Source of the DNA: Selaginella moellendorffii
Taxonomy: Eukaryota > Plantae > Lycopodiophyta
Assembly: GCF_000143415.4 (NCBI RefSeq)
Contig: NW_003314474.1
Span: forward strand, 1 to 45,011
Length of the DNA stretch: 45,011 nt
Direction of reading: 5' to 3'
The position numbers and the translations under genes were made by a program. The notes under the pieces are model-generated. The model did no database searches. It was given only the letters and a program-made list of their open reading frames with translations, and had not been told where the DNA came from. Positions 1 through 45,011 of this stretch are shown here, one piece after another (positions within the stretch are counted from its first letter, which is position 1; every line of letters begins with the position of its first letter).

Positions 1-2210
1 GTCGTTAGACTTATATGGGTTTTCCCATGTTAGCATATCGACTCTATCTCTGTCAATATCATTTGGTTATGTTTAATCTATGGTGTTGGATTTCATGGAG
101 TCTTGGATGTGGTGAATCACTTCTTGATGATGTGTTATCTGTAATTGAGTTTTGCTGAAGAACTAGTCTCGGATATTGAGTAAGTATCTTTGACTTTGGT
201 TAGCTTGGTTGCTAGAAAGTTTTGGGTGGTGATTCACTCATGCTTTCTTCTAGCTTTGTTATGGTGTTGATGGCATTGAAGTGATGCCTTGTCATTGATA
301 TTATTGATGGTTGAGATTTGAGTGAAATGAGATGTCTTTCTTTAGGATTGATATTAAGTTTCATTAGTCTCAATGAAGATAGTATTGATGATTTGGTTAT
401 GGCTTTGTGTTATTGGCATTCGTGCATTTGCTAGTTAGCAATTGTATTGACGTTCAAATGAATTGAGTAGCAAGTTGAGTTAATTGTGTTCTAGACAAGA
501 TTATTTAGTACGGGTTAAGCTTTGGCTTTTCCTTGAAAAATGATTCAGTCGTGGACTATGCTAACTCTACAAGCAGAAGAGTTAGTGGTTAATATTGGAA
601 CATTTGAATCCTTATTAGATTTGAGTTGGAATATATCGATCATTGATAATTCTTCTTGTGCTTGTTATGAAGTGCATTACGTCTTGCTATAGATGGATTC
701 ATGGAGGGTCGTTTGGTGATCACTTGTTGAACATAGCTTCATTATGCTTAATTTTTGAATTGATGTAGATATGCTCTTTATTAGCTTTCGCATTATGAAG
801 TTTAGCTTATGGATGTGTTGAGGAGGATATTGTGTGTTATACCATGATTTCTTCTTTAGTATTGATATTAGCTTATACAAGACTTATGATCATTGTTATG
901 CAAGACTTGGCTATAGGCTTCTTCAAACTTTTGGTTCTTTGAGTTTCCATGCTCATTGTTCCATTTATTAAAAGTTGTTGGGGAAGGCATTTTGACTCAT
1001 TAGCTTCAATGTTGAAGTTGGCTTTTGCATCTAGTAATCATTGGTGATAATTGACTATCATCTAGGATAGTTGATTATCCTTGTCAAAAGGTTTTGCTTG
1101 ATTGTTATTGATATGGAATGAGCTGCTGTTCTTTAGGGTGGTGGATTCTTTCTTCAACAATGATTATGCATCTCTTCATTGATGGGATGATTGATGATCT
1201 TTCATGATGGTTAGTTGTTCACTTTGATAGCTTATGGCTTTTTGCAATACCACATATTGTTTATAGTTTGCTTTAGATTGGTCTCTTGGGTTTGAGACAT
1301 TAGTAGGATGTTGCTGACATTTGCTTGAGCAACTCTAGTTCCTTGGTAGTGTTGATCGGGATCTATTCAAATTGGCTCATCTGATAGTTGGCATAAATGA
1401 GTATCTGTTGGTTTACCATATTCATTCTATTTCGTTGATTGTTGCTCGAGTTTGTTCTGATAGATTGGAATGTTATTTCCTTTGGGTGATACATTCGCAA
1501 GCATTTTGCTTGTCAATCAATGATACCTTGTGTTCTTTGAGTTATCTTCAATAAATTGTTTAGCATACTGTCTACAATCGTCAGTAGTTAAGTTTTATCA
1601 TTGAGTTTTTTTGATGATGCGTTGGCTATTGAATTTTGTTGGATGGTGAATCCTATGTTTTCCAATTATGATGATCTTGGTGGTTCCTCTACTATAATAC
1701 TGGTTTATCAGATGATAACTTACTTGGAATACTTTTTTGTTCTAATATAAGATATATTCACTGATAATTAAGTCTCTACGATATCATTGTCTATGACTTT
1801 GATATTGTCCATCTATTGATCTTTAAACTTGGGCCAGTATAGGCAGACTGGCTAATTGCCTATTTATAGTAGTCTATCTAAACCTTATCGACGGGTTTGG
1901 TTTCTTTGCTCAGGAAGGTTGGGGCCTCTGGCTTCTCTCTCTATGTCCTTGCAAGTAGGGCGTATCACACTTTTGTAAGCTGGGTGACTCCTAGAGCAGT
2001 AAGGGTGGCTGACTTCGTTGGTCATTTCCTTGTTGGCGATGGCCAGAAGGTGTCTGAATTGGTAGCACATCCGCGTTAGACACAGAGGTTACCCCTAACT
2101 CATTTAAGTTGGTGCATTTCTCACATAGTGTGAGTACCGTGAACTTTTTCTGGACTCAAGTATGCGGTATTCTAGACTCAAGTATGCATCAATGAGGACG
2201 TCAATCTTCC
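1..2210 (+). mobile_element. Degenerate 3' internal region of an LTR retrotransposon (upstream of PPT/3' LTR)
   Basis: Lies directly upstream of a polypurine tract and a TG-starting LTR. Strong strand skew (T/G-rich on +), stop-riddled, CpG-poor. No protein domain recognisable. Confidence 0.35.
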
Positions 2211-2211
2211 C

Positions 2212-2224
2212 AAGGGGGGGAGAG
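2212..2224 (+). other. Polypurine tract (PPT) of LTR retrotransposon
   Basis: AAGGGGGGGAGAG immediately followed by TGTCGCG, the classic Ty3/gypsy PPT-LTR junction. Confidence 0.6.
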
Positions 2225-3456
2225 TGTCGCGAATGTGACTTCAGATATCAAAAGTTACCTGTCGATCAGTCCTTACGGACACTCTTACCTTATTGCCACG
2301 ATGGCAGGAGGTCGGTATTGTTGGACCCTTTATCAGTCCCTCTTGTGCTAGTGGAGTTAACTAAGCATTTCGAGTGTACTTAGATCGGACGAGCATAAGG
2401 ATGGAATTCCTACGTGTTATTAGCTAAGCATACTTAGCCCGGTAAGGAGTTCCCGTCTCGTTATGTCTTGCACTAGCTAGTTACAAGAACCTCGCATATT
2501 GAGATTAATCCCTCAATATTGCTGGATGATAGCTTACCGTGTCTGCCAAACACCTTCGCTATCATGCCCTTTGTGTTAGTCTCAATTCGGTCCTAAATGC
2601 TATTTATGGAAAGTGTCCAGATTTGCTCATTTGGCATATCTACGGAATGTAGAGATTGTTCTGAACACAACGGTGTTCGTCCCATGTCCAAATTCGCAAT
2701 CTAAGGACATTCCATATTTAGTAAGTTTGGAGCTTGTCTTAGAGACTAACTCCTGATACTAAGGGAGGCTTGGGGTGAAATCCCAAAGCGTGTGTTCCTC
2801 AACGGGGGGGGGGGGCTATGGGAGGCTCCAAATGTATAGTAGGGATAGTGGGGTAGGTCGGGCATGGCCGACCAACCTGAGGCATAGCTTAACTCTTGCT
2901 TGCGTGCTTGTCCTTGTTTTATGTCTAGCTTGGGTTTAAACCCAAGTTCCATTCCATGCTAGCTGGTGGGGTACCCATGTCCTTGTGTTAGGCCACCAGT
3001 ATGCCAAAATAGTGCCAGGCTCCGTTTGGCTCCGTTTTGCGTGCTGGTCCTGGCATTGGGATGTTGGTTGCTCCAAGACTGTTCCAAGTTGCTCTGGGCT
3101 CCTATCCTTTCACTCCTTGGGTTGTATGCTCGGGAGTTGCTCTGTGGTTCGGTTTCGTCACTCCTTGGCTCCATGCTTGGGAGTTTGGCACCGTTTCTTC
3201 GTTCAGTGGCCCAAGGCCTTGAACCTTGGGTTCCACACCACGTTCCTTTGGACACGTGGCATGTGACACGTGGCATCTGTCACGTGGCACAAAGAGGGTT
3301 TAGGTTCCACTTCGTGGTGTTATCCTATGGTAAATCACCATAGGATAAAAGGTCAAAACGACATGCACTACATTTTATCCCCATTTATCCCCCAAGGTTC
3401 TAAAGATTTACATTGATAATATATCTAAATCTCATTCTATGATCGTATGTGCTATA
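2225..3456 (+). mobile_element. LTR (~1.2 kb), probably the 3' LTR of a Ty3/gypsy element
   Basis: Starts TGT after the PPT and ends GTGCTATA (decayed ...GCTACA). Its last ~85 nt (ATTTATCCCCCAAGGTTC...GCTA) resemble the end of the solo LTR at 8701-8784. Contains internal TTGGCTCC-type short repeats (~3010-3200). Confidence 0.55.
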
Positions 3457-4199
3457 TGAAAAATGTGATAGAAGTGAGATAAGTGGAAAAAAGTTACTTA
3501 AACAACTGTAATAAGTGATAGACAAAAGTGTAGCAGATGGAAAATAGAATAGTGTATGATTGCAAGTAGATTAGAGTAATGGTGATGGGGTTTGAATTCA
3601 TCTAATATAAAAAAGAACTTAAAAACTATAGAAGAAAAGCTAAGAGATGAACAAGGCTTTCAAATGATTAGAGTTGAGGCCATATAGAGACTGAAAACCT
3701 ACTACTATAAGAATACAAGTCTTGAAAAGGAAAGTAAAAAAAAGTGAAAGAAAACAAAGATAAACAAAGAAAACAAAAAAGAGAGAAAAGAAGTTATCAT
3801 AAGAGAAGTTAGTAGTGATGTCAGGAGCTGTTGGGTGTAGTTGTGTTACAGCTCACTCCAGGTGAATGAAGGGCATCTTGAAAGATGCCAAAGATGCCAA
3901 TAAAGATGGTTCCAAAGTTGGATGTTGCATTGACTTATTAAAGTGAATTGTTGTGACCTTGAGTAAAAACCTGAAACTTTGCTTATTGTCATGAGGTTGA
4001 GAGCTCTTGTATGCTGGGACAAAATGCCTCCAAAGTCTAGAATGTAGCCTAAGTTGTCATGAATTTAGTGGACAAGTTCATGTATATATCATAATCACTA
4101 AGAGTCATGATTTAGAGGTTTAAGCAAGTTGGTGTGATCTTTAGGTGTTGGAAAGGCTGAAGAAGAATACTAAGTTGCTATAAGAATAAATCTACCACT

Positions 4200-5720
4200 A
4201 TTGCCACCTTTTATAAACAGCAACTACAGGAGTTTGTTGTATATATACATCTCATTTGAAAGAGGCCTCTAAAAGGTCTAGAGAAGGTGTTGCAATTGAA
4301 AAAAAACTTTAAATCATTGTTTATGTGTTTATGTCTATAAAGTATTTGTGCTTTAAAGAATTTCCTATAAAGGCAAAGTAAGTACAACATCATAAACAAC
4401 ATGGTGGATATGATCTCCAAGAGAAAACGAAATATTCCATTCCATAGGCTTAAACACCATTGACAATGCAAATGCCTATATGGCTGCACATATGTGGGTT
4501 GGTCTTGACACTCCACATGCTCGGAAGCTCTCTCGTCTGTTCTCAAGGTTGTGTTCAAGTTGGCATCACTAGTCTCAATAAAGGATAGCAAGTGAGTGCT
4601 GGAAATAACCATATTTAACACCTCTAGTTGCATAAAGGGAGCTTGTAGAGTGTCTTTTATAATCCCCCACCTTGATTTGAGGCAGAAAAGTCACTACCCA
4701 AACTCACCATTGCATTTTTACTCTCCCCCTCATTCTCATGCATTTGCAAATCTTGATTGGATCTTGTGTTTCTTGGAGCCTAAGCAAATGCAATCACTCA
4801 CAATAGATAGAAGAGGAGTCCAAGGGTGAAACTATCTAGACATGATGAAAAAGATCAATTATATTAGCATCTCAAACTTTGACATGGTGTCATTGTTGGG
4901 ACTTGTTGGTTAAAGTGGAGGAGTTTGGCTAGGCTAATGTCAATTGATACACTTCCTAGGATGCTAGAGGCTATCCCTTTACATTGAGGATAGTAACTTG
5001 CTCGTGCCTCTTCCAATTTGCATTTGGCCATGTTCAAAGTCAAAAGAGCACAAAGTTGTATCTAAACATGGCCAACTAAGGATCACTAATAGCACCTATA
5101 AGAATGCTTTCAAAGCAGTATAGTCCACAATCAGAAAGTTCACTGTAGAGTCATGGCCATGAACCAAGATAGGTACATCTTGACAAATCCCCATTAGAGC
5201 AATTGTATAATTGGCAAAGGTTTTCAATATGACATTTGAATACTCCTTGATCTATAGAATTACTTGCTAAGCCACTATCAAGGAGAGGATGTTGAGTCTG
5301 CAAGAGTCTCTATATCAGTGCTTGCAATCAATGTTTGCAATCATTGCCAAGATGAGGAAGGTATTAGGCTCTGTAGCTACTATAGCATTGACAGTGAGGA
5401 TAGGGCCCATATTAGGGGCTATCGATGAGGCCTTTCCACCAAGAACACATACTAACCTCAAGTTGTTGAAGAAGACATAAGAATTGGTAGCAAAGATCAT
5501 CAATTGTTGTTATGATAGATGTTGTTATGATTTGCTCTATGAGATGACTTTGGCCACTATTTGGCATAAAAGGAGACCCTTGGCTGCATCCTTGTAAACC
5601 TTGATCCACATAGATATAGTAAAACCATGCCAAAGTGAAAGATAACTTGCATGTTATGAGAGATGGAGCCAAAGGAGCTAGTGGAGCTAATGTTGAGGTA
5701 GATTCCAACTCTTGCACAGC
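4200..5720 (-). pseudogene. Heavily decayed retrotransposon gag/aspartic-protease-like relic
   Basis: Minus-strand translation gives ...YRDSCRLNIL...GICQDVPILVHG...VNFLIVD...VILSWP (retropepsin-like spacing) and a downstream QPYR motif typical of the gypsy RT N-terminus. Many stops. Confidence 0.3.
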
Positions 5721-6416
5721 TATTTTATGCTTCTTTTAAGCTTTTATTTCTTTGTTATAGCAAGGCAATGAGAATGGTGTTTACTAAACATTTGCCACCA
5801 ATAACAACTAGGGCTTATTTAAGTGAAGCAGCTATTAGTATCAAGTTGATGGTGCTAAGGTTGCTACTAGATATGTTGAGGTAATTGGGGTTGAAGTTCT
5901 AGATGCAATTTCCAACACTTTATAGTGTGTATCTATAACAATTTCTATCCAACTTTTGTTAGAGTTTTTGACTCTAGTTGCATATGTAAAGACTTTTCTA
6001 AAAGATTTAAACCGCTTGTATAGGATTTGTTGGATTGCTCTATTTGGTAAGAATATTGTATATGTGTTCATTTATTGCAGATATGCATGCAACTCTTGAA
6101 ATGGAAAAGCAAAACTATGTTGATGATGCTAAAACCTTTAGATGAGTAAATCAAAAGGAGGAAACTCCTACTAAAGATGCTATAAAAGAGGTTGAGGCTA
6201 AGTTGGAAGAAAAAGATCTTAGGCTAAAGGTTGCACTATAGTGTGCAATTCAAAATATTAGGATTTAGAATTTGCAAAGGAAGTTCACAAATTAAAGGAG
6301 AATAAGAAGAGGAAGAAAGAAGCTAAAGTAACTAAATTAGTTAAAACTAAGTAGCCAAACTCCTCTTCAAATTTTAAGGATGTTAAAGTTTTATAACTAG
6401 CCTCAATTGCATGACT

Positions 6417-6516
6417 NNNNNNNNNNNNNNNNNNNNNNNNNNNNNNNNNNNNNNNNNNNNNNNNNNNNNNNNNNNNNNNNNNNNNNNNNNNNNNNNNNNN
6501 NNNNNNNNNNNNNNNN
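6417..6516. other. Assembly gap (100 N)
   Basis: Run of N. Confidence 0.99.
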
Positions 6517-6900
6517 ATGATGAATGTTTGGAGCTATTTTTTGGAAGGTTTAAGTTCACTTTGTTGCAATGAGATTTTGAAGTTTAAGCCAAAAACATAT
6601 ATAAAGTGTGAGGAGTTTGCACAACAAGTTACCTTTAGTCACTTATTCATAAAATAGTATCAACAACCATATATTACTACCTTAGATAAAAATAAGAATT
6701 TCAAGAATAAACAAGGTGAATAGAAATAGAGGGTGGAGGAGAAATTCCACTATAGAAGCTCATAAAAAATGGTCAATAAAAGTGGTGATTGGTAACCACT
6801 AATAGCTTTTTCTAATCTTAAGCCCTCTATTCCTCCTAATAGGTACAAGTAGTAGCAATCTATGAAACCTACTCCTAGTGTAATAAGTAGTGTGGTGTAT

Positions 6901-6942
6901 TGTTTCTTTTGTGGAGAGGCATGAAATATAATTAGCCATTGA
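6901..6942 (+). pseudogene. Decayed gag CCHC zinc knuckle
   Basis: CFFCGEA*NIISH* fits the C-X2-C-X4-H-X4-C spacing with mutated positions. Confidence 0.45.
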
Positions 6943-7057
6943 GACTTATGTGGAGCAACTTTTCCAAGGTTGGTCTAGAATTACTAAGGCAATAGGCAAA
7001 GCTTAGTATAGGTATTGGTATGATAAGGATTAACATTGCCAAGATGAAACTTATCAA

Positions 7058-7460
7058 GTGGGAGATTAGGTATAGTTATCCTTATAAAGCTTGAATATTA
7101 AAGGATTTTTATCTCAAAAGTTGTTACAACAACCTCTATAACATATTAGTCCCAGAAGATATGTTGGGTGCTAAAGCAAATTGATAATATATTTTATCAA
7201 TTGGATCTTTCAAAAGAGATGTTAAGTATTCATGATATATATCATATCAATTTACTAGCCCCATATGAGGATTCTGGCCACTCTATGGAAGTTTGTCCAG
7301 TTCCAGAAATTGTTGATAGGGAACTTAAGTACGAAGTAAAAGCTATTTTAGGTATGTATTAGATTAAGTGTTAGAAATATCTTGTTAAATGGAAAGGTTA
7401 CCCAATATGTGAATGTACTTGGGAGCCTCTTAGTAATCCTACATATGCTCATGAGCCTAT
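7058..7460 (+). mobile_element. Chromovirus (Ty3/gypsy) integrase C-terminus: GPY/F-like region plus chromodomain, pseudogenised
   Basis: YQLDLS...IHDIYHINLLAPY followed by YEVKAILG...KYLVKWKGYP..ECTWEP (group I chromodomain motif), with in-frame stops. Confidence 0.85.
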
Positions 7461-7469
7461 TGGCAAAGA

Positions 7470-8190
7470 ATTAAGATATCTTTCTGAAAGATTTACCACC
7501 AAAGTTACCTTCTAGCTGTGAAGTTGATATTGTTCTAGGTTTTAAGCCACCCACAAAAGCTCTATACTATTTAAATATTAAGGAGATGGTTGAACTCAAG
7601 AAGCAATTTATAGAACTTCTTAATAAAAGTCATATCCAACTAAGGCTTTTTTTATGAAAAAGGATAGTACTATGAGGATGTATATCAATTATTAGGCTCT
7701 GAACAAAATCATGGCTAAAAATAGTTATCCTTTTCCTCACATTAATGACTTACTCTTGAAAACTAAGTATTTTATGTAACTTAATTTGCGGTCTAAGTAT
7801 CATCAAATATGGATGGTAGATTAAGATGTGGAGAAAACAATCTTTAAAACTCCTTATAGATCCTATGAATTCCTCATTATGTATATAATGCTCCAGCTAC
7901 ATTCAATATATTTATGGATAGAATATTTAGAAATTATTTAACACATTTTATTGTCCTATATACTGATGATGCTTTAGTATTCAAAGAAATGTTAAAAGCA
8001 TTTGAAACACTTGTGGTTAGTGTTTAAAAAGCTACGAGAAAACAAACTATATACTAAGGAAAATATATATGCTTTTGGTCAATTGCATTAAAACTTTCTT
8101 GGGTATATAGTATGTAATCAAGGTGGATAAAAAAAAGGTAGAAGTGGTGAGGTCTTAAGAAGTTCTAAATTACTATATTAGATGTTTATT
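7470..8190 (+). mobile_element. Ty3/gypsy reverse transcriptase relic
   Basis: KKDSTMRMYINY*ALNK, YPFPHINDLL, LNLRSKYHQI, KTIFKTP..SYEF, NAPATF, YTDD (YxDD), FLGYIV. Frameshifts and stops. Confidence 0.9.
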
Positions 8191-8192
8191 TA

Positions 8193-8784
8193 TGTAGCAC
8201 ATCCTATCTCTCTCTCCCTTTAAGCCAATTGGAAAAAGGGTAATGGTTTGATAAAAGAATCTTTAGTGGCTATTTTATCACTATTAAAATACACTTACCC
8301 CCCCTTTAGAGACTATTGACTAACAACCCTTATTGAGATAAAGGGAATCAACACCTTCATTTCCACATTGAATCTACCAATTCTTCCATTGTATACATCA
8401 GTTATTCTATGTGAGGCAATTAATCATCCACCCGTATTGTAATTCTATAGTAACTACCTTCATTTGGGATGCTCTATAGAAGAGGAAGGACGTATGTATG
8501 GATGCCTAATACACATGATTTCAAATTTAAAAGTAGGAATATACCTTGTTTAAGGGTATATTATATTTTAAATAGCCATTAATCAATGAGAATCGAATTT
8601 GTGCCATTTGCTTTGATACTATATGTAATGCATTATATTTCTCTCCTTTTAAGTCAATTAGAAAAAGGGCAATTGCTTGATGAGAGAGCCTTTAGTGGCT
8701 ATTTATCCACATTTATCCCCCAAGGTTCCAAGGAGCCACGATGATAATATATTTAAATTTCATCCCATGATCACATGCGCTACA
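8193..8784 (+). mobile_element. Solo LTR with 5-bp target-site duplication
   Basis: Termini TGTAGCAC...GCGCTACA (inverted, TG..CA). Flanks ATTTA/GTTTA (4/5 match). Internal direct repeat ~8210-8282 vs ~8640-8710. Truncates the RT relic. Confidence 0.75.
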
Positions 8785-11700
8785 GTTTATTTCACAGTTT
8801 AACAAGATATTATTATAAGTTTGGTTTACAATTTTGAAAGTATTGCCTTTTCTATTGACTTAGTTAATAAAGGGTAATATATTGATTCATTAGACACTAG
8901 TTTGCTAATGTACTGGTCTATAGTTGAAGAAGATCTTGACTTTGGTTCATGTTTTCAAGGGGGATGGTCCAAAGTTGAATTGAGCTCACGAGTTGAGCTC
9001 AACTCGACACAAGTCAATATAGTTAACTAAAAGTTTTATAAAGGAAATTTAAATTGAAGAAATGATTGAAACATGTAAGTAGTTGAGTCAAAAGTTTCTA
9101 CTAGAATGAGTTATTTAAAAATGAGAACCTATCTTTTCTAAAGCTATATTATTTTATAAGACTACTATTACAATTTAATTACATATTTTGACTAATTTTA
9201 TAGCTGTCATATATTTACATACTTTCCCTTCATTTTAAATTTTTTTCTAGGGTTCTTGAGAAGATGAGAAGCAAGGAAAACAACAAACTTTTAAGTAAGA
9301 GTTGTAGTTTAAAAATATGTGAGAATGTTAACTTTATTTCACTATTAAAATCTCTATATTAAACTCTTGGTCCTTATTACCCATTTGGAAATGTGGAGAC
9401 AATTGTCACTATTGATAAAAATGCTTTTATTACTTACGAAACAATAGCCTAAAGCAAAAGAAATGAAGAATTGAATAGCATGGTGTAGAGCATCAACAAA
9501 TCTACTCCATAAAACTTTTCATAGCACTTTTAATTTATATAATACTTTATATAAAAATCTCCATTTGCTTGATTATATTCCAATCCTCCCATATGAGAAA
9601 AATAAGGTATATTTTCATAGTGAGCCCCCACTAAGAGTTTTTGGGAGTTGTTTGTGAATAATAATAATAGAAATCAAAATCTTTCGAAAGACTCAAAAGT
9701 AATTATATTAAAAAATCAAGTCTATCTACATTTTCAAGACTGAAAAATATTCTCGCATAAAAGAATGCCAAAGTGCCAACATGTTCTGCCATTATAATGT
9801 GGTCTATATTTCTCTAGAAAGGTGGTATATGTATAAATAAAAATATGGAGTATGTTATCATCAAAATGATAAAGTATTTATATACATGATAATCTAGAAT
9901 TCTAGAAGCTCTTATACTTATAAGCAAGTTATGATTATGAAGCCTAATTTCCAAAACTGACATTTCAAGAATTTGAGTATTGTTAATGTCATAATAAATA
10001 AATCTCATTCCCAAGACAAAACTTAATATATAAACTACTAAGAAAAGTTATAGTTGCCATAGTTCTTTTGTTGAGTTCCTTGCAAAGCTAAAAGGTTTAT
10101 ATACAAATGGCTGAAAGGTTTATATAGGAATGGTTGAAAGGGAAGTCATTACTATTCATAATTAGCCCCTTAACATTTCATATCAATTTCCACCTCCATC
10201 TCTAGGTTCTACCAACATTTCACTTTCACCTCTATATAATGATCCTCTTTCTGCTAGGGGCTTTAGTGAAGCTAAACTAGAGCTCCCTACATATGAAATT
10301 CTAGAACTTTTTACTAAAGAGGGATTGCTTTCAGCACTTCAAAAATAATATCACATGTTTTTGCAAGATCTTGCTCCTAACATGATAGGACAACTTGAAA
10401 GCACAAAAAGTTATTATATTTGATGGCTAATATGTTACTATTTTTTGGGTAGGACAAATGGCTTTATAAGTTTACAAACTTTTCTTGAGCATTGTAACAA
10501 TTGCCCAACAAACTGATCTAAAAAATATGCATAGGTGGATATACAATAAATTCAAGAACAAATTACAGACACATATGCATTATCACTTCATGGTGAAGAA
10601 TAACATCTCCTTGGGAAACATTACATTTGCTAGTGCAAAATATAGAGTTTTAGGTCACTCTATAGTGAAATATAAAATTTAGGATTGCTTTACTATACTA
10701 TAGTATTGGTATATATATCTATATATATACATATATAAATGAGATGATACTAGTTGTAGGTAATATATCTTATTCTATAGTGGAATATCCACTATAAAAC
10801 TATTATAATAAACAAGGTATTAGAAGTATAGTGTTCCATTTGGGAATGACTCGAAAGAATAAATATATAGACTCTTTTATTGGCTTTGAAATCAACAAAA
10901 CAGTCATCCTTTTTTAATAGGAACTAGTGAAAACATTGAGAGTTTGATTGTAAAGTGCTCAATATGCCTTTTGGTTTTGGGTCAGAAATTCATTTTTATG
11001 GGCTTGAATAGTTTTTATTGAGCACTACTATGATTGCGGCATAAATGGTGTTAACACGTCACATATAATTATTTATAAGATATTGAAAGATGAGATGATA
11101 ACATATATATGTGATAGAGTGATGGTGATATGCAAGAATGACAATTTGAAATTATGAAATTTGACATTGATACTATCACTGATATTTGACACTATCACAA
11201 GCATCTGACATTGTTACTGATATTTGACATATAACAAGCTTTTCATTTCATGTAAGGATGCAATTAACTTTCTTCTGCCTCATCATCAATATATTAATTC
11301 TTTTTATGCCTCCTCCTATATTGGTATTGTGGAGAAGATTCATCTTGCATTTTTTGAGCTATGGCTTTTACATAGTTGAGGAGACTTCCAAAGCCTCAAA
11401 TTCTAAAAACTTCATATAACTGTGATCTATAAAATAGAACTAAATATTTATTGAAATCTTAATAAATATAATTTACCTCCTTAAGGTTGGAGGCAGCTCA
11501 CAAAATCCTTTATGCTAACATTAAGAAATGATGTTCTTCAATAGCAAACACTGATCTACTAGAGTCACATGCTACCTTCACTATAAATCTACCATTTACT
11601 GTGTAATCAATCACAACACCATCTGAAATATAAGTTACTATGAGAAAAACAAATAAAAAACATTCAACTTTAGCCCAACATGCATTAAGATAGGGATTTT

Positions 11701-13499
11701 TGATTGCATGACATGAATATGAGCAATAAGTCACATTTCATTGCATCATCAATGGAGTTTAAAATCAGTATACTAGAAATGTGCTATAAATCTACTCATC
11801 AACAAGGTTAGGTATAATGTTAATAGAACTATTGTACCTAGGCAAAACAAGTGCCGCATGATTGCTATCACGAAACCCGTCATGTGTGTTTCTATAAAAG
11901 ATATGATAAGACCACATCATAATTTGGAAAATAAAAAATTTTATAAATTAGATAAAAATATGAAATATCTACTCACCTTTTCAAGCTTCCCTTGGACTCC
12001 CTTAGTATCAATGCCAACAGGATCAATGATGACCGGGAAGAAAAAGACTTGAAACAAACTTTTGCTACACATATTATAAGCTCATAAATTTAGTTGGGGT
12101 CATTTGGTAGAAGAAAGATGATATAGCTAACTTTGAGTATAAGTGTTTATGACAAAAGAAATACATTACGTATGTGGTCAAGTGTGAAAAATTTCTAGTC
12201 CTTGACTTTCCCATCAATATCTAAAAGACTGTTTGGAAAGTCAAAGAGAATGAAGTCCATAATTGGGAGTAAAAGCCTTTATATCTTTTAGCACCAATGG
12301 TTGAACTAATGTTGTATGTCCATATTCATGTCATCTTCCATGAAAAATATCAATATTCTATTGTAGGAGCCAATGAAGACACTTATAGTGCCTTGGTGTG
12401 TTAGTGGAGAAATATGACCAACCTATAGAAGAGCTAAATGAATAAAAAAGCAAGGAATAATATACTACTATCATATGGTGTATTATTGATAAGAGTTTCT
12501 CTGACTCCTTGTCATGAGCATCTCATTATGCTGGAATGAAATTACTACTAATAGTCATTGCTACAAAAAAACATGTGTTATCACCTTTGCTTTGTAAAAG
12601 TCATTTTTGCTTACCTCGAGGTCAATGTAATATTTTGCAAACAACTTGATCATCGTTATTTTCTAGTGGAACCTGGTTTGGATCTTAAATGTCTAATGGT
12701 GGAATTGGAACTTGAGAAAGTGTGTAATTAAGGCATTGACATCGCTAGCACTTATGTTAGTGGAAGTGGCATTGTTATTTCGAGTGATGGTGGAATGTGA
12801 GCTTAATCTAGAACTTCCTCATCCTCCTCTCCATCATTATTTACATCATTATTATTGCTAGCATTGATAACTTCCTCTTGGTTTAGTGTAGGGTCTCCTT
12901 CCAACTTTTAAAAGCATTTTACTTTCCGTGCCTTTAGAACTCTTGTAAACATTGTTGGGTACATTCTTCCATTCTTTACACCTTTTGCAATAAGTCAAGT
13001 GCAAACTAGTACCTTAAATAGCATGCCTCTATATCAAAGATATCTGTAAACAATATATATTTAGAAAAGATTTTAGAAATTATATTATATCTATAAGCTG
13101 TACATTATATGAAATAAGGCTGACCATATTGGCAATTATAAATTGTTGTGTTTGTAGAGTTCTTTAGCAGTGACCCCTCTTTGATCCCTTTTAATAATGT
13201 GTTGACATAGGTGTTGAAGGACATGAATGTACTATCTGGATATGAGACATAAATCCCTAAGCCCCAAAGTGGAGCAGAAAGGGTGTCACATAGTAGTGGT
13301 CAAAGTGGAAGTCCAACAAGTGTAACATGTTTGGATTAAAGGCTCTAACTAGGAAAGTCAACAATGGGAGTGGAACTCCGAACGAAGTGCTCAAAGGATG
13401 AGCACGAAGAAATCGGTGAATGAGTCTCTATATGGGGACACAAGAAGGACTAACACATAGCAAGTATTGTAACACATGGAAGTGTTAGGAATGATTCTG

Positions 13500-13860
13500 A
13501 GAAAGAGTCTGGGATGGAGTTTGATATGGACCCAAGATGGAATTTGAGATGGAGTCCAAGATAGAGTCTGATATGGATTCAAAATGTGAAGTCCGATATA
13601 GATCCAAGATGGAGTTCGAGATGGACTCGAGATGGACCCAAGATGGAGTCTGAGATGGACCCGAGATGGAGTCCAAGGTCAAATCTGAGATGGACCTGAG
13701 ATGGAGTCCGAGGTTGAGGCCGAAAAAGAGATTGAGACCGAGACCAAAACTAAGACCAAGATCGAGACCGAGACTGAGACCAAGACTGAGTCCGAGACCA
13801 AGCCTGAGATGGAGTTTGAGACTGAGTTTGAGTCCAAGTCTGAGTCCAAGAGTGAAAGCC
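13500..13860. repeat. Degenerate minisatellite (GAGATGGA[G/C]TCC-type ~12-mers grading into GAGACC/GAGACT 6-mers)
   Basis: Visible tandem periodicity. It explains the low-complexity ORFs in several frames. Confidence 0.85.
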
Positions 13861-14589
13861 CAAAGCAATCGTCTCCCAAACCGAGGGTTTAATGAGCTCT
13901 AAAAGTATAGTAGGGAGAGGACTCCAGTTGAGCTAATTTGGCTAGGAAAGGCTAGTGTGACCAAGGAAGGCTATACTCATATGGTGGGTGATGATATAAT
14001 CACTAAGGAGTCCAAAGCTAGAGTGAATACGAATGGACAAGTGGGGTAACTTGGTGAAGTGTTCAAGAGCCAACTTTAGCTACCCTGGGAGATCAAATGG
14101 TCGATTCTTCCAATCCAAGTGTGGGTAGCATTACTTACTTGGATACTTCATGTGGCTCATCAGAACCTCGCTCTAGCCACATGGCTAAGGTACCCAAAGG
14201 TGGAAGGTGGAGAGAGTACCACAAGGCTTGCATAAGGCCATAATGTTCCAAAATGTTGTCCTAAAGTTTTAGATTGTGGAAAGGAAGAGGAGTAGTCCTC
14301 TTATGTAATGATTAAGGATGCATTCATATGGCAAGGAAGTCCCAGAGGTCAATGGGACGTAGTGGTTGGGCCTTCAAGCCCTAACCTAGTAATAGTGTTG
14401 GCAAACACAATCGGGGACGGAGAAAGACTTGGTGGGGATTGAAAAAGAGATGTTGGGAAGGCTATTCCCTATGTCTTTAGGCATCCTAAAGATGCTAAAA
14501 AGTGGTTTTGGGATGACTACTCATGCATGGATGGCCTAGTCTTTGAGAGACAAGACTATAACACGGGTGGTTTAGGACTACTAAGACAA

Positions 14590-14827
14590 GGGTAAATAGA
14601 TATAACCTTACCGTAACAAACTAATTTATTTGTAATACCTTTGGGGGGTTAATAATAGAATTGGATATGTGGGGCACTTGGACCAAGTGCAAAGGCTGAG
14701 TGGCATAAATGCCATTCATGGGGTTAACAAATCTCTAAATTTGGAATAGGTTGTGAGTAAGACTCTTCCAAGTGGTTAGAAATGTGGTCAAGTAACTAAA
14801 GTAGAATGGAAAATTTTGTTGTTTACA
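14590..14827 (+). mobile_element. LTR 3' end, copy 1, followed by a degenerate tRNA-Met PBS
   Basis: Shares GTGGCATAAATGCCATT...GTTGTGAGT...CCAAGTGGT...CTAAAGTAGAATG with copies 2 and 3. Ends TTACA, followed by ATT-TGGTATTGAAG (cf. PBS TGGTATCAGAGC). Confidence 0.55.
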
Positions 14828-15663
14828 ATTTGGTATTGAAGTTGTTCTTTAGTTTGACTTTTATTGGTAGTCGAGTATATCACCACTCATAATTGTATTA
14901 GAAGGCCCTAGAAATGGGCCTATCCTCGAGGAGTAGCATGTTAAGATAGCATAACTCTCCACTTTAGTTCATACGTGAATATATTGGCAATGTAGTGGAT
15001 AAAAATAAGCCAATAAGGGAACAATTTTGGGATCTTGAGAACAATAAAAGGTTTTCCTTAAAGAGTTAAGGATGTGATCCAGATAAGTGTTTGATTTAGC
15101 AAATTGACTAATGTGGTTGTTGTAAACAACTATAGTTGGGATCACAGGAAGGATGAAAACTCCAAAACAATAAAAAAGTCATAGGATTATCCTCATATAG
15201 TTGAGGATGGTGCTTATGAATTTGAGACGAGAATTAATGACCATGGGAGGTTAAATACAGATAAAAACATAAGTCCTTGAAACGGTAGCCAAGGCTACTT
15301 TTAATAAATACTAGAACAACTTAATGGATTGGGAGTGTACTTAAAGGATGAATCGGTATTCTCATCATTTAGACGGATAGTCTTAAGGGCCAAAGGTAGC
15401 CCACAGGGAACAAAGAATAATTAAGTGTCGAAATAACACTTGCAAAGATGGTTTTTATAAATAGGACATGAATAATAAATTATATTCTAATAAGCTAGCA
15501 TCTCAAAAGTAGCCGTAAGACTAGAACCTTATAAATTATCAAATTAATAAAGTCCAAAAGCTGGATGGCTTAGTCGAGTTGAGGGATGGTCCTAAAATAT
15601 TGGTGAAATCTTTTAGATTGAGGTGGGTTGTACTTTACAAAGTATTGTGAGGATCATAAGATC

Positions 15664-15850
15664 TATAAGCAACTAATTTTCCATTCTACTTTAGTCACTT
15701 AACCACACCTTCGACCACTTGGAGGAGCCTCACTCACAACCTCCATAAATCTTACTCCGGACTTGGGGACTTATTAGCTTTATGAATGGCATTTATGCCA
15801 CTCAACCTTTGCACTTAATCCAAGTGCTTTATGTATCTTATTCTATGATT
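15664..15850 (-). mobile_element. LTR 3' end, copy 2 (inverted orientation)
   Basis: Reverse complement of the 14640-14827 / 16660-16847 repeat. Confidence 0.65.
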
Positions 15851-16599
15851 GATAAACATATATATACATTACCCCAGTCCCAAAGGGATCAAAATAACAT
15901 TAAGAGTGCACTTTTAGATAAATAAGTGAAACTATAAGCATGAACGCCCAATGCTGCACTTAGGTCGTCTGCCTCTCAAGTGACTCCATTGCAAGACTTG
16001 AAGCCACTTGCTATACTCCATAATCTGCGAGACTTGCCATGAAGTGCTCCACCACTAACGTGCTTCTGCTGCCAAACTAGTGTCCAAACGTGATAAAACT
16101 CCAACTTGTAGCTCCATATGAAGTGTAAACATCCTCTAACTCAAGGCTAGAGTGTGCTAGCCTCTCATATGAGACAAGTGCACTAGTTCATCTTCAATAA
16201 AGTCCTACCCTTGTAATAGGGACTAAAGAAAGGGCATGAACCTCCTTTGAGCCTAAGTAGGTTTTAAGCTTATGAGTTCATGAGTTGAGCTCACAACTTC
16301 TCAAACACAAGGAAAATATTGGTTTGTCCTGAACCAACATCTTTTCATTTTTCAAATTTTGATTTAATCTATATTTCCAAGTAAATTCGACCAATAAAAT
16401 ACAAAAATAAATATAGATCAAAACACTAAAAGCAATCTAGAAACGACAATGTGTGGCAATAGGTTGAGCAATAGAAGATAAATTCAAACCTGTATCAACT
16501 AATATAGAGAGAATGCAAAGCTTGCTTGATAGATGTGATGGTTGACCTTGTTTTTTTTAACATATTAGTAGGGTTTAAAGTTTGGGTTAATAAAGCCAG

Positions 16600-16847
16600 G
16601 GTAAATGGATATAGCCTTAGTGTAATAGGTTGATATATCGATAGTACATTTGGGGGGTTGATCATGGGATTGGATATGTGAAGCATTTGCACCAAGTGTA
16701 AAGACTAAGTGGCATAAATGCCATTTATAAGGTTAGTAAGTCCCTAAGTCTGGAATAAAACTTATGGAGGTTGTGAGTGAAACTTCTCCAAGTGGTTAGA
16801 GATGTGGTTAAATGACTAAAGTAGAATGAAAAATTTAGTCGCTTACA
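16600..16847 (+). mobile_element. LTR 3' end, copy 3
   Basis: Direct repeat of 14590-14827, ending GCTTACA. Confidence 0.65.
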
Positions 16848-19380
16848 CTAAATCATCACTAATGTGCGGTGCCATGAACTTCTCACCTTCATCTATAGTT
16901 TGTGTGATGTAAATAGCCTTTCTCATTATATTCTTAAATACTTTTAGGAATTCTTTTTCTTTGTTCATCAAGAAAATATTGAGAAACTCTAGAGTTTCTA
17001 TTTGTTACTTATATAGAAGCTTCATTTTTGTGATATTGTAAATCATGTCATTTAGAGTTTTGTTCATTGCAAAATAAACATATATGTGATTGAGAAAAAT
17101 AGAGCATACAATAAGAAACTTATATTCATGAATGGAAATTTCTACTATAGTCTCTAGCCACTTTGAAAACTTTGCATGTTAGTTTTTTACTTTGAAGATT
17201 TTGCATATTGAATTTTGTGCAATTTGTATAAACTCAACTGAGAGCTCTTCCCAACTCTTCTCCGGATGCACAAGTTTATAAGCATTTTGCTTGACCTTCA
17301 TCAAAGGCTAGAAGTCTGTATAGGGGATTTTTAAATTATAAGAATCTCATTTGGAGAATAATAAATGGGGAATAATAAAGGATATTTAGTTTAACATTAT
17401 TTAAGTGTATTTTAGAGTAATAAATCTAACCACTGCCATCTGTTATGTGGACATAGGTCTTTTTTATATCAATAGTGTGTACTTACCATAATATCCAAAG
17501 TACTTTGCAAAGTTGAGTGTATTTCAAAGATCATATATCAGCATTTATAATTGCAAGCTGGGTGTTCATGCACTTATTTTATATCTCACTTGTTAGTGGC
17601 TCTTTACTTGAAATGACATTGCTGCTAAGAAGTAGAAAGAAACTAATATATATTGTCAAAAGGCTGGAAAAGCATTGCTAGGCTGATATTTGCACTATGA
17701 GGTCTTTTTAATATCTAGGATGGTATGGCTTTGATAAAAAGGATTAGATAAAAATTCCTTGTTTAGGTTCATCTTAAATATTTCTTGGATCAAAACACTA
17801 ATTATAAAATAATTACAGAATTTAAGTTAAGCAGAGTTAAGAATTTCTCATAAAAAAGAGCTCACTGAAGATGTTAAAAGCTAAAACATAGAAAGTAAGA
17901 AATGAGTTTATAAGTAGCATAGTCTATAGTCATACAATCACTATAATTACCATAGTATATTGTATATCCATTATTCTGATTATACATTTAAAATAATTAG
18001 TGTTTAACTAGAAGAAAATCCCATGTTAATTGACTGAATCCCTATATTATATATTTAGTTTATGTGGCCTTTAGGGAGTGAATATATGCTTATAGGAATG
18101 AGGTTTTTATATGCTTTTACTATGTTCTAAGTTTTCACTTGATTTAATAAAATACATTACAGTTTAGTATATTTTACAGTTGCTGTTCTCAGGGTCTTTA
18201 AGGATTTTGTTTTTTAATTTTTTTATAGTTATTATTAAATTTCTTGGATATAGGTTTTAAAAAACTTATTTAATAGTGAAATTATTTAATATGTTATTTT
18301 TATTATATATAATTTGAGAGTTTTATTTAATGGATTCATAAGAAAGAAACTCAACAGTAATATGATTTATATGCTGATAGCAACCTATAAATGACCAATC
18401 ACATTTTGTTACATATTTTGCTAAACCTGGAAATACTATAAGTTGGTATTGTACCAGATTTATAAGAAAATTAAAATATCAAGGATAGTATTTGGATCAA
18501 TTTATTCTTGAAATAACAAATCAAATTTATATATAAAAATATTTACTTTTCTTCCATACCTATTATAATAAACATTTAGACAACAACTCATAAGTTTTTC
18601 CCAATTGTTATTTGTACAATCAACATCAACACCCTCAGTCTTATAAGTTAAACAAAGATTTATAATAAGAAATATTACAGTAGTAAATATATAAATCTAA
18701 ATTCATACATACTTTTTTATTTAGTTATGAACTTGTGTTTCTTATATAAATAAATAAATTACTAGTTAATGATTGTAAATGAATAAATAAATATAATACA
18801 GCTGACTTGCAAGCTCCTCAGCCTCTTCCCAGGAAAGATCATCCTTGCCATCAGCAGCTGCCTCTTCCAGGAATGTTTTCTGCTTCACAAGCTCCATGAC
18901 GACTGGAGGAGAAAATCTGTGTTTTTATAAATAAAATTTAACATTTTTGTTATATATATATATATATAGTTAAGTTTAGGTATCTTCTTTTACTATACTT
19001 TATTTTGACTAAGCTAATCAATAAAGTCAGATGAAAGCCACTTCGTCATTCCCTTACATGTACTCAAGTTGAGTGCGTATGCACACTCATAAGTGACAAA
19101 AAATGTCAGAAGTAAACTTTAGTCCAGAAGAAATCTGTACTCAAGGAAGAAAATCTGGATCAATGGCAAGTCTACTTACGGGCTATGTATGTGAGCAAAG
19201 GGTCTCAGTTTCGTTTTCATTCGTGACAACTTAAAACTCTGGCAAGTCCTTGAGTGTTTAGAAGCGTTTCTATGTTTCAGCAGAATCATAATTTGCACCT
19301 TCCCAGAAGTTTGATACTGAAACCTTTTTTTTTATTTTGTTCTCTTGAGCGATGAGAGAAAACAGATATCATGGTAAATG

Positions 19381-20223
19381 CTATGCCTCCGCTTCTAACT
19401 TTCTCAGAAACGTGGAGCTCAGTTTCTCCGCGCCTCCATCTAGCATGAACAGATCCACGACTTCAACCTGCTGACAAATCTCGTCATGGAAAACCCAGAA
19501 AAGATTTGTACTAGCCTTGAGTTGGGAAAGGCCTCGTTCAGCTCGTTTCTTATTGACAGCAAGTCCTCCGCCCAGAGTCTCTTGACTGAATACCGAGAAA
19601 ACACAAACGCAAAGACACAAAAAAGTACAGTTTTACGAGATATAACACAAAACGAAAGCGTCGTCTTGTACCTTACAACAATGGCCTCGAGTGCCTCGTC
19701 GACTATGGATGGACCATACGGGTCATGTATTGGCTCAGTTTGGACTTCTAGATCCGGCTTCACAGACTGCAAAGAGGACGAAAAACACGAAAGAAAAAAC
19801 AAACGAAGTTATCCATGAGAAATGTAGCAAGAAGACTGGACCTTGATAAACTCCTTGACTGCATTGCTCCTCTTCTCGTAAGGCTCGATCAAATGCGCGA
19901 ACTACCGCAAGAGCAAAACAAAAAAACAAAAAACAAAAAGATAGATTAAATAGCAGATGAGACGAGAGAAGAGAATGGAGTAAATCTTACCTCTTTGTTC
20001 TCTAGCATTGGCCCATCGCTGATCCCCACCACGACCCTCTCGCGCGCGAGCTCTGCCGCTGCCTTGGACAAAGACCCAAGCCCTGATCCGATTTCCACAC
20101 CACGGCTAGCAAAATTCGCTGGCTCACCTTCAAGAGCATCTTGTGGCCGCCGTGGAGCCGATCAAACGTGCCGCCCAGAACCACGGCAGCATACGCGCCA
20201 TCCTTCGTGACGGCGAGCACCAT
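19381..20223 (-). CDS. COAD: Phosphopantetheine adenylyltransferase (plant PPAT/CoaD), 6 exons
   Basis: Spliced product contains [14 protein letters not shown] (HxGH), [63 protein letters not shown]. Confidence 0.93.
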
Positions 20224-20232
20224 CGCCCAATC

Positions 20233-20242
20233 AAACCCTAAA
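20233..20242 (-). promoter_or_regulatory. Telo-box upstream of PPAT start
   Basis: AAACCCTAAA (TTTAGGGTTT on the sense strand) 9 nt upstream of the ATG. Confidence 0.55.
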
Positions 20243-20597
20243 CTCCCAAGTGTAAGCTTACGTGGCGATTGGCGTCGCTGGATTAGTTGCTGAGGTGGAC
20301 CAGATCTTGCTTAGTCACAAAGCCACCTCATCATTTTTGCTTGCGGTAAAGAATTTCTAAAAGGTAGGTAGCGCTTCTCTGTTTGTTCGGGCGATTGACA
20401 CTAGTGTAGAAGATCAAACACTGTGGAGAGATTGCGATTAAAAATCTGATTTTTAAAACCCAGCTCCGTCTCGCGACACCATGCCCACCGCTCAAATAAA
20501 TTCCCCTTCACGGCCTCACACCGCCAGAGGTCTCCTAGGGATCCATCGCGCGCTGCCCAAGAGGAAGATCATCAAATCCAGAGCTCCGGTGGAAAGT

Positions 20598-21260
20598 ATG
20601 GCTCCAGCCCAATTCTTGCTCCTCTTGTCCATCCTCGCGGCATTCTCCGCCCAAATCGCCCGCGGCGATGCCGATCCCTTCCAGGACTTCTGCGTCGCCG
20701 ACGTCAACTCCACCATCAAAGTGAATGGCTTCGTCTGCCTGCCCAGTGCCGCGGTCACGCCGGACCACTTCTCCTCCAACGCGCTCGCCAAGCCCGGCAA
20801 CACCTCCAACAAGCTGGGATCTGCCGTCACCACCGCCAACGCTGCTCGCTTCCCGGGCCTCAACACTCTGGGCGTCTCCAGTGCCCGCGTCGACTACGCC
20901 CCCGGCGGCCTCAATCCTCCTCACGTCCACCCGCGAGCCACCGAGCTGCTCTTCCTGGTCGAGGGAAAGCTCTACGTTGGCTTCGTCACCACTGCCCCCG
21001 ATAACAAGCTCTTCGCCAAGACCATCTCCGCCGGTGAGAGCTTCGTGTTTCCCAAAGGTCTCATCCACTTCCAGCTCAATGTGGGCGATTCTCCTGCGTT
21101 TGGCCTCGCGGCTTTCGGGTCCCAGAACGCCGGAGCGTCGCAGGTTGCCAAGGCGGTGTTTGCTTCCATGCCGGCGATCGAGGACGCGGTGCTGGAGATT
21201 GCCTTCCAGGTTGACAATGGCGAGATCAAGCATCTGAAAGAAGTGATCAGCAAGACATGA
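20598..21260 (+). CDS. Germin-like protein (cupin), intronless, with signal peptide
   Basis: MAPAQFLLLLSILAAFSA signal, QDFCVAD, germin boxes GLNPPHVHPRATE and GLIHFQ. The real start is probably the Met at 20598, not 20481. Confidence 0.95.
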   Translation: MAPAQFLLLLSILAAFSAQIARGDADPFQDFCVADVNSTIKVNGFVCLPSAAVTPDHFSSNALAKPGNTSNKLGSAVTTANAARFPGLNTLGVSSARVDYAPGGLNPPHVHPRATELLFLVEGKLYVGFVTTAPDNKLFAKTISAGESFVFPKGLIHFQLNVGDSPAFGLAAFGSQNAGASQVAKAVFASMPAIEDAVLEIAFQVDNGEIKHLKEVISKT

Positions 21261-22053
21261 GCCAAGTGAAAAGAGTGACTTTTCTCGTACCTCGTTCGTT
21301 CCTTTTTCTTTTTCTTTTTGGTTTTGGTGGTCCTCTTTGCCGTGCTCTTCCTCTTTCGGATGCCTTGCTCGGGCATTTCGCGTTTTTTCGCGTCCTTGTC
21401 TTTTGATAATGTCTTTTGATAATACTATATAAGTTTTCGTTTTTCTTCCAAGTTTCGCTCATTGTCTCGTATGTCATAACACGAAGTTCGAATGGAGTTC
21501 CAGGCTCTCATCCATCGAGCGGCATGGTTGAGTGGCCGAGCAATCGTAATGTTTCGGTTTCAAGGTAGACAAGTGATTAGATGTTTCACCATCTGGTCCC
21601 TGTAAGTCTTGCACTGTAAAACTCAACGAAATAACTGCTTGAAAGAAACGCACAACAGGGTCCAGCTCGCAAGTCCATTTCATGGATCTGAAGAGGGTCC
21701 ACAACGACACGACCTCGTTACCCTTTTTCTTCCTTTTTCCTCAAAACCGTACCTGTGGTGCGGCATGCCGGATGTTTTTGTCGCGGCTGGTCTCGGGTCT
21801 CGTCTTGGTCACAGGAAACAATTGGACGCTTACGACTGGCCTGCATGATTGGATTAGACCAACAGTGACGAAAACAAAGCCGACTTACGACAAAGCTGGA
21901 GCTGCAAGCCATGCATACAAAACCGAGAGCTGCCGTCTGGCCACGATCGACGGGAATCAAAACAGTTCCACAACAGCATAAGCACAAACCTTCAAGCGGA
22001 TGAGGTCAAAAGCGCCTCACTAGTGCGACAGCCTGTGACACAACTCCAAAAGT

Positions 22054-24371
22054 TTAGGATAATTCAGCTAGAAAGAGACAGGTTTGACACTCACTGCAAT
22101 TGTAGAGAGGCTCCTGAAAACAGAAATGCAGGCCTTGACAACAAAGAAACAAAAGGTGAACGTCAAGGAGTAGATAAAGCATTAAACACATTACCGCGGG
22201 CCTCGTAGGAAATCTGGAGAAAATTGTCGAGCAGCTGTGGTATGACTTGTAAGAAACCTTAGTAGTCAATGGTTTGCTTGGGACTTGATTACCGCGGATA
22301 AGGGAGTTGCCTCTTGACGCTGCGTCCACTGTGACGTACCTCCCAACAGCAGCGTCAATTACGTTTTTCGTAGCGCATGTTTGCTGTGTTAAAACTTCCG
22401 TCCTCGTTGCAACCATTACTTTCCTCTGAATTGTCTCGGAGTTTTGTGCGTTGGTTTTGTTGTTGATGTTTTTTGCAGAGTTTCTTTTCGATTGGCTCTT
22501 CGCATTTGCACCAGCTTTATCTGAGGCGTCAGGTCCAACAGGCTCCGCATTCTCCCCTTGCGTTGTCTTCCTTCTTGTGGATAGTTTCCTTGCAACAGCA
22601 CTGCCAACCTCTACGGTACTTGTAGTGTCAGGAGTTAATGCGCTCATTTCAGTTGAAGACTCTGCCACTTGATGTTGCTGGTGAGGAGGTGATTTTCTTG
22701 TTGGTCTCGTTACGATTGTCCTGCCTGAATATAAGCATTACTTTAGCAGCGTGAAAGGTTAAAGAGAAGACCTACATGGCAAAGTGATTCCTTTGTTTGC
22801 AAGTGCGTCCGCTTCAGTGTTCATTTCCTAAGTCATACTTGAGAGTAGAATACCAGAAAGAAAGAGGTAATACCCTGTCAACGTGATGAATACTGAACGT
22901 GGTGAACTGCATCGAAAGAGCCTGTACTTGCGCGTGCAATGCTCTCAAGCCTTCATGTCTCACAGCCCATTCTCCTGCTACCTTCGGAAAATTCGAGTCA
23001 CGCACGGCTTAAAGTTTAGAACATGGACGATACCTGCTTGCAAACGAGGTTGGAATCCCCAAATACTTGAATGCTAGTCACGTTCCGGTCGAGTGCTGCC
23101 TGTAGTCCGAGTATGAGAGCCTCATACTCTGCAACATTGTTTGTCGCTGTGCCTAGTCCCATGTACAGTTTTTCAATCTGCAGACTAGCTTGTTTGAAAG
23201 GGAAACAGGAATTAGCTTTTGCATACGACTGAGCCCTTCGGATTGCGCAGCAGCGCTCCAGCACCAGCTTTCCCAGGATTTCCTTTAGAAGCTCCATCGT
23301 ACGCAAGCACATAGACAGACTGCCATAACACGGAAAAATGAGACTACTTCCAATAAGATGACTCATGTACCTCTTCAGTAACTTCTTTCTTGTTTTTCTT
23401 AGTGGTGATCTGATGAGATGGCTCGGAGATCTGTAGCTTTATACATTTTACATCTTTCACAACCTCTTGCGCTGAGGGATCTCGGGTAAGTGAAGGGCAG
23501 CAAAGAACATTAGAGACGTACGTTTAAGATCGATGGCCTTATTCGCAAGATCGTCTGCAGCACTATTGAGTTCCTGCAAGGTATGTTACTGTTTGAACCA
23601 AGAGATCAAAAAACCAATTACCCGTACGACGTGCTCTATAGTGAACTCAGTAAACTTCTTCGACAGCGATTGCGCTTCTGCGTGTAATGGCTTGAGAGTG
23701 TCCTTGTTTACTTTCCATATGCCAGCTACCTTTCCTTCAAAATCTTAGAAAAAAATGCCTGTTTGACATCACTCGTACCTGCTTGCAAACGAGATTGGAG
23801 TCCCCTTGGACACGAATACGAGTAACGTTTTGCGCCAACGCTCCTTTCAATCCCAAAATGAGTCCCTGATACTCCGCAAAGTTGTTCGTCGCGGTGCCAA
23901 GGCCAATTCTCAGCTCCTGGAGCTGCAAAACTCCCGCATTCTTAAACTACAAATACCATGGACCGCAATGTTACAAACCACTGAGCCGTCCGGATCACGT
24001 AGCAATGCTCCAGCACCAGCTTTTCCAGGATTGCCTTTAGAAGCACCATCATACTGGAGAAGATGAACAAGCTGGAAAAAAAAGAAAAAAATCCACCCAA
24101 GTCATTCTCTAGGCAACATTTGGATCGAAAATACCTTGTTCTTAGAGTTTTGCTGGGGCTGGAGAGATGAAAGATAAAGCTTGGCCTCGCTTTTCAAAGA
24201 GAAGCTCTTGTACTCGGCCATGGCGAATCCATCGACCTGGAAAGCATCGCTCATGAGCATCGCGAAACGATTTCTCTCCAAAATCCCCACCTGTTTCCGG
24301 CATTCCATCCACGATGTGTAGATTCCCGGCTGGCGGCCTTGGCGCACAGCGTAGAACCTGTTCTTGCCCAT
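22054..24371 (-). CDS. RNase H1-like protein: N-terminal hybrid-binding domain, two tandem RNase H domains and a low-complexity tail (multi-exon; 3' end approximate)
   Basis: FYAVRQGRQPGIYTSWMECRKQV (HBD/Cauli_VI-like). Domain 1: YDGASKGNPG/TNNFAEY/VQGDS/NSAADDLAN. Domain 2: YDGASKGNPG/TNNVAEY/VFGDS/NTEADALAN. GT-AG introns join them in frame. Confidence 0.88.
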
Positions 24372-24376
24372 AAACC

Positions 24377-25981
24377 CTAAGATTTAAGCCGCCCAGCCAT
24401 GAAATGGATGCTCGAGAGAAGCACCGACGCTGCCTCTCCGCCTCCCATCCGTGGATCGAGCTCCATCACTCGCTGCATCACACGTGATTCACGGCAAGAA
24501 TCCTTGTAGCTTCGACACGCCCCCAGCAAGCACGTCCACTCGAGAATATTTGGCTCGAATGGCATGCTCGCGATGAGCTCCTCGGCGAAATCCAGATGCC
24601 CTGCCCGGCCCAGGAGATCCACCACGCAGCAGTAGTGCTGCTTGCTCGGCCGAAGGCCGTGATCCATCGCCATCGACACGAAGTAGCTCCTCCCTTTGAA
24701 CGTCTTGCCTGTGTGATTGCAAGCGATGAGCACGGCGAGGAAGGAGAGCGGGCGCGGCTCCAGCACCATCTGAATCTCATGAAATCGATCGATCACCGCG
24801 GTGGAATGGCCGCTGCTCGCGAATCCGGCCAGCATTGCCCCCTGTGACACAATCCCAGGCTCCGGCATGGAATCAAAGAGCTTCTTGGCCGCGGCGAGAC
24901 GACCTAGCTGCGCAGTGGCGGCGAGGAGCGCCGTCCACGATATTTCGTCCCGCGGCATGCCGAAGAACAGCGATCTGGCCTCGTCGATCTGCCCGCTCCG
25001 CAAGAACGCGCACAGAATCGTGTTCCAGGAGACCTGATTCCGCTGTAGCATGCGATCGAAGAAGCGCTTGGCGTGATCGCAGTGGCCGCTCGACGAGTAG
25101 GCATCCAGCATCGCATTGAGCGCCACCGTGTTGTGATGCGGCATTAGATCGAAAACCCTTGTCGCGTGCTCTAGCAAGCCATTGCGAGAATAAGCCGTAA
25201 CCATAGCGGTCCAAGAAACGATGCTGTGCTCGGGCATATTCTCAAACACGCGCGCGGCGTCTTCCAGATGCCCGTTCTCGGCAAGGGCCGACACCATCGC
25301 ATTCCAGGCCACAACGCATCCCTCTGGCATCTTCTCATAGACTTTCTTGGCATGTTCTATGTTCCCACTTTCGCAGCAGGCTACTAACAAGGTGGTCCAC
25401 GTAAAGAGATCCGTTTGGGGCATATTCTCGAACGTAGTCCACGCATCGTCTAGATGCCCGACACGGGCATATGCCGCTAGCATGGAGTTCCACGTGACGA
25501 TGCTATGCTCGGGCATATTCTCAAACACGTCTCTGGCTTGGAAAAGATTCGCGCTCTGCCCATACAATGTCAGGATGCTTGTGTACGACACGAGATTCCA
25601 CAGAGGCATTCTTTCAAAGAGTCTAATAGCCTCGAGAATATGCCCTGTTTGGGTATATGCTCCGAGCAGGGCATTCCAGGAAATAAGATCCCGATGTGGC
25701 ATCTGCGCAAAGAGGCGCTGCGTCTGGAGAAGATTCCCACCCTCAGCATATACTAGAAGCATCGTGGTCCATGAGATTTGGTTGTGGTACGGCATAGCCT
25801 GGAATGTGGACATGGCTTTGTCGTGATGGCTGTGCCGGGCAAGTAGCGATAGCATGGTATTCCATGACACAATGTCACGATGTGGCATGGAATAAAAGAT
25901 GTTCTCGGCATCTTCGATGCTAGATGACCTTGAGAGCATCAAATTCCACGAGAAAGTATCCTTTGGTGGAGCTATAGCCAT
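24377..25981 (-). CDS. Intronless PLS-class PPR protein (long 31-aa S-type repeat array plus E domain, no DYW)
   Basis: Repeating SWN.ML..Y...G....A...F..MP units. C-terminal HYCCVVDLLGRAGHL...MPFEP...WTCLLGAC. Confidence 0.88.
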   Translation of the reverse strand: MAIAPPKDTFSWNLMLSRSSSIEDAENIFYSMPHRDIVSWNTMLSLLARHSHHDKAMSTFQAMPYHNQISWTTMLLVYAEGGNLLQTQRLFAQMPHRDLISWNALLGAYTQTGHILEAIRLFERMPLWNLVSYTSILTLYGQSANLFQARDVFENMPEHSIVTWNSMLAAYARVGHLDDAWTTFENMPQTDLFTWTTLLVACCESGNIEHAKKVYEKMPEGCVVAWNAMVSALAENGHLEDAARVFENMPEHSIVSWTAMVTAYSRNGLLEHATRVFDLMPHHNTVALNAMLDAYSSSGHCDHAKRFFDRMLQRNQVSWNTILCAFLRSGQIDEARSLFFGMPRDEISWTALLAATAQLGRLAAAKKLFDSMPEPGIVSQGAMLAGFASSGHSTAVIDRFHEIQMVLEPRPLSFLAVLIACNHTGKTFKGRSYFVSMAMDHGLRPSKQHYCCVVDLLGRAGHLDFAEELIASMPFEPNILEWTCLLGACRSYKDSCRESRVMQRVMELDPRMGGGEAASVLLSSIHFMAGRLKS

Positions 25982-26010
25982 CCGGGAAGTTAGTAAGACT
26001 TAGCAATGGA

Positions 26011-27438
26011 ATGGCTACTCGCGAAGCTACTTATCGCTCTAATCTGCTAATCCAGCACTTCTTTCTTCATGGGCGAATTCTTGAAGCAGAGCTCGAGTTT
26101 TCCAAGAGATCGCACAGAAACGTTTTCTCCTGGAACATACTGATTACTGGGCTTTTGCGAGCGCGGCTAATCGATCGAGCGACACGAGCTTTTGAAATAA
26201 TGCCTCAGAGAAATGCTGTTTCGTGGACCGCGCTTTTTCTTGCTTATGCCGACATTGGGCATTTGCAAAACGCGGAAGCGCTGTTTGATGGGATGCCAGA
26301 GAAAGATATCGTTTCTTGGAACGGGATTATAAGTGTGTTTTCCCGCGAGCTTTTATATGATCGAGCAAAACATTATTTCGATAAGAGTCCAGCAAAGGAC
26401 ATTGCGTCCTGGACCAGCCTTGTTACTGCTTATGCCAAAGTTGGGCATTTTCAGGATGCGTATGATGTCTTGAACAAAATGCCGGCCCAAAACGTACATT
26501 CTTCAAATGCGGGCATGCTCGCTCAAGTACGGACGGGTAGTTTGTCTGGTCCCAGGTTCCAATTCGACCGCTTGCCAGAACGAAGTTGTGTTTCGTGGAG
26601 TACTTTACTAACGGCATATGCCCAAAACGGGCATTTGCAAAATGCAAGATTTGTTCTTGACTTGATGCCTTGCCACGAACTTTACTCGTGGACGAGCATG
26701 ATCGCCGCATACGCGAAGTGTGGAGAGCTTGAAAGTGCAAAGAAAGCATTTGATTCCTTGGTATTCAAAGATCCTGTTACGTGGGCGGCCATTGTCGGGG
26801 CATATGCCCAAAACGGGCAATGCAGGAAAGCCATTGATTTCTTCCGGGTAATGGACCTCGAGGGCTGCGGGCATTTTTACGACAAGTTTATCTTTGTTAC
26901 CATCCTTGATGCTTGTGCGGATGTCTCTGAATTTACCATGGGTAAGTTACTCCTCGAGGAATGTGATTTTAGAGCTAGCGACGTTACAACGAATGTAATC
27001 GTGAATTTCTATGGCCGGTGTGGCAAGGTGGATTTGGCAAAAATCTTTTTTGATCGAACCTTGGTACGGAAGAACAATGTGACTTGGAACACGATGATCA
27101 CGGCATATTCGCAGAATGGAGAGGCTCAAGGGGCGATAGATGCTTTCCAAGGAATGGTTTTGGAGGGAATCGAGCCAAACGGTGTGACTTTCCTTGGCAT
27201 ATTGCTGGCTTGCAGCCATGGAGGCTTGTTCGCTGATGGAATCGATTATATGCGAATTGGAATCTCGGATTTCTGGATTGAACCAGTACTGGATCACTAC
27301 GTTTGCATTGTCGATCTCTTGTGTAAGATCGGGAGAGTTGAGGATGTGGAAGAATTGATTGAGAGAATGCCATTCGAGCCAAACCAAGTGGCTCAGAATG
27401 CTGTTCTTGGAGCTTACAAGTTGCATACTTCTTTGTAA
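26011..27438 (+). CDS. Intronless PLS-class PPR protein with truncated E domain
   Basis: 31-aa repeats then P/L/S motifs. Ends HYVCIVDLLCKIG...MPFEPN...VLGAYKLH*. Confidence 0.85.
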   Translation: MATREATYRSNLLIQHFFLHGRILEAELEFSKRSHRNVFSWNILITGLLRARLIDRATRAFEIMPQRNAVSWTALFLAYADIGHLQNAEALFDGMPEKDIVSWNGIISVFSRELLYDRAKHYFDKSPAKDIASWTSLVTAYAKVGHFQDAYDVLNKMPAQNVHSSNAGMLAQVRTGSLSGPRFQFDRLPERSCVSWSTLLTAYAQNGHLQNARFVLDLMPCHELYSWTSMIAAYAKCGELESAKKAFDSLVFKDPVTWAAIVGAYAQNGQCRKAIDFFRVMDLEGCGHFYDKFIFVTILDACADVSEFTMGKLLLEECDFRASDVTTNVIVNFYGRCGKVDLAKIFFDRTLVRKNNVTWNTMITAYSQNGEAQGAIDAFQGMVLEGIEPNGVTFLGILLACSHGGLFADGIDYMRIGISDFWIEPVLDHYVCIVDLLCKIGRVEDVEELIERMPFEPNQVAQNAVLGAYKLHTSL

Positions 27439-27458
27439 CTTTGTGTAGCTTCCATCTA

Positions 27459-29333
27459 ATGAAAAATCTTCGATCTGATTGCCTCCGTTTGATCCAATCT
27501 TGCAAGTCACTGGCAGCAGCCCAAGAAATCCACCGCCAGCTCCAAGAAGTGTGGAGTTTTGAGGATGTGTTTCTGTGCAACAAGATGCTGGAGCTCTACA
27601 GCAAGTGTGGGAGCTTGGAGATGGCAAAGAAAATATTCGATGGAATAATCACGAAGAACACCTTCAGTTGGGTGCTGATGATCACTGCGTACGTGAGACG
27701 CGATCTCAGTGATGACGCGAAAGAATGCTTCACAAAGATGCCCATGCTGGATGTTGTAGCTTGCAATGTAATGCTAAGTTTATATTCCCAAGTTGGGGAT
27801 CTTCAAGAGGCTAGATTCCTGTTTGATTCCATGCTTGAGAGGGATCTAGTGTCATGGACGGCTGTGATTGACGCACATGCCCAGAATGGACATCTACTGC
27901 AAAGTGAGCACCTGTTTTCGCAAATACCGCAGAGGAATCTTGTTGCATGGACTGCAATGCTTGTGGCATATGCCCAAACTGGGCATCTTGTGGATGCGAA
28001 AAGGATTTTCACTGAGATGCCTGAGCACGATATTGTGGTCTGGAATGCCATGCTAGCTGCATACGTACAAAACGGATTATTTGACGATGCCAGACTCAGT
28101 TTTGATGAGATGCCACAAACGAATCTCGTCAGCTTGAATTCCATGCTGGCTGCATTTGGCCAAAGCGAAAATCTGCAATTAGCTGTTAATCTATTTGAAA
28201 ACATGCCTGAGCATGACTTGATCTCATGGAATTCCATGTTATATGTTTATTCGCAGCACGGGCATCTTAAGCGAGCAGAGGAAATATTCCAGAAGATGCC
28301 GCGACGTAGCATCATCTCTTGGACGTCGATGCTTACAGCATATGCTCAGCATGGGAATCATTCCGACGCAGAAAGGATATACCACGAAATGCCAACAAGG
28401 AATCTAGTGTCGTCAAACACGATGATAGCATTATACGGAGAATCTGGCCACCTCTCCACAGCCACAGCCATGTTCCACGCACTGCCCCAGCGGAATCTAG
28501 CATCCTGGAACGCCACACTCGCGGCATATTCCCGAAACGGGCATCTAGAGCACGCAAAGGACATGTTTGATGTGATGCCACAGAGGGATCTTGTCTCGTG
28601 GACGACTATAATGGCAGCATTTTACCAGCACGGCTTTCTATCACTAGCTACACGAATCTTCTCCAGCATGCCCGAGCAGATACCAGAATCCTGGAACGCG
28701 ATGCTCACGGCATATTCGCAAAGCGGCCACCTTTGCAAGGCAAAGAGCCTCTACGATTCCATGCCGGAGAGAGACCTGGTCTCCTGGACGGCTATGATCG
28801 CAGCTTATACCCAAAACGGGCATCCCCTCGCGGCCATGGAAGCTTTCCACGCGGGAAAGCTGAGCAAAACTCCCGACCAAGTCTGCTTCGTGCTCGCCTT
28901 ACTCGCTTGCAGCCACGCCGGCAAAGTGGAGCTCGGGATAAACTGGTTCTCTTCCATGATCTCCGACTTTGAGATCACGGCGAGCAAGCATCACTACTGC
29001 TGCGTGATCGATCTCTTCTCGCGAGCCGGGCACCTGGACGAGGCCAGGGATCTCATCGCCAACATGCCGTTCGCTCCCGAGGCCCTGGAATGGGTGTGCT
29101 TCCTGAGCTCGTGTAAGAGCCACAGTGATCTCCAGCATACCTCGCAAGCTGTGAATGCGGTGCTCGAGCTTCGCGGTGGCGATGGCTTCGCCGCCTCGGC
29201 TTGTCTCTTGCTTGCGAATCTGTACTCTAACTACAACGATAGTACTGTAAGCACGTGTAAGAAGAAAAAGAGAAGCTTTTTGACGAGTAAAGTTCTTCCA
29301 GAAAGAAAGTTTCTTGGAGCTTCCCTGCTATAG
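27459..29333 (+). CDS. Intronless PLS-class PPR protein (S-repeat array plus E domain, no DYW)
   Basis: Long run of 31-aa repeats, HYCCVIDLFSRAGHL...MPFAP...W.CFLSSC. First ATG at 27459. Confidence 0.88.
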   Translation: MKNLRSDCLRLIQSCKSLAAAQEIHRQLQEVWSFEDVFLCNKMLELYSKCGSLEMAKKIFDGIITKNTFSWVLMITAYVRRDLSDDAKECFTKMPMLDVVACNVMLSLYSQVGDLQEARFLFDSMLERDLVSWTAVIDAHAQNGHLLQSEHLFSQIPQRNLVAWTAMLVAYAQTGHLVDAKRIFTEMPEHDIVVWNAMLAAYVQNGLFDDARLSFDEMPQTNLVSLNSMLAAFGQSENLQLAVNLFENMPEHDLISWNSMLYVYSQHGHLKRAEEIFQKMPRRSIISWTSMLTAYAQHGNHSDAERIYHEMPTRNLVSSNTMIALYGESGHLSTATAMFHALPQRNLASWNATLAAYSRNGHLEHAKDMFDVMPQRDLVSWTTIMAAFYQHGFLSLATRIFSSMPEQIPESWNAMLTAYSQSGHLCKAKSLYDSMPERDLVSWTAMIAAYTQNGHPLAAMEAFHAGKLSKTPDQVCFVLALLACSHAGKVELGINWFSSMISDFEITASKHHYCCVIDLFSRAGHLDEARDLIANMPFAPEALEWVCFLSSCKSHSDLQHTSQAVNAVLELRGGDGFAASACLLLANLYSNYNDSTVSTCKKKKRSFLTSKVLPERKFLGASLL

Positions 29334-30909
29334 AACGATGTCGTAGCCTCTGACCCAAACGACTGTGGCGAAGAAGACGATGCAAAGTAGAACTCCCAGG
29401 CCGATCGATGTCATAGCGTAGACGTAAGCTCTCCACGGCTTGTCTCCCTTGGCTAGTGTGTGAACTTCGACAACAAACGTTGACACTGTGCTGAGGCATC
29501 CCAAAGTTCCCAGATGGAGTGCTCCGATCCACAGCGTCGACTCGTGGTTGTTCCTTGCCTGAAGAAAGAAAGAATCAGCTCTGACCAAAGTTTTAAAGCG
29601 AGAGGTACGTACTGCGAGCTGGACAGCCGAGAGAGTGGCACCTGTGAGGCACGCCAGGAGATTTGCTGCCAGCGTACCCCACGGGATCCATCTCAGTGTC
29701 TTCGAATGTCCGAGTCCTTTGCCGTTGTGTCTAGCGAGTAGCCATCTCAGCCAAACGCCTGGCGGGCTCAAAACGCAGGCAAGCCACAAAGTCCGTCTCT
29801 CCAAATTGTTAATGTCCTCGACTCCCAGAGACAGGAACAGTGTCCACAAGACCAGAGCCGTTGTCAGAAAAATCAAGAGGCCCTTGAGCTTTCTCTGGAC
29901 ATTATCAGCCGCGACTTCTGTGAGCTTTAGCCAGATCAGGAGAGAGCGAAACCATTCTGCTGACTGCATTCCCACCAGTAAAGACATCATCGACAGTTCC
30001 ATGCCTGTATTTAAGATCAAACGGGCGAGTTACGAGATGTTTATAGAGTAAGCAAGAGCGCCTTACCGACAAGAAGGCCGATGACACCTCTTAACCATAA
30101 ACCTTTGGTCATAACAACGACCAGCTTGACGATCCACGACGAGAAGGTTGTGATGCTACCCATGAGTCCGGTCGAGAGCCCAAGAGCTAAATGCTCCGAA
30201 AAGTGTGAGATATCCTTTTTGAGCACACAGCCCACCCATCCCATGAAGAATGAACCGAACTTACAAAACCAAAAAAGAAAGAGATTTAGCTCTTGTATGA
30301 GCTCCGGGCCTTCGGTTCTCTTACCATATTTGCCGCAAGATCATGAAAAAGAGCTGTTTGCGCGCTTGTGACATGTCCAACATTGTCAAACAGCCGCCCG
30401 AGGCTGTACCGGATTAGAACCTGCAAAGGGGACAAAGGACATGTGATTAGAAGCGCATGAAGCATCCACTTTACTCACGCCTAAAACTCCAAAAGCCGCC
30501 AGATGAGCGAGAACAGAGGTATTTTCCAGTAGCGAGCAAAACTTCTTGGGCGGCTGCTGCACATCAGAAAAGCTTTAAGCAACAACGAAACTGAAGACGA
30601 AGAAGAAGAAAAAAATGATGAGCGACTGAGAAAGCATACTTCATCAGGGTCGTTCTTGTTAACAGGGACTGCATCCAGCATTTGTCCCGCTTGTATGAGG
30701 TCTTCGAAAGCCACATTGACGTATGGAGAAACCGGAGACGTTGTTTGGGGTGTTCGAGGTGTCACAAATCCAGGATCAGGAGGAGTTGACCCGTCGTAAG
30801 GAGACAATGGAGCAGGCGACAGTGTGTCGTAGTCGGAAATATTTTCCGAAGTTGTCGCACACAGAGCTTCCATGGATATAGTATGCTTGTCACTTCCAGC
30901 TTGCTGCAT
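29328..30909 (-). CDS. FEX1: Fluoride export protein FEX (tandem CrcB/Fluc domains), multi-exon
   Basis: HLAAFGVLG|VLIRY, DLAANM|FGSFFMGW, GLSTGLMGSITTFS, PPGVWLRWLLA, WGTLAANL, GTLGCLSTVSTFVVE. Start taken as MQQAG at 30909. Confidence 0.9.
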
Positions 30910-32391
30910 GATTCGATCGCTATCCAGAAGGTTTGATCTGGATCGCCTCTGCAACAAACGGGAAAGAGATTGAGAAGCACACACAGAGAAAGAAAGCCAG
31001 AAAGAAAGGAACAGAAACCAACCGTCCAGTAGAGCTTGTGAGCTGCTGCTTTCTCGGCTCTGCTCTTTGCAGCCCTCTCCCAGTCCGTTGTGTTTCATAT
31101 GCTTAACAAGAGATAAGCAGAAGCCCGGGTACACCAAATTGAGCCGAGTAAAAGCTTGAGCTGGACCAACTTGAAAGAGGGCCAGACTGAATCGCACACT
31201 TCTCCTCTCTACGAAACAGCTCGTATTTTCAGGCGACGACACAAAGCACTCATAGCTACACTGGTTTGTTAACGTTGGTTAACCCAGACCCAGCGAATAA
31301 ACACAATCACCACCTCGAACTGCGTGATTTAACTTACACTCACTAACACAAGGCACAGGGAAGAAACTCCTCTCAGAGTTAGACTGGGATCCACCGGAAG
31401 AGAAGCGGCTACACTAACTCTCAAACCCGGACAAGCAGAATCAGACTCAAAGCAAATTCCGTGCTCGAAGATAAGCCACGGAAGGCACAAAGTACGCAAG
31501 GCTCCTCATAGTACCTCAGCAATAATAATATACATAGCAGGGACTGGGCAATGATCGCGCTCTCGCGCTCCCTCGCCGCTGGAGTTACCAGCTAAAGAGC
31601 TCACTCACACCCACACACAAACGCCTCAAGGCAATCAGGAAATTAAAGAGAAGGACAGTAACCAGTACCGGGCTCGATGAATCATCAAAAAATTTTCACG
31701 TGACAAGCTGCAAAGCAAAATCTACGAGTGAGAGCATAGCCTCAAAACGAAATTCATTACCGATCGAAGGAAGCCGGGCCGCCGCCGCCCCTGAATACCA
31801 CCGCGCTCGCAGCAGCGCCTCCCCAAAGTCAAACCTACCCTAAACGCGACAAGTTTGACACGGCATATTCGCCCGTCTGGACGATGTTTTCCCGTCGCCT
31901 CGCCGAAAGAAAAGTTGGCCCGAGCACCACGTCTTCGTTCCCCTGTCCCTTTCACTCCGTGATTCCACACTAACTAGGTAAGCTGTTCCTCCCAAGGCCA
32001 GGAAAAAGGAGTGGAAAAGAAAAGAATTTTTCTTGCTTTCCCTGTCCTTGAGACACCTGTATCGATCACCGCCATCCAAGGCTTTGTACCTGAAGTGAAA
32101 GATTCGCAAATCTTTCGCTCCGCCCCACTTGTTTTCAAAGTAGCCGATGTGACGCACACCTGCTGCCGTAGGCATTATACGACCGCCCTCAGTACGCCAA
32201 ACGCCCACGTGAAGCCTTCCCTGGAAGTTATCGCCTCATAAATCCCCCGCCCGCGTGGCAGCCTCCTCTCCACGGGATAAAATCCAGCCCAGGTCCACCT
32301 ACCTTCGCTCTCCCGCCAGAAATTTTTCTTCCCAGGCGCGACCGCCAAGAACCCAGTGCGTGAATTTTGCTGGTGAATTCGTCCGCATTGG

Positions 32392-33935
32392 TTATTGCTG
32401 CTGATGGCCTGGAAAAAAGAAAAAGAAAAATAAAAGAGTCACGACACAAACAAACAATGAATCAGGCGGTGAATTCCAAATAGTTACCCTTGCGCCGTTT
32501 CTTCTTCTCGGGCCTCGTAAAAATATCCTCCACGCGCTCTACAATCTTTCGCTTTTTACTGCTCGCCTTCGGCTTCTTCCGGAGATCCTCCGCTACGAAA
32601 TCGCCCTGGAGACAGTCAAACCGATGCGGAAATGAGGGATTTGCGAGAGGAATGGGGAGGAGTTTCACGTACGGGAAGGTGAACTGATTTCTCGTGGTTA
32701 TCTCTGACGTGCCTGTAAGCAAAGGACTTTCCGCACTCTGGGTTGGAACATGGATACGGTCTGAATTTCAGGTGGGCAACCTTGATATGCTTTCGAAGGT
32801 TATTTTCCTGCGAGACACGTGACGAAAGATGAGCAGGCAAACAATGTGGTCATAAAACAAAAAGACCTGTAGATAGGTGAGCGGGCAGTCCGGATAGGGA
32901 CATTTTATACGCTCCCGATTCAAGAGTCCCGCTTTGTCATGAGTCGCATAGTGCCTCTTGATTTTCGACCGCATGCACTGCTTGCCACACACTTCGCAGA
33001 ACACGTACTTGTGAGCGTTCCTTGTGTGCTCGGCCAAGTCCGAAGGGTGATCAAAACGCTCGTTGCAACCCGGCTCGGAACAGACTATATCAACGTAGAT
33101 TTCTCCTGCTGCAGCAAAGAACACATGGTTAGACCGAACCAAACATATACAGGTACCTCATACTGAGAGCATATCAAGTCTAGAAAAATCGGAGAGGTCA
33201 CCCATCCCAAAACCCTGGATTGCCTCTCACCTCCTATCCGGGACTTCTTGAGGCAGTCACCCGCCTCAATACTACTCTGGAGTAGCTTTTCCACTTCGGA
33301 GTTCCATCGAGATCCGGTGTTGACGTCGAAGCTCACCTAAGCATTACATAAACAAGCCTCACCATGGCATGTCTCCTCATGATACCGAAGCTGTGATGGA
33401 TACCGGAAAGCTTTGCCACATTTCTCCTCCTTGCAAGCGTGCTCCTTTGCTTCCTCCAAGCCTTTGTCTCGGTGGCGCTGGAGCGTTCCTTTCTTTTCGT
33501 GAAGCTTCGTGTGTCGCTTTAAGTCGTGTAAAATCCTGGTGGTGAAAATGCATCCCGGCCGCGAGCAGGCATGGACCTTTCCATCGTGTTTGTCATTTAT
33601 GTGACGCTTGAGGTGATTCTCCCACTTGTATTTGGCGCCGCAAGAATCGACAGGGCAGCAAAATTTCCTCTGCGTGAAAGGATCTCGATCAGTCGGAGGA
33701 GAGAGAGATAGAATTCTACCTCGTTCGAGTGACAGAGGAGGTGCTGCCTGAGCAAGGAAGGCTTCCCCAGCTTCTTTCCACACTCACGGCACTCGTATTT
33801 CTTCTCTTCTTGATCGCTGCTGCTCGCGCTGGCGCTGCCTGTCTCGACATCCTCGCTCTCATACCTGGTGCTCTCCCAATCCTCGCTCCCATAGCTGCTA
33901 TCGGATTGATCAGAATCGCTGGAGCTGGTGTCCAT
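32392..33935 (-). CDS. TFIIIA: Transcription factor IIIA (C2H2 zinc-finger array, 8 fingers readable)
   Basis: Spliced fingers include CSEPGC, CEVCGK..IKRH, CGKSFAYRHVRDNHEK and a C-terminal GDFV motif, as in plant TFIIIA. Introns 33670-33719, 33109-33362 and 32808-32866, plus a likely final intron 32409-32487 (alternatively the stop is at 32462). Confidence 0.9.
33239..33336 (-). ncRNA. 5S rRNA mimic (P5SM-like cis-regulatory RNA) in the TFIIIA intron
   Basis: Minus strand CACCGGATCTCGATGGAACTCCGAAGTG...AGAGTAGTATTGAGGCGGGTGACTGCCTCAAGAAGTCC aligns to plant 5S rRNA CACCGGATCCCATCAGAACTCCGCAGTT...AGAGTAGTACTAGGATGGGTGACCTCCTGGGAAGTCC, with helices preserved. Confidence 0.9.
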
Positions 33936-34054
33936 CGCGCGTCGCGCAGCCTTTCTTGGAGCCCTAAAACCTAAACCTAAAATACATTGTCCCGCTCATA
34001 TTTGAAAAATTCTCTTGCCATAGCGAAGAGCAAAAGCTAGGGTTTTTAGCAGCG
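33936..34054. promoter_or_regulatory. 119-bp bidirectional promoter (TFIIIA / ASHH3-like) with telo-box-like motifs
   Basis: Divergent ATGs at 33935 and 34055. CCCTAAAACCTAAACCTAAA (33962-33981) and TAGGGTTT (34038-34045). Confidence 0.55.
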
Positions 34055-36079
34055 ATGGCGAACCAGGAGAGAGGGCTGGAGCTCGGCCAGCGCTGCGATC
34101 ACCAGCATTCTCCTCTATCGGCAGCAGCGGAAGATCCAGAGAAGGACATGGCCGCGGGTCCAAGAACGAAGGTCTATAGAAGGAGATTTTCTTCGATCAG
34201 AGGCATCGCAGTGCGTCCTCCAGTCACTCGCCGGCGGAGAGACGATCAATGGAGCAGCTCTCGTCGGTTTCGAGGTCAGTGCATCGCTTGTGAGTAAAGG
34301 AAAATGCTGATTGATTTCTGTTTCTTTCAAGTTCTGGAATGTAGAACAAACGAGTGATCCAAAGGTAGCATTCGAGTGTCTTCCACTCCGGCCTTGCGAT
34401 TTTCGTCTACCTTCTTCTTGGATCAAGCGCCTGGACCAAGAAAGTCCTCCATATATTCACATAAGACGCAGTAAGACTTCTATTTCTCTTGTCTTATATA
34501 TTTTATTCTCTCTCACATTTCAGATGTTTATCTCACGAAGAAAACGCCGAAAGTCTCCAAAGACGATGGAATGCAGTGCTCTTGCAAAGGATCAAAAATC
34601 TGCTCGTCAGACTGCATTTGCAGGTATTTGTCTTCGTTCACTCTTTTGTTTGTTAATTTTCTTTGATGGTGGTTTTAGATTACTGTACACTAGTTGTTCA
34701 TCCAGCTGCGCTTGTGAAGGCAAATGCGAGAATCTTCCTTTTCAAAAGCGTGATGGCCGGAGGCTAAGACTTAAAGAGGTACCGTTGTAATCTCATTTGT
34801 GTCCTTAAGAATGTGGTTCTGGCAGACGGAGAATTGTGGATGGGGTCTTTTTGCGGATGAAAATATTGAGCGAGGCGATTTTTTGATCGAGTACATTGGC
34901 GAAGGTAATTTAGATTTTAGATTTTCAGTTTAGATGTTCTCATTTTCCTTTCTGCAGTAATTGACGACAAGACGTGTGAAGAAAGATTATGGGATCTGAA
35001 AGAACGTGGCGAGAATAACTTCTACCTCTGTGAAGTCGGTCACGACAAGGTGATCGACGCGACCTTCAAGGGCAACATGTCTCGATTTATCAATCACAGT
35101 TGCAATCCCAACGCACAATTGCGAAAATGGTCTGCCAAATTCTTCTACAATCTACTTACGAGCAAGTTACTATTTCCAGGCAATGCGATGGAGAGCTTAG
35201 AATCGGCGTGTTCGCAGTATCTCGTATATTGAAGGGTCAGGAAATAACATACGATTACAAGTAAGTGGAACTACCTTCGTGACACTGCTAATCTTTCGTG
35301 CAGGTACATTCAATTCGGGACGGAGCAGCAGTGTCACTGCGGATCCAAAAATTGCAAAGGGATACTTGGCGGCTCTAGGCCAACTAAGCTACAGAATCAG
35401 AATGTGCAAGGAGAAATGGTTCAGGTAAATACGAAACTTAAGGTTTTTGACAGGCTTTTCCGTTGCGTAGTTTTTTCCACAACAGGAAAAGATGGATGCT
35501 CCAGAAACGCAGAACTTTTCTAAACCAAGGGAGTTCAAGCAGATAATCTCCGATGCACCATGTATGGAAGGTTCTTTCTCTCTTTTCATTTCTCTTTCTT
35601 TCGTTTGCTTGAACACTGTTTGCTTTTACAGCTGTGTCTCCTTTCGCGCATTCGAGGAACTCTGTCGGACACAGAGTACGAGTATGGTGGCCTCTCGACC
35701 AAAAGTACGTGATGCTGCCTATTCTTTTTCTGCTACTGAAAGCTTTATAAATCTTGTAGATACTACAGCGGACGGATCATACGCTACAACGCCTCGATTG
35801 GCAAACATCAGGTGAGTGTCGTTTTTGTCATGCCTATTAAACATTGCTTGTACATGCTCCTACTGTGCATGTACATGCCTCTTAAATTTTTCTTGTGCAT
35901 GCTTGTACATAGATACTTTACGATGATGGTGACGAGGAGGAGATTAGCTTGCTCGAGGAGAAATGGTCATGGGAGAAGAAGGTCAGAACAATACTAAATA
36001 GCACGGTAAAAACATTAAATTCCACTCTGAGCAGGAAGGGGCCATCCTAGAACAAAAACTAAGAACCTTGGAAGTTTAG
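34055..36079 (+). CDS. ASHH3: ASH1-homolog histone lysine methyltransferase (AWS-SET-postSET) with C-terminal Tudor domain, multi-exon
   Basis: PYIHIRRNVYL, GWGLFADENI..G.FLIEYIGEVIDDKTCEERLW, VIDATFKGNMSRFINHSCNPN, EITYDY, CHCGSKNC, then VGHRVRVWWPLDQKYYSG...HQILYDDGDEE. The 5' exons need a ~40-nt intron (34172-34211) to stay in frame. Confidence 0.85.
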
Positions 36080-36190
36080 AGGTATCTAGATCCCAAGCAA
36101 CGAGATTTTAGCCACAGGACGATCATCCAGTTCCAGTTCTGAAGCTAAGAAATTCTTTTCGTCATTTGGCTCTAATGGTTTTCCCTGTGG

Positions 36191-38422
36191 ATGACCAACT
36201 TAGCTCTCAAGAACGCTCACCTCCTCCTGGAATCCCTGCTCAAGTCTGCCACGCCATCTCTCGCGGAAGTGAAAGAGATCCAAAAATCGATCGGACTATC
36301 ATCCTCTGGCTCTCGGCTTGACAATCTTTTGATCCGCGCGTACGCCCACTGTGGAAGCCTCGATGGATCGCGCGAGCTCTTCGATGGAATGCGCGAGCGG
36401 ACGCTCTTCTCGTGGTCGATCATGGTGGCGGCGCACGCCCAGAGAGGGCATCTGGAAGAAGCATCCGCGATCCACGAGAAGATGCCTGCCTGGAATGTCG
36501 TGTGCTGGAACGCGATGCTGGCGCCACTGGCGGATTCCGGGCGGCTGGACTTTTCCGCCAGAATGTTCCAAGCGATGCCAGGGCGGAATGCCGTGTCCTG
36601 GACGGCGGCGATTGCTGCAAGTGCCCGGAATGGGCATCTGGTGTGGGCGATGGAGCTATTTCACAAGATGCCTTCTACGAGCGAAATCTCTTGGGACTCC
36701 ATCACTAGGGCCCTTGCTCTGTCAGGGAATCTCGACGATGCGAGGCTCTATTTCCATCGATCGCCCGCAAGAATGAGCTTTGCGACTTGGATGGCAATCT
36801 TCCAGGCGTGTGCCAGGAGTGGCGAGCTTGATCACGCAAAAGCCCTCTTCGATCAAGCGATTGAGAGGAACGAGGATTCGTGGAGCGCGATGCTCTGGGG
36901 ATATGCCACGCAGGGGAGTCTGAGAGATTCCGTGGCTGTGCTGGAGAAGATGCCTGTGGTGGGAGTGGTCTCGTGCTCGAGCCTCGTCCAGTGTTATACC
37001 CAGAACGGGTATATTCGTGAGGCGAAAGCACTCTTTGATGGATTGCCCGCGAGATCGGAGGACACGTGGACGGCTCTCGCTGTGGGATATGCCCGCACTG
37101 GGCATCTTGGCGAAGCGGGGATTTTGACGGACAGGATGCCGCAGAGGAATCTCGTGTGCATGGCTGCGATTTTGCAGGCTCACGAGGGGGATCTCCATGC
37201 AGCAAAGGGAATCTTTGTTGAGATGCCAGAGAAGAACTATACGTGTTGGAACACATTGCTTACGGCCTACGCTAGTGCCGATTTGTTCGAATGTGTGGAG
37301 CGAGTTTTCAAGAAAATGCCGATGCATTGCGAGGTTCCATGTACGACGATGATCTCGGTGTACGGCAAGCACAGGCATTTCCGGGAATCTTTAGAAACGT
37401 ATGATTCTATGCCCAGGAAAGATGTTGTAGCTGCCAATGCGGTTTTGCAAGCAAAAGTGGCAAACGGGCTTCTATGCGAGGCACTGGAGTTTTATGAGAA
37501 GATGCCCGTGAGGTCGATTCCCACTTGGACAATCATGATCCGGGCATATTCTCAAAATGGCTGTACAGACTTGGCGAAAACTATATTCGATCAAGCGTCC
37601 AAGGATCTCGTTTCATGGAATGTGCTAATGAAACTCTACGGAACCACCGGTTATGTCCTCCAGGCAGAAGTTTTGTTTGAGAAGGCTCCGGCAAGGAATA
37701 TCCTGTCGTGGACCGCCATGTACTCTGCATATGCCCGCTGTGGGCACCTGCTGGAAACCAAAAACCTCTTTGACAAGATGCCTAGCCGCGACATTTATAC
37801 TTGGAACACACTCGCTTCGTGTTATGTCTTGCATGGAAACTTAAGCGAGGCACGAAGTACATTCCAAAAGATGCCGGAGCACAGCAGCGTGACGTTCAAT
37901 GAGATGCTCGTGGCACTTTTTCAGGACACTGGCCTGGATCAAATCAAAAGCCTGTTTGATACATTGCCTGAAAAGTGTGTTGTTTCATAGTCACTGCTGA
38001 TCTCGGCATATGCCCAAAACGCCATGTCCAAGGAAGGATTTCAACTGTTTCGTGACATGATCTTGGAAGGAATCTTGCCTGACGAAGTTTGCATGACCAT
38101 TGTTTTGGATCTGTGCAGCCACACCGAGGATGCACTGCGGATCTTTAGATACTTGGAGCAGGATCTTGGCTTGAGGGCCGTGAGGGAGCACTACTTGTGT
38201 TTGATTGACATCCTTGGAAAATCTGGATGGACGAAGAGAGCTCAAGACTTGATTCAAAGCATGGGCTACAGTGAAGCTTGGGCATCACTCCTTGGATCTT
38301 GCAAGATCCACAATGATCCTTCAATTGGAGCAAAAGCAGCTGCAGAGCTGGCCAGCTTTGATCCAGAAACATCTGCAACTTACGTGTTGTTGTCCACTAT
38401 ATATTTTGAAAGTAACTCTTAA
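36191..38422 (+). pseudogene. PLS-class PPR (S-array plus E) interrupted by a single in-frame TAG at 37988-37990
   Basis: ORFs 36191-37990 and 38024-38422 are in the same frame. The TAG sits at the conserved Trp of the VS-W motif (VVS*SLLISAYAQN). Confidence 0.8.
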
Positions 38423-38467
38423 ATCTCATCACATTTTAGATCTTGGAAACTTAGCTTTATCAACCTT

Positions 38468-38567
38468 NNNNNNNNNNNNNNNNNNNNNNNNNNNNNNNNN
38501 NNNNNNNNNNNNNNNNNNNNNNNNNNNNNNNNNNNNNNNNNNNNNNNNNNNNNNNNNNNNNNNNNNN
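38468..38567. other. Assembly gap (100 N)
   Basis: Run of N. Confidence 0.99.
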
Positions 38568-38702
38568 GCTTGATAGAATGATCATAATTGGATAGACTCG
38601 AATCTAGTTGTTTGATATCTCACATTTTAGATCTTGGAAAGTTCCACAGGCAGTTACATCAAGATCTCTTGGTTTCTAGCTTTGATCTCGAAGATAGAAT
38701 GA

Positions 38703-40916
38703 TCATGAGATTGCCATAGTCATGATTCTCTGCCTCACAAGAAGATCTTGGTAGCCCGCGTCCCTGAGACACGAGCTCAAAGTTCTCATCGTCTGGGCCT
38801 GTGGAGTAAACCCCGCCGCCACCATCGCCTCGAAGATCCTGAAAGCGTCGTCCGCCATGTCCGCCGAGCACGCCTCCCCGATCAGCAGCGTGTATGTCAC
38901 GAGCCCAGGAGCGCAGCCTCTGCTCGCCATCTTCTCAAACTCCGCGATGGCCGAGTCCACTCTATCCAATCCACACAAGCTCCGAAGAACCGCAACGTAA
39001 GTTGCCTCGTCCGGCCTCACGCCCTTGAGCACCATCTGCTCGATCACCTCCACTGCCTCGTCCGGCTCCCCGGCCTTGCAAATCTCCGCGACGCAAAGGC
39101 TGTACGTCGCAGCGTCCGCGACAAATCCCGGGCTGCGCAAGAGCTTCGAGGCCGCCTCCCACTTTTTCCTCAAGTAGAGCTCTTCTACGAGGATCTTAAA
39201 CGTTTCACCCAGTGGCTGGCATCCCACCTCCACAACGTTGTCAAGAACACTGCAGGCCTCGTCCACTTCCCCTTGCTTGCACAGAACTTCCACCAGCGCG
39301 TGGCAAATCGCCCCGTTTGGCACAACGTTGTCCGCCTCCATCACGTCCAGGAACTCCTTGGCTTCGTCCACCCGGCGAGCTCGGCACAGGCACTGGATGA
39401 GCGGAGCGTACGTGTTGGCATCCGGCTGCCGCTTCTTCCGCTTCATCTTGTGGTAGATCTCGAGAGCCGACTCCACACTGTCGGCACCGCAGACGCAGTC
39501 CATGAGGACGTTGTAAGTCTGGAGGCCGGGAATGAAGCCGGCGTTCACCATGTCTTCGTGGACCCGGAAAGCCTCCCTCGACTTCTTGTGCTCGCTGAAA
39601 CCGTGGAGTAGCGTCATGAACGTCACCGGGTGGGGGATGCACTCGTGTACCATCATCCTGGTGAAAACGTCGTCGGCCTTGTCCATCCTACCCGCCTTGC
39701 AAAACCCGTCGATGATGCTGCTGTAAGTTATCACGTCCGGAGTCACTTTGCTCTCCACCATCTCCAGGAGGATCCTGTACGCCTCGTCGACTTTCCCGGC
39801 CTTGCAAAGCCCGTGAACCGCTACGTTGTAAGTGACCACGTTGGGCTTCTTTCCGCTCTTCAAGAGCCTCTCGAAAAACTGACAGGCTTTCTCCTGCTCG
39901 TCGTTCTTCCACAGCGCGTGGAGCATAGCGTTGAAGTCGATGATGTTGATCCCAAAGCCTTTCTCCTTCATGTGGAGCAGCAGCTCCAGGCATTCCGACG
40001 GCTTCCCTTGCCTCTTAAACCCGTTGACGACCGCATTGTAATACATGGCTCTCGGAACCATGTCTTCGCCTTTCAACTGCATGAGGAGAGAGTAAGCCTC
40101 GTCCACCCTGTCCACCTTGCAGAGGCCATCGATTAGAGAGCTGTAAGTGACGACGTTTGGAGCACAGCCTACAGCCCGCATCCGCTTGAAGTACTCGTAA
40201 GCTTTGTCCACCCTCTGGGCCTTGCAAAGAGCATCGATGACTGTGCTGTAGGAGATCACGTCCGGCTCACACCCGTGAGAAGCCTCGTATCTCTTCTCCA
40301 TGTCGTCGAACAGCTCCAGTCCCTCGTCGATGCGGTTTGCCTTGCATAGCCCGTTCACGACTGTGTTGTAAGTTATCACGTTGGGAGAGCACTCCTCGCC
40401 CATGCTCTTAAACTGCTCCAGAGCTTCATCTATCCTGCCTTTCCTGCAGAGCCCCTGGATCAGTGTGCTGTGCAAGAGCACGTCCATCTTGACCCCTCGT
40501 TCTTTCATCTCATCCAGAAGCTCGAAAGCTTGGTCGACTTGTCCTGCCTTGCAGAAGCCGTTGATGACAGTAGTGTACATGATCTCGTTGGGAAAGCACA
40601 GCGGCTCGAGCTCTTCCTTGAGTAGCCTGTGTGCTTCCTCGTGCCTCTTGGCCTTGACGAATGCGTTGAGAAGAACGGCACAGGTGTAAGCGTTGTGCTG
40701 GAAACCGGGCTTGTTACCAGCCCACTGGAAGAATGTCCACGCCACATCTGGATCCTCTACCTGTTGGAGGACCCTGCCGGCTACTTCTGGTGTCACAGTT
40801 GACGCATAGCCAGCCAAGTCTCGACATAGGTAAGGCCCCGGTTTCAAAATTCCCAGCAGTATCTCCGCTACATCTTGCGTTGGGCGCAAGAATCCTCGGG
40901 CAATTGCACGAGCCAT
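38703..40916 (-). CDS. Intronless P-class PPR protein (35-aa repeats)
   Basis: FFQWAGNKPGFQHNAYT N-terminal motif followed by canonical TY..VI.GLCK...VDEA..L..EM...G..P repeats. Confidence 0.95.
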   Translation of the reverse strand: MARAIARGFLRPTQDVAEILLGILKPGPYLCRDLAGYASTVTPEVAGRVLQQVEDPDVAWTFFQWAGNKPGFQHNAYTCAVLLNAFVKAKRHEEAHRLLKEELEPLCFPNEIMYTTVINGFCKAGQVDQAFELLDEMKERGVKMDVLLHSTLIQGLCRKGRIDEALEQFKSMGEECSPNVITYNTVVNGLCKANRIDEGLELFDDMEKRYEASHGCEPDVISYSTVIDALCKAQRVDKAYEYFKRMRAVGCAPNVVTYSSLIDGLCKVDRVDEAYSLLMQLKGEDMVPRAMYYNAVVNGFKRQGKPSECLELLLHMKEKGFGINIIDFNAMLHALWKNDEQEKACQFFERLLKSGKKPNVVTYNVAVHGLCKAGKVDEAYRILLEMVESKVTPDVITYSSIIDGFCKAGRMDKADDVFTRMMVHECIPHPVTFMTLLHGFSEHKKSREAFRVHEDMVNAGFIPGLQTYNVLMDCVCGADSVESALEIYHKMKRKKRQPDANTYAPLIQCLCRARRVDEAKEFLDVMEADNVVPNGAICHALVEVLCKQGEVDEACSVLDNVVEVGCQPLGETFKILVEELYLRKKWEAASKLLRSPGFVADAATYSLCVAEICKAGEPDEAVEVIEQMVLKGVRPDEATYVAVLRSLCGLDRVDSAIAEFEKMASRGCAPGLVTYTLLIGEACSADMADDAFRIFEAMVAAGFTPQAQTMRTLSSCLRDAGYQDLLVRQRIMTMAIS

Positions 40917-40981
40917 CCTCCACAGTGGCTACAAAAAAATGCCCATTCTGGGCAAATGCTTTACTTTGGACGCTTCGAAGC

Positions 40982-43185
40982 CTATGCCTCCTGACAGTCC
41001 CGTTCGATGCGCTAAAACACAAACACAACGATATAAGTTATGTTTTAAGAAACATGCGCAGCAAAAACCTGCAACAGATAGCCGTGAAGCCAGTCGAGAG
41101 TTTGAGGAAATGTTGTCGCTGAGATTGGAACAACTCCCACGCCCTGAAAAGAGGGATCAAGGTTGGTCAAACCTAGAATGACGATTGATAAACTTTACCT
41201 GGGACTCGAATGAAGTAAGATAATCTTGTATGGTTCGCAGTTTAACAATAAGCGCTGCTTCTTCCTCCTGAAAGCGCAATTGTCACAACTTTCTATTCCC
41301 AATATTAACATGAACAGCCAACCTCGGTGATGGAACTCTCGGAACGAGACGCGATCCATTCTTCCAGTAACATCTGATAATCAAAGCCGGCCTCAGATTT
41401 TGCAGCGTCACAAAAGGAAAACCCGTACCTGATGATCAATATCTGCCATGCTAAGAACTATTGGCACAATAATCGCCTTGGGCTTGGCAGCGCTTCCGTT
41501 TTCATGCTCATTGAGTTGCTGTTTTCCGTCTACAGCACATAAGACAGGTAAGCGCGTGTAAATCAACTTGAGGTCTACAAGTTCTCACCACACTGAGCAG
41601 GTGACTTCTCAGAATCTCCGTCCTCAGCTTTGTTTACTGGACTTGCTCTCCCATTCTCCTCCATGAGATATATACTTGGATCTAAGTGAATGCCCTGAGA
41701 TAGCAGAATTGCGATCAACAAGTACCGAGCAGCAGTCACTGCTTACCTCAATAATGACAGGTTTTCCATCCTTCATTGCTTTAGTCAAGTCCCCGTCTAG
41801 ACCTGAAGGAGCATTTTAGGAAGACAGAAAACATGAGCAGAAAAACATTTCCACCTTTACGAACAATTCGGCACTCCCGGCAAAATTCCGTGATAAGTTC
41901 TTCTTTTGTTTCAAACTGCCTCTCCCATATCGGCGTTGAGGTCAGCGGCGCCCTTGCAAAAATAGAGAACAAGAAAATTATTTTCATGCAGACAAGTATT
42001 CTGAAATTACTCTGTTGAGCTCCGAAGTAGCTCATAAACCATGTCAGTCTGCGAAGCCAAGTGAAGACGAACAACTAAAACTCTTAAGGACAAATAGCTT
42101 GCCTGAAGCACATTCGGAAGATTCAACCGTTGGGCTAGCTGAGTTGCAATTGTCGATTTTCCTACACATGCAGTCCCGCAAACGAGAATAATAAGAGGAA
42201 TCCTTTGATGATGAAACCTGAAGCACAAAGACGTTAGTTACTAGGACCCAATGCAAGTAAAAACTATCACCTTGTCATCATCTTGTAACGATTAATGTAA
42301 TCTGTCCCATATCCCCGTCTCTCCATCAACTATTGCATTGTTCACAGCACCATGTAGATTAAACAACAAAACCGCAATAAAATAAGTATCATTTAACAGC
42401 AAAAGAAGAATCGGGAAACAGGAAAAACGCAAGCGTGTCACTTACCTTGAAAACATTTGCCTCTAGATCAGTCTGTGAGCTGCCAAGTCAAAAGAAAAAC
42501 GTTAAGTGCGATTCCACATCCAAAAGAGAGAAGAGTCGCGTACACATCCAGCAAGCTATTATCAACCAGCAGTTTTTTCAGCTCGAGGGCAATTTTAATG
42601 GCAACATGATGTGGAATCTGTTCAACACGGTTTGCCACGATAGTTAGAAAAAGAGAAATCTATGGCTTACCTTCGTCACAGTAAGCATGCGGCTGAGTAG
42701 AAATCGCGAGAAAACGTAGTAGTGATCCGAGTTCTCACCCAGCCAAACTCGCACCTGGTAAGCGTGAGAAAAAGAAAATCCAAAGGCGAGATGCTTGAAA
42801 GAAACTCCAAGCCAATACATGCAGCGCTCTAGAACACTAAATCACTCCAAATCTCAAAGAGAAACGCCCAGAGACCTCCAATGCAAGTGATTCTGGCAAG
42901 AAAATCCGAGGCAAGTCAACAAGCAGGCAAGAATTCGCAGCAAAGCGCGCGAGCTGCCGCAATGCCGATCACGAGAGGGATTCTTGAGACCTAGATCGTG
43001 CGCAAGCGTGAAATATTTCCCGGTACCTTGACGAAATCGTACTTGGATGTGGCGTGGCGCGGCGGCCGCGATCCATCCGCGGGAGGAAGCGGTGCCGCCG
43101 CTGCCTTGTCCTTGGATGATCCACCGCCGCCGCCATCGCTGCTCTCGATCTCTTGCTGCTGTCCGCCATGAAGAAAACACACCAC
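40982..43185 (-). CDS. P-loop NTPase (2-phosphoglycerate-kinase-related plant family), ~13 exons; start codon unresolved
   Basis: SKYDFVK|VRVWLGENSDHYYVFSRFLLSRMLTVTK, Walker A VCGTACVGKST, NVLQ|TDMVYELLR, KDGKPVIIE|GIHLDP, FPQTLDWLHGYLLQ. Last exon RIERDCQEA* ends at 40982. Confidence 0.85.
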
Positions 43186-43275
43186 CTGGCAGTTCTTTGA
43201 TTAAATAATCGGCCCAAGCTCGATTCCCATCACTCCTCCTCTGTTTTTTAGGGTTTATATTTCCAGGGCTAAGCT

Positions 43276-44840
43276 ATGGCCTTGGCGGTGGAGTGCTTCG
43301 TGGCGCCACAGCTCCACAAGACACCGAGGTAAGATCGATCAATCGCTGGATAGAAGAGGACGAATTTTCCATGCAGGGCGTTGTGCTTCCACTCTAGGAT
43401 GCCGCATTTTAGGATTTCATGCAAGAAGAGGCCTGTGGTTTTGGCAATGGCATTTGGAGCCTCGCAACCCGGCGATCCATTTGTAGAGACCTTAGCAGCA
43501 GCTGCTAGAACTCCACTTGGCGAAGCGCAGCTCCAGGAATCCAGGGACGAGAAAAGAGATGAAGCTTCCCCGCCCTTGCTAGACATTGTGAGCAACATGG
43601 TTACTCCAGGCAGTGTCCGGAACTTCAGTGATCCAGTTTTGATGGCCGCTCCAGCTCACGTAAGTTTCTACTTTGCTCGCTCCAAACTTTCTTCTAATCT
43701 TTTTTTTTTCATCTCTCTTTTTTTTCTCATCAGGTCGAAACATCATACAATGAACACAGGCCTCGCAAGCCTCCTCCGGATTTGCCTTCGCTGCTACTAA
43801 ACAGTCGAATCGTCTACGTTGGCATGCCAGTATGTGCCTTCAATTTTTGTTCGCGAAGTATTGTTCTTAATGTTTGTGATTTCTTTGCTAGCTTGTACCA
43901 GCGGTGACGGAACTTGTAATAGCAGAGCTTCTATACTTGCAATATTCAGATCCGACACTTCCAATTTACATGTACATAAACTCAACAGGAACTTCCAGGG
44001 CGGATGGTGAGACGGTACGTTGTGCTTTAAATGGTGAGAAACAAGCGTTTCCTTATCGTGTTCTTCAGGTTGGGATGGAAACCGAGGGCTTTGCCATTCA
44101 TGACACCATGCAGCTAGTGAAAAACGAGGTAATTTAATTCAAAAGCCTTTTTTTCTTCCTTCCTTAATGAGAGGTGTCTTGCATTTTCTTTGTAGATTCA
44201 TACAGTTGGCGTCGGTGCCGCAATTGGTCAAGCGTGCTTGCTTCTTGCAGCGGGAACAAAGGGAAAGCGTTACATGCTTCCTCATGCCACAGGTGTTTTC
44301 CCATTACGATCGATCTTTAATTTTGACAATCGTGTTCTTCAGCCATGATCCAGCAGCCTCGTATGCCCTCAATGGGACAAATGCCTGCGATTGACTTGCA
44401 CTTAAGAGCCAAGGAGGTTTGTTCGTCCATCTTATCTTAGGAAGAAGAGTTAACCTCTACGTCTTTTTCCTTCCTTTAGGTGATTCATAACAGGGATACA
44501 CTTGTGGAGCTACTGGCTGAACACACTGGAAACGTAAGCTTTGGTTTTTTCTCTTCGTTTTTGTTGTGACTTAAGTTTGCTACAGCCCGTAGAGAAGGTT
44601 GCAAAGGTGATGCGAAGACCTTACTACATGAGTCCTAAGAAGGCCATGGATTTTGGCGTCGTGGACAAGGTAGACAAATTCTCACAGACAACTAAAGCTT
44701 GACACTCTTCATAGATACTCTGGAGAGGACAAGAGGCCATGGGAGAGACGCTCTCCCCCGAGCAATGGGACAAGCGAGCAGGAATTCGTGCAGTGGAGCG
44801 TCCCATGACTTACGGTGCTGGAACAAGCGGTCTCGGTTAG
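43276..44840 (+). CDS. CLPR3: Plastid Clp protease non-catalytic subunit ClpR3-like, multi-exon
   Basis: YNEHRPRKPPPDLPSLLLNSRIVYVGMP|LVPAVTELVIAEL, YINSTGT..DGETVGMETEGFAI, AAIGQACLLLAAG (catalytic Ser absent), MRRPYYM, ILWRGQE. N-terminal transit-peptide-like extension. Confidence 0.92.
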
Positions 44841-45011
44841 TCCCTCGAGAAATAAATTGGGTTGTGTGTACACTTTACAGTTTAATCGGCAAAAAAGAAA
44901 AGAAAAAGTATACAAAGTGGACGATCTATCAGGGCGGTGGGTCTTGTACGGCCGGTGGAAGGCCTCATAACATATCAACAGCGCTTGTTCGTTCTATGAT
45001 TGCGGCCAACC

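What the first reader, a model, noticed from the sequence alone, without database searches (positions are those of the whole stretch)
33239..33336. Structured 5S-rRNA mimic inside the TFIIIA gene, in a different intron from the angiosperm P5SM
Seen: one TFIIIA intron is 254 nt, against ~50-80 nt for its neighbours, and contains a 5S-like sequence whose structure is kept by compensatory changes. The elements are helix II (AGCTT/AAGCT), helix III (CAC-CGGA / TCCG-AA-GTG with the 2-nt bulge), a 12-nt loop C ending GAAC, loop E (AGUA/GAA), and a rewritten 9-bp helix IV TTGAGGCGG-GTGA-CTGCCTCAA closed by the GUGA tetraloop. Helix I and the 5S ends are absent, so it is not a 5S gene. Established: angiosperm TFIIIA carries a 5S-mimic cassette exon (P5SM) that binds ribosomal protein L5 and controls NMD-coupled splicing. 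In Arabidopsis that cassette follows the finger ending ...HSLE. Here the equivalent intron (after HSNE, 33670-33719) is a plain 50-mer and the mimic sits three fingers later, after ...HEETCH. Inference: a feedback switch linking free L5/5S to TFIIIA output that arose separately or represents an older state, with a mimic much closer to real 5S. I recall a moss element in a non-homologous intron, so this may be the non-seed-plant type rather than wholly new.
Basis: partly seen in the sequence, partly recalled or inferred. Interest (0 to 1): 0.88.

Follow-up and report, generated by a model that had tools for sequence, protein, structure and literature searches.

The report
Relocated 5S rRNA mimic in spikemoss TFIIIA
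The spikemoss Selaginella moellendorffii carries the folded 5S-rRNA look-alike that land plants use to tune production of the 5S gene activator TFIIIA, but in a different, equally ancient intron of the gene, so this feedback device seems to have been lost from its usual place and re-installed elsewhere.

Summary
The window is a S. moellendorffii scaffold. On its minus strand lies TFIIIA (CDS 33935-32392). Its 254-nt intron (33362-33109) holds a sense-strand 5S-like RNA at about 33336-33237. Helices II, III, V and IV, loop C, loop E and the GUGA tetraloop are present; helix I is absent. Rfam's 5S model gives only 21 bits. A model built from the TFIIIA-intron elements of moss, liverworts and ferns, without Selaginella, finds it at 37 bits (E 9e-8), once in 45 kb.

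In two liverworts, a moss, two ferns and date palm the element lies in the intron after the finger ending H-S-x-E. In Selaginella that intron is a bare 50-mer, and the mimic lies in the conserved phase-1 intron three fingers later.

Evidence for function is indirect. The two haplotypes differ at 9 intron sites, none in the mimic (p=0.007). Helix IV changes keep 9/9 pairs. An in-frame TAG precedes the mimic. RNA contigs splice every other intron but retain this one, while other datasets hold only the spliced form.

L5 binding is untested. The 2009 primary papers were not readable, so prior description is possible. The scan saw the same element on the other haplotype (s1-351337).

The parts
32392..33935 (-). 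TFIIIA coding region (six exons, 344 aa, eight C2H2 fingers; lacks the first finger of fern and seed-plant TFIIIA)
   Evidence: Spliced translation. Identical to 'transcription factor IIIA [Selaginella moellendorffii]' ACI25365.1 / XP_024523610.1 except at alternative junctions. Introns 1, 3 and 4 confirmed by RNA-seq joints; intron 5 by a loose end at 32487.
33109..33362 (-). 254-nt intron between the fingers equivalent to angiosperm ZF5 and ZF6 (phase 1, directly after the last His of ...HEETCH); it hosts the mimic
   Evidence: An intron at the same position and phase occurs in all seven other loci (130-483 nt), none with a 5S hit. The intron is retained in otherwise fully spliced RNA contigs of runs X13 and X2.
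33232..33341 (-). 5S rRNA mimic (Rfam alignment span); folded core 33336-33237
   Evidence: RF00001 21 bits. 5S-type fold with 28/28 standard pairs. No difference between the two haplotypes over 105 nt, against 9 in the other 149 nt of the intron, Fisher p=0.0074.
33282..33336 (-). Helix II (33336-33329 with 33288-33282) enclosing helix III and loop C (33320-33293), the L5-binding arm of real 5S rRNA
   Evidence: CACCGGAUCUCGAUGGAACUCCGAAGUG is almost the 5S consensus, with the bulged AA kept.
33237..33281 (-). Helix V, loop E, helix IV (9-bp hairpin 33269-33248) and the GUGA loop
   Evidence: Leave-one-out model R2: 37.3 bits, E 9.3e-8. Covariation across seven TFIIIA-intron elements: 85.9% of cells paired against 78.2% in shuffles, six pairs with changes on both sides.
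33337..33339 (-). In-frame TAG reached when exon 2 is read on into the intron; it ends a 182-aa, four-finger product
   Evidence: The same stop is present on the other haplotype, where RefSeq's model XP_024540073.1 (182 aa...ETCHGEACLYTS*) is exactly this read-through.
33226..33231 (-). Candidate alternative donor GAG|GUGAGA directly after the mimic
   Evidence: Sequence. Raw-read depth steps down near here in X29 and X30 (mimic about 6-8, distal intron about 1.6-4). No joint reached the three-read listing threshold, so its use is not shown.
33192..33208 (-). Second, decayed 5S helix IV/loop D scrap (GGGAUGGGUGACCUCUCC) followed by a U5 run
   Evidence: Weak hits of R1 and R2 (9-10 bits) in both haplotypes. 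It shares the 15 nt GAUGGGUGACCUCUC with the Ceratopteris element and 11 nt (GGGUGACCUCU) with the Adiantum element.
33670..33719 (-). The usual home of the plant 5S mimic (phase-0 intron after ...HSNE); here only 50 nt with no 5S-like sequence
   Evidence: (10 spliced reads in X30).
33106..33111 (-). Tandem CAGCAG acceptor of the 254-nt intron; both forms exist (…CHAGEIY / …CHGEIY)
   Evidence: XP_024523610.1 against ACI25365.1.

Best explanation

Shown:
- A 5S-derived RNA lies in sense orientation 26 nt downstream of the exon-2 donor. It keeps the helix II/III-loop C arm and the helix V-loop E-helix IV arm.
- Reading into it meets a TAG at once.
- Mature transcripts exist both with the 254 nt removed (the productive, full TFIIIA form) and with it kept (the 182-aa stop form).

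Inferred by analogy with Arabidopsis P5SM:
- Free ribosomal protein L5 binds the helix III/loop C arm.
- This favours removal of the whole intron from the upstream donor, so that TFIIIA, and hence 5S rRNA, rises when L5 is in excess.
- Without L5 the intron is kept, or the donor just after the mimic is used, giving a stop-containing mRNA open to nonsense-mediated decay.

Origin, also inferred: the Selaginella lineage lost the ancestral element from the ZF2|ZF3 intron, which shrank to 50 nt. It gained or moved a 5S copy of about 200 nt into the ZF5|ZF6 intron. That copy was then trimmed (no helix I) and reshaped (perfect helix IV).
For: - Identity and fold.
- Position: both introns are orthologous in position and phase in eight loci, and the element is in the ZF2|ZF3 intron everywhere except Selaginella.
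- Every land plant sampled keeps a 5S-like element somewhere in TFIIIA. This argues that the element is needed and that the Selaginella copy replaces the lost one.
- Constraint within the species: 0 of 105 mimic sites differ between haplotypes, against 9 of 149 in the rest of the intron, p=0.0074. A third allele in run X13 has six changes, all outside the mimic.
- Structure-preserving change: compared with the 5S-like scrap next door, helix IV has 8 changes in 18 positions yet 9/9 pairs, P about 4e-4 by simulation. There is also covariation across species.
- Transcripts: contigs of X13 and X2 splice the other four introns but keep this one. Runs from at least five studies hold all intron words, while X14 and X17 hold about half of the gene's words and none of the intron's, and X32 also lacks the intron words. 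The 2008 cDNA ACI25365.1 and XP_024523610.1 are spliced; XP_024540073.1 is the read-through form.
- The L5-triggered mechanism of the known P5SM is described in PMC3378873, PMC3355732 and PMC6164485.
Against: - No L5 binding or splicing data exist for this element.
- No other lycophyte sequence could be obtained, so conservation rests on two or three alleles of one species.
- No splice joint across this intron reached the listing threshold in the raw reads. Only about 12% of each run was read, at depth 2-12.
- Retention could simply reflect slow removal of an unusually long, structured intron in a genome whose introns are about 50-80 nt.
- Folding energy is not unusual (z -1.3 to -1.4).
- The helix IV argument assumes that the neighbouring scrap resembles the ancestral sequence.
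Confidence: 0.62

Rival explanations
1. A neutral relic. A 5S-bearing mobile element (a Cassandra-type solo LTR) or a stray 5S copy landed in this intron. Intron retention is a side effect of its length and structure, and nothing is regulated.
For: - Notes of this scan report abundant 194-bp 5S-carrying solo LTRs in this genome. TRIM elements make up 1.19% of the S. moellendorffii genome (PMC4717578).
- The size fits. A 5-nt repeat, TGAGG, lies 196 nt apart. Removing one copy and what lies between leaves a typical 53-nt intron.
- A U5 run follows the second 5S scrap.
- Free-energy z-scores are ordinary.
Against: - No TG...CA ends with a matching target-site duplication were found, and 5-nt repeats at such spacings are expected by chance.
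- The mimic has no haplotype differences while the rest of the intron has nine.
- The stems were repaired rather than eroded.
- The usual element is missing from its own intron, although all other plants sampled keep one.
- A mobile-element origin would not exclude later use by the gene.
Confidence: 0.2
2. A functional mimic whose ligand is TFIIIA protein itself, giving direct autoregulation, rather than L5.
For: The loop E/helix IV-V arm, which TFIIIA fingers contact in real 5S rRNA (established knowledge from Xenopus), is the best conserved part across plant TFIIIA introns. Ferns keep only this arm by the Rfam alignment.
Against: - Helix I and loop A, also part of the TFIIIA site on 5S RNA, are missing.
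- The L5 arm (helix III, the bulged AA, loop C) is kept almost unchanged.
- In Arabidopsis the reported effector is L5.
Confidence: 0.1
3. A structural switch. A 12-bp stem between the normal donor region (33360-33349) and 33339-33328 hides the donor and competes with mimic helix II. Protein binding to the 5S fold frees the donor.
For: - The stem appears in the minimum-energy fold of the whole intron and of the 47-nt piece in both haplotypes.
- The three haplotype differences in the first 26 nt of the intron all fall in its apical part.
Against: The stem has four or five G-U pairs, only -11.7 kcal/mol, and a z-score of -0.9 to -1.1. 27-28 of 200 shuffles fold as well. There is no cross-species support.
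Confidence: 0.05

Closest known systems
P5SM, the plant 5S rRNA mimic, also called the exonized 5S rRNA cassette exon of TFIIIA (Hammond, Wachter & Breaker 2009; Fu et al. 2009; described in PMC3378873, PMC3355732, PMC6164485)
   Same: - Same gene and same strand.
- Same two 5S-like arms (helix III/loop C and loop E/helix IV).
- A premature stop when the element stays in the mRNA.
- Both a productive and a stop-containing isoform are present.
- My model of the non-seed-plant elements also finds the Phoenix P5SM (23.8 bits), so they form one sequence family.
   Different: - The intron differs: ZF5|ZF6 (phase 1) instead of ZF2|ZF3 (phase 0).
- It is not a cassette exon. It starts 26 nt after the normal donor, and the form seen is whole-intron retention.
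- The truncated product has four fingers instead of two.
- It is more 5S-like than the angiosperm element: 21-26 bits on Rfam 5S, against no hit for Phoenix.
5S-like elements in the ZF2|ZF3 intron of bryophyte and fern TFIIIA (Riccia, Calypogeia, Physcomitrium, Adiantum, Ceratopteris)
   Same: The same loop E/helix IV arm. Alignment A2 has 81% mean column identity and compensatory pairs.
   Different: - They lie in a different intron.
- The liverwort and moss copies keep helix I and pass Rfam's 5S threshold (40-88 bits).
- By the Rfam alignment the fern copies have lost the helix III/loop C arm, whereas Selaginella keeps it.
Genuine 5S rRNA gene (Rfam RF00001)
   Same: Helices II-V, loop C, loop E and the GUGA loop D.
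   Different: There is no helix I and no 5S ends. The score is below the family threshold. The element is embedded in a Pol II intron, and helix IV is rewritten to a perfect 9-bp stem.
Cassandra-type TRIM retrotransposon LTRs that carry a 5S-derived segment (Kalendar et al. 2008; PMC4717578)
   Same: A 5S-derived insert of about 200 nt in non-coding DNA. Such LTRs are reported as abundant in this genome by other notes of this scan.
   Different: No LTR termini or target-site duplication are recognisable. There is no copy in the window to compare with. The mimic shows constraint that a dead LTR would not.

Membership tests
P5SM / exonized 5S element of plant TFIIIA | Lies in the TFIIIA pre-mRNA, in sense orientation | tested here: met
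   The gene is identified as S. moellendorffii TFIIIA. The mimic is on the coding strand inside intron 2.
P5SM / exonized 5S element of plant TFIIIA | Folds like 5S rRNA, with a helix III/loop C arm and a loop E/helix IV arm | tested here: met
   Rfam alignment. 28/28 standard pairs in the 5S-type fold. Leave-one-out model 37.3 bits, E 9e-8.
P5SM / exonized 5S element of plant TFIIIA | Sits between the second and third fingers (angiosperm numbering) as a cassette exon with an intron on each side | tested here: not met
   That intron is 50 nt and empty. The mimic is in the ZF5|ZF6 intron, 26 nt from the donor. The six other species checked have it in the ZF2|ZF3 intron.
P5SM / exonized 5S element of plant TFIIIA | Keeping the element in the mRNA brings in a premature stop codon | tested here: met
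   TAG at 33339-33337 in frame. The same stop is present on the other haplotype in RefSeq XP_024540073.1.
P5SM / exonized 5S element of plant TFIIIA | Two splice forms co-exist in RNA | tested here: met
   Retained form: contigs of X13 and X2, otherwise fully spliced, and runs of at least five studies hold all intron words. Spliced form: cDNA ACI25365.1 and XP_024523610.1, and runs X14 and X17 hold the gene but no intron words. The exact minor joints were not resolved.
P5SM / exonized 5S element of plant TFIIIA | Binds ribosomal protein L5, which shifts splicing to the productive form; the other form is degraded by NMD | not testable with these tools
   Needs binding assays, reporters and NMD inhibition.
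P5SM / exonized 5S element of plant TFIIIA | Conserved in related species with compensatory changes | tested here: inconclusive
   No other lycophyte TFIIIA locus could be fetched. Within the species, 0/105 against 9/149 haplotype differences. Across land-plant elements in the other intron, covariation is present.
5S rRNA gene (RF00001) | Reaches Rfam's gathering score and has helix I | tested here: not met
   21 and 26.5 bits against a threshold of 38. Model positions 5-12 and the 3' strand of helix I are deleted.
Cassandra-type solo LTR | TG...CA termini flanked by a target-site duplication of about 5 bp | tested here: not met
   No repeat pair encloses a TG...CA segment of 150-234 nt. The TGAGG pair (196 nt apart) encloses CTTG...AGTA.
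Cassandra-type solo LTR | Sequence similarity of the whole insert to dispersed genomic copies | not testable with these tools
   There is no copy in the window or in the fetched loci, and no tool here reads the rest of this genome.

The most novel reading that the evidence does not exclude
The 5S-mimic feedback on TFIIIA was invented twice, or re-installed. After the ancestral element in the ZF2|ZF3 intron was lost, the Selaginella lineage captured a fresh 5S copy, possibly delivered by a 5S-bearing retroelement, in the ZF5|ZF6 intron. It now runs the same L5-sensing loop through intron retention or an alternative donor rather than a cassette exon. This would be convergent re-evolution of an RNA mimic within one gene, and it has not been pointed out in the literature.
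Probability: 0.3. Interest if true: 0.72.

Novelty: new variant of a known kind. Interest (0 to 1): 0.5.

Why it matters
[quoted passage not shown] A lineage in which the element has left its usual intron, sits in another orthologous intron and is not a cassette exon offers two things:

1. A natural experiment on what the mechanism really needs: the position, the flanking splice sites, or only a 5S-like protein-binding fold near a donor.
2. Evidence that selection keeps some 5S mimic in TFIIIA even when the original one is lost.

It also hints that such mimics are renewed from 5S DNA. The liverwort copies are nearly intact 5S sequences.

The practical use is modest. The element is a compact (about 100 nt), more 5S-like variant for the splicing-cassette tools already built from P5SM.

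Tried and rejected
1. Rfam at gathering thresholds over the whole window gave nothing. The 5S hit appears only in an E-value search of the region.
2. A second Rfam scan of the distal intron, looking for a second 5S copy, gave nothing. Only my own models give a weak hit on the scrap.
3. Minimum-energy folding did not separate the mimic, the whole intron or a donor-masking hairpin from shuffles. The 'structural switch' idea is therefore kept only as a minor rival.
4. The search for other lycophyte TFIIIA genes failed. I tried a HMMER search of representatives with exon 2, word-indexed searches with the full protein, with the 182-aa read-through form and with a seven-species profile, and one Logan candidate that turned out to be an angiosperm.
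5. The primary papers are not held: Hammond 2009 (PMC2680232), Fu 2009 (PMC2675980), Barbazuk 2010 (PMC3070908) and Wang 2016 (PMC4904678). No held paper combines TFIIIA with Selaginella, lycophyte or spikemoss in a relevant way. I therefore cannot say whether the Selaginella position was already published.
6. The test for LTR ends and a target-site duplication was negative.
7. Simple motif clustering to find P5SM in ferns and palm was too strict. It was replaced by covariance models.
9. A protein sequence was typed once into a Pfam scan. All later calls used references.
Full report
WHAT IS THERE

The window is a 45,011-nt scaffold of Selaginella moellendorffii. The protein it encodes is listed as 'transcription factor IIIA [Selaginella moellendorffii]' (ACI25365.1, a 2008 direct submission; RefSeq XP_024523610.1 on a contig of exactly this length).

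The gene is on the minus strand:
- ATG at 33935 and stop ending at 32392
- exons 33935-33720, 33669-33363, 33108-32867, 32807-32673 and 32605-32488, with the last exon starting at 32408
- introns of 50, 254, 59, 67 and 79 nt

Public RNA-seq reads confirm the 50-, 59- and 67-nt introns by joints and the last one by a loose end. The product has eight C2H2 fingers. Like the bryophyte proteins, it lacks the first finger of fern and seed-plant TFIIIA.

THE ELEMENT

The 254-nt intron (33362-33109) contains, in sense orientation, a sequence that Rfam's 5S model aligns from end to end with helix I deleted. It scores 21 bits (E 0.057) and 26.5 bits on the other haplotype. Both values are below the family threshold of 38, and nothing in the window passes any Rfam threshold.

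Written as a 5S-type fold, it has 28 pairs, all of them standard:
- helix II, 33336-33329 with 33288-33282
- helix III with the bulged AA, plus a 12-nt loop C, 33320-33293
- helix V, loop E and a perfect 9-bp helix IV closed by GUGA, 33281-33237

To avoid circularity, I built a covariance model of the loop E/helix IV arm from the TFIIIA-intron elements of one moss, two liverworts and two ferns only. It finds the Selaginella arm at 37.3 bits, E 9.3e-8, as the only real hit in the window. It also finds the date-palm P5SM. Folding-energy z-scores are ordinary, and I do not count that against it.

WHERE IT SITS COMPARED WITH OTHER PLANTS

I fetched TFIIIA loci of these species:
- Riccia sorocarpa and Calypogeia fissa (liverworts)
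- Physcomitrium patens (moss)
- Ceratopteris richardii and Adiantum capillus-veneris (ferns)
- Phoenix dactylifera
- the second S. moellendorffii haplotype

Exact spliced mapping shows two introns with identical position and phase in all of them:
- a phase-0 intron three codons after the last His of the finger ending H-S-x-E (ZF2|ZF3 in angiosperm numbering)
- a phase-1 intron directly after the last His of the finger three further on (ZF5|ZF6)

The 5S-like element lies in the first of these introns in every species except Selaginella:

| Species | Score of the 5S-like element |
|---|---|
| Riccia | 62 bits (Rfam 5S) |
| Calypogeia | two tandem copies, 86 and 88 bits (Rfam 5S) |
| Physcomitrium | 40.5 bits (Rfam 5S) |
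| Adiantum | 20.7 bits (Rfam 5S) |
| Ceratopteris | 17.9 bits (Rfam 5S) |
| Phoenix | 23.8 bits (own model R2; no Rfam 5S hit) |

This agrees with the literature statement that the angiosperm element follows the first two fingers (PMC6164485; PMC3355732). None of these species has a 5S-like hit in the ZF5|ZF6 intron.

Selaginella is the reverse. Its ZF2|ZF3 intron is a 50-mer with nothing in it, and the mimic is in the ZF5|ZF6 intron. Bryophytes, ferns and a seed plant agree with one another, so the Selaginella position is derived.

SIGNS THAT IT IS USED

1. The two assembled haplotypes differ at 49 aligned columns over 1.8 kb, 29 of them base substitutions. Nine of the differences lie in this intron: three in its first 26 nt, six in its last 123 nt and none in the 105-nt mimic (one-sided Fisher p = 0.0074). 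A third allele, seen in run X13, has six changes, again all outside the mimic.
2. Just downstream lies a decayed second 5S fragment (GGGAUGGGUGACCUCUCC plus U5, 33208-33192). It shares 15 nt (GAUGGGUGACCUCUC) with the Ceratopteris element and 11 nt (GGGUGACCUCU) with the Adiantum element. Taking it as a proxy for the starting sequence, the mimic's helix IV has 8 changes in 18 positions and went from 7/9 to 9/9 pairs. Random changes do that in about 4 of 10,000 trials. This rests on the proxy assumption.
3. Across seven TFIIIA-intron elements, the arm keeps 85.9% of cells paired (78.2% in shuffles; 0 of 500 shuffles reach it). Six pairs change on both sides.
4. Reading from exon 2 into the intron meets TAG at 33339-33337 in both haplotypes, giving a 182-aa four-finger product. 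Three or more exon junctions lie downstream, the usual setting for nonsense-mediated decay (inference).
5. RNA evidence:
   - Assembled transcripts of runs X13 and X2 have all other introns removed but run unbroken through these 254 nt.
   - Runs from at least five studies hold all sampled words of the intron. X14 and X17 hold about half of the gene's words and none or almost none of the intron's, and X32 also lacks the intron's words.
   - NCBI's own RNA-supported models give the spliced form on one haplotype and the read-through form on the other.

LIMITS OF THE RNA EVIDENCE

Only the one read-laying run sampled about 12% of each raw run. Depth over the gene is 2-12. No joint across this intron reached the three-read threshold. 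Depth falls stepwise, from about 9-10 in exon 2 to 6-8 over the mimic and 1.6-4 in the distal intron. This fits part of the transcripts using the GAG|GUGAGA donor at 33231, right after the mimic, but does not show it.

A cassette exon spliced from the normal donor is not possible, because the would-be upstream intron is 26 nt. The 23-nt micro-exon proposed in a sibling note (s1-420361) has no read support here.

MECHANISM

I commit to the P5SM model transplanted to a new site, with about 0.6 confidence. Free L5 binds the almost unchanged helix III/loop C arm and favours removal of the whole intron from the 33362 donor, raising TFIIIA and hence 5S rRNA. Without L5 the mimic stays in the mRNA and the TAG ends translation.

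Rivals:
- A neutral insertion, about 0.2. It is made more plausible by reports in this scan of abundant 194-bp 5S-bearing solo LTRs in this genome and by the size arithmetic (53-nt intron + 196 nt + 5-nt repeat). However, no LTR ends or clean duplication are present, and the constraint data argue against neutrality. A retroelement origin and later co-option are compatible.
- TFIIIA itself as the ligand, about 0.1.
- A donor-masking hairpin switch, about 0.05 (z -0.9).

NOVELTY

The kind is known: P5SM, the exonized 5S element. What differs is the host intron, the lack of cassette-exon architecture, the four-finger truncated product and the greater likeness to 5S. I could not read the 2009 primary papers or the 2010 commentary.

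The 2008 Selaginella TFIIIA cDNA suggests that Fu et al. examined this gene. From memory, their abstract says the element exists in all representative land plants. The presence of a 5S element in Selaginella TFIIIA is therefore probably already known. Whether its displaced position was noted I cannot tell. No held paper mentions it.

Another agent of this scan reached the same reading on the other haplotype (s1-351337). That is the same locus and not independent support. I rate the finding a new variant of a known kind, with interest 0.5.

Noticed in passing
L002:3951-4069 and L002:4103-4221 (Calypogeia fissa); L001:3708-3831 (Riccia sorocarpa): Liverwort TFIIIA introns hold almost intact 5S sequences in sense orientation, including helix I. 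Calypogeia has two tandem copies at 86 and 88 bits, and Riccia has one at 62 bits. This is far above the moss (40.5), fern (18-21) and angiosperm (no Rfam hit) elements. They could be renewed from 5S rDNA, or even be transcribed by Pol III.
   Followed up: partly
window 33186-33217 (-): A second, decayed 5S fragment (CCAGGGUUUUGGGAUGGGUGACCUCUCCGA) is followed by UUUUU, 20 nt downstream of the mimic, in both haplotypes. It shares 15 nt with the Ceratopteris element and 11 nt with the Adiantum element. It may be a remnant of a tandem or longer 5S-bearing insert.
   Followed up: partly
window 32606-32672 (-): The 67-nt intron 4 is spliced in the RNA-seq reads and contigs. It is retained in both the 2008 cDNA protein (ACI25365.1) and RefSeq XP_024523610.1, which therefore end ...VHLPVRETPPHSSRKSLISASV instead of continuing to ...KRRKGHQQQ. 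The public protein models probably give the wrong C-terminus, one that lacks the basic tail.
   Followed up: partly
window 33106-33111 (-): The 254-nt intron has a tandem CAGCAG acceptor. The cDNA uses the second AG (…CHGEIY) and RefSeq the first (…CHAGEIY).
   Followed up: no
L006:4272-4347 (Adiantum), L005:7642-7737 (Ceratopteris): By the Rfam alignment the fern TFIIIA elements keep only the loop E/helix IV arm and have lost the helix III/loop C arm, which is the L5 arm of real 5S. Selaginella and date palm keep both arms. This is odd if L5 is the universal ligand.
   Followed up: no
window 33955-33990: Telomere-like repeats (AGGTTTAGGTTTTAGGG on the gene strand, that is AAACC/CCCTAAAA 'telo-box'-like motifs) lie just upstream of the TFIIIA start codon. 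They sit in a short region shared with a divergent gene that starts near 34046 on the plus strand.
   Followed up: no
window 32398 (against L003:4537-4548): The other haplotype has a 12-nt insertion in the last coding exon just before the stop codon, so the two alleles may end differently.
   Followed up: no
P0009 (Ginkgo), P0019, P0103, P0273: Several database 'proteins' of seed-plant TFIIIA are read straight through the P5SM exon. They show peptides such as ...PGWVTS... or ...SGWETTWEAP..., which are translations of GGGUGAC-type 5S helix IV. They are annotation artefacts that mark the position of the cassette exon before the third finger.
   Followed up: no

Follow-up and report, generated by a model that had tools for sequence, protein, structure and literature searches.

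A diverged 5S rRNA mimic in an intron of the Selaginella moellendorffii TFIIIA gene, probably a relocated poison-splicing switch

Introduction

What can an RNA that resembles 5S rRNA do to the splicing of a TFIIIA pre-mRNA when it lies within an intron instead of forming an exon of its own? TFIIIA is the factor that turns on 5S rRNA genes, and the feedback that joins TFIIIA, 5S rRNA and L5 through the element called P5SM is a textbook example of a structured RNA that controls splicing in plants. P5SM was reportedly described by Hammond, Wachter and Breaker in 2009 and by Fu et al. in 2009.

P5SM is a 5S rRNA mimic that serves as a 'suicide' exon of the TFIIIA pre-mRNA (PMC3378873, PMC3355732, PMC6164485). 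Open-access accounts present the element solely as a conserved third exon, shared by plants ranging from mosses to angiosperms (PMC3355732, PMC6164485); the Arabidopsis exon is 175 nt long (PMC3378873), and both the L5 mechanism and the nonsense-mediated decay (NMD) of the unproductive RNA are known for P5SM (PMC3378873, PMC3355732).

The window analyzed here is a whole 45-kb scaffold (45,011 nt) of Selaginella moellendorffii, which carries a C2H2 zinc-finger gene on its minus strand. A first-pass annotation had proposed that a 5S rRNA mimic in one of the introns of this gene governs either a neighboring 23-nt poison microexon or a choice between donors. We asked which splice sites of this intron the mimic might control, how the element relates to the P5SM of other plants and whether the microexon is the best way to read it.

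Results

The minus-strand gene is TFIIIA, as judged from the protein that it encodes. With exon 2 as the query, a full HMMER search returned one strong match (E 4.5e-68), to residues 73–174 of a 317-aa protein, and the exon 2 translation is identical to residues 73–174 of both ACI25365.1 and XP_024523610.1. The first of these (also B6DCI8) is named 'transcription factor IIIA [Selaginella moellendorffii]' and was deposited in about 2008, presumably by the group behind Fu et al. 2009. The 90% cluster of the matched protein holds five S. moellendorffii proteins, which include, besides ACI25365.1, XP_024523610.1 (318 aa, encoded on the scaffold analyzed here), two partial JGI (EFJ) models and XP_024540073.1 (182 aa), encoded on the 1.74-Mb scaffold GL377605.1, which represents the other haplotype. 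Beyond this cluster, the nearest relatives are TFIIIA proteins of other plants (Phoenix, Magnolia, Amborella and Adiantum), with an identity of about 40%. When the 182-aa protein was used for a word search, only the S. moellendorffii cluster came back; the protein collection contains neither a further TFIIIA from Selaginella or another lycophyte nor a Logan RNA-assembly member. A word search with exon 2 and its tail, in a length window that did not reach the 317-aa cluster representative, gave no match. The other introns of the gene are 50, 59 and 67 nt long, and the features of the locus are collected in Table 1.

Table 1. Features of the Selaginella TFIIIA gene, with mimics located in other plants. 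Selaginella positions are those of the window; a slash marks a splice junction.
Feature	Position	Strand	Description	Haplotype differences
TFIIIA exon 1	33935-33720	-	ATG at 33935	
TFIIIA intron 1	33719-33670	-	50 nt, plain, without mimic	2
TFIIIA exon 2	33669-33363	-	fingers 2-4 of an eight-finger protein; phase 1 end after ...HEETCH plus one base	
Mimic-bearing intron, after finger 4	33362-33109	-	254 nt	
D1, constitutive donor ATG/GTGAGG	GT 33362-33361	-	with the 26-nt spacer spans 33362-33337	
26-nt spacer	to 33337	-	TAG kept in both haplotypes	3 (33347, 33344, 33342)
Spacer stop TAG	33339-33337	-	in frame with exon 2; sole frame-0 stop in the intron	
D2, alternative donor TAG/GTGAGC	33339-33331, GT 33336-33335	-	from the enumeration; at the mimic's 5' edge	
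Core 5S rRNA mimic	33341-33232	-	Rfam 5S_rRNA, end-to-end alignment, 21 bits, E 0.099, gathering score 38	0 in 106 nt (33336-33231)
D3, strong donor GAG/GTGAGA	33233-33225, GT 33230-33229	-	immediately 3' of the mimic helix I strand	
D3-A2 GT..AG unit	33230-33180	-	51 nt; branch-like GUGAC, A at 33198	1 (33223)
A2, internal acceptor CTCCGATTTTTCTAG	33194-33180	-	12/14 pyrimidines	
Putative 23-nt microexon ACTTGATATGCTCTCAGTATGAG	33179-33157	-	bounded by A2 and D4	0
D4, donor GAG/GTACCT	GT at 33156	-	not weaker than the gene's constitutive donors GTAGAA and GTCTTT	
D4-A3 GT..AG unit	33156-33109	-	48 nt; branch-like CTAAC 33132-33128	5, donor position +5 (C/T) among them
NAGNAG tandem acceptor CAG/CAG	33111-33106	-	A3 proximal 33109, distal 33106; in frame	
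TFIIIA exon 3	33108 (or 33105)-32867	-	fingers 5-7; holds the microexon-frame stop 33087-33085	
TFIIIA introns 3 and 4				1 and 3
Marchantia polymorpha mimic	locus L002 2548-2671		59.9 bits	
Marchantia likely mimic exon	locus L002 2520-2691		172 nt	
Physcomitrium patens mimic	locus L004 2406-2522		40.5 bits	
Calypogeia fissa mimics, two tandem copies	locus L005 1951-2069 and 2103-2221		86 and 88 bits	

The identification of the element in the post-finger-4 intron as a diverged 5S rRNA mimic is supported by covariance alignment and by comparative folding. Its score lies under the threshold of the Rfam 5S_rRNA family, and helix I, shrunk to about 4 bp, is nearly absent. Resemblance to 5S rRNA is best kept in helix III/loop C (GAACUCCGAAGU), in loop E (AGUAGUA...GAAGUCC) and in helices IV–V; helix III/loop C and loop E are the L5- and TFIIIA-binding portions of 5S rRNA. 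When aligned with four bryophyte mimics, the element yields an RNAalifold consensus that contains 5S-like helices II–V, in which 11 pairs show compensatory changes. In thermodynamic folding, z-scores for the intron, the mimic and the hairpins of the spacer and the insertion ranged from -0.7 to +0.05, none of them significant, and unpaired probabilities gave no clear separation among the donors.

In all other plants examined, the finger that starts KPF/RPF-C-P is preceded by an intron that holds the 5S-like element. An RNA-assembly contig of Physcomitrium (L003) has the element immediately upstream of this finger, and the Ginkgo model Gb_35789 reads through an element at the same place, with a read-through of 61 aa. 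This canonical P5SM site aligns with Selaginella intron 1, which is 50 nt long and holds no mimic. The Selaginella mimic is found three fingers downstream of the canonical site of liverworts, moss, Ginkgo and angiosperms, and bryophytes have an ordinary intron at its position. Because of this displacement, we regard the element as a relocated or re-acquired variant and not as a strict member of the 'third exon' group. Its position also makes a free-standing cassette exon impossible, since D1 and the mimic are 26 nt apart; a 26-nt GT..AG intron before the mimic, which would have made it a true cassette exon, was ruled out as too short. The mimic is thus not itself the cassette exon, unlike P5SM, as had been suggested before.

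We consider it probable that the element is the Selaginella form of the land-plant P5SM switch, moved to the post-finger-4 intron and organized there as a set of nested splice sites. A doubtful but still credible alternative is that 5S-like DNA was captured later, for example from a Cassandra-type retroelement, and then co-opted for the same feedback. The intron differs from that used in all other plants examined, and a 7-nt direct repeat, AGGTGAG, on both sides of the core mimic (33338–33332 and 33232–33226) could be a target-site duplication. Compared with the bryophyte mimics, the Selaginella sequence has a 49-nt insertion that largely overlaps the 51-nt unit at 33230–33180, and a second 5S-like fragment (GGGATGGGTGACCTCTCC, 33208–33191) inside this unit, after the mimic, is also in line with capture. 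However, the second fragment falls outside the repeat-flanked unit, the strong divergence from 5S rRNA (21 bits) indicates that the insertion is not recent, and the 45-kb window contains no further copy. The low 5S score and the lack of other copies in the window make it unlikely that Cassandra or 5S DNA was inserted recently. Capture would in any case bear on the origin of the element and not on how its splice sites work.

We enumerated all GT and AG dinucleotides in the 254-nt intron and judged site strength against the gene's own introns. The alternative donor TAG/GTGAGC (GT 33336) that the first-pass annotation had placed exactly at the 5' edge of the mimic is our D2, and the Rfam alignment (33341–33232) agrees with that placement; positions +5 to +9 of D2 coincide with the 5' strand of helix II in both the Rfam alignment and the consensus fold. 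The strong donor D3, at 33230, was absent from the earlier list of sites. Calypogeia has a donor-like CAG/GTGCAA at the equivalent place after its mimic. With D2 in helix II and D3 right after helix I, a folded mimic would place both donors at its base.

Downstream of the mimic lies A2, the one AG inside the intron that is preceded by a strong pyrimidine tract. The acceptor TTTTTCTAG ending at 33180 and the donor GTACCT at 33156 do delimit 23 nt (33179–33157), and the 48-nt intron said to follow them is present as the GT..AG unit at 33156–33109. Both the 51-nt and the 48-nt unit have branch-like motifs 18–20 nt before the AG, and their sizes match those of the gene's other introns, such that the 254 nt can be parsed as the spacer and mimic (132 nt), a 51-nt mini-intron, the 23-nt segment and a 48-nt mini-intron. 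Among dinucleotide shuffles of the intron body (n = 2000), 3% had a microexon-like configuration of acceptor and donor and 0.5% had at least two strong internal donors (WG/GTRAG), figures that are indicative only because the criteria were picked after seeing the sequence and the shuffles blend purine-rich and T-rich parts.

The deposited proteins support a productive mRNA in which D1 (33362) is joined to A3 (33109 or 33106). Each alternative splice choice would lead to a premature stop after four fingers, in agreement with the four-finger truncation that had been anticipated. Reading through D1 appends GEACLCNA, the tail earlier predicted for the alternative donor, and stops at the TAG at 33339–33337; as this is the sole frame-0 stop, all forms that read past D1 terminate there. 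Inclusion of the 23-nt segment by D1–A2 and D4–A3 splicing yields DLICSQYE-QEKSTLI with a stop at 33087–33085, and retranslation reproduced the frame that had been proposed. This peptide arises from that one combination only.

At the level of annotation, the deposited proteins comprise those of 317/318 aa, with the element spliced out, and the 182-aa XP_024540073.1, a RefSeq annotation product from the other haplotype that ends at the spacer TAG. The C terminus of the latter (...ETCHGEACLYTS) is the exact translation of the haplotype-B spacer up to this TAG, so the RefSeq model takes the sequence past D1 as exonic. The 182-aa model fits intron retention or the use of D2, D3 or D4, and it does not fit the microexon form.

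These data bear on the central proposal of the first-pass annotation, in which the mimic is intronic and governs a 23-nt poison microexon that is spliced in through D1–A2 and D4–A3, shifts the frame to ...DLICSQYEQEKSTLI and a stop, and directs the RNA to NMD. We find this model improbable. It draws on A2 being the lone strong internal acceptor, on D4 being on par with the constitutive donors and on a downstream unit that is a typical 48-nt intron; such a configuration appears in 3% of shuffles only, and the acceptor, microexon and donor core are identical between the haplotypes. Nevertheless, D1 would have to bypass the strong donors D2 and D3 to reach A2, and D3 is 51 nt from A2, a favored intron size in this gene, making D3–A2 the more natural pairing, with which the mimic stays in the mRNA. 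The microexon peptide occurs in none of the deposited proteins of the five-member S. moellendorffii cluster, the lone truncated model stops at the spacer TAG, and the absence of haplotype differences within 23 nt is expected by chance (P = 0.28) and hence uninformative. The TAG that the alternative donor of the proposal would append is also where the 182-aa protein ends. Since the 180-nt block that ends at D4 resembles a P5SM exon in size, with the 23 nt as its tail, the microexon parse is one of several and, in our judgment, not the likeliest. A stand-alone microexon is less likely than mRNA forms that retain the mimic.

Within this 180-nt block (33336–33157) the two haplotypes differ at one position, compared with 14 across 250 nt of intronic sequence outside it (Fisher p = 0.006; Table 1), a degree of conservation that says nothing on which sites within the block are used. 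Its ends coincide with an AG (33338–33337) and with D4. The least likely of the readings, and one that we doubt strongly, is that splicing is not regulated at all and that the mimic is a relic in a constitutive 254-nt intron, with cryptic extra sites and a 182-aa model that represents unspliced pre-mRNA: the mimic scores 21 bits versus 59.9 in Marchantia, 86–88 in Calypogeia and 40.5 in Physcomitrium, its folding energies are ordinary, and the deposited full-length proteins seem to keep intron 4, so that unspliced RNA may be common for this gene, but a relic does not account well for a block so much better conserved between haplotypes than nearby intronic DNA, for the preferential preservation of the L5- and TFIIIA-binding parts, for an excess of strong donors that is improbable by chance (0.5%) or, the canonical site being empty, for this being the sole copy of a module retained in all other land plants examined.

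Discussion

If the element is a relocated P5SM switch, as we favor, the main unproductive RNAs would keep the mimic, either because the entire 254-nt intron is retained or because splicing starts from donor D2 (33336), D3 (33230) or D4 (33156), with the 51-nt and 48-nt mini-introns removed or not. Once folded and bound by L5 (uL18), as in Arabidopsis, the mimic would mask two donors, D2 within helix II and D3 at the helix I base, leaving D1 to pair with A3. The stop-bearing RNAs would be expected to undergo NMD, since the stop is followed by exon junctions at a distance of more than 200 nt. The 23-nt segment would then most likely be the tail of an old mimic exon (33336–33157, 180 nt) and not a stand-alone poison microexon. 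We infer the role of L5, the involvement of NMD and the choice among alternative sites from the Arabidopsis system (PMC3378873, PMC3355732) together with the anatomy of the intron. A bolder formulation holds that the lycophyte mimic, lying in an intron and bound by protein, forms a three-way junction by which two flanking GTGAG donors are masked, with one long productive intron set against mini-introns that include a 23-nt microexon, and that the TFIIIA/L5 feedback was rebuilt or re-invented in another intron; in this full form we think it unlikely to be correct.

The resemblance to P5SM is substantial. The Selaginella element also resides in a TFIIIA pre-mRNA, its 5S-like RNA retains helix III/loop C and loop E, and an in-frame premature stop results whenever it stays in the mRNA. 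The conserved block of 180 nt is close in length to the mimic exon of Arabidopsis (175 nt) and the likely one of Marchantia (172 nt), and by analogy feedback through L5 would be the expected logic. The differences are equally plain. The Selaginella mimic follows finger 4, which corresponds to finger 5 of seed plants; it is no free cassette exon, standing 26 nt from the upstream donor; and it sits between two strong GTGAG donors, followed by two units that resemble mini-introns. It is also far more diverged, with helix I almost gone.

A further likeness is to the poison microexons and alternative 5' splice sites of autoregulated genes for RNA-binding proteins and splicing factors, in which a premature stop ahead of further junctions results from a short segment that shifts the frame or from a donor farther downstream. 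The regulator in Selaginella would differ, being a ribosomal protein or TFIIIA that acts through an rRNA mimic, and the microexon is putative.

P5SM itself is well known, and the Selaginella arrangement is a variant of it that may have been described earlier. This plant keeps the mimic in another intron, with no room for a cassette exon, amid competing donors and mini-introns. If our reading is true, the 5S mimic module is portable in nature and able to act by splice-site masking or intron retention instead of exon definition. The arrangement would then allow the mode of action of the mimic to be tested directly and give the engineering of splicing switches a second natural template. The idea of a 23-nt microexon by itself adds little as yet.

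The intron ends in a second, smaller source of variation. Its downstream acceptor had been read as an in-frame NAGNAG, and CAG/CAG at 33109/33106 is indeed such a tandem. XP_024523610.1 reads ...ETCHAGEIY, the product of the proximal acceptor, and ACI25365.1 and the EFJ models read ...ETCHGEIY, that of the distal one, which supports the conclusion that both acceptor forms are represented among the deposited proteins, at the level of annotation or cDNA. As with NAGNAG tandem acceptors in general, the two Selaginella sites are in frame and the proteins occur with and without an extra alanine, a minor one-residue variation in TFIIIA that is unrelated to the poison mechanism.

TFIIIA coding region in Selaginella

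The deposited Selaginella TFIIIA proteins of 317 and 318 amino acids (ACI25365.1 and XP_024523610.1) end in ...VHLPVRETPPHSSRKSLISASV, a sequence that corresponds to read-through of a 67-nt GT..AG unit. Two 1-nt indels distinguish the haplotypes within this unit. Its removal by splicing would give an in-frame junction to an exon that is identical in both haplotypes and encodes GDFVAEDL...KKRK..., and the product of this exon matches the C-terminal tail that is conserved in TFIIIA of bryophytes, Ginkgo and angiosperms. Intron retention or mis-annotation probably accounts for the C-terminus of the deposited proteins.

At the other end of the protein, our alignment shows no counterpart of the first seed-plant TFIIIA finger in Selaginella, Marchantia, Physcomitrium or Nothoceros; these non-seed plants have eight fingers, versus nine in seed plants. 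The finger numbering used in the angiosperm literature is therefore offset by one.

Positions of sequence features in and around the Selaginella TFIIIA gene
Feature	Position	Strand	Location
Telo-box or plant-telomere-like motifs AAAACCCTAG; TTAGGTTTAGGTTTTAGGG	34037-34046 and 33962-33980	minus	just upstream of TFIIIA start codon
Direct repeat AGGTGAG, 7 nt	33332-33338 and 33226-33232	minus	either side of core mimic
Second 5S-like fragment GGGATGGGTGACCTCTCC	33191-33208	minus	downstream of mimic
GT..AG unit, 67 nt	32672-32606	minus	
Exon encoding the predicted C-terminal tail	32605-32463	minus	

A direct repeat on both sides of the mimic and a second 5S-like fragment downstream

Each copy of the direct repeat around the 5S rRNA mimic in the TFIIIA intron contains a strong donor (D2, TAG|GTGAGC, and D3, GAG|GTGAGA). 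The repeat could be an insertion-derived target-site duplication or, alternatively, could represent selected decoy donors. The second fragment, GGGATGGGTGACCTCTCC, lies in a Selaginella-specific 49-nt insertion and is nearer in sequence to plant 5S helix IV than is helix IV of the mimic itself.

Mimics in bryophytes

The canonical TFIIIA intron of the liverwort Calypogeia fissa (CBCUJL010000046.1) carries two tandem mimics (positions 1951-2069 and 2103-2221 of locus L005) that are very 5S-like, at 86 and 88 bits; the species carries several paralogues or fragments of TFIIIA, namely CAM6125277.1 and four others. In an RNA-assembly contig (L003) of the moss Physcomitrium patens, the exon that carries the mimic ends at GGGAG|GTTCGC (about position 208, or 2486|2487 of genome locus L004). 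Because this end falls within helix IV of the mimic, the P5SM exon, the plant 5S rRNA mimic exon, has a 5' splice site whose position varies among lineages. Over its first 209 nt the contig shares only 93% identity with the genome locus, and this part may thus derive from a paralogue or another strain.

Upstream motifs and scaffold composition

Telo-box or plant-telomere-like motifs are typical of translation-apparatus genes in plants, and both Selaginella sites are kept in the other haplotype (GL377605.1). Positions 1-20000 of the window are AT-rich, with 29-43% GC versus about 50% in the genic half. This region contains no long open reading frames of at least 150 amino acids and is probably repeat or transposon DNA.
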